A stretch of DNA of 63,449 bases, filler included, from Olpidium bornovanus S191 (Eukaryota > Fungi > Olpidiomycota): NCBI GenBank assembly GCA_017911155.1. It is 30 parts of 30 records of this genome, joined end to end, with 100 filler letters (N's around TTAATTAATTAA, not from the genome) between each part and the next. Parts side by side here need not be neighbours in the genome. Positions count along the whole stretch, not along the records: positions 39,016 to 40,730 come from JAEFCI010004014.1; 29 more parts are not named here. One strand, written 5' to 3'. The notes under the pieces are model-generated. The model searched no databases, had not been told where the DNA came from, and saw nothing but the letters and a program-made list of their open reading frames with translations. This document shows positions 1 to 63,449 of the stretch, piece after piece. Both the position numbers and the translations under genes were made by a program. Each line of letters opens with the position of its first letter. The stretch's first letter is position 1.

Positions 1-1529
1 GCCCGGGGGGGGGGGAGAAAAACCCCCCCCCCCCCCCCCGTTTTTGATACCAACCCCCAAAGAAATATTAAACAAAGAGAGACCCCGCGGAACCCCCGGT
101 CCGGCAGTTCGAAGGACACCTCGACGGGGCGACGGTCGAGCGGAAGTAACGCCCCCGCGACGTCTTGCGACCGCAGCGCCCGCGAGGAAGGGCTGCTGGC
201 GCGCTCCAGGAGTCGGCGGGGCTTCCACTCAGGGTCGAGTGTGCCGTCCGAAGGGGGCTTCGAAGGGAAGGGGAGCGAGCATGGGACCGGGGAAAAGGAG
301 GCCGGACCCGGTCATCGTGGACGGAGAAGACAGGCTCACAGCCTTTTCGTAACAAGGCCCTTAGCCTCCCGTTCCGTCCTGAAAAAACTCTCGTCGAGCT
401 CTCATTCAGCCAACACCGGAGCCCCTTCCGCCCGCATACGGTAAGCTCGATAAACGTGAGCGCGACATCGCGGGGGAGCAGGATAGGAATCCCATCGATA
501 AAGCCTTCGACGATGAGACCAATAATGGAGACAACATTGATGCACCTGCGGAGGCAACCCCTCGAAAATCTCCTCGGTGTCATGCGCGAAAATGGGTTTA
601 CTTTTTGGCAGTGTAGATCAATCCCCCCCCGATTTCCTCTTATCCTTTTTCTTTTTTCCACTCTACTTTTGAAAATACAACGCACGTAAAAACGAAAAGG
701 TAGCCGGCCGCCCGGTCCCCGTCATTTGGTAGCAATGCCGCCCTCTACCGCGAGATCACGCGCCCGTCGACGGACCGAACCCGAGAGAGCACGCCGCCGC
801 GTACCCGGAAGGAACACCGGGGCTCTGCCGGTGCTGAGGATTCCGCCGTCATCACCGACAGAACTACGCCGCCGTGCACCCGGAAAGGACACCGGGGCCC
901 CGCGGGTAGTTGAGGTTCTTGCGCGTTTTTCCGGATAGGAGGTCGAGGGAAGGCAGATCGTACGGTCACATAGGCTACCTTTTGAAACGCGCACGGAGAA
1001 CGCGCCCACGTTCATTGGAAGCGTTCACCTGCGGAAAGGTCCGAAGCGCATAAATCACGTCATCGTCTAGAAGGAAACCCACCACGTTTGTTGCAGGAAC
1101 CTAGGGACCATCGTAGCAGGTACCTTGGGGCCGTCGCGCAGCGAGCAGGCACCTCGGGACCGTGCGAGCAGGTACCTCAGGGCCGTGCGAACGCGCACAA
1201 ACCGCACCCTGGCTTCGGCTCAACGGGAAGGGACCGCCGAAACGGCCTCGGCGCCGTTTAAAATCGCCGGGATCGCACGTCGTGATGACGAGCCACGTCG
1301 TATTCAGCTCCACGAGTACTGGGAGCGCGTTCGAAGGGAAAACAGGGAAAAAGAGGAGATCACCTTCGCCGGCAACTCCAGCGACACGGACGCCCCCACT
1401 GAAATCCAAATCGCCGGGATCGCCTCGGCGGTTGGAGTCGCCAGGAGTAGTGACGTTCCGGCCCGCCCAGTCTGCCCAGGAGTGCGTTACTCCGCCACCA
1501 GGCTGTTGGAATTTTTCCACGTGACCTGA

Positions 1530-2030
1530 CGCCACTCAGGAAGGACCGACGCAGGATGCAACAACAGCACCGCAGGAGACAGAACCACGCAGTACGAATG
1601 CCGGACGGAAGTATGCGGATCGCGGGAATCACATCCAGGTTGCGGAATCCTGGATTCCGCCAGGAGGGTGGTGTCCCAGCACCCCCAAACCCTTGAACCC
1701 CTGCCCCGTACGCAAGGGGCACGGGGCACGGGGGGAAAACCCCCTCCTCCCCAAAAACCAAAAAGGGGAAAGGGGCCAGGGGGGGTAAAGCGGCAAGACC
1801 CAAGCGCACCCGGAAAGGAAGGAAGGCTCCAAAGGATTCCAGCTGATTCCGGCAGGCGAGTTTTCATATAGATGAAGGAAAAGGGGGAGCTCACGGGTAT
1901 AAATAGAGCGAGGAATCCAGGATTCCTCGCACCTCATCCCCTTTGCACCATCCCTCTACACCAATCTCTTGTAGAAGATCTTTTTACCTAGCTCCTCTAA
2001 TAAAGGTCGTGGAAATTGTGCTGTAGCACG
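1530..2030 (+). mobile_element. Possible LTR/promoter-like segment
   Basis: TATAAATAG at 1898-1906, AATAAA at about 1999, two GGAATCC-W-GGATTCC palindromes and no convincing ORF. LTR boundaries were not identified. Confidence 0.3.
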
Positions 2031-2250
2031 GCCCTCGAACCGTCAGTCAACCGACGCCACGGAAGGCGGGCGGCGGGCGAAGGACGGCGGACGAGGGGCG
2101 GCTGGCGAAGGGCGCAGGGCAAAGGGCGGGAGGCGGTCGAAGGGCGGAAGCGGCGGCAGGATCGAGGGCAGGACGGCCCCCGAACCCGGGGGTCGACCAA
2201 TAGAATAGCCCCCTCGAAGCCCGCCAATTGAAGAGCGCTTCCCCCCTTCC

Positions 2251-2350
2251 NNNNNNNNNNNNNNNNNNNNNNNNNNNNNNNNNNNNNNNNNNNNTTAATT
2301 AATTAANNNNNNNNNNNNNNNNNNNNNNNNNNNNNNNNNNNNNNNNNNNN
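2251..2350. other. Artificial contig spacer (first of 29 identical N44-TTAATTAATTAA-N44 linkers)
   Basis: The same 100-nt structure recurs 29 times (e.g. 3485, 5645, 6932 ... 61494). TTAATTAATTAA gives stops in all six frames. Confidence 0.98.
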
Positions 2351-2351
2351 C

Positions 2352-3484
2352 ATGACGCCGCCCCTTTCACGGTCTCCGCCCTCGACCGCAGGAACCGCCA
2401 AAAACGTGCCTCCGCCCCCGACCGCAGGACCTGCCAAAAACGCGCCTCCCGTGGAAGCCGGCACCGGCGCCGGTGCCTCCCAAAAGAGTGCTGACCAGCG
2501 TATTCGCGATCTCGAAAAACAGCTTTTAACCGAAAAAACCGTGCGCGAACGCGCAGACCGCCAGCGGCAAGAAGGGGAGGCCACCCATGCCGCTGGAAAG
2601 GCAACCAACAACGACGCCACTGTTGTGCTCCTCGCACAACTAACCACCCAGCTAACCTTTATGACCGAACGCGAAAAACTGCGCGAACAGGAACAGACAC
2701 GCCTCACCAACAACAGGAACAACGTTTCCGTCAACAGGAAGAACGATACAACAACCTCCTTCACGCATTCCACAGAAGAAATGAACGGCCGTCTAACAAC
2801 CGCCCCGCGGGCACACACCGCTCAACAATTCGCGACTTCGCGAACAACGCCGACGACGACGACTCACCCCTCGACCCAGAACTCTTCGTCACGGAGGACA
2901 AAAAAGTACAACACACCACAGCGCAAAAAAACCCCACTCAATTCCCCCAACGTGCCCCTTCTGCAAAATCTATGCGCACTAACGTCTCTGCCGTTGAATC
3001 AAAATACGCTTACAGCATGGTTAAACCGTTGCTGAACGAAGTCCCCAAGTACGATGGCGGCGGCGGCGCGACCGCACTTGAAACCTTCATCTCAAAAGCC
3101 AATGAATACGCCGAGCTCGCCCTAGATCTCGTCTCGGAACGGATTCAGCTGAAACAGATTGCTGTCAAATTGGACAAGTCCGCTTCGCAGCTGTATCAGA
3201 CCAATCAAAAGGGCTCTTCACCCTGGTCAACATGGCAACAGCTCCGAGACGGGTTACGCGCTCGCTTTTATCCCGTCGACCATCTTGAGCGCATTAGAGA
3301 ATGTTTAATGCTCTTTTCATCCCAGAATTACCATTCTGTAACAGGTTACAACGACGGCTTCAATGCCCTCTTAAACCAGCTCGATGAGACGGAACGAAAC
3401 GCCAGCACCTGGATGGTTGCGTACAAAAAGGGTTTGCCCCGCGACTTCAAAGCTCACCTGTTCGTCAAAAATGCGCATACCATG
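2352..3484 (+). mobile_element. LTR-retrotransposon gag (capsid), frameshifted, 3'-truncated by the contig end
   Basis: VKPLLNEVPKYDG...WQQLRDGLRARFYP...SVTGYNDGFNALL...YKKGLP is a Retrotrans_gag-type capsid. It aligns by eye with the ORF at 39016-39927. The N-terminal coiled-coil part is in a different frame (overlap about 2495-3035). Confidence 0.8.
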
Positions 3485-3584
3485 NNNNNNNNNNNNNNNN
3501 NNNNNNNNNNNNNNNNNNNNNNNNNNNNTTAATTAATTAANNNNNNNNNNNNNNNNNNNNNNNNNNNNNNNNNNNNNNNNNNNN

Positions 3585-5644
3585 CATGACCGTGCGTGCG
3601 AAGTCTATTATCAGCTGAAGGTTTGAAAAGTTGGATTTCGAAGCCGGCGACGACACCGGAGTGCTGCGGGAAAGGGTTTCTTATTTGCTCACTTCAAGGG
3701 TTGTATGACAGGGCGGTCGCGTTGACTACGGGAGCAAGCACTCTCGTGACGTCGGCCACTCGCGGTTCGGGAGGTCATATGACGGTAGACGCTACGCTGG
3801 ACCGCAAGCTATTAGAGCTTTCGTCTTCGAGATTTTGCTGGCAATTTTTCTTATACTTTTCGTTCTCACAAACCACCGTCAGGCTTGTATCCGGAATGGT
3901 CTTCCAAAAAACCTCTGCACTTTGTTGGTCACTCCTTGGGAGCGACGACGATTTGGTACCTGCAACAGCTGTTGACCCGCGGCTGGTTTCCTGATAATAT
4001 GATGGCCGAGGATGAAGCGCCAAAATTCGTAGTCGAGAAAAACTGTGATTTTCCGGTCACGGAAGTGTCGGTGCCCAACGAGCGGCGAAGCGGTCGCGCC
4101 GGTAAGCTGTCGGGCCGAAGGCGGCGGCGCCACAACTGCGCAGACTGGATGAAATCCGTGACCGGAATTCAAGCGACGTACCGCGGTTCAGGACTGACAA
4201 ACATAATGGGACAAGCGGAGGATAATCCTTTGAAGAGTAAGGCTCCGTTCATAAGGAAGCAGCGAAGCCCACTTGTTTTACCGTGCCGGGCACCTCACTG
4301 CTTCGTTTTCCCCTTCCGCATTAGTATACCCGTTCACTGTCGTCGGGATTGTGTTTTGGTTAATCTACCTCTACGTGTATTTCGACTTGTCGGAACTCAG
4401 GCTGTTTCGTGGTCCCTGGGATTTCAACCTTGACCACTGGAAGCTGTCACGGTCTGCGAAGAACTGCTTCGCTTCACCATACGCCAGCCTGGAAAGTTGC
4501 TTGTCGCCGGCAACGCCTAACACGGCTCCTGAGTCCATAGAGGCGCCGTTGCCCGCGCTCACTCATACGCGGAAAACTGGCCAGTGGTTGGCGCTGCTCG
4601 GATTTAGGCCGTGCCCGTTCGCGCAGTCCAGAGACACGGCTCTGTTCGACATTGCCCTCAGGAGAATGGAGAGGCTAAATAGGCAGGCCGTCATGTGTAA
4701 AAGGACGTTTTACAGAACGTTTACGACGAGCGTGGTGAGGAACGAGAAAGTAAAAAAAAATCTGAAACGGCTGTGCGTGATACTCGACCTTACGGGAAAC
4801 TCGCCGCTCACGCAGATGCATTGACCACTTTTCTCGTGCCATCCAGACGGAGGCCGATCCCGTGACGAAACGCCATCGGCCGTTCCGGGCCAGGGGCGCG
4901 TCACTCATCACCCTCTTCTCGTGGTTGATGGGCCGCTACGAAGTGCCCGAGGCTGTCTACACTGATGGGAACCAGCAGATTATACTGGACGACGATGCGG
5001 ACCAGTGGGTCGAAGAGGGCGACGACTTCGTCGGCAACGAGGACCTCATCGTGGAGATAGCACTGCGCGACTCGCAGATAAACGAAGACGTTGACGCGGC
5101 ATCGCGGCTGGCGACGGGAGCTCCGCAAAGAGGATTGTGGGGTTCCGCCAGGCCCCTGGTGAAATCGGCGTGCGAAAGCCTGCGCCGGTTGGGGCAGCTT
5201 TTGGTGCAGGCCATCCGGGGAGACGACTATACTTGCTTGTCGAAGCGCGAGAACGGTCGTGAGGCCAAGAAGCCTCTTTCGCCGGAAACCGTAAAGGCCC
5301 CGGCAGCACAGCCGCGGCGGCCGCGGCCGCCTCCGTTGATTTTCAGCTCCAAACCTCCGTCGGTGTGCCAAGCGACGACTCGCGTCGTGGACGCGCGCGG
5401 TGGGAGGATGATCGCCGAGGAGACGACGACACTGGCCTTCAGTCCTGATCCGTGGTCACCAGAGTCTTGGTGGGAAAACGACGGGATGACGCCCGTAGTC
5501 AGCCAGCGGCATCCGGGAGCTTGCCACAGAGGTTACTGCCGCGGATGCCCGTTCACGTCCGAGGGTCTCGCCCTTTCACTGGCGACCTCGCACTCCAGGA
5601 TCTTCTTCCCAACGGCTAACATCTGGGAAGCGCCGCAGAACATG
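3585..5644 (+). CDS. Spliced lipase resembling bacterial family I.5/I.6, with C-terminal extension (partial)
   Basis: Exons splice via GT-AG (intron 3621-3711, then a second intron) to HDRACEVYYQLK|GGRVDYGSKHSRDVGHSRFGRSYD|GLYPEWSSKKPLHFVGHSLG. GHSLG nucleophile elbow at 3927-3941. A hydrophobic segment follows downstream. Confidence 0.85.
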
Positions 5645-5744
5645 NNNNNNNNNNNNNNNNNNNNNNNNNNNNNNNNNNNNNNNNNNNNTTAATTAATTAA
5701 NNNNNNNNNNNNNNNNNNNNNNNNNNNNNNNNNNNNNNNNNNNN

Positions 5745-5871
5745 ATCAAAAGCGTCGATTTCTTGGTTGACGGCCTGGAATATGTTTGCCGGCAACCGGG
5801 GTGTTAGAAAAGCCGGGGGGGGAAGGTCTATCAGCAGTTTTTTTATCAAGTCGGCGCCCATGACGGGAGTC

Positions 5872-5907
<36 letters not shown>

Positions 5908-6714
5908 ACCACCACCCCCTTTCGGCTCGTTGATGTCGTCGTTTTGGCGCCTTGGCTCCGAGCAGCTCGTTGCTTCTTCGCCTTTCCCGCGACGCTCACC
6001 GCCTCCTCTTCAAACCCCCCCCCCCTTTCTCTCCCTCTTCCTCCACCGGGCGCCTCATACAAGCCGATTCCTCGGTGGGAGAGAAAGAGCTGAAATAAGA
6101 AAAAAAAAGGGGGGGGGGGGGAAAGGAGAAGGAGTCGGGTTGGGGGGAAGCCGCGCTCGCGGTTTTCTCTCTGCCGCGCACCGTCGTCAGTGGGAGTTCT
6201 TCTGGCCGGTCGTGCCGCCCGCCACCCTCGCCGATAACTCCACGGCCTCCACTCCGAGCCTGCCCAACAAGGACACGAAGGCCTCGCCCATGATCCCGCT
6301 GCCGGCCGCCTTGGCCGGCGCGGACGCGACCGCGGCCCCCGTTGCGCCCGAGGCGGACCCGGCGAGGGCGGGGAGCGCGCCGACGAGATTGCGCTTGCGG
6401 TGCGCCGCCGCCGCCAAGAAGGGCACCTGGCGCCGCGGGCGCGGGCCCCAGGTGGAGGAGGGCCCGGCGCCGCCGCCGCTGCCGTCGTCGTCCGCGTCCT
6501 CCCCGCCGGCGGTCCGCGATGGACGGGGAAGGGGGAGCGGCGAAGGGGCGGAAGCGGCGGCGAAGAAGGGCAGCTGATAGGAGGCGGACGGCGGCGGGGG
6601 GGAAGACGGCGAGGCGACGACGGGAACGGCCCGCACGCCGGAGGGGGCGGCGGCGGCGGCGGCGGCCAGTGACATGATGGCCAGGACGGCGGAAGCGAGG
6701 CAGACGAAGCGCAT
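5745..6714 (-). CDS. Secreted/precursor-like protein of unknown function (partial, spliced)
   Basis: ATG at 6714 is followed by a signal-peptide-like MRFVCLASAVLAIMSLAAAAAA and a dibasic HRKR. A downstream exon reads ETPVMGADLIKKLLIDLPPPAFL. No family recognised. Confidence 0.45.
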
Positions 6715-6866
6715 GACGGGCGGGCGGGCGGGCGGGAGGCGGGAGGCGGCGGCGGGGGAGAGGCGCGGGCGAAGCGGGCGAAAAGCAGAGGTCGCCCGGA
6801 GACTTTTTTAATTGAGGCGCGGGCGGGAGGGCGTGGCGCGAGAGCCCCCCCCCCCCCCCCCCCCCC

Positions 6867-6931
<65 letters not shown>

Positions 6932-7102
6932 NNNNNNNNNNNNNNNNNNNNNNNNNNNNNNNNNNNNNNNNNNNNTTAATTAATTAANNNNNNNNNNNNN
7001 NNNNNNNNNNNNNNNNNNNNNNNNNNNNNNNGACGCTTGAAAAAAAAGGAACCCCCCGGGTGGACGGGGGAAAACCCCCCTCTTTTTTTTTTTTTTTTTT
7101 CC

Positions 7103-7138
<36 letters not shown>

Positions 7139-7144
7139 ACTCAC

Positions 7145-7424
7145 CGCCGTCGCGGACCCAGTAGTACTGGTACCCGTCGCCGGTATCGAGCGGCGGAGCG
7201 GCCCCGGCGACGACGGCGCCGGAACTGCGGATGTGCGCAATGATGCGGTCCTTGGAGAACGGCACGTGCCTAGCGAGCCAATCGCCGATGTCCGACGGCG
7301 GGGCTTCCGGGGGCGCAAACGGCGTCTGTTTCCCGGCGCCGCGCTCGCCGGCCGCCTCTCCGCCGGAGAAGAGGGCGCCGGCCAAAATCAGGCCGGCTGT
7401 TGCGGTGAAGCCGGCGGCCCTCAT
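7145..7424 (-). CDS. Glucoamylase (GH15), first exon
   Basis: Signal peptide MRAAGFTATAGLILAGALFSG, then SGAVVAGAAP...YQYYWVRDG matching the GH15 GxxVAS...YxYxWxRD motif. The exon ends at a GTGAGT donor. Confidence 0.8.
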
Positions 7425-8162
7425 CCTGGGTCGTCCTTTTTTTTTTCCGCCCCGAAGGACGCGGGGGATGCGCGGGGCCGGGAGGGCAAAAAAAAGGGGG
7501 TAGGTGGGGGTAGGTGGGGGTAGGAAAGTGAGAAATGGCAGAATTGGGACGTCACGCGGCGTACGTTTTTTTTTTTTTTTTTTTTCTTTTTTTTTGCTCA
7601 CCGGCGAAGAATGTTTCCCAAGCGGGATAGAGCGCACCCCGTTTAGGCTGAGGAGGATGAGGAGGAGGAGGAGGAGGAGGAGAAGGTTTTTGGGGGAGGA
7701 GGGCAAGGGACGATCGCCGCTTAATTTTTTTTTTTTTTCTTTTGGCAAGGGTGACAGGCTCAAAAGCGAAAAAACCGAAAGCGTTTTTTTTTTTTTGGAT
7801 TCTCCCCCTTTTTCCCCCTCCCCCCTCTTTTTTTGTTGTTGTGGAGGTGGAGGTCCGGCGGGTGGGGGGCCACTTTACCGTGCGGCGGGCGCGTTTGTGA
7901 TTCGCGGGGTTTCATGGTTTTTTTTTTTTTTTTTTTTTTTTTCTTTGTCTGACTTCTTTTACCTCAGACGGGGCGCGCGTGTGGGGTGGAGGAGAGAGAG
8001 GTGAAGGGGACGTTTTGGTGTTGCGCGTCAGTCGCGGCCCTTCCCCACCCACCACAAAAAATAAAAAGAAAATTAAAGAAACTCTCGTTTTTCCCCTGAT
8101 AAAGTGGTTGTGTCGCGCAGCGGAAAGGTAAGCATTTCGTTTGGAATCTTCAAAATTGTGTT

Positions 8163-8273
<111 letters not shown>

Positions 8274-8455
8274 CGAGAGAGGAAGGGAGAGAAAAAAGAG
8301 GGGCCCGGCGGGGGAAGGGGCGAGGAGGAGAGCGGAGGAAAAGGGAGGAGGAGAANNNNNNNNNNNNNNNNNNNNNNNNNNNNNNNNNNNNNNNNNNNNT
8401 TAATTAATTAANNNNNNNNNNNNNNNNNNNNNNNNNNNNNNNNNNNNNNNNNNNN

Positions 8456-9640
8456 CATGCCCATCAAGAAGTTGTCGGGCTTGATGTCCCGATGGAGAAA
8501 ACGGCGCTTGTGGACAGTCTCTATCAGGGTTATCTGCGTTGCGGCGAACCGAGAATTGCCAGAAGCGCGATGCGTGTGTAAATTGGTGCGGAGCACAATG
8601 CGGACCACGAAGAGTGGATTTGAATGGGTGCGAAAATGGATAAAAAAAGAGGGAGGAGAGTTGGGCAAAAAAGGAGAATGTCGAGAAAAAACTGGGCCAG
8701 CGCAAAGGCGGGGAAATTTCGGCGGGGTCTGACAGTTCCCGGGTTGATCACGCATCCTCTGATAAAGGGTAATCAGGCGTTCCTCCTGCTCGCGCATTCC
8801 CAGCCGTTAAAGAATGGGGCGTGGCGGGTAATCAAGCGCTCCTCGTGCTCGCGCATTCCCCGCCGTACGAGAATGTGGCGTGGCGAAAGACTCCGCCTCG
8901 AAAACCGGCAGCGCACCATTTGCAACGCCAAGGCCAGCACGGTCCTCGGAGAAAACCTCTTGCCGCACATATGGAACAGGTCCTCGAGCGACGGGCCGAG
9001 GAGATCGACGACCATGATGTTATACTCGAAATCCGCGCCGTTGTCGCACTTGAAGTGTTCGGCGAGGGCCTGCCGGCCGCACCACCGGACGGCGGGGACG
9101 CCGAGGCTCCCGCGCAGGGCTTGCAGCACGGTCGACTCGTAGAGCAGCTGCGGGTGGCCCGTCCGCGTAGGCTCGACCTTCACTGCCACCGTCTCACCCG
9201 TTTCTAAGTTCGTCCCTTTGTTTGCGACAAAGGCGGCGTCGGCGGCGTTTTTTTTTCCCCCCTGCCCCCTCGTTTCTTGTCCATGGCACCGCAATGAAAC
9301 GAACGTACCTACAAAAACTGCCAGACGGCGTTTAACAAAACGTTAGATAACCGCAACACCGACGACCTCCGGACCGAGCCGGCTTTCCTGAACGAACGCG
9401 GATCGGACTGGAGAAGAAAGAAGAAAGAAAGACGAAAAAAAAACAAAAATAAAATAAAAACCGCCGCTCACCGGTTCCGAAAGATCCGCTCCGGATCTTC
9501 TTCCCCAGGCGGAACTGCTTCCCGCAAGCGGCGCCCACCACTATCGCCGACTCGCGACGATGCGCGTCGCCGTTTTGAGCAGCGGCCGATCCGGTGGGCG
9601 CGCAGAGGCGCTGGGCGTTCGCGGCGGTGGAGGCAGCCAT
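8456..9640 (-). CDS. Casein kinase 1 family kinase, N-terminal part (partial, spliced)
   Basis: FRLGKKIRSGSFG, AVKVE...HPQLLYESTVLQAL, YNIMVVDLLGPSLEDLFHMCGKRFS, LHRDIKPDNFLMG are CK1 hallmark motifs. Confidence 0.93.
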
Positions 9641-9664
9641 GGGCGGGGCGGCGTGCCTTTCTCT

Positions 9665-9697
<33 letters not shown>

Positions 9698-11712
9698 CCC
9701 CTCACTTTCTCTCTTTCCGTTTGGGGCGGGTGAAAGCGCGAGAGAAAGAGAGAGAGAGAGAAAGAGGGGAAAGAGCGGGGGGTGAGAATTTTTTTTTGGC
9801 TGGCGAAAATTTTTGTGTTTGACGCGGAGGAGACGGGTTTGGGGGGGAAGTGGCGGATGCGCATTGCGCGCGCGCAGCGTTAACAAGATCATTGGCATCG
9901 GAAATCATCGGAAGGCTGACGACACCTTCCGTCCGCGCCGTGGGAGGACGCGGACGCGGGCGGGTGGCGCGCAGGTCGAACGCGCGGGAGATTCAAAAGA
10001 CGAAGCCGCCTGGGGGGTCAGACGCAGACGGCGGCGAGGCGCGGGAGGTCAGGGGGACCGCGCTCCGGCGGCCGACGAGGATCCGGCGTCACTCTGAGGA
10101 ACGGAGTGCCAAGTGCAGCGGCGGCCGCCAGAACTCTCCGCGAAGTGGTCTACCGCGCAGCCGTTCGCGAGCAGGACGGCTGATGGTTTTGGAAAGGGGG
10201 GGGCGGGGGGTGGATGGGGAACGACTGACATCGCTGTCTGACGCACACGAGCATGAAGACGGCGCACACCGGCGCGCGGCTCCTACTGGAGGAGCACCAG
10301 GTATATTCCGTCAGCGGACTACGAACATCGATTTCAACCGGCACTACGTGCACGAAAACGTGCAGCGGCAGNNNNNNNNNNNNNNNNNNNNNNNNNNNNN
10401 NNNNNNNNNNNNNNNTTAATTAATTAANNNNNNNNNNNNNNNNNNNNNNNNNNNNNNNNNNNNNNNNNNNNCATGATTATCTGTTAACAATGGTCCTAAC
10501 ACGTTACCCAACAAATGGTGCACGACTTTTGCCGCAGGTTTAGAAAGCTGACTCGTCGTCGCCGTGCTCGTCCGTTTGCCGTAGGAAGGAATGCCGCTGA
10601 CCCCAGTCGCCGGCGAGGGACACACTGCTAGGAAGCAGTGGAAGCCGGCAGCAGCCCGCTTGAAAAAACGGCCAGCCTCCGCCCAGCTACCTGTTCACAC
10701 TCAGTGCTTGCTGGTGACTGCGGCGGTTGCCCAACGGCTGGAAGGAAACTGGGATGGCATTTTGGATGACCTGCGGCCGCTCAACGTTCCAAACCCCGAC
10801 CATACAAGGCACCCCGTTCGCAGAAACACGTCGTTTCGCAATCATGTACTGTACAGTGAGTCATTTGTTCCCCGCCGTGTCCGATCCCGACCCCTTGCGG
10901 CGCCAGACGCGTCTACTGAAGTTCCTGGAAATCGCTGCCGTGTGCCCCGCTGGCCAAAACCGTACCTCATGGTACGTGCAGTTGGGTCGGTCGAACATCA
11001 ACCGTCCTTAACGCGCGCTCCTTGTCGCATGATCACCTCCACCGACTGGACTCCATTACAGGGTGCACGCATGGAAGGTTCAGTTTGTCCCCAAAGGAGC
11101 GGCTGTCCACTCCCCAGAGACTTTTACGTTGGCAGGACCAGTGGTCAACCAAATCTCCTCCCGCCCCCACCCCTGTCTTCCCCTACAAACAGCGTGATCT
11201 GCGTCCACCGCCGTCATGATGCAGACGCCTCGCGGATATTGAAAATGGCTTTGGCAAAAAGGAGAATTGCGGAAACTCGTTGATGGCGCAAAGACCCACA
11301 AGTTGCAGGAGCCAGGGCATCAGTGAATCACAGCCGCTGGAGGACTCCCGGCAACAGGTCACGCGCAGATAGTTTCATGAATCCGAGTTTGCGGAAAAGG
11401 AACCTATCGCCCAGAGACGTCTCTGCCGTCCTCTGTACACCACGCCGGCCATGCAGTCACGAGATTGCGACCTCGCGTTTACTGCCACGCGAGAGGTGGA
11501 ATGTCTGACACAACTCGGCACGCGGAAAAGTAGAAGATGGTCAAATTCTTTGTAAGGCGACGTGCGGGAGATTGTCCACGTCCACGTCACGTTCAGAACT
11601 CCTTAGATTGCGCTCGCAAAAGGACAAACACTTGACGACCTGAACAACCCAACCCACAACAACCTAAGCCGGTTGATATATAACGCCTCCTCGGGCCTCC
11701 CCTCCTCCGCTT

Positions 11713-12366
11713 TCATTCAATGAAGAGTTGTGCGCCATCGACCTCATGCGGGAGGAGCGGTGTGCGTGGAAGAGATAAGTTTCTGACAGCGCAGGTATAC
11801 TCGTCGCCCTTTTCGACTGACTGCACTTGATCTTTTAGCGCCTCACGGACGAATTTGTCGAGTTTCAGCTGGTTGACGAAAGTAGTGGGAAAGTCGGGTC
11901 CGTCTTTTAAGCCTGGGAACGGCTTCCACTCCCCGCGGGCTTTAAGCTCCTCGACGCGCTCTTGGATCATCTTCTTGGTCGCCAGAGCGCGGGGGCCAAG
12001 CTTGTGCCGAGTGTTGAGGAGATAGTTGTCGAGCCCCCCGAAGTGGTCGATGTCGTTCTTGACGCGGTTGGTGGTGCGGAACTGGATGCATGCGTCCATG
12101 GCGTTGGAGTAGTAGGTGTAATTGTCGTCGGCGGTCCTCCACTGTTTGTACCACCGGCGCTCGTTCCACTTGTACCGGTTCGTCCAGTAGAACCCGCGCC
12201 ACCACCGCTGGTTGCCGAAGATCCCGAAGGCCATGCGCAGACGGTCGCGCCCCTTGAAACCGAGCTGCTTGGCCTGCAGCACCTGCTTGCGCAGCGAGAG
12301 GCCGTACTTGGGTTTTGGCGCCGGCATCCGCGGCCGCGCGGACTGCAAGGCCCTTGTCGCGAACAT
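11713..12366 (-). CDS. MRPL24: Mitochondrial ribosomal protein bL28m (yeast MrpL24-like)
   Basis: Basic targeting-like N-terminus, then R-W-x-x-N...YSNAMDACIQFRTTNRVKNDIDHFGGLDNYLL, the L28 family core. Confidence 0.8.
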   Translation of the reverse strand: MFATRALQSARPRMPAPKPKYGLSLRKQVLQAKQLGFKGRDRLRMAFGIFGNQRWWRGFYWTNRYKWNERRWYKQWRTADDNYTYYSNAMDACIQFRTTNRVKNDIDHFGGLDNYLLNTRHKLGPRALATKKMIQERVEELKARGEWKPFPGLKDGPDFPTTFVNQLKLDKFVREALKDQVQSVEKGDEYTCAVRNLSLPRTPLLPHEVDGAQLFIE

Positions 12367-12714
12367 CTCGGCTCTCCCTTCCGCCGCCCCTCGCTGGGCT
12401 GTGCGCTACGGGCCCGTTTTGTCGGGCGACGGGCAAGTCTTCTGCTTTTGTTGTTGCGGGGGCTGCGGCGGGCGCGGAGGCAAGGGGGGAGGGGGGCGGA
12501 GCCGTCAAGCCGGGCCGGAGACGCTCGTCTCCCCTCTTGGCCCCCTCCCTCTCCGGCCCAGGGCCACTCCCGCGGACTCCATCACGCCGCGAAATAGGGT
12601 CAGGCCGGGTCAGTTTGCGCCGCAGCCCAGGCTGTCTAGCAGAGCCTGCGTTCGTCTGCTACGTCCAATGATAATGAGCCAGGGTTTACGTCTACTTCCT
12701 GGTCTGCCCTCCGA

Positions 12715-12990
12715 GCCAGCCTTTCAATCTGCCTCCGGCTCCAGCTCTGGCTCCGTGAGCCTGAATTTGCGGATCCCGCAAATCTGCAAATCCCTCTGAC
12801 CTGTGAATCCCACGAACCAGCGGATCCGGCGAATCTGCAAATCTCGAGATTCTCATTTTCCGCGAATATGTGAATCCGGCCTCTGGCTCTGGCTTTGGCT
12901 CTGGCTAAGACTTTGGCTCCGGCACCGGCTCCATCAAATCTAAGTATTAGGCAATTCCGAATCTGCGAAATCCTGCGAATCTGCTAATCC
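12715..12990. repeat. Composite degenerate repeat: GGCTCT hexamers interleaved with 8-9 bp GC(G/A)(G/A)ATC(C/T) motifs
   Basis: Directly visible, e.g. gcggatcccgcaaatctgcaaatccc, gcggatccggcgaatctgcaaatctc, ggctctggctctggctttggctctggct. Confidence 0.75.
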
Positions 12991-13124
12991 ACTGAAGATT
13001 TTGCGCCGATGACCCGTAATGGCCTCATGTGGGGTGATGTATGCGTGCGTCCTGCTCGAGACCGATGCGCGAATTACCGTGCGTGCAAGTGGGCGAGGTG
13101 GTATCGGGATAGGAGGCGCCGGTC

Positions 13125-13168
13125 ACACACACGCACACGCACACGCACGCACACGCACACGCACACGC
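13125..13168. repeat. (CACACG/CACG)n microsatellite
   Basis: Directly visible. The same motif occurs on the opposite strand as (TGCGTG)n at about 43797-43835. Confidence 0.85.
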
Positions 13169-13399
13169 AGGGTGGGGGAGCAGAACTGGTCAGTTTGATT
13201 CCAAAAGATTGTCACGCTCGTACGCTGCGCCCAAACCTCTGCCGGCAAGCGAGTTGCGCCAGAAAGGGTTGTCCAGGAAGCACGCGCCGAATATGCCAGG
13301 CAATCACTGTGACCAAAACCCCAGACCCTGCTCGGACTGTCCACCCCGAGTCCAATATAAAATACCAGGGCAACCCTGGCATACACAAAAATCCCTCGA

Positions 13400-13790
13400 G
13401 TTCCTCTACAAGGTAGAGGGGTATTAAACACCTCTATGTACTTTTCTAGGCCCCCGTCGCACTTGCTCTGCAAGAAACCTACCTGTTCCTTCATGGTCAT
13501 CTGCCAAGAATTTTTGGGTGATATTCGCAGTAAAACACCTGTCGAATGTCCTCCCATTTTCACCGGCGACTGTTACTTCCTTGTGGGTTGTCTTTGGCAT
13601 GGCTCTGCCAGAGTCTACTAGCTTGGTCAGTTTTGAATTTGTTGGTCGCCAGCAGCAACGCTTCTTGCCTCTATTGCAATTTCCATTTTCTCGTTTTTTT
13701 TACGAAGTCATTGACCGTGGAGGTGCATCCAAGTAGCGCAAATTGTGGTACGGAGGCAAGTAGTGACTTGATGTTCCCTCCGGCCTAAGG
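13400..13790 (-). pseudogene. Degenerate gag capsid remnant of the same family as 2352 and 39016
   Basis: Broken frames read IKSLLASVPQF...STVNDFVKK...LLLATNKF...ASRLWQSH...KWEDIRQVFYCEYHP...GLEKYIEVFN, collinear with the motifs of the intact gags. Contains stops and frameshifts. Confidence 0.6.
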
Positions 13791-14950
13791 CGCGTGCAAT
13801 TTTTTTCCCTGTTGACCCGTTTTCCAAGTGTGCGTGTGTGATTCTTTCTGATTGAGCAGGTCCCGGGATGAACATATCTCTAAGTCTCTTTGCGGATATT
13901 GGTGAGGCGCGCTTGCGAAGACAATTCCCTAATGCTGCGCAAATTGGGCAGGGCCGGTCAGCTGGGTGAGGCGAGAAGCGCCAGAAAACTGGCGTCAGAA
14001 AACTTTCGAAAACAAAAAACAACCAGCGCTTCCTCCACAAATCGTCAAGTCCAGTCAGTGCATGTACGACCCACTCTTCAAATATAATCTACGAGCGTGT
14101 GGCCGGTGGGAGACGGGGCCTCTCGCTGAGTTGATCGGTTCTCAGCCTGTCCTGGGAGGTGCTGCCAAACTATTTTGTTCTGGTGTTGTGGTGTTGTGCT
14201 GCTGTGGGGTGGTGCGTGTGCGCGTAAACATCCGCGTTTTCACTTAACTGGTTTCCGTCCGTAGGCTAATGAACAAAAAAAATAAAATAAAATAAAAAAC
14301 ACGTAACCAACAACTCAAGTAACTGATAACTACGAGCTATCCCAATGCTGACGCAGGCAATTGATAATGACGCCTCAATTACTAACACTTCGACTTTCTG
14401 ACTCTTAAAAAAGCCAGCTTTTTCCGTCGCCTCATAAAATATCAGTGGCAGCTCACTCCCGATCGTCGTTCTACGGAAGTCGTGTTTTCCGTTCAATTTG
14501 CTTGAGCCTTGCGCAAGGAAGCACCGCGTTCGCTGTCCCTGAATTTTTATACTTTTTTTCCTTTTTTTTTTCCCGCACGGCGCCGTCCTTTGGCCAGAGT
14601 TTCCGAATAATCACAGAATTTTATTGACGTTTCCTCGTATTCATTCCCGCACGCCGTTCCCTCACTGCTTGTGCTACGTTTACGTGAGGAACGAAAAAAA
14701 CGTAGGCCGGGAGGGAGTAAGCAGGACGACGCAAAATCCACGTTCTCGTCGGAGCTGATGTTTTCGGCAATTCGGGACCTACCCAGTAAATCCAGACACT
14801 CCACAGTCGTTTCGAAGTTGATGCAGGCATCCGTGACGCCTGAAATCATGNNNNNNNNNNNNNNNNNNNNNNNNNNNNNNNNNNNNNNNNNNNNTTAATT
14901 AATTAANNNNNNNNNNNNNNNNNNNNNNNNNNNNNNNNNNNNNNNNNNNN

Positions 14951-15780
14951 CATGGATCCTCCTTCCGCGAGTGTTGGCCAAGATTCGATCGGAGCAGGCC
15001 ACAGCGACGGTGTTGGCACCAATTTGGCTGTCACAACCGTGGTATCCGACGCTACTCGGAATGAGCTACGCGAACCCGATTCGTCTACCAATCACAAAAA
15101 TGGCGTTTCTTTTTCCCGAAGCCACCACGGCGGTTGCACCGTGGCAGACAGCAGCGGTCTGGCGCTCATCCGGGAAAGCCACCTTCGTCAAGGCATATGT
15201 GAAGCAGCTGCGTCACTGCTCACGAAATACGGACTCTGCATCGGGACGCAACGCAACGTGCAGACTCCTTGGCACAGATGGATTCGCTGGTGTGGTGAGA
15301 GACATCTTGATCCCTTGGAGCCCGTGGTCCCTAACGTTGTGAATTATTTGCAACATCTCCGTGATGCTGACGGTTTCATTGTCTTGCAGCTCGAAAGGCA
15401 GGCAGGTGCGATTTCATCATTATGGCGACCGATCGCGGGAGGTCCGCACCGTCCCGACTGATGGCTTCGTCAGACGCACTTAGTACAGAAGTATTTCAAG
15501 GCATTGTGCGAGGAAGCCACCGAGAAAGAGTTGGAAGCGCCGGTGGAGGACGGTGCGCCGGTAACCAATTCAACAGATTCAGTTATCGTCCTGGAAGAGG
15601 ATGTGATCGCCGGAAAGATACGCGGGCCGTCAAATGAAAAATTGATGCTTTGTTCACTTGCTGGAAAGCTGTGTACCTTATTGACATTAGGCTCGAAATG
15701 AAGACCGTCATGCTTGACGTGGATTGGCAGACAAGGTCCCTAACCCTGACTCCCCTCCCGGTCCGTGGCATCGTTGTTGA
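14951..15780 (+). mobile_element. DIRS-like tyrosine-recombinase retrotransposon fragment (end of RT/RNaseH-MT ORF overlapping start of YR ORF), degenerate
   Basis: Frame 1: LAKIRSEQATATVLAPIWLSQPWYPTL (DIRS VLxKI...APxWxxQPWYPxL motif). Overlapping frame: TQRNVQTPWHRWIRWCGERHLDP...VVNYLQHL...LVQKYFKAL...LAGKLCTLLTLGSK*RPS (YR SAM-like domain and first catalytic Arg). Two in-frame TGA stops. Confidence 0.85.
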
Positions 15781-17431
15781 TCATGTGACCGTAAAGCGCA
15801 ATCTTTTGGTTCACAACAAATAAAAATAATAATAAAAATAATATAAAAATAAAAATAAAAATTCGCGAAACAAACAAGAAAACAAAAAACATCTTAAATC
15901 AACATCCTAAAAAAACAACAAAAAAAAACCCCCCGGAAATTTTTTTTTTTACCCCCTCCTCTCTTTAGTTTTTTTTTTCTGTTTTTCTCTGAAGACGGCC
16001 CAGGGAAGGCCCTCCTTCCCCCGCCCCTCCCGCCCCCCCACCACCCCCTCTCTCCCGGCAGACACGCGTGCGCGAATTATATTGGCGAAACCGCGGAGAT
16101 TTGAAACGCTCACTTTGGCGCAGGGGGAGCACAGGATCGTCCGGTTCAGCGATTGGAACGGGTCCGACGGTTCCGTCGACGTCGGGTCCGCGGCCGCCGC
16201 GAAGAGCCCGGCCAGCGCGGACCGGACGTAGGCACGGTCGGCGAAGCACACTTGCCCGCTGCCGGGGTCGGCCCAACAGTCTCCGGCGGCGACGTCGCGG
16301 GCGACCTCGAGGATCCGGGAGGCCGGGGCGCTCCGGAGCATGGNNNNNNNNNNNNNNNNNNNNNNNNNNNNNNNNNNNNNNNNNNNNTTAATTAATTAAN
16401 NNNNNNNNNNNNNNNNNNNNNNNNNNNNNNNNNNNNNNNNNNNCATGGCCTGATTGTCTACCTGGCCCGAATCAATGTCTCGTACACGAAATTGCGGTGC
16501 TCAGAAGCAACTTTAGTGGGAACGAGAGGGGCGGGCGTGTCGCCCGTGTGAAATCGTCTCTTCCGCCTAGTATGGCGCACGACAGTCAAACAATCCGGGT
16601 CGATCCACGGGCTTGGTGAGGCCGGCGGCCAGAACCTCGGCAACGGACAAAAAGAATGCCTGGTGATCGTCGCAAATTCACTCCGCGCACGTCGCGTAAA
16701 CGCGCGGCTGGTGAACGGACTTCTTTTCCTTCAGGAAGAGCGCTGACGATACATACCCTCAGTCGCAGTGAGGCTCACGTGCTCTTATTTCAGTCGCGAG
16801 ACGCGCTGATGGTTGCGGTGAAACCATACAGGGGCAGTACCAACAGGTCCGGGAAGGAGGCCCCGTTAGCGGGCGGACAAAAGAGAACACTTCGCGCCGT
16901 CACCGGGCGGCGAACGGATCCGTGATGATCAACCCTTTCCAAGCTTATTGTTACGTGAGTTCCTGCGAACAGTCGTAACGAACCCAGCGACCGGCGCACT
17001 AGGTAAAACCGCCAGACCAAGAGTGGCGCTCCCAGATCGCTCGCGCGCGCCTTGCAGCGGAAATTTTACGGGGCCGAATGCGACCAGTCGGACGGCCCGG
17101 GTGATTTCCGCGGCCGCCGGGGACGGGCGTGCGGGGGAGCAAAGGGGTGGCAAACTAGCGGGGGAGAGAGAGAACATTAATTTATCCGGCGTTTCACAAC
17201 GAGCCTGTGGGGAGGCAACAAGGCCGTGGTTTTTCTCGCCTCCGTTTCGCTCGAGCACGAGCGTCGTCTGCGACGTCGAACCGCGCGCGGGGAACGAAAG
17301 GGCGTGCGGGCGTGCGCGCGGTTTCGCGCAAATCGTCCGAAACGCGATATTTCTCCGTCTTAGAACGGGAAAACCGACAAAACCCCCGCCCCGGCAAACG
17401 CCCAAACAACGGGGGTAAAAAAAAAAAAAAA

Positions 17432-19000
17432 ATGGCGTCCAGGTTTTCGGTCGCCCAGGCCGCGTCCTCCACCTACAGCGTCAGCAAGAGCTCGGCGTCC
17501 GTTGGCAGGAGCTCGGCCTCGGTCTCGGGGGACCCGCGGAGGAAGAAGAACGTGGACAGCCCCTATGACCCGGGCTCCGACTACTTCGCCCGCATCGCCG
17601 TCCTGGGCGACAGCGCGGTGGGCAAGTCCACCTTGATCGAGATGGAAGTGGGTGAGATACATAAATATGTAAATACGTATATACGTATTTTCATATATGT
17701 ATATTTGGTTGCCGCCCGCTTTTCGTCGCGGCGGCGAGCCATCCCGTGGATTCTGTCCCGACGGTCCGCTGGACCGGTGAGTCCACGCTTTATTCTCAGA
17801 AGCCACCGCCTTCGTCCCTGTGCAGCTGGCAAGGTGGACACTGGCCCGGCAGTGGGAAAGCTCCTGAAAGGTACTGGGATCAGCTTCCGGGTAGGACTCC
17901 TGGGGACGATCAACCCCGCGCTTTCTCTCCGGCCGGCCGTTTTCCCGAACCTCTGACCCGTCGTGGGTTGGCCGCAGACCAAGAGATACAGAAACATGGA
18001 GTACTGGTGCACGATGCAGTATTGGGACGCGCCAGGCGACCCTGCGTACGCGAGGGAAACCGCAAGGTACTGCGCGGGTGCTGCCGGATACGTGCTCGTG
18101 TTCGACGGTGCGTGCCGAACACCGGGCAACAACTCAACCCCAAACCCGGAACACTCGGGATGGAGAAAGGGGGGGGGGGACCGGGTGAGCAAGACGCTGA
18201 CGGCTCTTTCGCGCGGGTGGCGCAGTTAACCGCCCGGAAACGTTGGAGAACATCGAGAAGATATGGATACCGGAGCTGCGGAAGGGCAAGAGGGGCGGAA
18301 GATCGAAAAGCGTGCTGGGCGGCGAGGGTCCGAGAGAACGCGGCGTCCGGGACTCTCCCCGGTTGGGCTCGCGGTCGTCCGAAGACTGTGCCGCCGGTCG
18401 GTGCCTCGACGACGGCGGGGATTCCGAAACCGAAGACGCGGCCGCCGACGGCCACCCGCCCATGATCATCGTCGGCAACAAGGCCGACCCGGAGTCGGCG
18501 GACGCCACCGAAACGACCATGGCCGGGTTGGGCAAGCCGCATCGGGTAAGTGTGATTCCGAGCCCGGGCCTTCCCCCCCCCCCCCCCCCCCCCCCCCGCC
18601 CCCCCCCCCCCCCCCCCCCCCCCGCACACCCCCCCACCTCCCAAAAAAGAAAAAGGCGGCCGGTTCCCGGCGTTCCCGTAGTCTGGAACAACTCACATCT
18701 AAGGGGGGCCCCCGTGACTAGGTGTACATGGAAGAGGCTGCCATGTTCGCCGAACGTTTCCACGCCGAGTATTTTGAGGTGTCTGCCCTTGCCGGCACCG
18801 GGGTCGCGGACGCGTTCACGCACTTGACCATGGAGATCGCCAAGCTGATACCGGATTCCCCAAACTTCTCGAAACTGCTGGCGAAGGGCATTACCCCCGT
18901 CCGGCCCCTCGCAGGCACGGGGGGCGTCATGCTTCGCCAGGCCATGCAGATGATGTTGGCGGAGCGCGAGAACATTACCGCTACTGTTGACTGGTTGTAG
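17432..19000 (+). CDS. Divergent Rab-like small GTPase without C-terminal prenylation motif (spliced)
   Basis: G1 GDSAVGKS, G3 WDAPG, G4 NKAD, G5 EVSAL across GT-AG exons. Ends ...NITATVDWL* with no Cys. Confidence 0.85.
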
Positions 19001-19706
19001 GGCAAAGTCGAGCAACGAGAGGGATTGTTTCTAAACTCGGGGCCCGGCCTTTTTGTCAGGAGCTACCGTCGTGTCCGTATAATGGTTTACCATACGCGCA
19101 TGGGAACCGCCTACTCAGGTTTGCGGAGGAAAACCCGAATTCAGCAAGGTGCTTGGGTCACCGATGCCTGAGATGTTATTCAGGTCGCTGGATGCCTATC
19201 TTACGTCAGCCAGCAGGTGAATCATCTAAAATTGCGGTGGCCTTAGCCTTGATACATCTGGGCGGCGCACTATACAGATTTGGTGCGGGCCATGGAACCT
19301 TGCACGAAGCTTGCATGAAGCGGGCGGGAGGGGATAGGTGTGTCGCAAAAGCTCGCCCGTCCGACCACACAATGTTGCACGTGATGGTCAAAGTGGTCGA
19401 AGCAGCGGCCACCCAACTGCACCTCCCTTTCCTCNNNNNNNNNNNNNNNNNNNNNNNNNNNNNNNNNNNNNNNNNNNNTTAATTAATTAANNNNNNNNNN
19501 NNNNNNNNNNNNNNNNNNNNNNNNNNNNNNNNNNACGATGCGCTTTATCAGGTTCGGGGCAAAGAAACCCCCGGTTTTGGCCGGAAAATAAATTTCCCCC
19601 CAAATTACACCCACGCGGGGGGGGGGGGGGGGGGGGGGGGCGGGGGGAAAAAAAAAAAAAAAGGGGGGGGGGGGGGGGGGGGGGGGGGGGGAAAACCCCC
19701 CCCGGG

Positions 19707-19742
<36 letters not shown>

Positions 19743-19883
19743 AAAAGGAACATCCTTCCCGGGCACCTCCCCACCAGCCCCGCAACCGCAACGACGGCGG
19801 CCTTTACCGCACAGCACCGGCCGCAGGCAGGCGCGCCTCGCCCTCGTCCCGTGCCGGCCCACGTCCGGCACCTCTCCCGTCCC

Positions 19884-21716
19884 ATGGCAGCGGCGCAGGT
19901 GCCGCCCGGCGGCGGGGTTCAGGCGAAAGTGGCGGACGTCGCGGAGGATGTGGAGGACGTAGAGTACATGGAGGGCGAGGACGACGACGAAGACGACGAC
20001 GGCGACGGCGACGACGACGACGACGGAGGCGCGGGCGAGACGGACGGTCTCTTCGGCCGTGCCGACCTCAAGATGTCTCCCGCTTCCTCGTCCGACGGGA
20101 CGAAGGGCGACTCGCGCAAGCGGCCGGCCGAGGAGACGCTGGAACCCGACGTGACGAAGCTGACGACGCCGGTGTGGGCGCTGAAGGTGTGCCGGGCCCG
20201 GCCGTTGCCCCCCCGCGGCTGTTGCCACTACCCGTGCGAAGCGGGGGAGGCGGGGAGGGCGAGGGCGGGAAGGCGGGGAAAGGAGGGGAGCGGGGCGGGG
20301 TTGCGTCGGCGCCTGCGGACATCCCCCCTTTCCTATTTTTTTTCTTTTTTTTTGTGCATGCCGCCCGCTAACAGGTCTTTGCCGGACCTCCCGCTAGATC
20401 CCGAAGTGGCTTGCCGACAGGTGGGCCGAGCTTGAAGAGGACGACGTTGATCTCGGAGAAGTCCGGTTTCACGAGCCGATGTGGGTTCCTTCCTGCCTGT
20501 TTTCGACGCCGAAGCTCCCTTTGCCTCCCCCCCCCGCCGTGTGTACAAACGTAGAGCTCACGCGACCGTGGTGTCCGTGCCGCCCGCGCCGTTAGCGAGG
20601 GAGTGGCGAAACCCGACGTAAGCTGCTTTTTGACGAGCATGATGCATATGTGTACACGCGTCCTACATATATCCAACAGGCCAGATTGGCGGATCGTTTA
20701 CTGGGTTTCGCATCCTAGGCATCGATAATTTTGTCCGATGCTGCGGTAAACAGAGGGTTGCCGAAGGAATACAAGCTGACAGTGCTGGAAACTTCAAGAA
20801 AGAGCTTGTACGCGTTTTCCGAACGCGAGGACGGTGAGTCTCGGTACCTCTTTGCTGGCACGCACCACTCTTCCCTCCTCCCCGCCTGCTTAGAAGGGGA
20901 TCTCTGCAGGCTACCGGAAAGCCAGCCGACCGAATTCCGTTGTTTTGCGAACGATCCCCCCCCCCCTTTCCCCCCGGGCCTCAAATTAGGTACCGTGGAG
21001 ATAAATGGGGTCGTTGCAACGGAGTGCGAAGCACAGCCCGTGATGTGCGCGGAGCTGCGACAGATACTTGAGAAGCGGGAGCAGGAGCAGGCGGTAAACA
21101 AGGCGCCTATCCTGCTCACGAACGAAGAGATGAAGCCCAACGCAATCGTTCCGGGCGGTCAGACGCTGAGTCTTCCGCTGGCGGTACGTTTGCTGCCGGC
21201 GCCCGATTGCGGTTCCGTGCTCCCGCTTCGCGCGACCCCGCTTCGGTCGTCTCGCCTCGCCGTTGGGTGGCCTTCGCCACCCTCTGCTGACGCTGGACTC
21301 CTACCTCTTTGGGCCTTCAGCGGAAGCCGCCCACGAAGCAGCAGATTTTGGAAAGCAAGACGGCGCGCATGCCGAAGAACGAGCTCCTTGACCTGCTCTT
21401 CGCCGCCTTTGAGAGGTACCAGCTCTGGTCGTTTAAGGGCATCCTCGAGTACGTCCGCCAGCCAATTTCCTATACCCGCGAGGTGCTTCAAGAGGTGGCC
21501 GTTCTCCACAAAAAGGGGGAGCATACGGGCAAGTACGAGCTCAAACCCGAGTTTCGGAAGGGCGGCGCCGGCGCCGCCGCTGCCAGGGAGGTCAAGGAAA
21601 AGAGATCGCCCGATGAGGGCGAGGAGGAGTTCGTAGAGAGCGGTGAGGAATCGGAAGAGAGGACAGGCGGCGACGAGGAAAGCTCAGAAGAAGACGAGTT
21701 TGAAGAGGTGGAGTAA
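19884..21716 (+). CDS. TFG2: Transcription factor TFIIF beta subunit (RAP30)
   Basis: VWALK, LPKEYKL...LYAFSE, GVVATECEAQP, RMPKNELLDLLFAAFERYQLWSFKGILEYVRQPISYTREVLQEVAVLHKKGEHTGKYELKPEF (C-terminal winged helix). Confidence 0.92.
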
Positions 21717-22527
21717 GACGGGCAAAGCTGGGGAACGGCAGGCGGAAGCCAACGCCCGCGTCACCCGCTGGAAAAAAACGGTATCTATCTCGTACGTTGC
21801 GTAGTTCTTGGTTGTGTAGCATGCAGCCACCAAGGGCGGTATGCCCCGCAGATAAGTCGACTCCATCGCGGTCGTGCTGTTTGGAGGAGATCGCCCAGAT
21901 CCGTCTGAGGCGCGGTGAAGTGCGGCTATCTGCGCGCCGGCTTGCCCTGGTTAGAAACCACACTGTTGCCCGAGCGTTTTCCTGCGTCCGTCGCCCAACA
22001 ATCGGGCGTTCCGCCGCCGAGCATCACGCTGACGCCGGGGAAAAGCGAGACAGCTGGCACCCGTGACCTGCGCGAGTTTTGAGATGACGTTCCCCACCTT
22101 TTCCTCTCGTTCGGCAACCAACGGCGCCGGAAAACTCACGATACGCGCGCCGGAGGCCCGCGGGCCGGCGGAGGAACGTTTGACCAAAACCGCGACGCAC
22201 GGCCGAACGCCGCCGGGTCGGCTCCGCCGTTTTCAGGGAAAAATAATGCCCTTCGGAGAGGGGGCGACGCCTCCTCTCGACGAAAACTCCGCGGACGGCG
22301 CCGCGTCGTAAAACTCTTCCGGGTGGGGAAGGAGTTTCTGCGGGACGGTTTTCCACGCGGCGTTTTGGGTTTTGACGGGAGGGTTCGCGCCCTACTGCAT
22401 CACTCATCCTCGAACGAACACCCCGTCGAAACGAACGATCGACGTCGAACCAAAAAGGGGTCTGCATAACGTGATAACGGGTAAGCCAAGAAAAAAGAAA
22501 AAAAAAGTAAACAATTGCCGTCACAAC

Positions 22528-22796
22528 AGCCTCCGCGAAGGCCTCCGCGAGGGCCTCCGCGATGATTTCCGCGATGATTTCCGCGAGGGCCTCCACGATG
22601 ATTTCCACGATGACCTCCATCCCCCCCGCCATGGCACCACGGGGACCCCCTCCGCCATGGCACCATGGCGCCTCTCCGCCATGGCGCTACGGGGACCCTC
22701 TCCGCCATGCCGCACCGCCGTGGTGCCATGGAAGGAGGCATGGAAGGAACCATGGAGGGAGCCATTGAAGGAGCCATAGAGGGGGCCATGGAGGGA
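22528..22796. repeat. Two 12-bp-period tandem arrays around a CCATGG-rich core
   Basis: Left units resemble CCTCCGCGAGGG/GATGATTTCCGC. Right units resemble CCATGGAGGGAG (about 6 copies). TATATAA follows immediately at 22797-22803. Confidence 0.8.
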
Positions 22797-23828
22797 TATA
22801 TAAGGAGAGCCTCGTTACGGAAACCCTCCGGTTCACTCACAGAGCATAGTAAACACAAACCAAACACAACAGCGGACAGGCTCCGTTTTCGAACAGTCAC
22901 CCCGCTTGGACTGTGCGTACTCGGTCCTTTACCGTCCTCAACACTCTACACAGACAACATTAGTAAAAACCATGCAGACCCCCGGAAAAGCCGGAGAGAA
23001 ACCGCTGTCCCAAGTAGTTATGAGCCCAACGACCAGCGCCGGTCAAAAGACGTTTCTCTTGCTTTTTTGCCCCGCCCTCTCCCTGCCTGTCTCTCCAACG
23101 CCCTGCCATTTTTCCTGCGTTTTCCGGCGAGCAACGAGCGGTTGTTCCGTCGTCAACGGCCGTGCCGTCGTCCGCGGCACACTCACCGATATCTGCCGGC
23201 ATAGCTCTTTTTTTTTTTGGAGCCGCAGGTATCCGCAATTTGCACAATGGGCAATTGTTTGTTTTGTTCACTCGATATAATTTTTTTTTTTGTTTGAAAA
23301 CTCGGCGGATCTCAGTCATGNNNNNNNNNNNNNNNNNNNNNNNNNNNNNNNNNNNNNNNNNNNNTTAATTAATTAANNNNNNNNNNNNNNNNNNNNNNNN
23401 NNNNNNNNNNNNNNNNNNNNCATGCTGGCGGAAGGCCGGCTGACGGGCCACCAGTCCACAGGCATCGACTTGACGCAGTACACCAGTAATCGAGCCTTTC
23501 GCGTGTGCGGCGCGAGCAAGTCCGGGCCGCCAGGACCGACGACCGCCGTGGGCGTCTAGTTTGCACACGGGAGGTATCGCGCATCTTTTTTTTTTTTCCG
23601 GCCGCTGACGTACCTTTCATTTCTTTTTTCTCTCTTACACACACACTCTTTTTTTTTTCTGCCTTGCCGGCATCGCGTGTGCCCGCATCTCTTTCTCTCT
23701 CTCTCTCTCTTGCCGGCATCCTGTGCGCCCTTTTTTTTCCCTGCCGCTGGCCGAAATTTCGTTTCTTTTCTTTTGTTTTTCTCTCTCCCTCCTTCCTTCT
23801 TTCCTTCTTTGCCGCCATTACGTGCCGC

Positions 23829-23900
23829 AGGAAGGAAGGAAGGAAGGAAGGAAGGAAGGAAGGACGGAAGGACGAAAGGAAGGAAGGAAGGAAGGAAGGA
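23829..23900. repeat. (GAAG)n microsatellite
   Basis: Directly visible. Confidence 0.9.
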
Positions 23901-24753
23901 TTGCTGATTGTTTCTACCCTGGGTGGGAGGGGGCGAGGGGGGTGGGCGTGATTCAGGTTTAGTCTGAAACCTGAATCACTCCCAGTGACCCCAAAAAAAA
24001 ACCCAGAGACCTCCCAACAAATAGCATTGGCCTCTGGAAATCTGTAAAAGACACGTCTGGGCCAAGTTTCAAAAAGAAAGAAGTGGGTTTGCTTTAACTG
24101 GAGCAACAGGTTATGCTCTACTGGCTCTTCCCACTTGTGACGGTATGTGGCCTACCTCAGCTCCCAGGCAAACTGTTGACTTGCTGTTTGTTGGAGGCTG
24201 CTGACAAATTCCTTGTCCATATGCCTGCCGTCTGCTCGTGTCTGCGGAGCTGCCTGGCTGCTCAGATTAGTATCTCCACGTACTCACATGGTTGGTCTTC
24301 AGGACGGCAAGAGAGGATGGCGCACAGATCAACGCGAAGGACAGTATCGGGAAGATCGCCCGGGAACGCGGGGGGGATGGAGCAAGGGGAACAGCGCGAG
24401 GGCAACGGCGTGGGGGGACGTCCGCAGGTGGGACGGCCAGGGGGGAGGGGAACGGCGAAGGGGGGCAGCGCGGGGAGGACGCCCGGGGGGGGGGGGGGGG
24501 GGGGGNNNNNNNNNNNNNNNNNNNNNNNNNNNNNNNNNNNNNNNNNNNNTTAATTAATTAANNNNNNNNNNNNNNNNNNNNNNNNNNNNNNNNNNNNNNN
24601 NNNNNCGTCCCCCCGCGCTCTTCAAATCCCTCCGAAACCGAGCGCTTTCTGAACACTTCCTCCCCGACTCATAATTTCCGATTCCTAAAAAAAAGCAGGA
24701 GAAAATTTTCTCCTCTCTCTCTCGCCCGACCCTGTTAACCGCTTTCGGCCTTT

Positions 24754-25222
24754 TCATTCTTCGTGGTCGCCGTTGGGGTCGCGGTCGCGGTCGTCGCCAT
24801 CTCCCGGCTGCTCGGCCGCGACCTTTTTCGCGCGGCACTCTTCCTCGATGTTCCGCGGGACGAGTTCCTTGGTGTTCTCCCATATGACCCGCGCGGGGCA
24901 CGCGTTCATGTCGCACCACTGCACGTCCAGCAGCTTGCCGTTGTGCCAGATCCGGACGAAGAAATCGTCGTACCGAACGGCTTCGTCGGTGTCGGTGGAA
25001 GGGGAGGAGGAGCCCGAGGAGGGGATCTGGAGACGGAAGAAGCCGGCGCCGTCCCCGCCGGAGCCCGGGCGGCGTCTCCAAAGCTCGACGATGATGCTGC
25101 TGGAGTACGGCGGAATGGTGGGATTGCGCACGTGAAAAGCTCCGAGCAGCGACGCCAGCGTTTCCTCTAAAAAAACATTTCGAAGCGGGCGGGAAAAAAA
25201 AAAGGGGGGGAAAAAAAAATCA

Positions 25223-25253
<31 letters not shown>

Positions 25254-27151
25254 GGAAGGAGGGGAGGAGGAGGGGAATCGGCCGTCGAGAACGAAAACAA
25301 CCGCGCGGCAGGACCTTGGGCGCTGTAGATCTCGAAACTGGGCTCGCGGCGGTGGTGGTGGTGGCGCGCGGATGGGGCGCTCGAGTCGGCGTGGCGCCTC
25401 ATCTTGGCGCGAAGTTCGGCGAGGAACGAGCCCGTGACGAGTCTGTTGAGTTGGCGGGAGTGCGGCGAGTTTTGGAAGATGTGCGCCATCTCCCAGCGGG
25501 CGTGGCGCATCGCCGCGTCGACGTCTTCGTTGGTGAGGCAGGTCTGCAGGCTCCGGTCGCACGGTATGGGCATCTGGTGGCACACGCGCGGGGCCAGGTG
25601 CTCGAAATAGGACAGGAAGGTCCGCGCCTCCGGCCAGCGGGGGCTGGCGGGGTCGCCGAAAACCGCATGCAGCTACGGATTTTCGCGGACGGAAACGTTG
25701 GTGGGCCTTGCCGGACGGAGTCGCGGCGCCCGGCAGCGAGGAGAGGCCGCACCTTTTTGAACAGCAACCTGTTCTGCTTCACATGCGCTTTGAACCGTTT
25801 CGACTTCATGATCGCGCGGATGATCTTGTCCTGCGCCGGGCAGCTTGCAGGGTTCGGCTCGAGGTGCTCTATTTCCTTGGGGAGGGTCACCTTTTGAAAG
25901 GGGGAGGCGCGGCGTCAGCTTTCGCTTTCTGACGGGTGTCCCGCAGCGCGCGCAGGCGCGGGCTCGCGGACCATGTCAACTATCGACCCGTCGGGCCGGA
26001 ACTCGCCCGGGGACAGTCCGGACAGGATGCGCGAAGCGGACTGCTTGTTTCGGCTGAGCGGCGAGTTGCGGACAGCCAAAAAAAAACCCCCACAAAAGTC
26101 TGTCAACAACAGACCCCGGGAGGGCGGCGGAAGCCGGATCGCGCGCGCTCTGGACGCAGCTTACGAGTGCGCGGTCGATCGCACGCAGATCCCGGCTCCC
26201 TCGTGAAATGTTTCCGGCAGGAACCGCAGCGCCTCCACGTAGACCTGGCGGAGCTGGGCGCCCAGCTGTCTCTGGGCCGACGCGCCGCGCGGCGTGAGTT
26301 GCCCTTCGTTTTTTTTTTTAAAAAAAAAAAAAGAAAAGAAAACCAAAAGAGAATGTGAAAAAATTTCCGACCGGTGAATCGCGCGGTACCGGCGCCGCGC
26401 GCTCCCAGACGGAGCGGGGTGGTCGAGCGCCACCTGACGGTGCGCTCGCGGTCGGAAAAAGGACGGGAGGAGGCCCCCACCGACGTCGCACGACCCGCGC
26501 CACATCGAGGACGAGAAGGGCGCGTCCTCGGGGATCGAAACGCGCTCGCGCGTGATCATCGCGCGCTCCGGTTTTACGCCGGTGGCGTTCCCTGTGAAGA
26601 AGGACAGCTGCTGTTCCCCGGCGCAGTCCCACTTGAGGGCGGCGACGGGGGGAAGGCGGCGGGGGCAGAGTTTAGCCGCGGAGGGCAGGGGAAAAAAAAA
26701 ACGGCGCGACCCCCCCGGGGGGGGAAAGGGAGGGAAAAACGCCGCCCCGTCCGGTCGCCCACCGTCACGTCCCAGTACGGCTTGGTGACGAGCGGCGCGC
26801 GGTCGCCGTGGCGGCCGATGAGCTGGACGGCAACGAGCTCTGCGTTCTCCTTCGAAAGCGGAGGTTAGATAAGCGCGCGCGCCGCCGCGTCAGGTTTCGA
26901 ACCCCCGTCGGCGCCGAGTTCCCCCCTTCCCCCGCGCCCCTTTCCCTCCCGCGGCGACCGGAGCGTACGCTGGGTGCCGAGTAGTTGTCGGGCGAGAGGA
27001 AGGCGGCGCCGCAGTAGGTCTCCCTCTCCAGCGGCGGCGGGCAGCTGGGGCAGGGCCGCTGCTGCTGCGCGGCCGGGAACGCGAACTGGCTCCCGCACGC
27101 GAACGCGGCCGCGGAGGACAGGAGCGCGCCCGGCGCGCACCGGAGAAGCAT
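24754..27151 (-). CDS. Secreted/lysosomal-type histidine acid phosphatase (spliced)
   Basis: Hydrophobic N-terminus, LVAVQLIGRHGDRAP (RHGxRxP), GQLTPRG..Q..LG..LR..YV, VRST, RTKQSA..IL.GL.P, FEIYSA...TLASLLGA...PPYSSSIIVELW. Confidence 0.88.
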
Positions 27152-28249
27152 CGTGTTCCTCCGCGGAGCTAAGGGGGTGGGGGGAAGGAAGGAGCGGACC
27201 GCGCCGGCCCCGCCGTCCCCGCGGGAGATCCCCCCTTAAGTAACCGCGCGGCGTTCGGCGGGCCTGCGCGCAGCAAGCTCCGGGGGGGTTGTTTAGCTCC
27301 GGCGTGGCGCGCGCGCGCGCGCGGCGGCGGCGGCAGCGGCGGCGGTGCCGCTCCCCCCGTTTCTGCGCGGGAAGGAAGCAAAGGAAGCGGGGGAGGGCCG
27401 CGGCGCATGAGGGGCGCGGCGGGCGTGGCCGGGCGCGGGGCACACGTGGGGAGGAGGCGCGGCCAGGAGCGGCTGTTTTTTTGTTTTTGTTTTTGTTTTT
27501 GTTTTTAGACTTTCGGCGCGCGGATTGCGCGTCGGGTTCGGGGGGGAGAGTCGGAAAAAAAAAAAGAAACCAAAAAAAAAGAAAAAAACGGACCGCCCAC
27601 GCTTTCCCGCCTCTCAGCCCCCAACCAAAAAGACGAAAGAAGAAAAAAAAAGGATCGAAAGCAAAAAATCGCGTGGCGTCACTGGCCCGCTTGCTGCGGG
27701 GCGGCGGGAGACGGACGGTTTGAAATCCCCCCCCCCCCCCCCCCCCCCGCGCCGCCCCGCCGCCACCCCCGTCCGAAGGCGGACAAAAGAAAGACAAGCC
27801 CGCCGGGTAGGTGGACGCCGCAGGGGTGTGACGGGGCGGGGGGGCGGTGCGGGGGAGAAAGCCCTTTCCACTTGCCGAGACCAGGCCCGGGACCGCAAAA
27901 GGGAATAAAGGAAGCCAAAAAAAGAAACCTCCCGGGGCGGAGTGGGGGAAGGGGGGAGCGATAATAACGGTTCTTTATTTATTTTCCGCAGAACCGAAAA
28001 AAAAAAAAAGCCCCCCCCCCCCCCCCCTTTTTCCTTCGCGACGCCGGACCATGGACCCGCCGGCGAAGACGGTCGGAGCTCACGCGAACTCCCCTTTTTC
28101 GAACNNNNNNNNNNNNNNNNNNNNNNNNNNNNNNNNNNNNNNNNNNNNTTAATTAATTAANNNNNNNNNNNNNNNNNNNNNNNNNNNNNNNNNNNNNNNN
28201 NNNNCATGAGGACTTCTTCCGAGAGCTGCTTTTTTGGTCGAAGTCCAGG

Positions 28250-28830
28250 TTCAAGGGCTACGTTTTTCAGCGCTGGTTGCCGCCTTTTATCGACAGAGGA
28301 TGGAGTAACGTAAAAAAAACTTGGCACAATGACGACATTTTACCAGTTGAGTTGAGTCTGCTTCTTCAGATTCCGCGTTTCGGTCTGCTTCAGATTCTGT
28401 GTCAGAAACTGTGTCGGATTCTGCATCAGAATTTCTGTCAGGCCTTGCGTCTGGGCTTGCGTCAAATGCTGCCTCTGAATATGCATCAGGTTCTGCATTC
28501 GAGTCTGTGTCAAAGTCTGATTCTGAATTTGCCTCAGATTCTGCGTCTTAATCGGCGTCAGATTCTGCGTCTGGATCTGCATCAAATTTTGAGTCTAAAC
28601 CTCGTCAATCAGATTCTACGTACTAATGTATGAATTATAGGTAGTATATAGTAATTCACATAAAGTATGTATGAACCTAGTCGGATTCCCGTCAGATTCT
28701 GCATAGGAATATGGGTCTGATTCTGCGGTTGACTCTGGGTCAGATTCTGCGTCTGAATTTGAGTCTTATTCTGCACAGGGGTCTGCGTCCGATTCGCGTC
28801 AGATTCTGCATCTGAATCTGCTTCATTCAG
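28250..28830 (-). repeat. Degenerate 12-bp minisatellite (GACGCAGAATCT) encoding an acidic (DAES)n stretch with stops and a frameshift; probable pseudogene
   Basis: Minus frame reads DADPDAESDAD*DAESEANSESDFD...EEADSTQLVKCRHCAKFFLRYSIL. The two blocks are separated by an AT-rich intron-like piece at about 28625-28685. Confidence 0.7.
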
Positions 28831-31269
28831 GGCGTTAGCTCGGCAGATGACAATAAAAAAGTAAAGGAAAATAAAAAATTTCTGGGGCAAGGATCAGGGG
28901 TAACCCCTGGCGCTATCTCTGAGGGAGCGAAGCTCACTGATGTGAAGCTAATAAGGAGATACTCCATCCGCGGAAAAACCACATTTGCAATTTTGAACAT
29001 TTTGATAACCAGCCTGAGGATATAATTATCCGGGGTAAAACCGCATTTGCAATCTGCAGCACCCGTTCTCTGATCCGTAGCGCGCAAAACAACGACATAA
29101 ACTAAGGCCTTTGCGCAGCGTTCGGGCGCACACCGCAACCTTTGTCGAGCGCAGCGCTCGGCTGGTTCTCGTCTCGTGTGCCCGCGGCGCGCACACCGCC
29201 TCGCTTTCAAAGCGCCTTTCTGCGCGGCGGCTGTGCAGAACTGTCCCATTTCTCGTCCGCCAATCGACGCGCCGCCCCCGGTCGATCGCGTTTTCGCGTG
29301 AATAATTTGACGTCCCTGCTCTCTTGGGCATCACGCAGCGTCCCTTGCGGCCCTGCTCCGCGTTCCCTTGTCCCTTTCCTGTCATCCCTTTTGATCGTGG
29401 CCTCGCATTGATCGGCCCTGACACCGGCGCTCCTCATCATCGATGGCGGTAGCCGAGAACAGAGAGATGGAAGTGGTGACGTTATCCTTGTAGTGAGCGG
29501 ACTAGGCGCCACCGTGCAAAACGAGCACTGGGCCGGGCGCCCTTGAGCGTCATCGAGCTGGGTTTTCTTGACGGTCACTTCGGTCGCGTCCTACTCCCGA
29601 ACGCCGGAGTCGTCGACAGGGGTGTCTGTCTCGAACACGGGACCGGTCGTCCGAGGGAGCTTTCTTGGCGTACACGGAACGAGGGGGCGCCGGAGAGGAT
29701 GATTTTTCGGCTTTTTGGCGAGTTTGCCGACAAACGTTGTTGACGGCGCGATCTCGCTGTTAGACGCGGGCCTCGCGGACGCGGCGGGCGACGCGTTGCG
29801 CGCAGTGCGCCTCGAAGTCCAAAACAAAATTGCGCCCGGTCGCGCCAAACGACGGCGTGGACACAGGGGGCCGTTACGTTTTCCGTTTTCGCTTTTCCGT
29901 CAGTTGATCCCTTTTTTCCTTGCCGTGCCCCGCCCAGAGACGCGGCGATCAAACCTGCCACGCACTCGACGCAGACTCCACGTCCCCGGACGGCGTGTGC
30001 GTCATTCCCGGGTGCGACTTAGCCTGAAAGTGGGCTGGGGATGGGGCGCGCAACGTGGCAGCGAAACGGCGCCAGTTTGAAGCAGTGCGCGGCGGCAGTA
30101 AGCTTTCCCGTTGGCGCGGACGGTTCGCGCGTGCCCTCTGGACGCTCGTTGCCACGGGGCGGCGAGCGTGGGACTTGTGCGGCGCGCGGTTGATAGGGGG
30201 CTCCATAGCAACGGGGACTGCATCCCTGTCCCCGACGCCCTGCCGTTGACTCGCTTTGTAACGGCGTAAAACGGAAATCCTTTCAGGTGAGAAGGGAACC
30301 AAAAAGGAGAGACTTGTCCAGCGGCTTTAATCCTTTACTTTTCGAGTGGCCGTGACAGTGAGGCCCCCCCCCCCCCACTTCGCTTCCCTCCGCCCCACGG
30401 TGTCCCGCGAGTCGTTCCGAAAGGTGAGTAGTTCACGAAACAGGCCAAAGAAGTCGGCCCGGAAACACCTCGTTCGTTGCCACCCCAGCTCGCTAAGACG
30501 ACGGCCGGATTGAAGCCTACCGTCATGTTACATGAGCGGAAAACCACGGCTTCGAGCGGGGTATGGCGTCGGCAGGGATGCGGCCAGGGAGCAAATAGTG
30601 GCCAGACAACACTCTCGACCAGGTCTTGTGAGCTCCGGGCGCAGCTCTCACCGCTACCGGTTGCTTTACTCCCCCAATAATGTTTCTCTCGACACCAAAC
30701 ACGGCGGATTCACGCCTTGCCGGCCGCTCCCAAACCCCATTCCCCCGACTTGGACATGTCGCAGGGCCACTGCCACGCGTTTGCCCGGTACCTTTACGTT
30801 GTCTTACCTCATACCAACTGAGTCTCGGCGCGCCCTGATTCCTGTCTGACTTCCCGTTTCACACCGGTTTTCCGCAAAAAAAAAAAAAATCAAAAAAAGA
30901 GGATTTACCAGCCGAATTTTTCAGGCCAGCCACCCGCTTGCGCAAGAATCCTCAAGATGCTGCACCGCCGGTTGCCTTCCGCGAAGTCGACGATCAACGT
31001 TTCCGACGTTTGCTCAGTCGGCCGTCGGCGGGAGGCGCCGGGTGAGAACATGTCTCACTGGCACTCAGGCAAGGTTTCTCGTCCCATTCGCCGTTTCCGC
31101 TGCGGCCGCTTTTGAACCTCCTGCTGACCGAACCGATTCCGTTCGGAACTCCAGAACGTTGTCCCGCTCNNNNNNNNNNNNNNNNNNNNNNNNNNNNNNN
31201 NNNNNNNNNNNNNTTAATTAATTAANNNNNNNNNNNNNNNNNNNNNNNNNNNNNNNNNNNNNNNNNNNN

Positions 31270-32032
31270 CATGAGGTTCTGAATCATTACAACGCCAAAA
31301 GGGTCATCTGGCAGGATCTGCTCATAAAGGACAAAACACGCGAGTGGGCATTCGCGTGCAATCCACTCGACAATGATGTCGGATGCGGCGGGGTCAAGGG
31401 AGATAAGAACACACTCGGCGATAAAAAGCGTCGGAAGTCTGTGGCCGCAACCCAGGAAAACGAAAAGCAAAAAAATAAACGCAACAAAAGAAGACGGTAA
31501 AGCAAGCGAAAAAGGTGTTAGCCCGAAAGGAAACGATGCGTGTTACAGCGCTCAAATCTCCCCATCAAGCTGCGTTCGGACTTCCCCCCTCCACTCGGGT
31601 ACACCGTACCTGGTGTCAAAACCTCGCGACGCGAGTTTCTCAACGACTTTGTCCCATTCGCGAAGGTCTCCGGCTATCAAAGAATAATCCGCTGCGTGAA
31701 TCTCTGTGCCGCCACTCGCTGCGGCGGGTTCACAAGGGTTCGGATTTGCTTTCAGCCATCGCGACCAAGTTTCCCAAGTAGCGCGGGTGGCAGTAGGGTT
31801 CCAGGTGAATGACACCCGTACCAAGTTTAGCGCTCGGGTCGCTCGAAAATAGCCGGTCCCACCAATGTCGTTTGATCAAGGCGGCCTTCTTTGCCGTCAC
31901 CTCCAGGAAATCTATCTCGAAATACTTTGAGGGCGCTCGGTTTTCCGCCTGGGGGTTCACACAGAGCCGTTTCTTAATAAAAGAATTTCGTGTCGTGGAA
32001 GGCGCCGAGGCGGATGAAGGGGTGGAGGGTGT

Positions 32033-32112
<80 letters not shown>

Positions 32113-32897
32113 GGGGGAGAGCAGAGGTTGTGGGAGGATCACGCGAGCTCACCGCACCTTCAGCAGCAGAAACCTCGAATCCGAGCCCGCTCCGAGGGAC
32201 ACGATTTGCTTCGGTGCGTTATCGGCGCCGGAAGACCCAAGGAACCGCTCTACCAACAGATCGATCGCGGCGGTCCTGCAGTACGTTCCTGAAAAGCGAA
32301 AATAAAGTGGGTTGGTAAAAATCCGACGTCCATTCTTACGTGCGGCGGCCTTCCGGCCTTCCAAAACCGAAAGAAACAGCAAAAAAAACGAAGAAAAAAA
32401 AGGGAATTTGAAAATAATTGACGGCCTTGGTGGGTAACGTGTGGATTTTGCCGTGAAAACAGCCCGAAGCAGCATCCCATTCCCCTCCCCCACAAAACAG
32501 TTTTTGGCCGCGTTTACCTCTGTTGATGACGGGCGGCCGCTTCACCGGGCGCCGGGCGAACTGCTTCGCGAACTCGTCGCGGAGGTAGCCGGCGTTGACA
32601 GCAGAGCTGTTATGCCACAAAAAAAGATCAGATGGGCCGCCGCAAGGTCCCGCTGCGCGTACAGCAGCTCAACGGCGTGTGCCCGTGATAACAAAGGGCG
32701 CTCGCGTGGTTGCTGCGGAACGGGGCCCCCGCAGGTGGGGGGGGGCCGGACGACGGCCCACGAGCAAACGGCGGGCGGTGCGGTTACGCAACTGGCAAAA
32801 GGTCGCGAGAGTCGGGCGGTGCTACTACCCACAGCTTGCTCGTCGCCGCGTCGACGTCTGTCTGCCGGATTAACTCGTCGGGAGAGGACGCGTTCAT
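31270..32897 (-). CDS. PPM1: Leucine carboxyl methyltransferase 1 (PP2A methyltransferase), 3'-truncated
   Basis: [13 protein letters not shown]|[12 protein letters not shown]...PPVINRG|TYCRTAAID...[13 protein letters not shown]...YFEIDF...LIAGDLR...[10 protein letters not shown]...[17 protein letters not shown]. Confidence 0.93.
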
Positions 32898-34794
32898 GGC
32901 GGTTGGTCTCCTCTTCTGGGGAAGGGCCGGAAGAGTCGGTTGAAGGAGGGGAAAGAAGCCGGGTGCCGACGGTGATCGTTCTGGGAATCTCTTCGCGGCT
33001 CAGAGCTTTTTTCCCCCGCACTTCCGGAACGCCGCCGACGAAAGTTCTGGCCACTACGCCACTGCCAAATAAAAAAAAAAAAAAAAAAAAAGGAAGCACG
33101 AATTCGTCGCTTGGTATACCTCGCGTTATTATGATCTGTTGCAACCTCAACCATCATGGCACACGTGCGAGTTTGTACGGTGAATTCCGGAATTTGCGAA
33201 ACTAAGACCTGAACACCTGCGGCCAAACATGCATGTAACATTTCACAACGGAATACTACTCTCACAGCCCCATGTTAAACCGACACCGAACGAAACGTGG
33301 GGAAAGTGCTTGAAAATGGCGGTCAAAACCGAGTGGCGTTGCAAACCGGGCGAATAGTGACAAGCCGTGGTCCGCGCAAAAGGTGGCAGAANNNNNNNNN
33401 NNNNNNNNNNNNNNNNNNNNNNNNNNNNNNNNNNNTTAATTAATTAANNNNNNNNNNNNNNNNNNNNNNNNNNNNNNNNNNNNNNNNNNNNCCATGTCCA
33501 TAAAACCAATTTTTCAAATGAACACAAAACTCCAAGCGAGTCGCCACCTTGGGAGGAGAAGCACACAGCCTGGTCCATTAAGGCCATCGCAATCTTTGAT
33601 GTTTTTGCCTCGTTTCACCGCTCCGTCGACCCTGCGCTTTGCAGCTCCGCCGCAGCCGAGGTCCCTGTGCATCGCCGGCTCGCGTTTTCGCAGCTTGGTC
33701 GTCGCCGGCCCCCGCGCGCATCGCCGTTCGCTGCGACGCCCCCCCGTCCGCAGTCCGGTGCGCCGCCGCGACTGTCACGTGACCGTCACGCCCTCCCCTG
33801 TTCACCCCCTTGTCGCGCGCGAAACCAGAAACCTCGCGCTCCGCCCCTTCCAAAAAAAAAAAAAAAAGGCACAAAGCCCGCCTTGGCCCTCCTTCCCGAG
33901 AGCACCCAAACGCCGCCGCTGTGTCCTTGCGCGAGAGTGAGAGAAAGAGAGTGGGAGAGAGGATATGCTTCTCGAGCCGCGGGCGGCGCCGCCGTCCGCC
34001 GCAACCTTGTCTGCAGGGACGGCGCGCCTCTTTGCCAGAGGCCGGCCTGAGGGAGCGCCGCGCACTCCCGGCCCGCCGCCGTGGACGCCGCCGCCCCCCG
34101 ACCGTCCGCCGTGGCGGCGGCACGACCGCAGAGAGCGCGCGCTCCAGCCGCCAGGGCAGAGTGCCAAAACCGCGCGTGTTCGTCATAGAAAACGGCGGCG
34201 GCGACGACGAAACGCGGGGGGGGGGGGGGGGGGGGGGGGGCGCTGCTTTGACACCTGCTGCGGCGAGACTCCCGCAGCGACGACACTCCCGCTGACGCGG
34301 GCCGTGGGGAACGTCGTTTACGTCCCGGACGAAAGGAGACGCGCCAGCGGCGGCGCTCGCCCACCGGAGGAAAGGGCGAGCGGCCGGGAAGGAGCGGAAG
34401 TCGGCGGGCCGTCGACAACCAAGGAGGCCGGCACCGGCCTTCCCGGAAGTCGACAGCCGGGGGTGCGCGCAGGTAGCGACGGCAACCGCCCAGGCTGAGA
34501 CGTCCGTGGCGTTTCGAGTCGGGTTCTCCGGACGACGAAGCCGGAAAGCAGAAGAGGCGGCGGCCGCACCGCGTTTTCGGCACCGAGCGAGCTCGAGCGC
34601 GACGGCCAGTCCGCTGAAAAAGAACAGGTTCGGGCGGGCGAAAAGCGAACGTGGTTCTGTTACCCGTTGGGTACTTGGCGCTTGCGACGACGATAATTTA
34701 GGAACCAACATCTTGGAGGATACGAGAGTGAATAATTTTCGGAGGACGAGCGCCCCGCAGAAGACGGCAGCGATGGCGGCGGCGGCGAAAACGG

Positions 34795-34895
34795 CGACGT
34801 TTTCGACGGCGTTTTCGACATAAGATTCCGGCGACGTTCTCGACGACGTTTTCTACGATGATTTCGGCGACGTTCTCGACGACGTTTTCGAACGA
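34795..34895. repeat. 12-bp-period degenerate tandem repeat
   Basis: Units such as TTCTCGACGACG / TTTCGGCGACG / TTTTCTACGATG. Confidence 0.7.
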
Positions 34896-35090
34896 GATGG
34901 CCGACGACGCGGACAGCGTCCACGGGGTAGTTTTCGTCGCGGTTTTGGGAGTACTTAGACAACTAACGAGGTTTCACAGGGTCGTCGGCGGGAGCGATCG
35001 AGCACCACCAACATCTGCGGGCCGCACAGGCAGCAAGAGAGGATTTTGCAAAACCGTTTTCGGAATGCCGAAGAGGGGGAAAGACAAAGA

Positions 35091-35345
35091 AATTTTCCGG
35101 AAGTGCTTTCACGCTTACTGGGTGAATATGGTAGTTGCATCGGACATTGAAAACGGAAAAATGAAGAAAAGTGAAGAATAAAGGAAAAAACAACAAAGAA
35201 TATTTTTTTTGTTCTGACACTCGCGGGAGGGGATAGGGTAGTTGCACTGGACATTTGAGAAGGAAGGGAAAATAAGAAAACGTAAAAGAAATTTGCCGGC
35301 ATTGCTCTCACACTCACGGAAGGAGATAGCATAGTCACATCGAAA
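35091..35345. repeat. Three degenerate copies of a roughly 100-bp unit
   Basis: Shared core (TGCT/TTCT)..CAC.CT..C....GA.A.GGTAGTTGCA..GGACATT at about 35091, 35199 and 35289. Confidence 0.55.
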
Positions 35346-35771
35346 AAAAAAGAATTAGAAAGCAATAAATTTGTCAATGAGTCAATGGGCACGGGTTTTG
35401 AGTACTTTTAACCCACATTGAAGGAGAATGGATTTGACTGATGAAACAAGGGGGGAAAGGGCAAAAGAGCTTCAACGAGCTTGTCATTTGCAGCGCGGGC
35501 TAGGGGAGCGGGCGGGGACGGCGGGAGACCGTCGACGAGGAGTTAAAATATGGTTATGGTCGTAGTCGAGACAGGAATAGAGAGGACACCGCGCTGACAA
35601 CCGCACAAATTAAAGGGGGGGGGGGAAGATTTTGCAGAGCCGGGCCGGAATCGTTTTTGCACACAAGAGCAAGCGTGGGCCGGCGCTCGCCGTCGCGTGA
35701 GGCGGAGAGCGAGGCCAAAAGCAAAGTCGAAACGTTTTTTCCTTTTTTTTTTCTGCAAAAAAGCAAAAAGG

Positions 35772-35878
35772 AGGGAATTTAAACCCTGTGTTTTACTTTC
35801 GGCGCTGGTTGCGCAGGGATTCGAACCGGGTGCGGTTTGATCGCGAACCCTGTGGCTTAACCACTTGCCCGGGGGCAC
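35772..35878 (-). ncRNA. tRNA-derived Pol III head (tRNA pseudogene or SINE 5' part), not a foldable tRNA
   Basis: Minus strand has an A box (GGCAAGTGGTTAAGCC with GGC/GCC D-stem) and a B box (GGTTCGAATCC). Acceptor, anticodon and T stems do not pair canonically. The 5' end is cut by the contig edge. Confidence 0.5.
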
Positions 35879-35983
35879 NNNNNNNNNNNNNNNNNNNNNN
35901 NNNNNNNNNNNNNNNNNNNNNNTTAATTAATTAANNNNNNNNNNNNNNNNNNNNNNNNNNNNNNNNNNNNNNNNNNNNCCCTT

Positions 35984-36018
<35 letters not shown>

Positions 36019-36078
36019 TTTTTCCTTTGTGCCCCCCGCAAAGGGCACAGGGAATGGGGCGCCGGCCGGCCCCCCTGC

Positions 36079-36120
<42 letters not shown>

Positions 36121-36211
36121 CCGGTTGTTCAGAAAGTAGCCTCGCTGTCTCTCTCTCTCTCTCCCTCCTTCCTTTCTCGGCCGCACGGCCCAGCGTCCCG
36201 GCTCCCCCCCT

Positions 36212-36266
<55 letters not shown>

Positions 36267-37280
36267 TCCACCCCCCACCCGCCAAATTTTTAGTACCTCC
36301 GGTCGCTTTCCGTTTACCCCTCGTGGTGGATCCATTGTGGATTGATTATGCTACCAACCAGATCGTAGAGCAGATCGGTTTGAACGAAATACTTCTTACT
36401 GCGTCTGGTATAACTAAACTGGCGGCATTAAGGGGCATAAAAGGCGCGCCGCGGTCCGGCCGTCTCCCTGCCTTCCTCCCGAACAACTTGCCAGCCTACG
36501 GGCATGTCGTTTTTCTTAACTTTTTTTTTGGGCGCCTTGGGGCGGTGGCCTCGGCCTAACCCTTTTTGGTCGTCAGCCTTTCCTCTTTGGCTGCTCCGCC
36601 TCGGCCGGTGCCGGCATTGGTCGGGCAGCCGAGAAATAAAAAAAATCCACGCCGTTTCTTTTCACGACGACGCTCCGAAAAAAAAAAAAAAGGGGGGGGA
36701 CCGTTCTGCGTTCGAAAAGCGAATTGGTGGTTTTTTTTTTTTTTTTTTTTTTTTTTGCGTCCCGCCGTGCGCCCGGTTGGATATGTCAGCCCCATCTCGG
36801 AAACGGGGGAATTCGCCGAGAGCAGAAGGACTGATGCACCGCAAGCAAATTTTTTTTTTTTTTTTTTTCTCGAGCTTCCCGCAGAGCGTTTGGGGGGGCG
36901 TTTTTTTTTTTTTTGAGCTCGCCTCCGAGCGTGCGCGTGCTCTGTCACACACAAACCCCAGACTTCTGTCTCTCTTCTTCCTTGGGCACGTTACGTGACG
37001 CGGCGAACGGCGGCACAAAGCCGTCCGCACGTGCGGGGGGGAAGGGGGGGTGGTGGGGGAAAGGAGGGCAGAAGGTTGATGAGGGACGAGTAGGGAGGGA
37101 CCGGAGGGAGAGAGAGAGAGAGAGGGGAGAGAGAGCGGGGAGGAGAGCGAGAGAGAGAGAGAGAGTGAGAGAGAGAGAGACGGGGGAGGATGAAACCACA
37201 CGCAACCCAAAAAACCCCTTCTCTCCCTCCCCACCCGCAAACCCGCACAACCCCGCGGCACCCGCGCACGCCCGCGCAAC

Positions 37281-37343
<63 letters not shown>

Positions 37344-37480
37344 CCCCCCCCCGCCCCCCCCCCCCCCCCCCCCCCCCCCNNNNNNNNNNNNNNNNNNNNN
37401 NNNNNNNNNNNNNNNNNNNNNNNTTAATTAATTAANNNNNNNNNNNNNNNNNNNNNNNNNNNNNNNNNNNNNNNNNNNNA

Positions 37481-37670
37481 CATGGAGTTGCAACACCTGT
37501 ACGTCAGGGAATGCGTCTCAAAGCAGCTCATCAAAATCCAGCACGTCGCGTCGGCAGAGAATCTCGCCAACGACTTCACCAAGGGACTTCGCACCCCCGC
37601 ATTCCTCGCCTGGCGTGACCAAATAAACGTTCGAGAATCTCCCCACGCGCCGAGTCAAGGAAGGGGTTCC
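37481..37670 (+). mobile_element. Ty1/copia RNase H C-terminus followed by a purine tract
   Basis: LYVRECVSKQLIKIQHVASAENLANDFTKGLRTPAFLAWRDQINV matches the copia ..FVRE.V....I...YV....LAD.FTK.L...F...R..L.V pattern. GTCAAGGAAGGGG at about 37653-37665 is PPT-like. Confidence 0.82.
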
Positions 37671-37796
37671 CGCCAAGACGCCGAAGACGGCTGAAAGCCC
37701 AAGGCAACCGCCATATTTTTCTTTCTTTCTGTCTACCCATTCTTTCTTTTTCTCCTTCCGTGCAAGCTTCCTTTCCTTCTCCGACGACAGTTCAGC

Positions 37797-38420
37797 GTGA
37801 TGGGGGGTGTCGTACGTAGATATGGACGCTGGCTAGACAGAAAAACACAACGCCTGAAAAAAAACACACGAATCAAAAAAAATAAACAGAAAATCCTGTC
37901 ACCGCCCGAACCAAACCCCGTGGCTGTTTCAACAGATGAGGCATTGGCAGCACCAGCAGCAAAGCGGCAGCGTCTTCCACCAACGGAACCTACCGGAAAC
38001 AGCGAACCTGTGAAGCCATCACTTGTGGAGGCCAAACCTGTGGCTGAACCTGCAGTGGAGACCAAACATGTGAAAGCCAAACCTGTGACGACCAAACTTA
38101 AGAAGACTGTACCTGTGAAGACGGCTGAAGAAATTAAGGCTGAGTTACTGCCTGTGAGGAAGCCGGAAAAGAAAACAAAGTACCCCACAGGCATATCAGT
38201 GCATTTTGTTGGAATGCAAGGCAATCTTCCATCATGTGCAGCCTGCAAATTGGAGATTGGACGAGGCAACAGCAGAATCGTGCATTGATTTGCTAGTAAT
38301 CCAGCATGCGGATTTTACCAGGCCCTTTCATACCACGCAAAGGGCTCATGCCTGCAATGGATGACGCCTGAACAACGATTATCCTTACCATTAAAAATTG
38401 TTAGCACTTTCAAAACTTAG
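37797..38420 (+). pseudogene. Lys/Pro-rich ORF ending in a PARP-type zinc-finger-like motif interrupted by TGA
   Basis: SCAACKLEIGRGNSRIVH*FASNPACGFYQALSYHAKGSCL. The frame stays open after the TGA (38286-38288) until TAG at 38418-38420. Confidence 0.4.
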
Positions 38421-38840
38421 TAGTATCATACCACCTTTTTATCGGAAAAAATTGACGTGTGTAGACGTGTGACATGCGCCTTGTACATAGATTTATTTAT
38501 AGTCTTTTCTTGACACTCACGGATGAAAGCGAGTCACCACTTTTCGCCTCCCTTTTTTGCTTGAGTTCGTAGCCTTCGAGTTCGTGTGAATTGGTACGAA
38601 CTAAAATCTGTATACTCGCATTTTATTATTATTTTTTTTCTTTTTTGTATTTTCTTTTTCCGATTGCGACGTCGATGGTCAATTTGGGTGCGGTGTGTTT
38701 GCGTGATTTTTTGGCCAAGCGACGGATGCTGGGCCCGCCTTTTTTTCCCGCCCGCGCGCGCTCCCTTTCCCCTCACCTTTCTTTGTGTCATTCCGAGTTC
38801 CCGAAACTGTCCGGCGTAACAAACCGGAAACCAAGGCAAA

Positions 38841-38879
<39 letters not shown>

Positions 38880-39015
38880 AAAAAGGGGGGGGGGGGGGGA
38901 AAACAAAAAAAAAACNNNNNNNNNNNNNNNNNNNNNNNNNNNNNNNNNNNNNNNNNNNNTTAATTAATTAANNNNNNNNNNNNNNNNNNNNNNNNNNNNN
39001 NNNNNNNNNNNNNNN

Positions 39016-40100
39016 CATGGTCCCTTTTTTGTGCGGTCGGGGGGAGCCGCCGGCGATGTGTTTCTTGGTGTTGTTTACCTGGTGTTTTTTCGGCCACGAA
39101 ATTGTCTGTGAGAAACGGACGGCGAGGTCTTGCATACCTTTCAGCGTTTTTGGTTGTTTAATAATGCCGTCGATTTTGCCTCTAAACTCGTTGGGAAGTG
39201 CGGCCTTGTACGCCGTCAGCCACCTGTGTTCTTCTGCGTCGGGAATTGTTAGCAGTAAATTCGTGGACGTGTCGTTGAACGCATGAATAGATGAGTAGCG
39301 CGAAAATTCAAAGCGCATAAGTCGAGCATCTGCTCGTTCAACGTGCTGCGTCGGATAGAACCGCTCTTGGAGTGCTGTCCGAAGTTGTATCCACGAACGC
39401 CAGCGGTCTGGGCTTTCCGGTGCGTAAGTCCGGGCGTTGTGTATGTAGAGGTTGCCTGCGGAGCTGGTTAATTTGCCCGCGGCATGAACCATGAGAACGC
39501 GCTCCGAATCGCCGACATCTAGTGCCAGGTCAGGGTAGTCCTGGAACTTTTGGATGAATAATTCGAGCGCTGCTGCGCCGCCCGTCCCGTCGAACTTCGG
39601 TACGTCCTGAAGTAGTGGTTTAACCACTTCGTATTTTTGTTTATCTGTGTTCGAAATGGCGGAGGACGTAGACGCGGAAACGGAAGCGGAACCGGGAGAT
39701 CGCGGGCGGAGGAGTTCACCATCATTGTATGGCGACGGCAGGGAGTCTGCCGGTGTAGCCGGTGGCTGCTGTTGCTGCTGTTGGAGGAACGAGAGAACTT
39801 GGTCGAACTTGGTATGCAGGTCAGCCAGTTCACCCCTGTACGCGTCGCTTTCGGCGGCGCGCTCGGTACGTTCCCTTTCCAACTGTTCCTCACGCATGCG
39901 GAGTGCGCGTTCCCGTGCGTCTAGCATCTCGGAAAATGTTCAGCGCTGGCTTCTTACTTTTGTGTCTTCTCCGGCCTTCGGGACACTGGCGTGGGGGTTA
40001 GGGTTCTGCTGCGCTTCTGTACTTACCTTTCCTCCGGTAATTTCAGCTGTTACCCGTCCGGAGCTTTCCGAGTTTTGTGGCGGCGGGGTTCTGACCATCA
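39016..40100 (-). mobile_element. LTR-retrotransposon gag with in-frame TGA at 39940-39942, 3'-truncated
   Basis: VKPLLQDVPKFDG...AAGKLTSSAGNLY...WIQLRTALQERFYP...WLTAYKAALP. Paralog of the 2352 gag. The upstream ORF MVRTPPPQ... is in the same frame. Confidence 0.85.
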
Positions 40101-40158
40101 TTTTCTTGGCTTTGCGCTGTGGCTGGTTGGTTAGTCTAGACAATGGTCGTCAACGTTT

Positions 40159-40170
40159 GGGCTCATAACC
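40159..40170 (-). promoter_or_regulatory. Primer-binding site complementary to the anticodon arm of initiator tRNA-Met (half-tRNA priming type)
   Basis: Minus strand GGTTATGAGCCC is the reverse complement of GGGCUCAUAACC of fungal tRNAiMet. It lies directly after the LTR end ...TACA and upstream of gag. Confidence 0.88.
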
Positions 40171-40286
40171 TGTAGGTTATGGCTGCGGGGGATGGCAGTA
40201 CGTTTCCCTTTTTATTTTGGTTCTGCGTGTAGTTGCGAGAGGCAGGCGGGGGAGGCTACATACAAGTTCGGAATAGATCTACAACA
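40171..40286 (-). mobile_element. Short 5' LTR (116 bp)
   Basis: On the minus strand it starts TGTTG (40286), ends CTACA (40171) and contains AATAAA. It abuts the PBS. Confidence 0.75.
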
Positions 40287-41185
40287 TCAGGTGACGCAGT
40301 GCGGCAACCGGCTTCGGCGAGTAAGGGCGGTCACGACGAAGGCAAAACCAAAGGTCGCGACACCTGCGACATTGACGGCACACACGGCGCTGCGTTCAGC
40401 GAAGTGAACGGGTGTCTCGCTGTTTCGGTTGATGGCGTCTCCCAATTGACTAGATTGTTGCAATCGTTCTTCAGTGAAGTCGGGTGATGGAATTCAGAAA
40501 AGGGAAAAGTGGGGCTGGGGGAAGGGGAGGGAGGGCGAAGGCGTCCGAAAGGAGGGAACGCACGGCGTGGTGCAGGAATTCCATGTACCAGGTCCGGGGA
40601 TGCCTGCGGCATGATGCCCACGGGATGCGCGCTGCGTGCGTATTATGTTGTAGTCTTTGAAAATCAAGCAGTTTAATGCCACGGGGCCGACACGGGGCGA
40701 CAGGCGCTGAGGCGAAGGCGAAGTACAGAANNNNNNNNNNNNNNNNNNNNNNNNNNNNNNNNNNNNNNNNNNNNTTAATTAATTAANNNNNNNNNNNNNN
40801 NNNNNNNNNNNNNNNNNNNNNNNNNNNNNNGTCTGGTTCAAAAAGGACGACACTTTTTGCGTGAGAACGGTTGGCTGGGCGCTTGCTACGTCACGCAGGA
40901 AACCTTAATAATCCAGCCACGCCATTTGCCAGGTCCCGAAGGCAAACATGGCCGCCACGGCGCCCATCCACTGGCCCCCTACCCCCCCCCCCTCCCCTCC
41001 CCCCCTTTTGGCAAGCTGCCCGCGCCCGTCGCCACCGTTGAACCGGGTTTTCGATCGCCCGCAGGGGAAAAAAATCCGCACTTTAAGAGCAGGCCGCGCG
41101 TCCCGCCAGGTATGCCCTCGCTCCCCCGGGCTGCCTGCTTTTGCCCCTTCCCCCCCCCCCACTTTTCCCCCCTGCCCAAGCCGAC

Positions 41186-41770
41186 ATGATGCTGCGTCTC
41201 CGTCCCCTTGCCTTCCTGGCCGTCGTAGCCGTCACGCACGTCGCCGCGATCAAGGTCACAGTTTTTCGCGATGATGGCGGGCGTAAGTATCATCGCTTCC
41301 GCCCTGTCCGCAATTCTCTCCCCGCCTTCCACCTATTCCTCTACCACCACCACCCCCCCCCCCCCCCCTCCCCCCTTTCCCCCCCCCCCCCCCCCCCCCC
41401 CCCCCCGCGTTCCGCGACTCAGTTTTTAACTTTTGCGCGATTTCTTCCGTTGCGAACTGTTAAACAGGTTGGGACGCTGAGTCCGCAAATACTTGTGTGG
41501 ACCTTCCTGGAGAATTTGTGAACCAAGTGGTAACGCTCCTGCACTTAATCACTTGGCGGAAGCTGAACTCCTCCTTTGAAGTTCGCTTGGTTAATTTCAC
41601 ACCGTTTCCCCGCAGAGAGCTTACCGACGTCAAAACGACAAGTACGCAGTTACCCTTTGGGGCAATTACGACTGCACCGGCCCAAGTCGTTCGTTGGGCG
41701 CAGGCAACGACGTGGCTCTCGTGGATGAATCGCTCTTTCTTTCAGAGAGACCCAGGACGATGTCGAGTAG
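41186..41770 (+). CDS. Small secreted protein with beta/gamma-crystallin-like Greek-key motifs (spliced; 3' end uncertain)
   Basis: GT-AG joins give MMLRLRPLAFLAVVAVTHVAA-IKVTVFRDDGG|RWDAESANTCVDLPGEFVNQV|RAYRRQNDKYAVTLWGNYDCTGPSRSLGAG...PRTMSS. Confidence 0.55.
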
Positions 41771-42149
41771 GTTCACTACGCGTCTTTATACAGCGCGCCG
41801 GTGGGACTTCTCCGCTGATGGCCGTTATTGTGTTCGACGCTGCAGTATCAACGTGCAGCGAGCGGCTCCATTCCGTATGTCGCAACCTGTATCCTACCGT
41901 ATTGGCAGTGACAACCGTCCCTGTTGCAATCAGAGCCTGCTTTGGGAGCGATGAAGGCTCTCCCCGCAGTCTTTTCGCCGTGCTGGTCGGAGCGGTCGGC
42001 CTCGCGGCTCTGCACGGGGTGTGGAACAGCCGCTGCCGGGTACGCAAACGTCTCCCTATTTCACAAAAACAGGGTCCGGGTTGCGGGCTGCCCGCTAACA
42101 GCTGTTCAATACTTTGTCGGCTTCCCCTTGTCAGTTTTGCGCTGCTGTG

Positions 42150-42420
42150 CCTACACCAGGACAAACACACGAAGAAAGCGAGGATCGTTTGCAACGTCGC
42201 CACCTCCGGGTTGATGAGTACCTTCCCGAGATGCCCGCCGCCGAGGGCGAAACCTGCGACCTGGAACACGCCGTCTTCGCGAGGCTGGTCGACGAGGCCA
42301 GCGGCGGTTCGCTGGATGCTCGACGCCTCGAAAACCTGTTTTTCGACCTTCTGGGCGAGTACGGCATCCATTCAACGTGGGCGCCGGTCAAAGGCGTCTT
42401 CGGGAAGTGGATGGACATGA
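42150..42420 (+). CDS. Unassigned coding fragment
   Basis: Open, protein-like frame HLRVDEYLPEMPAAEGETCDLEHAVFARLVDEASGGSLDARRLENLFFDLLGEYG running into the contig end. No family recognised. Confidence 0.3.
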
Positions 42421-42520
42421 NNNNNNNNNNNNNNNNNNNNNNNNNNNNNNNNNNNNNNNNNNNNTTAATTAATTAANNNNNNNNNNNNNNNNNNNNNNNN
42501 NNNNNNNNNNNNNNNNNNNN

Positions 42521-43388
42521 CATGATTGGACCTCCATCCACTCAACTCTGCTTCAGTACCTGGGACCGAAGGCTGACGGATGGTAACAAGATGTGGACAG
42601 GCCTTCGTTTGCGGTGAGTATTTTTTTCCGTTTCGGGTGTCTAATTCCTTGACGTCTCGTTTTTCCCGCAGTACATACGCCGCTCAGCTTACCGTGCGCG
42701 GATGTCAGGACGACCAGTACTGGCTGCGCCACCGGCCCATGGCGCAGAAGCTGACTGCGCGCCTCGGATCCCCGAAATGGACCGCGCTGCAGGTCGACAC
42801 CAGGCCGCTGGACTCCACCGGTGGGGTGTGGTGCCTGTGCGGGGCTGTTTAAACTGCCATGGCTAAAAAGGACGCGAACAAATTTTTTTAATCCGGTGAC
42901 TTCCTGGGTCGCCCCCCCTCTTTTTTTTTCCAGGATTTCGGATACCGGAGCTCCTGCACTCGATGACGCTTGCGCATAACGGTTCCAGTTCTGCCGAGCT
43001 GATCAATGCAATCGCTCGATCGTCTCGAGAGAAATTTGAGAAGCGGGCGTTTCTACATTGGTACGTTGAGATGAGCAGGGTCCCGTTTTGCTTATTGGCC
43101 GTGCTCCCTCCCGACACCCCCCCCTCCCCATCTGTTGTGGGCGTCAGGACCGTCCCGCAACGTCGTGGATTGTACGACACCACCTGCTGGTATCTGCGGT
43201 ATCTGCGCAAAGTATTTAGATTACAACCGTCCGTCGCGCCGATCACATATTCGTCGGATTCTTTTTCCCGCCGACATAGGTACGAGAAGTACGGAGGGCC
43301 CGACATCACCGACGTTTTCTCTGAAGCCTTCGAAACTCTCGACACGGCGCTCGACTTTTATCGACAGTACTGCGGGTTGGAAACGTAG
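42521..43388 (+). CDS. C-terminal part of a centriolar tubulin, zeta-like (delta not excluded), spliced
   Basis: FSTWD...YAAQLTVRGCQDD...KLTARLGSPKW...VD|...SMTLAHNGSSSAELINAIARSSREKFEKRAFLHW|YEKYG...FSEAFETLDTALDFYRQY* gives tubulin helices H11-H12 (AF/YLHWY, FxEA) with no acidic tail. Confidence 0.75.
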
Positions 43389-44144
43389 AGCGCGCAAGCC
43401 TGCGGCTCTGACAGACAGATTCACCGTTGACGTGGTCGGCTGCCAACCTCCCCGCGCTGTCTTCTTCGCCGCCTGTTGAACCGCGGTCGTATTCTCGCAG
43501 ACTTTCAACTATGAATTTTGTTCAGCGCTGCACAAGCGCAGGTATAAGGGCTTGCTCGAGTCGGTGATGACGGGGGAGATCGCGATAGCTCTGCTCTATA
43601 AAACTTCTTGCGGGAGGTTGTCGTATCGTTCTTTTGATTTGTCGATGTTAGCGTAGAGGTAATGTAAGCGCTTACACGCTGCAGCGCAGATTGTCTAGGC
43701 GACGGTGGATGTCGCGATTTAGCTTAAAGTAGAGAGGAAAATAAAATTTTTTAGTCATCCGTCGTCTTACGCACGCTGCAGAGAACCGGGGACGGGGGTG
43801 TGCGTGTGCGTGTGCGTGTGCGTGTGCGTGTGCGTATGTGTGGAGGGGGGGAGGGGGACCATACTCCGGGAAAGTATAACGGGCGAATCTAGGGAAGGGC
43901 GGCAGAGGCCGCGAGATTTGGCAAACCTCCGGAAAAAAAAAAAATAAAATAAAATAAACGGCGCGATGAGAATGAGCTAAATAAAGACCGGCGCGGCGAG
44001 GTGTGTGAAGAACGACTGGCACAGCCAAGCTGCTTGCTGCATGCNNNNNNNNNNNNNNNNNNNNNNNNNNNNNNNNNNNNNNNNNNNNTTAATTAATTAA
44101 NNNNNNNNNNNNNNNNNNNNNNNNNNNNNNNNNNNNNNNNNNNN

Positions 44145-45233
44145 CATGCCATTTGCAAGGTGACCCCTTCGGCGGTCCATTTCGGGTGACTTTGCGCGCT
44201 TGCTCGCAAAGCCCATTCAGTTAAAAAAAAGCATTTTCTGTAGTCCGTCCCAATTGAACCGGGCGTGAAGGCCGGAAAGTCACGTAGTTGGGAACTGATT
44301 GTTGATTGTCTTCCTTTGATCACCCAGTCGATGTCAAAAAGGAACGAAAGTTTCTCGCAGCCGCAAAATCCCGGGGTGACAAGTACGACAGTGACGTTTG
44401 CCGGATTGCCGGCGTCCGGTCCCGCCAATTAATTTGGCTTCCGCGCGCCGCCGGCGCGTCGTTCGCGAATCCGACCGACACGGGTTCGACGCTGACTGAC
44501 GAGCTGATGACGCGCGCGAAAACCGGCGCGCGGTGTGGGGCGCGCGAAGGGGAAGGGGGGAAGCGGGCGCGCTGGGGAAAAAAGGGGGGGTGGCGCGGGT
44601 GATTGCACAGCTGTGCAAAAAAATAAAGCAAAAAATAAAAAAATCTGCCGCGGCGGAAACAGAGGGCACGCGCGCACACGCCCGAGCGTTCACACACCCG
44701 CCCCGCCCCGCCCCGCCCGCCAGCTCGTGGACTTCTGCTTGAGGAGAACCAGAGGAACATGCCGCCGAGGCGAGCCATCGCCGCGAGAAGAAGGCCCGGC
44801 GTCGCAGCCGGCACGGTCGCCGCCGGCACGGTCGCCGCCGGCACGGTCGCCGCCGGCACGGTCGCCGCCGGCACGGTCGCCGCCGGCACGGTCGCCGTTG
44901 GCACGGCCGGTGCGTGGACCTCTGCCGCGGCGCCCCCGTCCGTCGTTTTCCTTGTGTTTTCTTTTCCCTTGGAAGCCCGCGTTGAGCGTGAGAAGGCGGG
45001 GTCTGCGGACCCTCCCGCGCTGCGTCCGCCACAGCAGCCTCGGGAAGACCGGAAAGGCGGTTAGCGGGGAGGAGGGGCAAGAGTGAGGCTGGCAAAGGAC
45101 GATTCTTTTTTCTTTCACGCCTGACGCGCGGCTTCGTCGCCCTCGTGCGCCCGCCTCCGCGCGCCCCAGTATCGTGGTCAAGCGTGTCTGTCACGGTCGA
45201 GGAAGAATCGTCGTCTACCGGCGGGTCGGCCAC
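44145..45233 (-). CDS. Possible TDP1-like gene, N-terminal part (weak)
   Basis: Only the SFLFDIDWVIK segment resembles the TDP1 F/W-DVDWL motif. It is preceded by a low-complexity N-terminus starting MADPPVDDDSS. No HKD motif is visible before the contig end. Confidence 0.25.
44807..44908. repeat. 15-bp tandem repeat GCCGGCACGGTCGCC, 6 perfect copies plus 1 degenerate
   Basis: Directly visible. Confidence 0.95.
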
Positions 45234-45793
45234 CGTGTCCTCCGAACCAGAAACGAACCCCGTTGTCGCGGGTACTGGCGGGGCCTATATCGAACCCGCC
45301 GTGGAGATGACTCCTGAGAGACCTGCCTCGGGGAATGCCCCTTCAACTCCCGCCCTGGCCCACGTTCCAGCCGGAACTGCTGCAAAGGTTGAGGCGAAAC
45401 CGCATAAGAGAAAAAAGAAGGCAAAGCGCAATGAGGTGGGCCGGTCAAAACTTTGCTTTCGAACCGGCCCCCCGCCAAACGCCAACCGCTCCTTCCAGCT
45501 ACATCTGACGATCAGTCGTTGTTGTTCGACTTCATCTTTTTTGCTCCTTAGACCTTCAACAGGCACATTTACAGAGTGCTTAAAGAGGTTTGTCTGGCGT
45601 ATTCTGTATTTCGCGTTTCATTACGCATATATATCGCGCTTCGTTTGGCACTTCCAGGTGCACCCGGATGCCGGCGTTACCAATAGGACCATGNNNNNNN
45701 NNNNNNNNNNNNNNNNNNNNNNNNNNNNNNNNNNNNNTTAATTAATTAANNNNNNNNNNNNNNNNNNNNNNNNNNNNNNNNNNNNNNNNNNNN

Positions 45794-46205
45794 CCACCTG
45801 CGCCGCCTCCATCCGCTCGCCGCGCCGTCTACGCCGCCTGCCTCCACTCGACGCGCCATCTGCACCGCCTGCATCCGCTCACCGCGCCGCCTCCGCCGCC
45901 TTCGGCCGCCCGCCGCGCCACCTGCGCCACCTTCGTCCGCTCGCCGCGCCGTCTGCGCCGCCTGCCTCCGCTCGCCGCGCCGTCTCCGCCGCCCTTGGCC
46001 ACCTGCCGCGCCGCCTGCGCCGCCTCCAGCCGCCCAGCGCGCCATCTCCGCCGCCCTCGGCCACCTGCCGCGCCGCCTACGTCGCTTCCAGTCGCCCGCC
46101 GCGCCATCTCCGCCGCCCTCGGCCACCTGCCACGCCGCCTACGCCGCTTCCAGCTGCCCGCCGCGCCATCTCCGCCGCCCTCGGCCACCTGCCGCGCCGT
46201 CTCCG
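45794..46205. repeat. GC-rich degenerate tandem repeat (roughly 30-bp GCCGCGCCATCTCCGCCGCCCTCGGCCACCT-like units)
   Basis: Directly visible; many diverged copies. Confidence 0.8.
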
Positions 46206-46519
46206 CTGCGACACCATGGACCTTCCCAAGGACCTTTCCACTTTTTGAAGTCTAAATTCTTTTTGTGCCCATTGGGCATGAAGGGTTTGGGAGATGGGGG
46301 GGATGCGTGGTGGTGTAGTGCTTGCAGATCCGAAGCTTCTGTTAGACTGAAATTCTGTTGTGAGACATGTTGAATTGATGGGGGATGTGTTGGGTTGTTG
46401 TGTGGTGAAAAATAAAGGGAAAATGGGGATTCTAGCACCCTTTTTATACCCTTGGGAGCCCCCAAATTTCGATGTTTTGACCTCTGCAAATGCTTTGTCA
46501 TTTGTTTACATTTTCCAGA

Positions 46520-46830
46520 AAGTTCTGTCCTGCATTGGTTATTATACAGGATTATTATGTATTATACAGGTATTCTCCATGTGATGCCACGGCATGCTGC
46601 GACTTTTTGATTTGATTATATGATGTCATACCTCTCAAAAGTTATATCCCCTCCTAACTTATGGCCGGGAGGCTCTCCCGAGCCTATAACTTTAGAGGGG
46701 GAAGACTGTACAGTATAGCGATTTTGCCAACGATCCGACTGATGGTCAATCCATCACCGGCTACGCAATTTTTAATAACGCAAGTCTTATCGCTTGGAAA
46801 TCAGTTAAATAAGCATGTACAACACTCGGA
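46520..46830 (+). pseudogene. Ty1/copia RT-RNase H junction remnant
   Basis: FDYMMSYLSKVISPPNLW (end of RT) and YSDFANDPTDGQSITGYAIFNNASLIAWKSVK*ACTT (copia DSDWA.D..D.KS.SGY.F.....ISW.SKKQ). Contains stops and frameshifts. Confidence 0.75.
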
Positions 46831-47416
46831 AATGGTTGTACTTTCCCCAACTCCGGCAATCCTCTGCGGGAATGGGGCTGTGGAGAGCACAAATGCTGCA
46901 TGATAGATCAATTTGTTGCCACCCCGCGCGTCGCCGGGATGAAGCTGAAAACTTCGGAAATCCCCCCAGTTCCCTCTTTCGATTTTTTTTTTTTTTTTTT
47001 TTTGGTTGTCCGGCGGGAAATTTCCGCGTTCGCAAAGAAAAAAAAAAATATTCATTTTTCAAAAAGCGAAACGGTTTCCTGCTGTCGGCGTTCTGACGTC
47101 TTGCCAACGGACATTTGACGGAGCCATGAACGAGATCTGGCTAAGAGGGGCGTGGTGGGGTGCGGTGGGGGGGTGGGTGAGGGGAGAAAGGGCGGGGGAC
47201 GAAATTCAGGACGCGAGGACGTTGGAGACGTTTCAGATGCGGCCCGGTCGCCGGGGCCAGCACGGCCAATGCGTTAGAGATGCGAACTGCGTCCTTGCCC
47301 CGCAATTCGATAACCGGCCAAATTCGAATTCGAATTGGCCTCCAGACGCACTTTTCTGCGGCCAATCGCAAAATCGCACACGTGCAGGAAACGACTGGCC
47401 AGACCTTCCCTCCAAC

Positions 47417-48614
47417 ATGGCGACCGCCACCGCCACGCCGGCCGGAGAAGGAGCGGCCCGGCAGTTCGCGTTCCCGCCGATCCACTCTTTCCCGCCGTTC
47501 TACACGTACGTACGTCCCGTCTCTTGCTCCCCTCACCACGTTTCCGAAAATCCGCCGTGGGAGTTGGTTTTTGTTTTTTTTTTTCTCATTTGGCTTCTGG
47601 ACCGCGAAACACGCAAAAGAAAAGGCGGCAGCCGAACCAGAACACGTGGGCGAACCAGGCCGAGCTGTGGTCCCAGGTCATCCGGGGGTACTGCCGGCAC
47701 CACCGCATCTTTTCCTTGCCTCTGAACGAGGCGCTGGACTGGGAGCTGTTTGACAACAAGAAGATCAAACGTTCGTGGGGTTGGAAGGGCGGCCGTATCG
47801 CGCCTTTATTTTTTCTTTTGGCTCTGTGAGACTTCCCATTTTCTTCGTTTTTTGCGCTTCTCTTCTGCCACCGGACAGGAAAACTCGGCCTGTCCGCCGC
47901 ACAAGCCGTCGTTGATTACATGGTACAAAAAGGTCTGCGACGTGTCCCCGCCCATCCGTCACAGGAACCCTCGGATACTGTTATTCGACTCTGAACGGGG
48001 TGGGGGGGTTTTTTTCTCCTGGAAACCTGGTGAACGCTTTTCAGGCGACGCGGAGTGGGATTCTCAGCAGCGGCTGCGATGCCTCGTGTACTGGAAGAAA
48101 CCGTCAGACTGGGCTAACTTGATTTACAAATGGGTGAGCCCCCTTCCCCCCGGGCCCCCGCACATTCCCAAAGCGTCGAAACGATCCAAATTTTACCACA
48201 CGGCAGCGGCTGTGTATGTTTCTCCTCTCCACTTTTCTTTTGTATTGACAGGTCTCGTGCTGCTGGCCCGATTCCGGCCATAATTCTCCCAGGTCGTAGA
48301 CACCGGTAACTTGAATTCGATCTTGACGGTCTACGAATTGATACAGGGGGACACGGCGGTGGCCGCAGGTGTGCTTTTTTTACGTCGCGGCAGGAAACTT
48401 AGATACCCGGGGTTCTGGTTTCAAAAAGTGTTCTGCGGTTCCTAAACACCGAGGTGGTGCGTGGCCTCCCTCCTTTTTTCTTTTTTTTCCATCAAGAGTT
48501 CCACGGGCTGGACCCGAAGATTATGACGAAAGCGCTGGACGTCCTCGCGAAAAGCGGAAAGGCTCAGGTGTTCGAAGGATCATCTTCCGAAGACGTCGGG
48601 GTTAAGTTCTATCC

Positions 48615-48618
<4 letters not shown>
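47417..48618 (+). CDS. VPS25: ESCRT-II subunit Vps25 (complete, 6 exons)
   Basis: FAFPPIHSFPPFYT|RQPN...Q.ELWSQVIRGYC...LFDNKKIKR...VYWKKPSDWANLIYKW...SILTVYELIQGD...EFHGLD...KALDVL..SGKAQVF...GVKFYP*. Confidence 0.96.
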
Positions 48619-48654
<36 letters not shown>

Positions 48655-48754
48655 NNNNNNNNNNNNNNNNNNNNNNNNNNNNNNNNNNNNNNNNNNNNTT
48701 AATTAATTAANNNNNNNNNNNNNNNNNNNNNNNNNNNNNNNNNNNNNNNNNNNN

Positions 48755-49261
48755 CCAGTCGGCGGCGGCGTGGCCCGTGTCCAGGCAGCAACGGCCCGCA
48801 GAAAGGATCAAATTCGACCGCCAAGCCAAGCGGGTTGATGTGCGGAAGCTCAAGGAGAACATCTGGGACTGCATGACTGTTCGGAATGACATGGTACGAA
48901 TTTGACTGCGAAGGGGTTCATTTTCCGATTTCCATCGTGTCTTCAACGTGCCGTTGATGCTTCGATTTCACTGCAGCAGCAAGAGGAGCGGCAGAACTCC
49001 GCTGAGGACGCGATTGCAGCGGGTGATTCTGTGTCACCACGGAAAGCGGACGCCGGGGGTGTCATGACCGGAGGCGAGGAGAGGCGTTTCGTGGACGTGC
49101 TCAAGTCCGTGCGTGCTGGCTACCCCCCAAAGCTTGCGGGCGACATCTCCGCCGCATTCTGCTTCATGTGCCTCCTTCATCTTGCCAATGAGAAGGGCCT
49201 CCATATCCGCAGCGAGGAGGAACTGGGCCAGCTCGTCGTGCGCCAGGAACAAACGGTGTGA
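48755..49261 (+). CDS. BRN1: Condensin I kleisin (Barren/Cnd2) C-terminus
   Basis: IKFDRQAKRVDVRKLKENIW and DISAAFCFMCLLHLANEKGL, which are CAP-H C-terminal motifs. Confidence 0.92.
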
Positions 49262-52037
49262 TGCATGGTGGCGGCCGAGGTGGAAGGCCTCCCGCACCAA
49301 CGCTTTAGAACTGTCAATATGCATGAAGTGGCGCCACTGCCCGTCGCCAATCCATGTCGCCCTGTTTTTGCGCGGAGCTTTGGGGGAAAACATTGCTTTG
49401 CGCACAACAAGGCGGAAAACATCTTTAAGATCTGTTTTCGCGGAAACATTGTTCCTGCGCAAAACATGGGGCCCCTTTTTGTTTTTGTTTTGCCCGGGGC
49501 TTTGCTTTTGCGGGGGAGCTTTTTGTTCAATATTTTTGCGCGTACGGCAGCGGCGAAACGTAAACCTAGACCAAGACGCCTCAGTGTGTGCAAACTGGTG
49601 TCGCAGGAGCCATCCCAAATCCAAAAAAGCAGTTTACAACCTCCTCTGGATATATTAGGCATGTTTTTAGATAAGAAACGCAGCCTTGCGCAGCAGACGA
49701 CCCTTGCTGCCCGGCCGCATCACAGCAAGCATTTAGACCAATTATTGACCCAACCAAGAACAATCGCGTGCTTAATTGCNNNNNNNNNNNNNNNNNNNNN
49801 NNNNNNNNNNNNNNNNNNNNNNNTTAATTAATTAANNNNNNNNNNNNNNNNNNNNNNNNNNNNNNNNNNNNNNNNNNNNCAAGAAGAGTGGCGCTGCGCG
49901 TACGGAGGACGTGGCACAGCAGTTTGCGACGTCGAATGCAGGATAGATTGGCGGGCGGCTTGGGACGGATGGAGAAGAGGAAGAATGTGGAGGAGCCATG
50001 CGGAAACTCGCGGGTACAGAGGCTCGGTGCTTTCGACGTCTTTGGCCAATCTCCCGATGACAAAGACGGCAACACATAAAGGCGCGGCGGGGATACCGAC
50101 GCAGGGGCCGTTCCTGCCACGACGAGTCCCGCAGCATTCACTGCAGGCCTGCCGTCGACTGTATCTGCCTTCGTGGACTTGCCGTTACAATCGAATTGGA
50201 GACGAGGGCGCTGCTGCGTCTAATGTGTTTAGTGCGGCAGGCGTCTGTAGTGCTATTTTGGTACGGGGAAATCAGCACAAAAAAGGGCCTCCGTGGATTT
50301 GCCGAGCCGATGCCGGGTTTGGCGCGGTGGACGCCAGCAACCGGTAGGCCGACGAGGGCAACAGTCAAGGTGCCGCAGCGGTGGGTATGATGTGTTTAGC
50401 AGTGGCATTGGGAGAGACGTGCGCCGTCGCAGAGGATATCCTGCGGGCCATCTTTCGCTTTGGGCGGTGCGGAAAGTTGGTGGAGGGGGGGGGAGCGGGG
50501 CGTTCGTGAGTGCCTCCTGTGCGCTCTGCGCGTGCTGGACGTCCCGAGACGCATAGCAAGCGCACTAGCTGAAACAGCACCGCCGCGATTCTCGCAGATC
50601 TTGCGCTGGCGCGGCGCGCCATCTATCAGGCGTATTATGGGGATTTCGCACGGCGGCGCGGGGGCGAACCGCGCGTCGCGTCGCGCGGTCGCGCGCGTGT
50701 AACTGCGGGCTTGCTGTCGTTGCTTTTTAAGCGTTCGGCCGTTAAGGAGGAACTGAAAAGCGTCGGCGTCCAGCAAACCGCCAGCGCCGACGCCGAGGCG
50801 CCACATAACCCGAAAAGCACCTCTGCAAAGCTTGACGGAGGTTTGCTTTTTTGGATGCCGGTTGCGTTAGCACCAGCGGGGCTGCGAGGGTAACTGTCGA
50901 GCCGGATTATCGTTTCGGACCCGGGACGGGAGGCAATGGTGCGATGCAAGCGGCGCGGCGCCAGACGCGCAAAACGGAGTCCGTTGCGCGAGGCGCCTTG
51001 TTAGGCGGACTCGACAGCCATGGGGGAAGGGGTTGCGGAGAAGCAACGCAAGAAGGGCGGAGGCGTGGCGCGGTCGAACGGCGCTCTGTTTGCCGACTGC
51101 TGGCGTACTTGGCATGCCCCGCCAATATCTCCAAAAGCAGGTCGCAGAATATTTCCGGATCCAACAAGCCCAAGGATGCCCAGCATTGCTTGCGGACGAA
51201 CTTCGCTTGTTGCGGGCACGCAGCCGTTCGACCCAAAGGAAATATGAGAACAATTCCAGAATTGGCGGAGCCGCGACCGGGATCGCACGTAAAACCAGCT
51301 CCTTTGGCAAACCTATGCTCTCCCCGCCTGCCAAATCCAAAACAATCCGTTATAGTCGCGGGCCCTGTTACGTTATGAGGAATCCGTAATTAAACGGCTC
51401 GGTCGGGTGACGGTTTAATTTTTCTCATCGTCGGTGCTTCCTTTGCAAAGGCGCATCAACTGTAAGACGTCGAGAGTTTTGTTGGCCCGAAAAAGCAGTT
51501 GGTGACAGAAGCGAAAATCACCTTGTTATGACAGCATTGGCAGTTCTGTTTGGCAGCAACTCCTGCAATTGTTCTCCTGTGGACGACCGGAGACAGACTG
51601 CGTCCAAAAAGCGTTTTTTTATCTTTCTCTAGACAGCGGCAAAACGCACAGGATTGCGGTTTGACAGGACGGCGGAAGGCCCGTGTGCAGTTTTTTTTTG
51701 GGTTTTGTTTCTCATTCCTGGCTGTTGCTGTGAGCCGCTAGTTGTTTCGTTAGTTATTGCCGTAGCGGCCGGCGCGAGCCCCACCGCTCCGCACGGATCT
51801 GCGAGTTCCGTCAAGCTGTGCCCGGCAAAGCGCAAACTGGCAGAGCAGAACGCCAAAATGCAGTCAATTCGTTTTATAACAGCCTCAATTTCACAGACAA
51901 ATTTTGTCTGTTATAGTGAACGGCTGTTAATCCCATGNNNNNNNNNNNNNNNNNNNNNNNNNNNNNNNNNNNNNNNNNNNNTTAATTAATTAANNNNNNN
52001 NNNNNNNNNNNNNNNNNNNNNNNNNNNNNNNNNNNNN

Positions 52038-52073
<36 letters not shown>

Positions 52074-52188
52074 CACGCCCGGCCGTTCTTAAAAAAGTCC
52101 CTCTCCCACCGAAAGCGCAAAAAAAGGAGAAATTGTTCGCCGCCGTCGTACACACGTCGTTGTTTCTCCGCGCCCCTCAAAAAAATAG

Positions 52189-53809
52189 ATGTTGTCTTCG
52201 AAACGCGCCGCGGCGGTCGCGCTCGCTGTGGCGGGCGGCCTGATCGCCGCCGCAGCAGCAGTAGAGGTAGCGCAGGGCCCGGCAGCGCAGGGCCCAGCAC
52301 CGCCGGGTCCGTTCGAATCGCCGGCGATCCCGCGGGCGCTGCTCCCCCAGTCGCTCCAGGACGCGAGCTGCGTGTGTCCGGAACTCGAGAAGGACGGCCA
52401 CGCCTACATCCGGTGGATCGCGGAATTCTTCCACGATTGGTGAGCGAAGAGGGGAGAGTTGGGGCTTTTTTGTTGTTTTTTTGTTTACGTTTTCGTTTTT
52501 TTTGTTTTTTTTTGACCCGGGGTGCTGTTTTGTTGTTTCCGACTAACCAACAAAAAAACCCCCCACCACGTTTTCGCCGGGTTTCGTTCTATTGCCCGCT
52601 TCTTGCAGCGTGTATACCTCGACGGAGGTGGCGAGCTTTTTCTGCGGCCTGGCCACCACGTTGATCTGGTTCATCGCTCAGCTGCCCCAGATTTGCAAGA
52701 ACTTCCACAATCGGGAAGTCGACGGCCTCAGCAAGTGGCTGCTGATAATATGGTGCGCTTTTTTTCTTTCGTTTGCGTAGGGAGACGAAAGAAAAACAGA
52801 ATCCCCGGCGCCCCAAATCCCTATTCGCTGAACGAAATATTTATTTTTCTTTCTTGGCCCCCCACCCGCTTTACTTTTTTTTCCGAATAACAAAAAGGCT
52901 CGCTGGTGACGCCACCAACCTCCTCGGCTCCATCCTCACAGACGCGCTCAAGACGCAGATAATCACCGGGTACTACTTCTGCATGATAAACACCATCATG
53001 GTCGTGCAGCACGCCTACTACACCCTGTTCTTCTCCGGCCTTCGACGGAACGCGCAGCCGGGCGAGTCGCGTCAGCAGCCGGCGAGCCGGACGACGCGGT
53101 TCAGGGCCGCCGCGGGCATTTTCACCATGGTCTCCCTGCTGATCTCCCTGATGATCTGGGACCACAGCCGCTCCCCGCCGCCTACGCTCAGCCCGGACCT
53201 AGTCGCCAGCTGCGAGAGCTCCCCGAACCTCTCGCCCGAGATCAGGGTTTTGGGGTCCGTCATTTCCTGGTGCAGCGGGATGCTGTACTTTCTGTGCCGG
53301 TGGGTCTCTTGTTTGCTGTTCTGTTTTCGTTTTTTTTGTTTTGGTTTTGCGTTTTTTGTAATGATTTTTTGTTTCTTTTTTGTTTTCCTTTCCTTTCCTT
53401 TCCTTTTCTTGTTTGTTCTTTTTTTATGAAAAAAAAAAGCATTCCGCAGATTCTCGAAAACTACCGACGCAAGTCCGTGCTGGGGCTCAGCCTGGCGATG
53501 TTTGGCTTCGCGATCGCGGCCAACGTGTCCTACGGGACGTCGATCGTGCTGCGCTTGCCGGCGGTCGACGCCTCCTTTTGGTCGGACAAGTTCCCGTTCC
53601 TCCTCGGCAGCTTCGGCACCCTGATTTTCGACATCATCATCATGATCCAGGCCGCCGCGTACGGGTTCGTTGCGCCCGCCGCTCCCGGCGGGGCCTCGAA
53701 AGCGGGAAAGGCGGAAACGGGGGAGCCCGCGGCGGCGGCGGCGGCGGCGGCGGGCATACCCGGCCAGAGGTATTCGCTCGCGCCGTCAGAAAAGGGTCTT
53801 GCCGTATGA
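52189..53809 (+). CDS. PQ-loop vacuolar/lysosomal cationic amino-acid transporter (Ypq1/PQLC2-like)
   Basis: Two PQ motifs (AQLPQICKNF...GLS and RIPQILENY.RKSVLGLS), GDATNLLGSIL, PFLLGS.GTL.FD, multiple transmembrane segments, and an N-terminal YIRWIAEFFHDC. Confidence 0.92.
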
Positions 53810-53931
53810 TACCCCACACTCGAAGGGCATGNNNNNNNNNNNNNNNNNNNNNNNNNNNNNNNNNNNNNNNNNNNNTTAATTAATTAANNNNNNNNNNNNN
53901 NNNNNNNNNNNNNNNNNNNNNNNNNNNNNNN

Positions 53932-54049
53932 AAGGTCTCCGAGAAGCTGCGGGACCGAAAAGACGCGTCAGGATCCACACCGGGCCATGCGTCCAAGAAA
54001 ATGGAGCAGGAAGAACTGCGCAAAAAAGGTGCATGTTTCTACTGCAAAC
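53932..54049 (+). pseudogene. Gag zinc-knuckle fragment of another retroelement, interrupted by an LTR
   Basis: KKMEQEELRKKGACFYCK, typical of a gag CCHC start, stops exactly at the TGTTGG LTR start. Confidence 0.65.
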
Positions 54050-54161
54050 TGTTGGATCGCACTGATCGGAACACCTAAATGTTTTGTACCCCCTTTATGT
54101 AATTTTACTCTCTGAATATGACGCGTCTCCGTACGCACTGCAAAACTCCCCATAACCGACA
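54050..54161 (+). mobile_element. Short 5' LTR (112 bp)
   Basis: TGTTGG...CCGACA (5/6 terminal inverted match), directly followed by the PBS. Confidence 0.78.
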
Positions 54162-54173
54162 GGTTATGAGCCC
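54162..54173 (+). promoter_or_regulatory. Half-tRNAiMet primer-binding site GGTTATGAGCCC
   Basis: Identical to the PBS at 40159-40170 and adjacent to the LTR end ACA. Confidence 0.88.
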
Positions 54174-54194
54174 AAGCCGGACCTGACGGCGAAG

Positions 54195-54605
54195 CTCGCA
54201 GCGCAGCCCGCCGCCGCCGCCGCCGCCTCCGCCGTCCCCGTCCCCGCAGCTGCCATCCCCGCAGGTCCGCCGCCCGCAGCTCGCCGCCGCCGCCTCCGCC
54301 GTCCCCGTCCCCGCAGCTGCCATCCCCGCAGCTCCGCCGTCGCCGCTCCGCCGCCGGCGCCCGCAGCTCGCCGACGCCGTTGCCGCCGCCGTTGCCGCCG
54401 CCGCCGCAGCCGCCTCCGCCGCCCCCGTCCCCGCAGCTGCCATCCCCGCAGCTCCGCCGTCGCCGCTCCGCCGCCGGCGCCCGCAGCTCGCCGGCGCCGT
54501 TGCCGCCGCCGCCGTTGCCGCCGTTGCCGCCGCCGCCGTTGCCGCCGTTGCCGCCGCCGCCGTTGCCGCCGTTGCCGCCGCCGCCGTTGCCGCCGTTGCC
54601 GCCGC

Positions 54606-54639
<34 letters not shown>

Positions 54640-54900
54640 GCCTCCGCCGTCCCCGCCGCCGCAGCTGCCAACCCCGCAGCTCCGCCGTCCCCTTTCCCGC
54701 GCGCCGGCCCGTACCGCCGCCGCTTCGCCCATCGGCACCGCCGACACTTCGCCCCCGCCGGCTCCATCGTCGCTTCGCTTTCCGGCCGCCGCCGCTCGCT
54801 GCTTGCTGCCAACACCGCCACTGGCCCAAACGCGAGCCGTCGCTCATCGCCCGCCTCTGCGCAGCCGGCACGGCCGCCGTTGCCGAGAGCCGGACTTGCC
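54195..54900. repeat. GC-rich composite repeat (GCC/GCCGTT and CCGTCCCCGCAGCT units) in the retroelement leader
   Basis: Directly visible between the PBS and the gag start. Confidence 0.85.
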
Positions 54901-54991
54901 GTAACGACCTAAAATATTTTCTTAAGCTTGGCTCCGCGCCACGGCTCCGTTACAGTGCCTTCATTGTGCCACCACTGACGTTAACGTCGCC

Positions 54992-56300
54992 ATGCCGTTT
55001 GATAAAGGCGAGCCGGCTAGTGCCTCCAAGCCGGATAAACGTGCCATCTTCTCACAAGCTCCGCGTCTTGGGGATCCCTTCACCGAGGCTCCTGCCCATC
55101 AGGTACAACCTCCTGCTGGCCTGGATGAAGTAGAGGAACTGCGTGCCGCTTTGCAAGAAGCACAGAATCAACTTCGACGCCAAGAACGCCGGCAACGCAC
55201 CTACAGTAATCAAAACCTCATGCAGGGGCTGCTTAACAACGACTCTCAAGTTGGTCTTTGCTGAAATTAATAAGTTCAATGGCAGGGGACCGACCATTGC
55301 TACAGATTTACGCTTGTTCGTTACAAAAATGGAAAGATTCTTTAAACTCAGTTGCACAGGCATTACCACACAAGCGGATCTAGCTGCAACCAAGCTTGAC
55401 GGTATGCCCGCCACTCTTTGGTTCAACCACCTCAGGATGTTTCAAGACGAGGATGATGCCACATGGGTTAACATGAAAGATCTGTTGCAAATGCATTACG
55501 GCAATGACAACGAGTTTATGGAAACATCCAGGAGACTGCAAAGATTGACCCAAACTGGTTCTGTCATGGAGTATACCGCCCAGTTCAATGTATTAAGTTT
55601 CCTTCTTGAAGGTGCTTTGAGCTCAAGGGCATTGACAACACAATATTTTAATAACCTGGCAGATTATGTAAAACGGGCCATTGCCGCAGTCCCAGGGAAT
55701 CTGGATGACCTCGGCGTTTGTCAACGCGCTGCACTACAGTTTGATGCCGCCACCCGCCAAACTCGGTATGGCCACCAAGACTGGTCTAATTGCCAAAGCC
55801 GGCCTGACCAGCAGAGGTGGCACATAGCATCTGATCGACCCCACTTGGACGCGCGACGACCACCTGTTCATCATGACGCACGAACACCTTCGGCCCATCA
55901 CGGGCGTACCATGGCACCTCGTATGCGTGATGCCCACAGTACTTGCTCCCGAGATACACCCCCTTTGCAAACCTCTTATGTGATTGGAGCCGCCTCGCAG
56001 AAGCACAACAGCCCCCTTAACCCATGCAAATTTTGTTCTTCTCCTGTGCATTTTCCGAGCGATTGCCCGCTTATTCCAGCTGATCTTCATGCTCATGCAT
56101 CGGCAAATATTGAACGCATGAATGCAAACTCAGGGTCTACTCCCCGCGATTCAAGTAACCCTTCAGGATGTACCACCACCTCCAATGCTCACGCTTTGCA
56201 CAGCGGTTGCCAACCGCACCAGGCGCAGACATATTCCACCCGCTCTCGTGCTTTCTGCAGTGTTTTACATTCTGGCACTGACCTCCCAGTACCTCACATG
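54992..56300 (+). mobile_element. LTR-retrotransposon gag with CCHC zinc knuckle; frameshift near 55200-55260
   Basis: LKLVFAEINKFNG...AATKLDGMPATLWF...TWVNMKDLLQMHY...LQRLTQTGSVMEYTAQF...CKFCSSPVHFPSDC (CX2CX4HX4C). Ends VLHSG...HM at the contig edge, possibly a decayed protease motif. Confidence 0.88.
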
Positions 56301-56599
56301 NNNNNNNNNNNNNNNNNNNNNNNNNNNNNNNNNNNNNNNNNNNNTTAATTAATTAANNNNNNNNNNNNNNNNNNNNNNNNNNNNNNNNNNNNNNNNNNNN
56401 CATAGCAGCCAGAAATACGAGCGCGAATCTGGAGACGTGTGGCATTTTGTCTGGTGTCCTGGTAGGCGAATTCAAGCTTAAGTGAAGTTCGTTTTATCGA
56501 ATAGTATTGTCCGCTAACATGGACACGCGGAACTCTGTGCAGGATAAAATTCGCCAGCTCGGGGGGAGTTTGGGTTCCGGACCCCGGTTGAACATCCCC

Positions 56600-57660
56600 C
56601 GTCGATCTGCGGGCCGCCCGTCCTTGTTCAACGCACCGCGGTCGCGAGATGCTCTCTGGCCATCCTGAACAGCTTCTCGGACATGCGCTCGCGCTGCCTC
56701 GCGATCCACTCCCCGCGGTCCTCGTCCGAGGAGCGGTCGCCGCCCGCGGGCCGCCGTGCTGGCGCGGGCGGCCGCCACGTCGGGGACAGGGGCCGGTCGG
56801 GCTGCGCCTGCTGGACGAGATGCGCGATGCGCAGCTCCCGCGGGGCCGAGGGACGCGGCGGGACGACGGGCGCGCCGGACGGAGGCGCGTCGCCGCCGGC
56901 TCTGGTGTGCTTCGGCTGGAAATCCGCCGTTGAAGGGGAAAATGTCGCGGCTCGGGGGAAAGGGGGGGGGAGGGGGAGGGGAAACGGCCGGGACTCTCTT
57001 TGTGTCAAACGTTCGTCAAACCCTCACCAAAAAACCGTCCGCGGGGCGTAATTGAAACAGTCGGCAAACCCCTCCCCCCCGTTTTTACCTCGAGGCGCAC
57101 GTGTTCCCGCTGCAAGCGGTGTATCCTTTTACATGCGACTGCCAGACGCTCGTGCGACACGGCCGGGAACCTGCGCCTCGCCTTTTGTCAGGGATCACAC
57201 GGCGTTCACGCTGTCAGCGTTCCACGGCACCGCTCGCCTCCGCAACCCGGCAACATTCGGAGCCCGGCCCGTCCCCCCGCTCACCGAAGGACCCGTCTCG
57301 CGGAACATGTCCTCGATCCTGGGCGCCCGTACGCCGTCCGGCGCGCCGCGGCGCACCGGGCCGCCGCCGAGGTACAGGCTCTTGAGGGCCGCGCGGCCGG
57401 CCTCGCACTTCTCGCGCACGGCCTCCTCGACCATCCCCCTTGCCGCCGCGAGCTGATCCTTGCCCCGGTCCTCCCGCGCGTCGACCACATCCTGCGCCGC
57501 CGCAACTTGAGCCTCGTTTTCCTCTAGCTGGCACCGCTCCATGCGGAGCTTGGTCCACTCCTTCAAGAGTTGGCCGCGCTGGTCGGCCAATCTCCTCTGC
57601 GACTGGTCGAGGCGCTGACGCTCTGGATCAGGTATCGGGACAGATTGAGCGGGTCGTCGA
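56600..57660 (-). CDS. Coiled-coil protein fragment, unassigned
   Basis: QRGQLLKEWTKLRMERCQLEENEAQV... and a later exon EWIARQRERMSEKLFRMAREHLATAVR*, with coding-like codon bias. Confidence 0.45.
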
Positions 57661-58643
57661 NNNNNNNNNNNNNNNNNNNNNNNNNNNNNNNNNNNNNNNN
57701 NNNNTTAATTAATTAANNNNNNNNNNNNNNNNNNNNNNNNNNNNNNNNNNNNNNNNNNNNGGCATCTTTTATATAGTTGTACCTCCTTTTACTTCTTTTT
57801 TTGGACGGCCGCGATATCGCTGACGTCAAACTTAGCCGGTTCTGCAATGGCAGAGACCGTTGCCCAGGAAGCACCACGTGGAGGTGTTTGACAAGCTTCC
57901 CTTTTCTTTTTCAAGAAAAAAACCCTCAAGGAGGGAAAAAAAACCCCGGAGGTTGCAGGAAGTTAGCAGCTTTCCAATGGACGCGTTAAACAGTTCCAGC
58001 CTTCCTCAGAGGTTGGAACCTTCCTGGGTAACATGCTGTGCGCCCTCTGGAGACACGGTACCACTGGAAAGGGCTGGCTGACAGTGATTGAAGGGCAAAG
58101 AATTCACTTCGACCACGCGCGACTCCCGGCCTTCAATACGACGACCATTTGCGTGGCCCACCCCGGAAGATTACGCACACCCTTGAGGTCCTCGGCAAGG
58201 AACGTGGTCCAGGACAGCGAAGATATCACATACTCGGGCAGTAGGTCCCGTTTCCGGCCACCCCTTATTCCTGAGCTAACGTGGCACTCGGCCGCGAGGG
58301 GCCAGATTCCCGGCCGGGGCCAGGTACGCGCTTTCCGACATGGGGGCGTTCCCGACTGCGCACAGTCTGCGGCCAACTCCGGCAAGAAATGTGGTCCAGC
58401 AGCGGGGAAATTTGACGACTGCCCACAGCGGGCGGCCATCTCCGCCGGCCAAAGTTTCAAAAATGACGACTGACCTTGTGCAAACAACGTGCGGCGGAGG
58501 AAGCTTCCACGAACGGTAGCTTGACGAGGACGCGTGGGGTTGGGGAAAAGGGGAGGCAAGGTTAGCCTACTGGTTCTCAGAGGGGCCCGGGGCGGACCGG
58601 CATGGGGGTGCGCGGGAGCAAGCTTTCACGTGACCTGCCGGCG

Positions 58644-58752
58644 GGTGCCCTCGGAAACCCCGCCGGTGCCCTCGGAAACCCCGCGGGTGCCTTCGGAAAC
58701 TTCGCCGGTGCCCTCGGAAACCCTGCCGGTGCCCTCGGAAACCCCGCCGGTG
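58644..58752. repeat. 21-bp tandem repeat GGTGCCCTCGGAAACCCCGCC x5
   Basis: Directly visible. Confidence 0.93.
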
Positions 58753-59317
58753 TGGAAGAATTTCCAGGCATGGTGGCGAAATGGGCGAGGAAGGGGAGGG
58801 CTGTGCGGGTAGGGGCCGAAAGGGGGACGTGTCGAGAAGGAGAAGGGGCCCGAAATATCGACTCATCTCGTCGCGGAACCGAGCTGTGGAAAGGAAATTA
58901 AACGTGTGACCACAACGCGTGACGCGTGGGAGAAGAAAGGAGACGGTGTCGGAGAAGTTTCGCTCTGCCGCCCGCAGCCGAGCAGCGGGCGAGCCCTGGG
59001 GTAGGCAAAACCCCCCCCCCCCCCTAAAAACAACAGAGCACTCCGTAGTTTTCCTTTCCTTTGCGCATAACCTCCCATAAAANNNNNNNNNNNNNNNNNN
59101 NNNNNNNNNNNNNNNNNNNNNNNNNNTTAATTAATTAANNNNNNNNNNNNNNNNNNNNNNNNNNNNNNNNNNNNNNNNNNNNCCCCCCCCCCCCCCCCCC
59201 TTCCCCTCAACGCCACGCTCTCCTCCCCGCCTCCCCGGCGCCGGGCGTATGCGTCGTATGGGCAGGAAGCCGACAAAAACCGAAAACACGAGTCGAGGGG
59301 CGGATCTCACGATTTCT

Positions 59318-59350
<33 letters not shown>

Positions 59351-59360
59351 AAAAAATTAC

Positions 59361-63449: not shown

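Follow-up and report, generated by a model that had tools for sequence, protein, structure and literature searches.

The end of the U5 region in an LTR of the fungus Olpidium bornovanus is complementary to the start of the primer-binding site (PBS) that follows it, and the hairpin that the two can form is real and uncommon in the one copy examined. Judged by its sequence and its closest relatives, the DNA that carries this hairpin is most likely the start of an LTR retrotransposon from a zoosporic fungus, a member of the Ty1/copia superfamily with a Ty3-like gag. We propose that the U5-PBS stem acts in cis and may mask the priming end of the PBS, modulating initiation, and we give this reading a probability of roughly 0.4.

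Little is understood of the way in which copia-type elements obtain their half-tRNA primers and have them placed. If U5 and primer compete for the PBS in a natural element, that element would offer a simple handle on primer placement, and no description of a hairpin of this design was found in the literature searched.

The junction hairpin and its primer-binding site

The window, that is, the whole stretch of DNA that was analysed (63,449 nt, joined from 30 parts of the O. bornovanus S191 assembly), includes a 1715-nt piece of JAEFCI010004014.1 in which the element reads on the minus strand (Table 1). The LTR is putative; its boundaries were set from its TGTTG...ACA ends (of the TG...CA type) and the adjoining PBS alone, in a piece without a 3′ LTR. 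No internal repeat or repeat partner of the LTR was found in the 1715 nt, so the piece neither supports nor contradicts the LTR length.

Table 1. Features of the element and its flank, in window coordinates
Feature	Position	Strand	Remarks
Flanking DNA	40730-40287		Read 5′ to 3′ on the minus strand; upstream of the LTR
Putative 5′ LTR, 116 nt	40171..40286	-	Starts TGTTGTAG, ends CCTACA
AATAAA	40216-40211	-	LTR positions 71-76; direct read
Hairpin 5′ arm in U5, GC + CATAACC	40175..40183	-	RNA folds
Outer GC of the hairpin	40183-40182	-	
CATAACC	40181-40175	-	LTR positions 106-112
Loop TACA	40171..40174	-	Final four LTR bases; inside a short terminal inverted repeat (TGTAG near both ends)
PBS GGTTATGAGCCC, 12 nt	40159..40170	-	Directly 3′ of the LTR; complementary to nt 29-40 of fungal initiator tRNA-Met
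GGTTATG (PBS start, hairpin 3′ arm)	40170-40164	-	
Bulged A in the hairpin	40163	-	
GC of the PBS, outer pairs of the 3′ arm	40162-40161	-	PBS nt 9-10
Leader, PBS to gag ATG, 231 nt	39928..40158	-	
gag ORF, 304 codons	39016..39927	-	ATG at 39927; cut by the piece edge at 39016; Retrotrans_gag-type capsid

The LTR finishes with the 13 nt GC-CATAACC-TACA, and the PBS opens with GGTTATG-A-GC. CATAACC and GGTTATG pair perfectly over 7 bp around the 4-nt TACA loop, and two further outer pairs form across the bulged A. This arrangement of LTR end, immediately adjacent GGTTATGAGCCC, and stem had been described in a sequence-only reading of the window, and direct reading and folding of the copy confirm it. 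As an isolated RNA, the hairpin folds at -10.2 kcal/mol, makes up 85 to 92% of the ensemble, and has a z score of -3.8; it still forms in RNA contexts of 171 nt and 81 nt. The duplex between the U5 arm and the PBS is predicted at -11.9 kcal/mol. When either strand is folded as DNA, the hairpin comes to about -5.7 kcal/mol.

The identity of the PBS is well supported. GGTTATGAGCCC is the reverse complement of the anticodon arm of yeast initiator tRNA-Met over 12 of 12 nt, and the same 12 letters close a published Northern probe for this tRNA. The PBS thus complements tRNA positions 29 to 40 without a mismatch, a segment that comprises the anticodon loop and parts of both stem strands. Anticodon-loop (half-tRNA) priming has been assigned in the literature to Ty5, Drosophila copia, and some plant copia lineages. 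The earlier interpretation of the 12-mer as a mark of half-tRNA priming thus stands, as evidenced by the yeast probe and this literature, and the feature that places an element among those primed by half of tRNA-iMet, a complement of the anticodon arm directly after the 5′ LTR, is present at all 12 nt.

Comparative evidence points the same way. A search of metagenomes with a pol alignment (A1) retrieved 80 copia loci, among which GGTTATGAGCCC or its GGGCCC variant occurs at 21 sites, mostly directly 3′ of a CA-type LTR end. For three such loci (L135, L119, and L103), the LTR ends were matched to their own 3′ copies. Together, the 12-nt tRNA match and the 21 copia sites, three with confirmed LTR ends, make half-tRNA-Met priming a well-supported reading of the PBS.

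Several side observations concern the surroundings of the junction. Immediately 3′ of the 12-nt PBS, the window (40158-40157) and L111 have the dinucleotide AA; among loci L095 to L174, it is GG in L134, L151, L157, and L163 and AG in most GGGCCC-type sites. This dinucleotide probably reflects the anticodon stem of the initiator tRNA in each host; a search of the larger metagenome copia loci revealed no tRNA genes. Within the flank upstream of the LTR, the 8-mer TGTTGTAG recurs inverted at 40645-40652 (plus strand), 86 nt from the end of the piece, with no further similarity around it within the piece. A second, dissimilar LTR cut off by the edge may begin there, or the match may be due to chance. 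The same flank holds a purine-rich tract (A/G with few interruptions) at 40497-40545 on the plus strand, which adjoins no LTR-like start.

Proposed masking of the PBS and its alternatives

How unusual the hairpin is depends on what is counted. It is the sole perfect 7-bp hairpin with a 3- to 6-nt loop in the 1715-nt piece, and 27% of shuffled pieces hold at least one such hairpin, so a hairpin of this kind is unremarkable in itself and the unusual part is its exact position on the start of the PBS. Among 323 control windows of 25 nt, not one can make a Watson-Crick helix of 7 bp with the first PBS bases, shuffling U5 with its last three bases kept gives a p value of 0.010, and a rough analytic estimate of the chance of this placement is about 0.003. 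These placement values are optimistic, inflated by selection, because the hairpin was picked by eye. Covariation is unusable as a test of the stem, since the PBS arm is fixed by the tRNA.

Other half-tRNA-Met elements offer a broader comparison. The last 25 to 30 nt of U5 were scored against the PBS at the 21 metagenome junctions, with same-locus windows and shuffled U5 sequences as controls. Pairing between U5 and the PBS was not enriched in this set (Fisher p of 0.11, Kolmogorov-Smirnov [KS] p of 0.47, 2 of 21 at p ≤0.05), and the junction p values look uniform. A 7-bp Watson-Crick stem is found at 0 of the 21 junctions, and a PBS-pairing U5 arm is absent from 19 to 20 of them. The thought that such complementarity might be general among half-tRNA-primed copia elements is thereby contradicted, and if the arm is conserved in the family of the window copy, it would be a lineage-specific device.

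Two of these loci are instructive at close range. L163, an unrelated copia element with a PF14223 gag, has at positions 109 to 137 the arm GCCATAGCC, a 10-nt loop, and the PBS, which form nine pairs and a bulged A as in the window copy, one of the pairs being G·U (p of 0.002). That G·U pair is tolerated only in plus-sense RNA. Its sister L157 (103-139) has two changes in the arm and has lost the stem. As a separate observation, L135 (224-240) has a 6-bp junction hairpin, CATAAC / AAAG / GTTATG, with a 4-nt loop; there, a 2-nt spacer separates the LTR from the PBS, and the LTR end is confirmed by a 3′ copy at 4215-4445.

In the role that we propose, the 13 nt that end U5 would fold with the 10 nt that begin the PBS into a stable local hairpin in the genomic RNA, with the tRNA half remaining the primer. 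In cis, the U5-PBS stem would keep the first seven PBS bases closed until the primer anneals, and a masking stem of this sort would set the rate or timing at which minus-strand synthesis starts. Occlusion of the PBS by the stem is plausible. The predicted tRNA:PBS duplex (-21.3 kcal/mol) is stronger than the hairpin (-10.2 kcal/mol), so the primer could win, at a cost of about half its binding energy. Also, the PBS matches the tRNA over 12 nt, five of them beyond the stem, and tRNA priming is therefore apparently maintained.

That the stem forms in vivo and regulates priming is what we infer from the points that favour masking, among them a dominant local fold, a rare placement, a tRNA duplex predicted to outcompete the stem, and the same design in L163. 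Integrase recognition is no obvious explanation for the arm, since the arm lies outside the 5-nt terminal inverted repeat. Masking is weakened by the single copy examined, the choice of the hairpin by eye, the lack of a trend across the 21 junctions, and the stemless L157. It is weakened, too, by the consideration that the same hairpin, formed as DNA, would tend to hinder plus-strand transfer.

Nearly as likely as masking is a hairpin without function, in which a 7-nt complement to the PBS arose by chance in the ancestor of the family and has been shared by descent. Anyone who reads through many LTR ends may expect to meet one case at a p of about 0.003 to 0.01, and a functionless hairpin would sit well with the unenriched set of 21 independent junctions, with a pair of sister loci of which one has the stem and the other does not, and with the frequency of 7-bp hairpins in shuffled pieces. 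Nevertheless, chance followed by descent accounts less readily for the exact junction placement, the 4-nt loop, and the two extra outer pairs, or for the independent recurrence of the design in L163.

The U5 arm had also been read as a built-in mimic of the tRNA. The likeness is confined to seven bases, CATAACC being identical to tRNA-iMet positions 34 to 40, and any sequence that pairs with the PBS must resemble the 3′ end of the primer. An extended mimic was rejected: the 12-nt tRNA-sense word is not repeated in U5, even with up to three mismatches allowed. A tRNA-derived LTR of the Helenus type was rejected as well, as ARAGORN found no tRNA and Rfam no relevant match in the piece.

Masking of the PBS within one RNA remains our preferred reading, and two further roles for the same bases appear distinctly less probable. 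Dimer linkage, which we consider unlikely, would have the 18-nt quasi-palindrome pair two genomic RNAs as an extended duplex and aid their co-packaging, in the manner of a retroviral dimer initiation site. The predicted homodimer, at -26.9 kcal/mol versus twice -10.2 kcal/mol for two hairpins, pairs the outer loop bases too and would suit this role. However, the case is one of prediction alone, the comparative data lend it nothing, and the dimer would block both PBSs.

Slightly less likely still is a part in telling the 5′ LTR from the 3′ LTR, in which the stem would mask sequence just downstream of AATAAA and suppress premature polyadenylation. The stem is possible only where the PBS follows U5, which places it at the 5′ end of the RNA; the arm follows AATAAA at a distance of 30 nt; and an LTR as short as this one leaves little room for other means of telling the ends apart. 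Against these points, fungal poly(A) signals are loose, and such a part for the stem is a matter of pure inference.

A new self-priming route had been raised from the sequence and is the least likely of all. In such a route, U5 would be cut after CATAACC and the new 3′ end would prime on the PBS in cis or on a partner RNA. In its favour, Tf1 is known to self-prime and some copia lineages are predicted to; the arm is also the same as the 3′ terminus of the tRNA half, and a reaction in trans, which is geometrically possible, would yield the same cDNA start. Against it, a cut in cis would let only the four loop bases be copied, and the first strand transfer would then lack R. Moreover, the AGCCC part of the PBS fits the tRNA but not U5, and a U5 primer would tend to overwrite it; the LTR holds no other sequence complementary to the PBS.

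Copia gene order in relatives and a Ty3-like gag

Because pol is absent from the piece, gene order was read from relatives of the gag, of which an exhaustive phmmer search found 42. The best relative, the 1600-residue polyprotein P0001, is identical to the window gag at 53% (BLASTP) or 62% (phmmer) of aligned N-terminal positions, and its domains run Retrotrans_gag, protease barrel, gag_pre-integrase, integrase core, SH3, chromodomain, and RVT_2. Five further polyproteins also place integrase before reverse transcriptase (PR, gag_pre-integrs, rve, SH3, RVT_2). The sequence-only reading had left the domain order to be checked as the means of telling copia from gypsy, and integrase before an RVT_2 reverse transcriptase in the closest relatives points to the copia superfamily, not to gypsy.

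The gag itself is of another kind. Its earlier description as a Retrotrans_gag capsid of Ty3-like type is upheld by a match to PF03732 in the window (E of 0.0017, below the cut-off) and by the same profile in 11 of 13 relatives, of which 7 match Ty3_capsid and none PF14223. The copia-type gag (PF14223/PF14244), which is typical of the Ty1/copia superfamily and not strictly defining of it, is absent from the window gag and its relatives. Ordinary half-tRNA-Met copia loci carry a PF14223 gag in seven cases out of seven, which bears out the suspicion that a Retrotrans_gag capsid beside a half-tRNA-Met PBS is an unusual pairing. Among named species, O. bornovanus supplies six proteins related to the gag, one of which shares 70% identity across 60 residues, and the chytrid Borealophlyctis nickersoniae is the other source.

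The start of gag in this copy is less clear. An in-frame TGA lies at 39942-39940 (minus strand), four codons upstream of the gag ATG, and upstream of this TGA the frame is open from an ATG-ATG at 40101-40096 (40101-39943, minus strand). Similarity to the Olpidium protein P0006 extends as far as the TGA. Because of this similarity and the open frame further upstream, the true start of gag is ambiguous, and the copy may be interrupted.

Searches outside the named relatives gave little. A word-based protein search with the gag returned no match in its length range. Gag alignments A2, A3, A5, and A6 had diverged too far to serve as seeds for finding loci, and the narrower alignment A4 found no relative in the metagenomes; likewise, the gag of this lineage is in none of the 80 copia loci retrieved with pol. 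Viral contigs scanned with pol alignment A1 yielded no relatives, and the same contigs scanned with the PBS word yielded only chance matches in phages. The combined pattern of hairpin and PBS, searched in prokaryote and viral collections, has a single chance match in each, that of the prokaryotes being in a Bacillus genome. L129, a locus labelled as human-gut metagenome, encodes a copia polyprotein and was used in the bulk scan only.

A chromodomain is found in three of the six polyproteins (P0001, P0011, and P0021). In each of the three, it lies between the integrase SH3 domain and RVT_2, together with a Retrotrans_gag/Ty3_capsid-type gag. The two surveys of fungal LTR elements consulted do not describe a chromodomain in copia elements; they give it for Gypsy only or leave it unmentioned. 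The family is, then, an unusual mosaic of copia gene order, a Ty3-like capsid profile, and, in relatives, a chromodomain.

A bolder proposal would join this mosaic to the junction. It envisions a zoosporic-fungus lineage of copia order that combines a U5-terminal copy of the primer 3′ end with a Ty3-like capsid, several of its members having a chromodomain after the integrase as well; the U5 copy would serve either as a half-tRNA priming switch or as a trans substitute primer in an RNA dimer. We regard the proposal in this full form as improbable. If true, either function would be a form of priming control undescribed for any LTR element.

Comparison with known systems

Ty5 and Drosophila copia are alike to the window element in having a PBS directly after the 5′ LTR that complements the anticodon stem-loop of initiator tRNA-Met. 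Among such sites, the window has the fungal GAGCCC form of the PBS, whereas most metagenome copia loci have GGGCCC. In the literature searched on half-tRNA priming in Ty5 and copia, a set that left out the Ty5 priming paper itself, pairing between a U5 arm and the PBS is nowhere described.

Self-priming is known in Tf1 and Tf2 and has been predicted in the copia lineage TAR. In these elements, as in the window copy, the element's own RNA pairs with the PBS. However, Tf1 pairs its PBS, which has no complementarity to a tRNA, with the first 11 nt of the transcript, a long loop lying between the two, whereas the window element has the 3′ end of U5, a 4-nt loop, and a perfect tRNA PBS. The only complement of the PBS in its LTR is the 7-nt arm at the U5 3′ end, and the Tf1-type feature is absent; the transcription start of the window element cannot lie 11 nt from the end of the LTR.

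Fungal copia elements of the GalEa group have a Conserved Hairpin Site (CHS) at the LTR/PBS position, which includes the last base of the LTR and whose role is unknown (PMC5445492). This site replaces the PBS and sits downstream of the LTR as a CTGATCAGT-type palindrome with a spacer of 12 to 41 nt (PMC5445492). The window element resembles GalEa, also a fungal copia group, in that a hairpin marks the junction of LTR and PBS; unlike GalEa, it keeps a normal tRNA PBS. A GalEa-type site, that is, a CTGATCAGT/CTAATTAGT palindrome with a second complementary box and no tRNA PBS, was rejected for the window, as the motif is absent even with one mismatch allowed.

In retroviruses, the U5-IR stem, the U5-leader stem, and the HIV-1 primer activation signal are RNA structures near the PBS that modulate tRNA-primed initiation. 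The retroviral structures lie beside the PBS or make contact with the tRNA elsewhere, whereas the stem in the window consumes the priming end of the PBS itself. With this difference in view, the U5-IR and U5-leader stems would be the nearest functional analogy to the masking stem that we propose.
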